Part shown: one piece after another, positions 1-11,761 of the stretch
Position numbering within the stretch: position 1 is the stretch's first letter
Layout of the letters: the number at the start of each line of letters is the position of its first letter
IMG/VR virus record: IMGVR_UViG_2630968911_000003
Coordinates: 1 to 11,761 of that record
Origin: a virus
Lineage: Duplodnaviria; Heunggongvirae; Uroviricota; Caudoviricetes
Direction: 5' to 3' (one strand)
DNA length: 11,761 nucleotides
Notes under the pieces: model-generated
Told to the model about the DNA's origin: nothing
Database searches by the model: none
Seen by the model: only the letters and a program-made list of their open reading frames with translations
Translations under genes and position numbers: made by a program

Positions 1-9082: not shown

Positions 9083-9433
9083 TCACTTTAACCGTTCACG
9101 GGCCGTCTTCGCCTTATGACACGGCCAGCACAGGCTCTGCAGATTACTGTCGGCATCAGAGCCGCCATGCGCTTTAGGGATGATGTGATCAACGGTTTTC
9201 GCTTCACGCACCACACCGGCACGCAGGCACAACTGGCACAGTCCTTTGTCACGCTTCAACACACGCACGCGGATAACATCCCACTTCGAACCATAACCGC
9301 GCTGATGACGGGATTGTCCTGGCTTGTATTGCTTCCAGCCTTCGCTTTTGTGGCTTTCACAATAGCCTGACGGGTCTGTGGTGGTATGGCGGCAGCCACG
9401 AACACGGCAGGCTTTTGGGATTCGTGATGGCAT
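9083..9433 (-). CDS. HNH endonuclease (terminase-associated)
   Basis: Contains an HNH motif 'VDHIIPKAHGGSDADSNLQSLCWPCHKAK' and an N-terminal Cys/His cluster 'CRVRGCRH...CESH'. The start is placed at the ATG at 9433 (116 aa), which has a GGAG ribosome-binding site 5 nt upstream; the track start at 9532 lacks one. Confidence 0.85.
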   Translation of the reverse strand: MPSRIPKACRVRGCRHTTTDPSGYCESHKSEGWKQYKPGQSRHQRGYGSKWDVIRVRVLKRDKGLCQLCLRAGVVREAKTVDHIIPKAHGGSDADSNLQSLCWPCHKAKTARERLK

Positions 9434-9655
9434 ATGTACTCCAATGAAGAAGCCACCGACATAGCCTCCTCCATTCATCGTGAAACTATTTTCATCTACC
9501 CAGTAATGAATTCTTTGTAGAGTTGTGATCAATACAACTCACTAATGGAGAGGCTTGTCCAACACGTTGGACAAGTTTCCTGTTTGATTTACTGGACACT
9601 ATAGAAGGACAGAATGCCTTCATCACTCGAATAACATCAATTAAGGAGGTTCAAC

Positions 9656-9778
9656 ATGTTTCATTCCACAAATCATCAGGCTGTAATTATGGCTGCATCA
9701 GCTTGTACCACAGACCTTTTCCGCTTCACTTTGAGCCTGATTCATTTCTACCTGACCGGCTCGCCTCTATCTTTTTAA
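9656..9778 (+). CDS. small hypothetical protein (40 aa) with strong ribosome-binding site
   Basis: AAGGAGG (9643-9649) lies 6 nt upstream of the ATG at 9656. The ORF encodes MFHSTNHQAVIMAASACTTDLFRFTLSLIHFYLTGSPLSF with a hydrophobic C-terminal half. It is below the ORF-track size cutoff and no homology was recognised. Confidence 0.3.
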   Translation: MFHSTNHQAVIMAASACTTDLFRFTLSLIHFYLTGSPLSF

Positions 9779-9958
9779 TCCCCGCTTTATCCAAATTGCA
9801 TTGCCAGAATGCCGACAACAGACTGACATTCAAATCCTGACTACCTCCAATAGTCTGACCGTACACCTATATAGTTTTAATTTTCATCAATCCATTTAAC
9901 TATCGTTTAATTGTTGTCACATAGGATTCTGCCGTTTTTAACAATGCAGGATAATAAG

Positions 9959-10252
9959 ATGAAAAAAATGTTGTTTTCTGCCGCTCTGGCAATGCTTATT
10001 ACAGGATGTGCTCAACAGACGTTTACTGTTGGAAACAAACCGACAGCAGTAACACCAAAGGAAACCATCACCCATCATTTCTTCGTTTCGGGAATTGGAC
10101 AGGAGAAAACTGTTGATGCAGCCAAAATTTGTGGCGGCGCAGAAAATGTTGTTAAAACAGAAACCCAGCAAACATTCGTAAATGGATTGCTCGGTTTTAT
10201 TACTTTAGGCATTTATACTCCGCTGGAAGCGCGTGTGTATTGCTCACAATAA
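9959..10252 (+). CDS. bor: Bor outer-membrane lipoprotein (serum-resistance factor)
   Basis: The 97-aa product 'MKKMLFSAALAMLITGCAQQTFTV...ETITHHFFVSGIGQ...GIYTPLEARVYCSQ' is essentially lambda Bor, with the lipobox LITGC. The track start at 9911 is TTG; the true ATG at 9959 has an AGGA ribosome-binding site. Confidence 0.95.
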   Translation: MKKMLFSAALAMLITGCAQQTFTVGNKPTAVTPKETITHHFFVSGIGQEKTVDAAKICGGAENVVKTETQQTFVNGLLGFITLGIYTPLEARVYCSQ

Positions 10253-10283
10253 TTGCATGAGTTGCCCATCGATATGGGCAGCT

Positions 10284-10745
10284 CTATCTGCACTGCTCAT
10301 TAATATACTTCTGGGTTCCTTCCAGTTGTTTTTGCATAGTGATCAGCCTCTCTCTGAGGGTGAAATAATCCCGTTCAGCGGTGTCTGCCAGTCGGGGGGA
10401 GGCTGCATTATCCACGCCGGAGGCGGTGGTGGCTTCACGCACTGACTGACAGACTGCTTTGATGTGCAACCGACGACGACCAGCGGCAACATCATCACGC
10501 AGAGCATCATTTTCAGCTTTCGCATCAGCTAACTCCTTCGTGTATTTTGCATCGAGCGCAGCAACATCACGCTGACGCATCTGCATGTCAGTAATTGCCG
10601 CGTTCGCCAGCTTCAGTTCTCTGGCATTTTTGTCGCGCTGGGCTTTGTAGGTAATGGCGTTATCACGGTAATGATTAACAGCCCATGACAGGCCGACGAT
10701 GATGCAGATAACCAGAGCGGAGATAATCGCGGTTACTCTGTTCAT
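10284..10745 (-). CDS. Rz: Rz i-spanin
   Basis: '[44 protein letters not shown]...KYINEQCR' is near-identical to lambda Rz. The ATG at 10745 forms an ATGA overlap with the R stop. Confidence 0.95.
10343..10525 (-). CDS. Rz1: Rz1 o-spanin lipoprotein (embedded in Rz, +1 frame)
   Basis: '[60 protein letters not shown]' matches lambda Rz1, with a lipobox and proline-rich region. It lies entirely within Rz. Confidence 0.95.
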
Positions 10746-11239
10746 TGCTGACCCCACAAACAGATTTCACGCTCAATCTCACGACGAGTCATGAGACCTT
10801 TCCATTGCTTACCGCCAGCATATGTCCAGCGACGTAGCTGATCACATGCGCCTTTGATATCGCCCTGGTTTATTTTGCGAAGAAGCGTCGATGTTCTGAA
10901 ATTGCCAGCACCCACGTTGTAAACGAATGAGTAAAGAGCGCCGCGCATTGTTTCCGGTATATCGACTTTGATGTACGGGTTAATTTGTCTGGCGACCGTG
11001 GCAAGGTCTTTATTCAGGAGGGCTTTGCATTCTGCTTTGGTATACGTTTTACCGAGCATGATGTCTTTTCCTGTATGCCCGTGACATACAGTCCATACAC
11101 CAACAATATCTTTGTATGGTATGTAGCTGACACCTTCCAGACCATCGTTACCACTTGGGCCAGTAATTAACACTGATGCTATAGCAATTGCTCCGCCACC
11201 AATAGCAGCAGCAACGGCTTTTCGTAATGATGGAGGCAT
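10742..11239 (-). CDS. R: SAR endolysin (phage 21 R-type lysozyme)
   Basis: A 165-aa protein with an N-terminal Gly/Ala-rich signal-anchor-release domain '[20 protein letters not shown]' and a T4-lysozyme-like catalytic region '[16 protein letters not shown]'. It matches phage 21 R as I recall it. Its ATG overlaps the S stop (TAATG). Confidence 0.95.
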
Positions 11240-11454
11240 TATTCACCTCTCGCAGCCTTGCGCTTATCTTCTTTAATCTTGAAATAAAGGTTTGTCAGGT
11301 ACGTCAGCAGGCCAAATACCAGGCTACCCAGCACACCTATTGCTGCCCACTGTGAGGGCGTGACTTTATCGAGCAGCTGTAAAAACCAGTAACCGGCACT
11401 ACCTGCTGAGGTGCCATAGGCGACACCCGTTGTTAACTTATCCATGGATTTCAT
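11239..11454 (-). CDS. S: pinholin (phage 21 S-type) with dual translational start
   Basis: '[71 protein letters not shown]' is 71 aa with two transmembrane domains. Met1 (11454) and Met4 (11445) give the dual-start arrangement, with a GAGGTG ribosome-binding site upstream. The track ORF, extended to 11499, has no ribosome-binding site. Confidence 0.9.
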
Positions 11455-11761
11455 AACCCCACCTCGCAGACAAAGCGGGTGTAAATTGAGGGAATACAAC
11501 GTATCGCAAAAAAGCAGAAACGTAACAGACTCGGAGTCAGTGAATAACTCAGGTATTGAGTTATCAGCTAATATCGAGACTCAAAAAATGGAAAAACCAG
11601 CTCGACGGCGGGTTTAAGCTGTGTGACGAAGTAACCACTCTTAACAGCATAACCAATTTTTTACGTACGTAAACCACTGAATGATATTTATGAGAATGCT
11701 ACCGAGTGTTCAAAACACCACCACAAATACATAAGAAAACCTCAACAAATAACCAACAAAT

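Follow-up and report, generated by a model that had tools for sequence, protein, structure and literature searches.

Genes and Features of the Locus

The window, i.e., the whole 11,761-nucleotide stretch of DNA analysed here (positions 1 to 11,761 of the IMG/VR virus record IMGVR_UViG_2630968911_000003), is part of a lambdoid/HK97-like prophage whose late genes lie on the minus strand; among them are those coding for the endolysin, Rz/Rz1, an HNH endonuclease, and both terminase subunits, the small one being of the P27 type. The HNH gene (9083-9433, −) is the first of the packaging module. Beyond it, on the plus strand, lies a short segment comprising two putative promoters for phage RNA polymerases with a hairpin between them, a leader, and a 40-codon ORF (9656-9778, +; TAA stop at 9776-9778) encoding MFHSTNHQAVIMAASACTTDLFRFTLSLIHFYLTGSPLSF. 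The HNH gene is thus the neighbour on the promoter side, and the neighbour downstream, on the same strand as the ORF, is the bor/iss lipoprotein gene (9959-10252, +). The latter is preceded by about 119 bp of lambda-type DNA (9840-9958), and bor is known to have its own promoter. Since Shigella phage SfIV carries the segment without bor, bor/iss is a separate insertion that came with its own upstream DNA and lies outside the unit described here.

The ORF is carried by the strand opposite to the holin, endolysin, Rz, and packaging genes and is therefore antisense to the late operon, which does not fit a holin, an antiholin, or another lysis accessory gene of the prophage itself. Its 3′ end overlaps, in antisense, a remnant of an o-spanin gene of the SfIV-type overlapped kind (9726-9866, −), delineated by alignment to SfIV gp53; homology is limited to about the last 36 codons, and this remnant is non-functional. 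A preliminary description of the locus had correctly placed the ORF between HNH and bor and had proposed an accessory gene of the lysis/cos region. The location stands, not the ordinary context that this implied, as the two phage-polymerase promoters upstream had been overlooked. Indeed, the notable feature of the locus is this promoter context rather than the Shine–Dalgarno (SD) site that had first drawn attention to it.

Selection on the 40-Codon ORF

The ATG at 9656 follows an SD motif, AAGGAGG (9643-9649, +), and a 6-nt spacer (TTCAAC), exactly as the preliminary description had it. One has to keep in mind that AAGGAGG occurs once in the window for a chance expectation of about 1.1, and the motif alone is therefore not significant; what lifts the signal above chance is the conservation of the SD, the start codon, and the frame in relatives. 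With a DNA identity of about 86%, phage SfIV has the same SD, the same start, and the same 40-codon frame; this match, obtained by BLAST, is independent of the SD + ATG pattern with which we scanned IMG/VR. The scan returned 85 usable loci, which comprise 35 distinct DNA variants and 14 different peptides, each of 40 residues; the pattern used for retrieval makes the conservation of their start partly a matter of construction. Conservation of the frame across prophages, the check put forward in the preliminary description, was found: the ORF is 40 aa long in 93 of 94 related loci.

Within codons 21-41, nine variant codons are synonymous versus one non-synonymous, and third positions account for 7 of the 9 polymorphic sites; in the antisense spanin frame, the proportions for this stretch are reversed, with one synonymous versus nine non-synonymous changes. 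This rules out the antisense o-spanin as the cause of the C-terminal conservation, and so does the persistence of the ORF beside dead spanins: the spanin is a remnant in 78 of the 94 loci, the window among them, and the full 40-aa ORF is present in 77 of these 78. Codons 2-20 have 2 synonymous versus 23 non-synonymous variants, a pattern that fits an arms race with diversifying selection and, equally, relaxed constraint. Judging from these codon patterns, the 40-codon ORF is a genuine coding gene whose reading frame is under purifying selection; what had been proposed as a real small ORF is borne out by the conservation between loci and by the 9:1 ratio of codons 21-41.

The same description had called the ORF unannotated. 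This is true of RefSeq/PGAP, where no annotated feature lies under the ORF among the matches listed, but not of GenBank as a whole, as phage record ON470612.1 annotates it as hypothetical protein URC10065.1. The protein database holds 16 clusters for the product, all unnamed or hypothetical, and neither the window peptide nor that of SfIV matches Pfam, PHROGs, PADLOC, or NCBIfam.

The N-terminal half of the peptide MFHSTNHQAVIMAASACTTDLFRFTLSLIHFYLTGSPLSF is variable and the C-terminal half invariant (LFRFTLSLIHFYLTGSPLSF). AlphaFold predicts a single helix over residues 3-34 (mean pLDDT 82). The best 15-residue Kyte–Doolittle window reaches 1.18 for the window peptide and 1.10 for SfIV, versus 1.69-2.47 for the peptides of the Klebsiella-type loci described below. 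The 40-aa product is, on these predictions, probably membrane-active. Toxicity to the membrane is a guess for the E. coli peptide, which is moderately hydrophobic and has D20 and R23 in the middle of the helix. The membrane-active pattern reported at the outset thus agrees with the predicted helix and with the clear hydrophobicity of the Klebsiella equivalents, less so with the moderate hydrophobicity of the E. coli peptide itself.

Putative Promoters for Phage RNA Polymerases

Two sequences lie within 80 bp of each other upstream of the ORF, both on the plus strand. By their sequence, they belong to promoter classes read by single-subunit RNA polymerases from virulent Autographiviridae, the first to the T7 group (Studiervirinae, Berlinvirus-type) and the second to the SP6/K1E type (Molineuxvirinae): CAATACAACTCACTAATGGAGAG (9530-9552, +) covers positions −17 to +6 with a predicted start at G9547, and ATTTACTGGACACTATAGAAGGA (9587-9609, +) has its predicted start at G9604. 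For the former, we built a weight matrix from 29 Berlinvirus promoters, 13 annotated in Yersinia phage Yepe2 and 16 that we selected in CarlSpitteler (E. coli phage Bas68), both phages being Berlinviruses. The 9530 site scores 31.0 bits, to be compared with 23.1-38.8 for genuine sites; nothing else in the window exceeds 6.5. It shares a run of 21 identical nt with the CarlSpitteler site at 16891 and one of 18 nt with the annotated phi9 promoter of Yepe2, and BLAST of the T7-like segment gives multi-copy matches in Berlinvirus genomes. As for the second site, all 23 of its 23 bases are identical to positions 13925-13947 of phage K1E, whose genome has seven such promoter sites, all intergenic and co-directional with genes. 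With the K1E matrix, the 9587 site reaches 36.2 bits, which is the median of the seven K1E sites (range 31.8-36.9), the next best site in the window being at 8.0; among the BLAST matches listed, this segment occurs in 6-9 copies per genome in K1E/K1-5/Vectrevirus.

The complete genome of SfIV has a single strong site for each matrix, both of them within the segment homologous to ours. No single-subunit polymerase gene is found among the 54 annotated genes of SfIV nor in the window, and the promoters are therefore orphans. The specificity bases of the SP6-like site (−12 to −8) are ACTGG in the window, i.e., the K1E type, and AGGTG in SfIV, i.e., the SP6 type, and position −11 of the T7-like site is A in the window versus G in SfIV, both forms being found in real Berlinvirus promoters. 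Across the 85 copies, 24 have CTCGCTA in the T7-like site and 10 have GACAGTATAGG in the SP6-like site, in both cases a change at a position that is likely to matter; we found no cognate phage in IMG/VR for the AATGG, ACTTG, or GACAGTATAGG promoter variants. A KP34-type promoter, met below in Klebsiella, is absent from the E. coli window.

Promoters of this kind are familiar from cloning vectors, and contamination was considered. It is ruled out, as the two sites are of the Berlinvirus and K1E versions and not of those used in vectors; the full vector T7 and SP6 consensus sequences have no match within 3 mismatches, and the promoters are co-oriented in a segment that is present in 632 complete genomes as well as in isolated phages. 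In 596 Gb of species-representative bacterial genomes, the SP6-type pattern had 21 matches, in unrelated taxa, for about 17 expected by our own chance estimate; it is thus at chance level in these genomes. A simple scan for sigma-70-like promoters returned none at 9350-10050 on either strand; it is a crude one, since it misses the promoter of bor as well.

Hairpin and Leader

Between the two promoters lies an inverted repeat (9550-9579, +) of 13 pairs, which scored as terminator-like on the plus strand; its core stem is formed by 9554-9562 and 9567-9575, and a T-rich tail comes after it. Covariation was assessed over 10 variants, in which 93% of cells are paired and compensatory double changes are found at three pairs. 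None of 500 shuffles reached the observed pairing, and slid controls gave 19-39%. The G-U pairs are valid in plus-strand RNA only. This hairpin, with 21 nt identical, is also found in the virulent Klebsiella SP6-like phage KpnP_VR702, where a promoter of that phage and an AAGGAG site come after it, and it recurs several times per genome in the group of virulent phages to which KpnP_VR702 belongs; parts of the segment were therefore probably borrowed from such phages.

A transcript started at the K1E-type promoter would have a 52-nt leader (9604-9655, +) that contains the AAGGAGG at 9643-9649 and possibly a 5′ stem between GAAGG (9604-9608) and CCUUC (9617-9621). This leader is nearly invariant across the 35 variants. 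The probability that the SD is unpaired goes from 0.44 to 0.28 in a read-through RNA; masking of the SD in that RNA was set aside, as the effect is small. No Rfam family reaches threshold anywhere in the window, and the T7 class II termination signal ATCTGTT is absent 3′ of the ORF on the plus strand.

Considering their sequences and arrangement, positions 9530-9778 make up one cassette, in which two orphan promoters and a 52-nt leader with a very strong predicted ribosome-binding site precede a 40-codon gene.

Distribution, Klebsiella Variants, and Decay

The cassette is present in 632 of 5426 complete E. coli genomes (11.6%, or about 1 in 9), ST131 and O157:H7 strains included. The E. coli type is found in HK97-like sipho-type, SfV-like myo-type, and lambda-like backbones, and it therefore moves as a module; in every context that we examined, it is part of a complete prophage, with just one tiny ORF behind the promoters. 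A link to the sit island, in connection with which a 2020 review cites Chen and Schneider, was ruled out, as JJ1886, IAI39, and an O157:H7 strain have no sit genes close to the cassette.

Klebsiella temperate phages Kp4864-1 and RCIP0114, together with six IMG/VR loci retrieved with a Klebsiella-phage pattern, have other promoters in the same slot, namely after the 3′ end of the spanin and in antisense. Their T7-group site exists in several versions, one of which, Przondovirus/K11-like, matches 135 Klebsiella phage records (about 40 kb), and one promoter block matches 8-11 sites per genome in Klebsiella SP6-like phages of about 45 kb. A further box, TAATGTTACacGAGTA, also written TAATGTTAC(ac/cc)GAGTA, shares 15 of 16 bases with the strong promoter of phage KP34, and the KP34-like block matches the KP34 genome at exactly the site where that promoter was mapped experimentally (PMC6834552). 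Klebsiella-type cassettes thus have at least three promoters within about 150 bp, and the tandem promoters of cassettes derive from up to three different subfamilies. Their payloads are different 37-38-aa peptides with a strong SD and clear hydrophobic cores, such as MLKISLLSTIVNHKITFAVIYFLLSLIHFYLTGSPLSF and MLEVLNSLAPFAPAINAIVILICSIIAKYYGVLPLSF, for which the family libraries gave only weak sub-threshold matches (E ≥ 0.019). In all cassettes, the payload is a helical or hydrophobic ORF of 37-40 aa, of differing sequence, behind a strong SD, and this holds for every cassette examined, the unrelated Klebsiella-type payloads included. The SD region of the Klebsiella-type ORFs reads AAGGAGGTATACATG, which is almost that of T7 gene 10.

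As judged from the cognate phages of each promoter, the promoter sets track the host genus. The full-length matches of the promoter region listed for E. coli are, with one exception, E. coli-type cassettes; the remaining one, carried by a P22-like prophage of E. coli, is of the Klebsiella type. Decay affects the cassette as a whole unit, as decayed copies lose several parts together: in one locus (L121), the T7-group promoter, the KP34 box, and the ATG are all gone, and another (L029) has a duplicated half-cassette without both the SD and the ATG.

Comparison with Known Systems

Orphan tandem T7-like promoters are not new to enterobacteria. Chen and Schneider reportedly described, in 2006, 12 clusters in which two to three T7-like promoters follow one another within about 150 bp of enteric prophage-like DNA that lacks a cognate polymerase gene; these are said to be islands of 4-13 kb that carry an integrase as well as two to five phage-related genes downstream of the promoters, and to have been read as satellite-like. 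The likeness to the window, with its two tandem promoters in 80 bp and no polymerase gene, makes these islands, as reported, the closest structural precedent, and the promoter pair of the window may be among the 12 clusters. In contrast to the 4-13 kb islands, the cassette resides in full-size lambdoid/HK97-like prophages with a 37-40-aa peptide as its sole payload. The order of promoter, hairpin, and near-consensus SD is also that of late-gene signals of T7- and SP6-group phages (T7 phi10 promoter, 5′ stem-loop, AAGGAG), but the cassette belongs to a temperate phage without such a polymerase and mixes unrelated polymerase specificities.

In terms of the proposed function, a phage-inducible promoter fused to a lethal gene was reportedly engineered in Lactococcus by Djordjevic, O'Sullivan, Walker, Conkling, and Klaenhammer in 1997. 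In both cases, a lethal gene would stand behind a promoter that is activated by the infecting phage alone; that suicide cassette is man-made, whereas the present one would be natural and multi-input. With the small hydrophobic type I toxins (Hok, TisB, Ldr, Ibs), the cassette would share a peptide of about 40 residues, here predicted to be one helix, that is silent in normal growth and plausibly acts on membranes; its control would lie in promoter specificity and not in an antitoxin. A type I toxin–antitoxin pair was rejected, with no Rfam match in the window and, in our simple scan, no antisense-strand promoter at 9350-10050. The closest working precedent that the cassette resembles is nonA of the Bacillus subtilis prophage SPβ, which, according to PMC8270828 (citing Yamamoto et al. 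2014), codes for a small transmembrane abortive-infection protein against phage SP10 and stays silent until the SP10 sigma factors Orf199-Orf200 switch it on, whereupon infection is aborted. Both would be prophage-borne small-protein genes triggered by the invader's own transcription factors. They differ in that nonA responds to phage sigma factors acting via the host polymerase and the cassette would respond, through tandem promoters, to single-subunit polymerases of several lineages; the host is B. subtilis for the former and a Gram-negative bacterium for the latter.

Our full-text literature search returned no description of the cassette, of its peptide, of the host-matched variation, or of a prophage toxin driven by a phage polymerase, and the SfIV genome paper does not mention the cassette.

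Proposed Function and Alternatives

We propose that the cassette is silent until it is transcribed by the polymerase of an invading phage and that its membrane-active peptide then aborts the infection, a reading to which we give somewhat better than even credence. In an uninfected lysogen, the cassette would probably be silent, given its antisense orientation to the late operon, its terminator-like hairpin, and the lack of a recognisable host promoter. Upon infection by a virulent Autographiviridae phage, whether T7-like, SP6/K1E-like, or, in Klebsiella, also of the KP34 type, the newly made phage polymerase would transcribe it, and the short message would be quickly translated from the strong ribosome-binding site into a peptide that kills the cell or otherwise blocks the infection; such an abortive infection would protect sister lysogens. 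The tandem promoters would work as an OR gate connecting several phage lineages to one effector. Host DNA is degraded within minutes of a T7-type infection, and a cassette this short would suit the few minutes left before its destruction. The promoter identities, the covarying hairpin, the selection on the frame, and the host-matched promoter sets can be read in the DNA itself; transcription by the invader we infer from promoter identity, along with the toxicity of the peptide and the protection.

The SP6-type pattern is at chance level in species-representative genomes, yet the cassette is carried by 632 of 5426 E. coli genomes, an observation that supports this invader-triggered reading. Others count against it: promoter bases are changed in some copies, and AATGG and ACTTG are forms without a known cognate phage; the hairpin could terminate transcripts coming from the upstream promoter; and a single chromosomal promoter would have to compete with many phage promoters in a cell whose DNA is quickly degraded.

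The phage-type promoters might have nothing to do with the gene, which would then be an ordinary moron or accessory peptide that the host polymerase expresses, either in the lysogen or at a late stage of the prophage's own cycle, as the preliminary description implied. Its location among lysis and accessory genes and its small, helical product would agree with this, and lysogens express bor/iss, which is carried by the same strand; we nevertheless think it improbable, given the lack of a sigma-70-like promoter at 9350-10050 in our crude scan, the terminator-like hairpin upstream, the antisense orientation with respect to the late operon, and promoter sets that track the host genus. Orientation also weighs on a satellite-like hijacking, in which the prophage would exploit the invader polymerase for its own expression, replication priming, or mobilisation and not for killing. 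The cassette does adjoin the packaging module and moves as a module between prophage backbones, and tandem T7-group promoters beside AT-rich DNA resemble the primary origin of T7; but the promoters face away from the packaging genes and are antisense to the lysis genes, bor is missing from SfIV, and no sense-strand product other than the 37-40-aa ORF is conserved, so that we give hijacking a small chance.

Could transcription or the RNA be the effector, with an ORF that is incidental? An antisense RNA over the lysis genes, titration of the polymerase, or a transcription–replication conflict would be ways to achieve this; the first 20 codons vary more than the hairpin and leader do, and most host terminators do not stop T7-type polymerases, whose transcripts would thus extend far into the prophage. 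Against such a role, which appears to us as unlikely as the preceding two, codons 21-41 vary almost only at third positions (7 of 9), even beside a dead spanin remnant, a strong SD is present in every cassette examined, Klebsiella-type ones included, and titration by one chromosomal copy is impossible. The least probable explanation, in our opinion, is a non-functional recombination scar, i.e., an Autographiviridae fragment with its hairpin, promoter, and ribosome-binding site captured by a temperate phage and now drifting. KpnP_VR702 indeed shows these parts together (hairpin with 21 identical nt, own promoter, AAGGAG), which were thus probably acquired from such phages, and some copies are visibly decayed; a drifting scar is difficult to reconcile with a tandem assembly of promoters from up to three subfamilies, compensatory changes in the hairpin, codon-level purifying selection on the ORF, and persistence in 11.6% of E. 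coli genomes and several prophage backbones. Each of these alternatives conflicts with at least one observation, be it the orientation, the codon pattern, the host-matched promoters, or the multi-lineage assembly.

The invader-triggered reading can be extended to the temperate phages of enterobacteria in general as a modular “polymerase tripwire”, in which the cassette would gather the promoters of all local virulent T7-, SP6-, and KP34-type lineages and OR-gate them to one fast suicide or interference peptide. The signal of infection would then be the activity of the invader RNA polymerase itself, and the specificity bases as well as the N-terminal half of the peptide would be engaged in an arms race. 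This wider proposal we find plausible while leaning slightly against it.

Significance

If the cassette works as we propose, it would be a natural immune sensor of an enzymatic activity unique to the invader, transcription from phage-specific promoters. Sensing would then be independent of the recognition of a phage protein or nucleic acid and would fit in about 250 bp, without a protein sensor. Gene-based defence finders are blind to such a cassette, which has no PADLOC, Pfam, PHROGs, or NCBIfam match and, among the matches listed, no RefSeq feature. The Klebsiella variants bear promoters of the podovirus groups most used in phage therapy against Klebsiella and E. coli, and the cassette could therefore affect the host range of therapeutic phages. 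With our proposal, the “orphan T7-like promoters” that were reported from enterobacteria in 2006 would also acquire a concrete function that is easy to test, and the promoter content of prophages could serve as a record of the virulent phages met by a host lineage.

Genomic surroundings of the cassette

The DNA on either side of the cassette (9530–9778, + strand) carries features of its own. Upstream, between the small terminase gene and the HNH gene, lies a GC-rich inverted repeat, GGGGCGGG ... CCCGCCCC (9003–9072), which may be the cos site: the mature genome of Shigella phage SfIV ends 58 nt past HNH, at the equivalent position. Downstream, bor/iss and the roughly 119 bp of lambda-type DNA preceding it (9840–10252) form a separate insertion that sits between two spanin loci and separates them, namely a dead remnant, the 3′ part, of an o-spanin gene of the overlapped type (SfIV/P2-style; 9726–9866, − strand) and a complete lambda-type Rz/Rz1 pair (10284–10757). 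The segment of about 119 bp recurs across thousands of E. coli records; it is also found on plasmids, where it adjoins iss. In one related locus, NZ_CP024127.1, the RefSeq locus tags skip from CR534_RS21660 to RS21670 between HNH and iss; a feature may formerly have been annotated in this interval and dropped afterwards.

Variation, duplication, and decay

Both promoters vary among the 85 IMG/VR copies of the E. coli-type cassette, which were retrieved by their Shine–Dalgarno (SD) and ATG pattern: the T7-like promoter (homologues of 9530–9552) has CTCGCTA in place of CTCACTA in 24 of them, and the SP6-like promoter reads GACAGTATAGG in 10. Promoters with these changes may be either inactive or retargeted. 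One related locus (L029) holds a tandem duplicate of the 5′ half of the cassette together with the start of HNH (8650–8860), in which the SP6-like box is GACAGTATAGGGGGG, the SD has become ACGGAGC, and ACG stands at the start codon position instead of ATG; an intact cassette follows directly downstream. Decay is also seen in a Klebsiella-type locus (L121), which is without the T7-group promoter and has a degenerate KP34-like box and ATA for ATG.

In the window, CCTCCTCC (9465–9472), located 5′ of the promoters, can pair with the SD in RNA reading through from upstream. The effect is weak, the probability of the SD being unpaired falling from 0.44 to 0.28 in read-through RNA that contains this motif, and the pairing may be without meaning.

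Klebsiella-type cassettes

A Klebsiella-type cassette also occurs in E. coli: strain 20KM2222 carries one (L168:4960–5284), composed of T7-group, SP6-like, and KP34-like boxes and a 37-aa ORF, within a P22/lambda-like prophage that has a different packaging module. The 37-aa ORF of this type uses the site AAGGAGGTATACATG (L168:5159–5173; L098:1390–1405 in another related locus), which is nearly identical to the ribosome-binding site of T7 gene 10, the one employed in pET vectors. Klebsiella-type cassettes share an additional conserved block, CACAGGGAGA...AAGTTACACAA(T/G)AGAA (L096:1395–1420 and the equivalent stretch of L098), flanked by the KP34-like box on one side and the SD on the other. 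When the block of these two loci was compared with phages, no phage group matched; it bears a loose likeness to the SP6-type core and may be another promoter.
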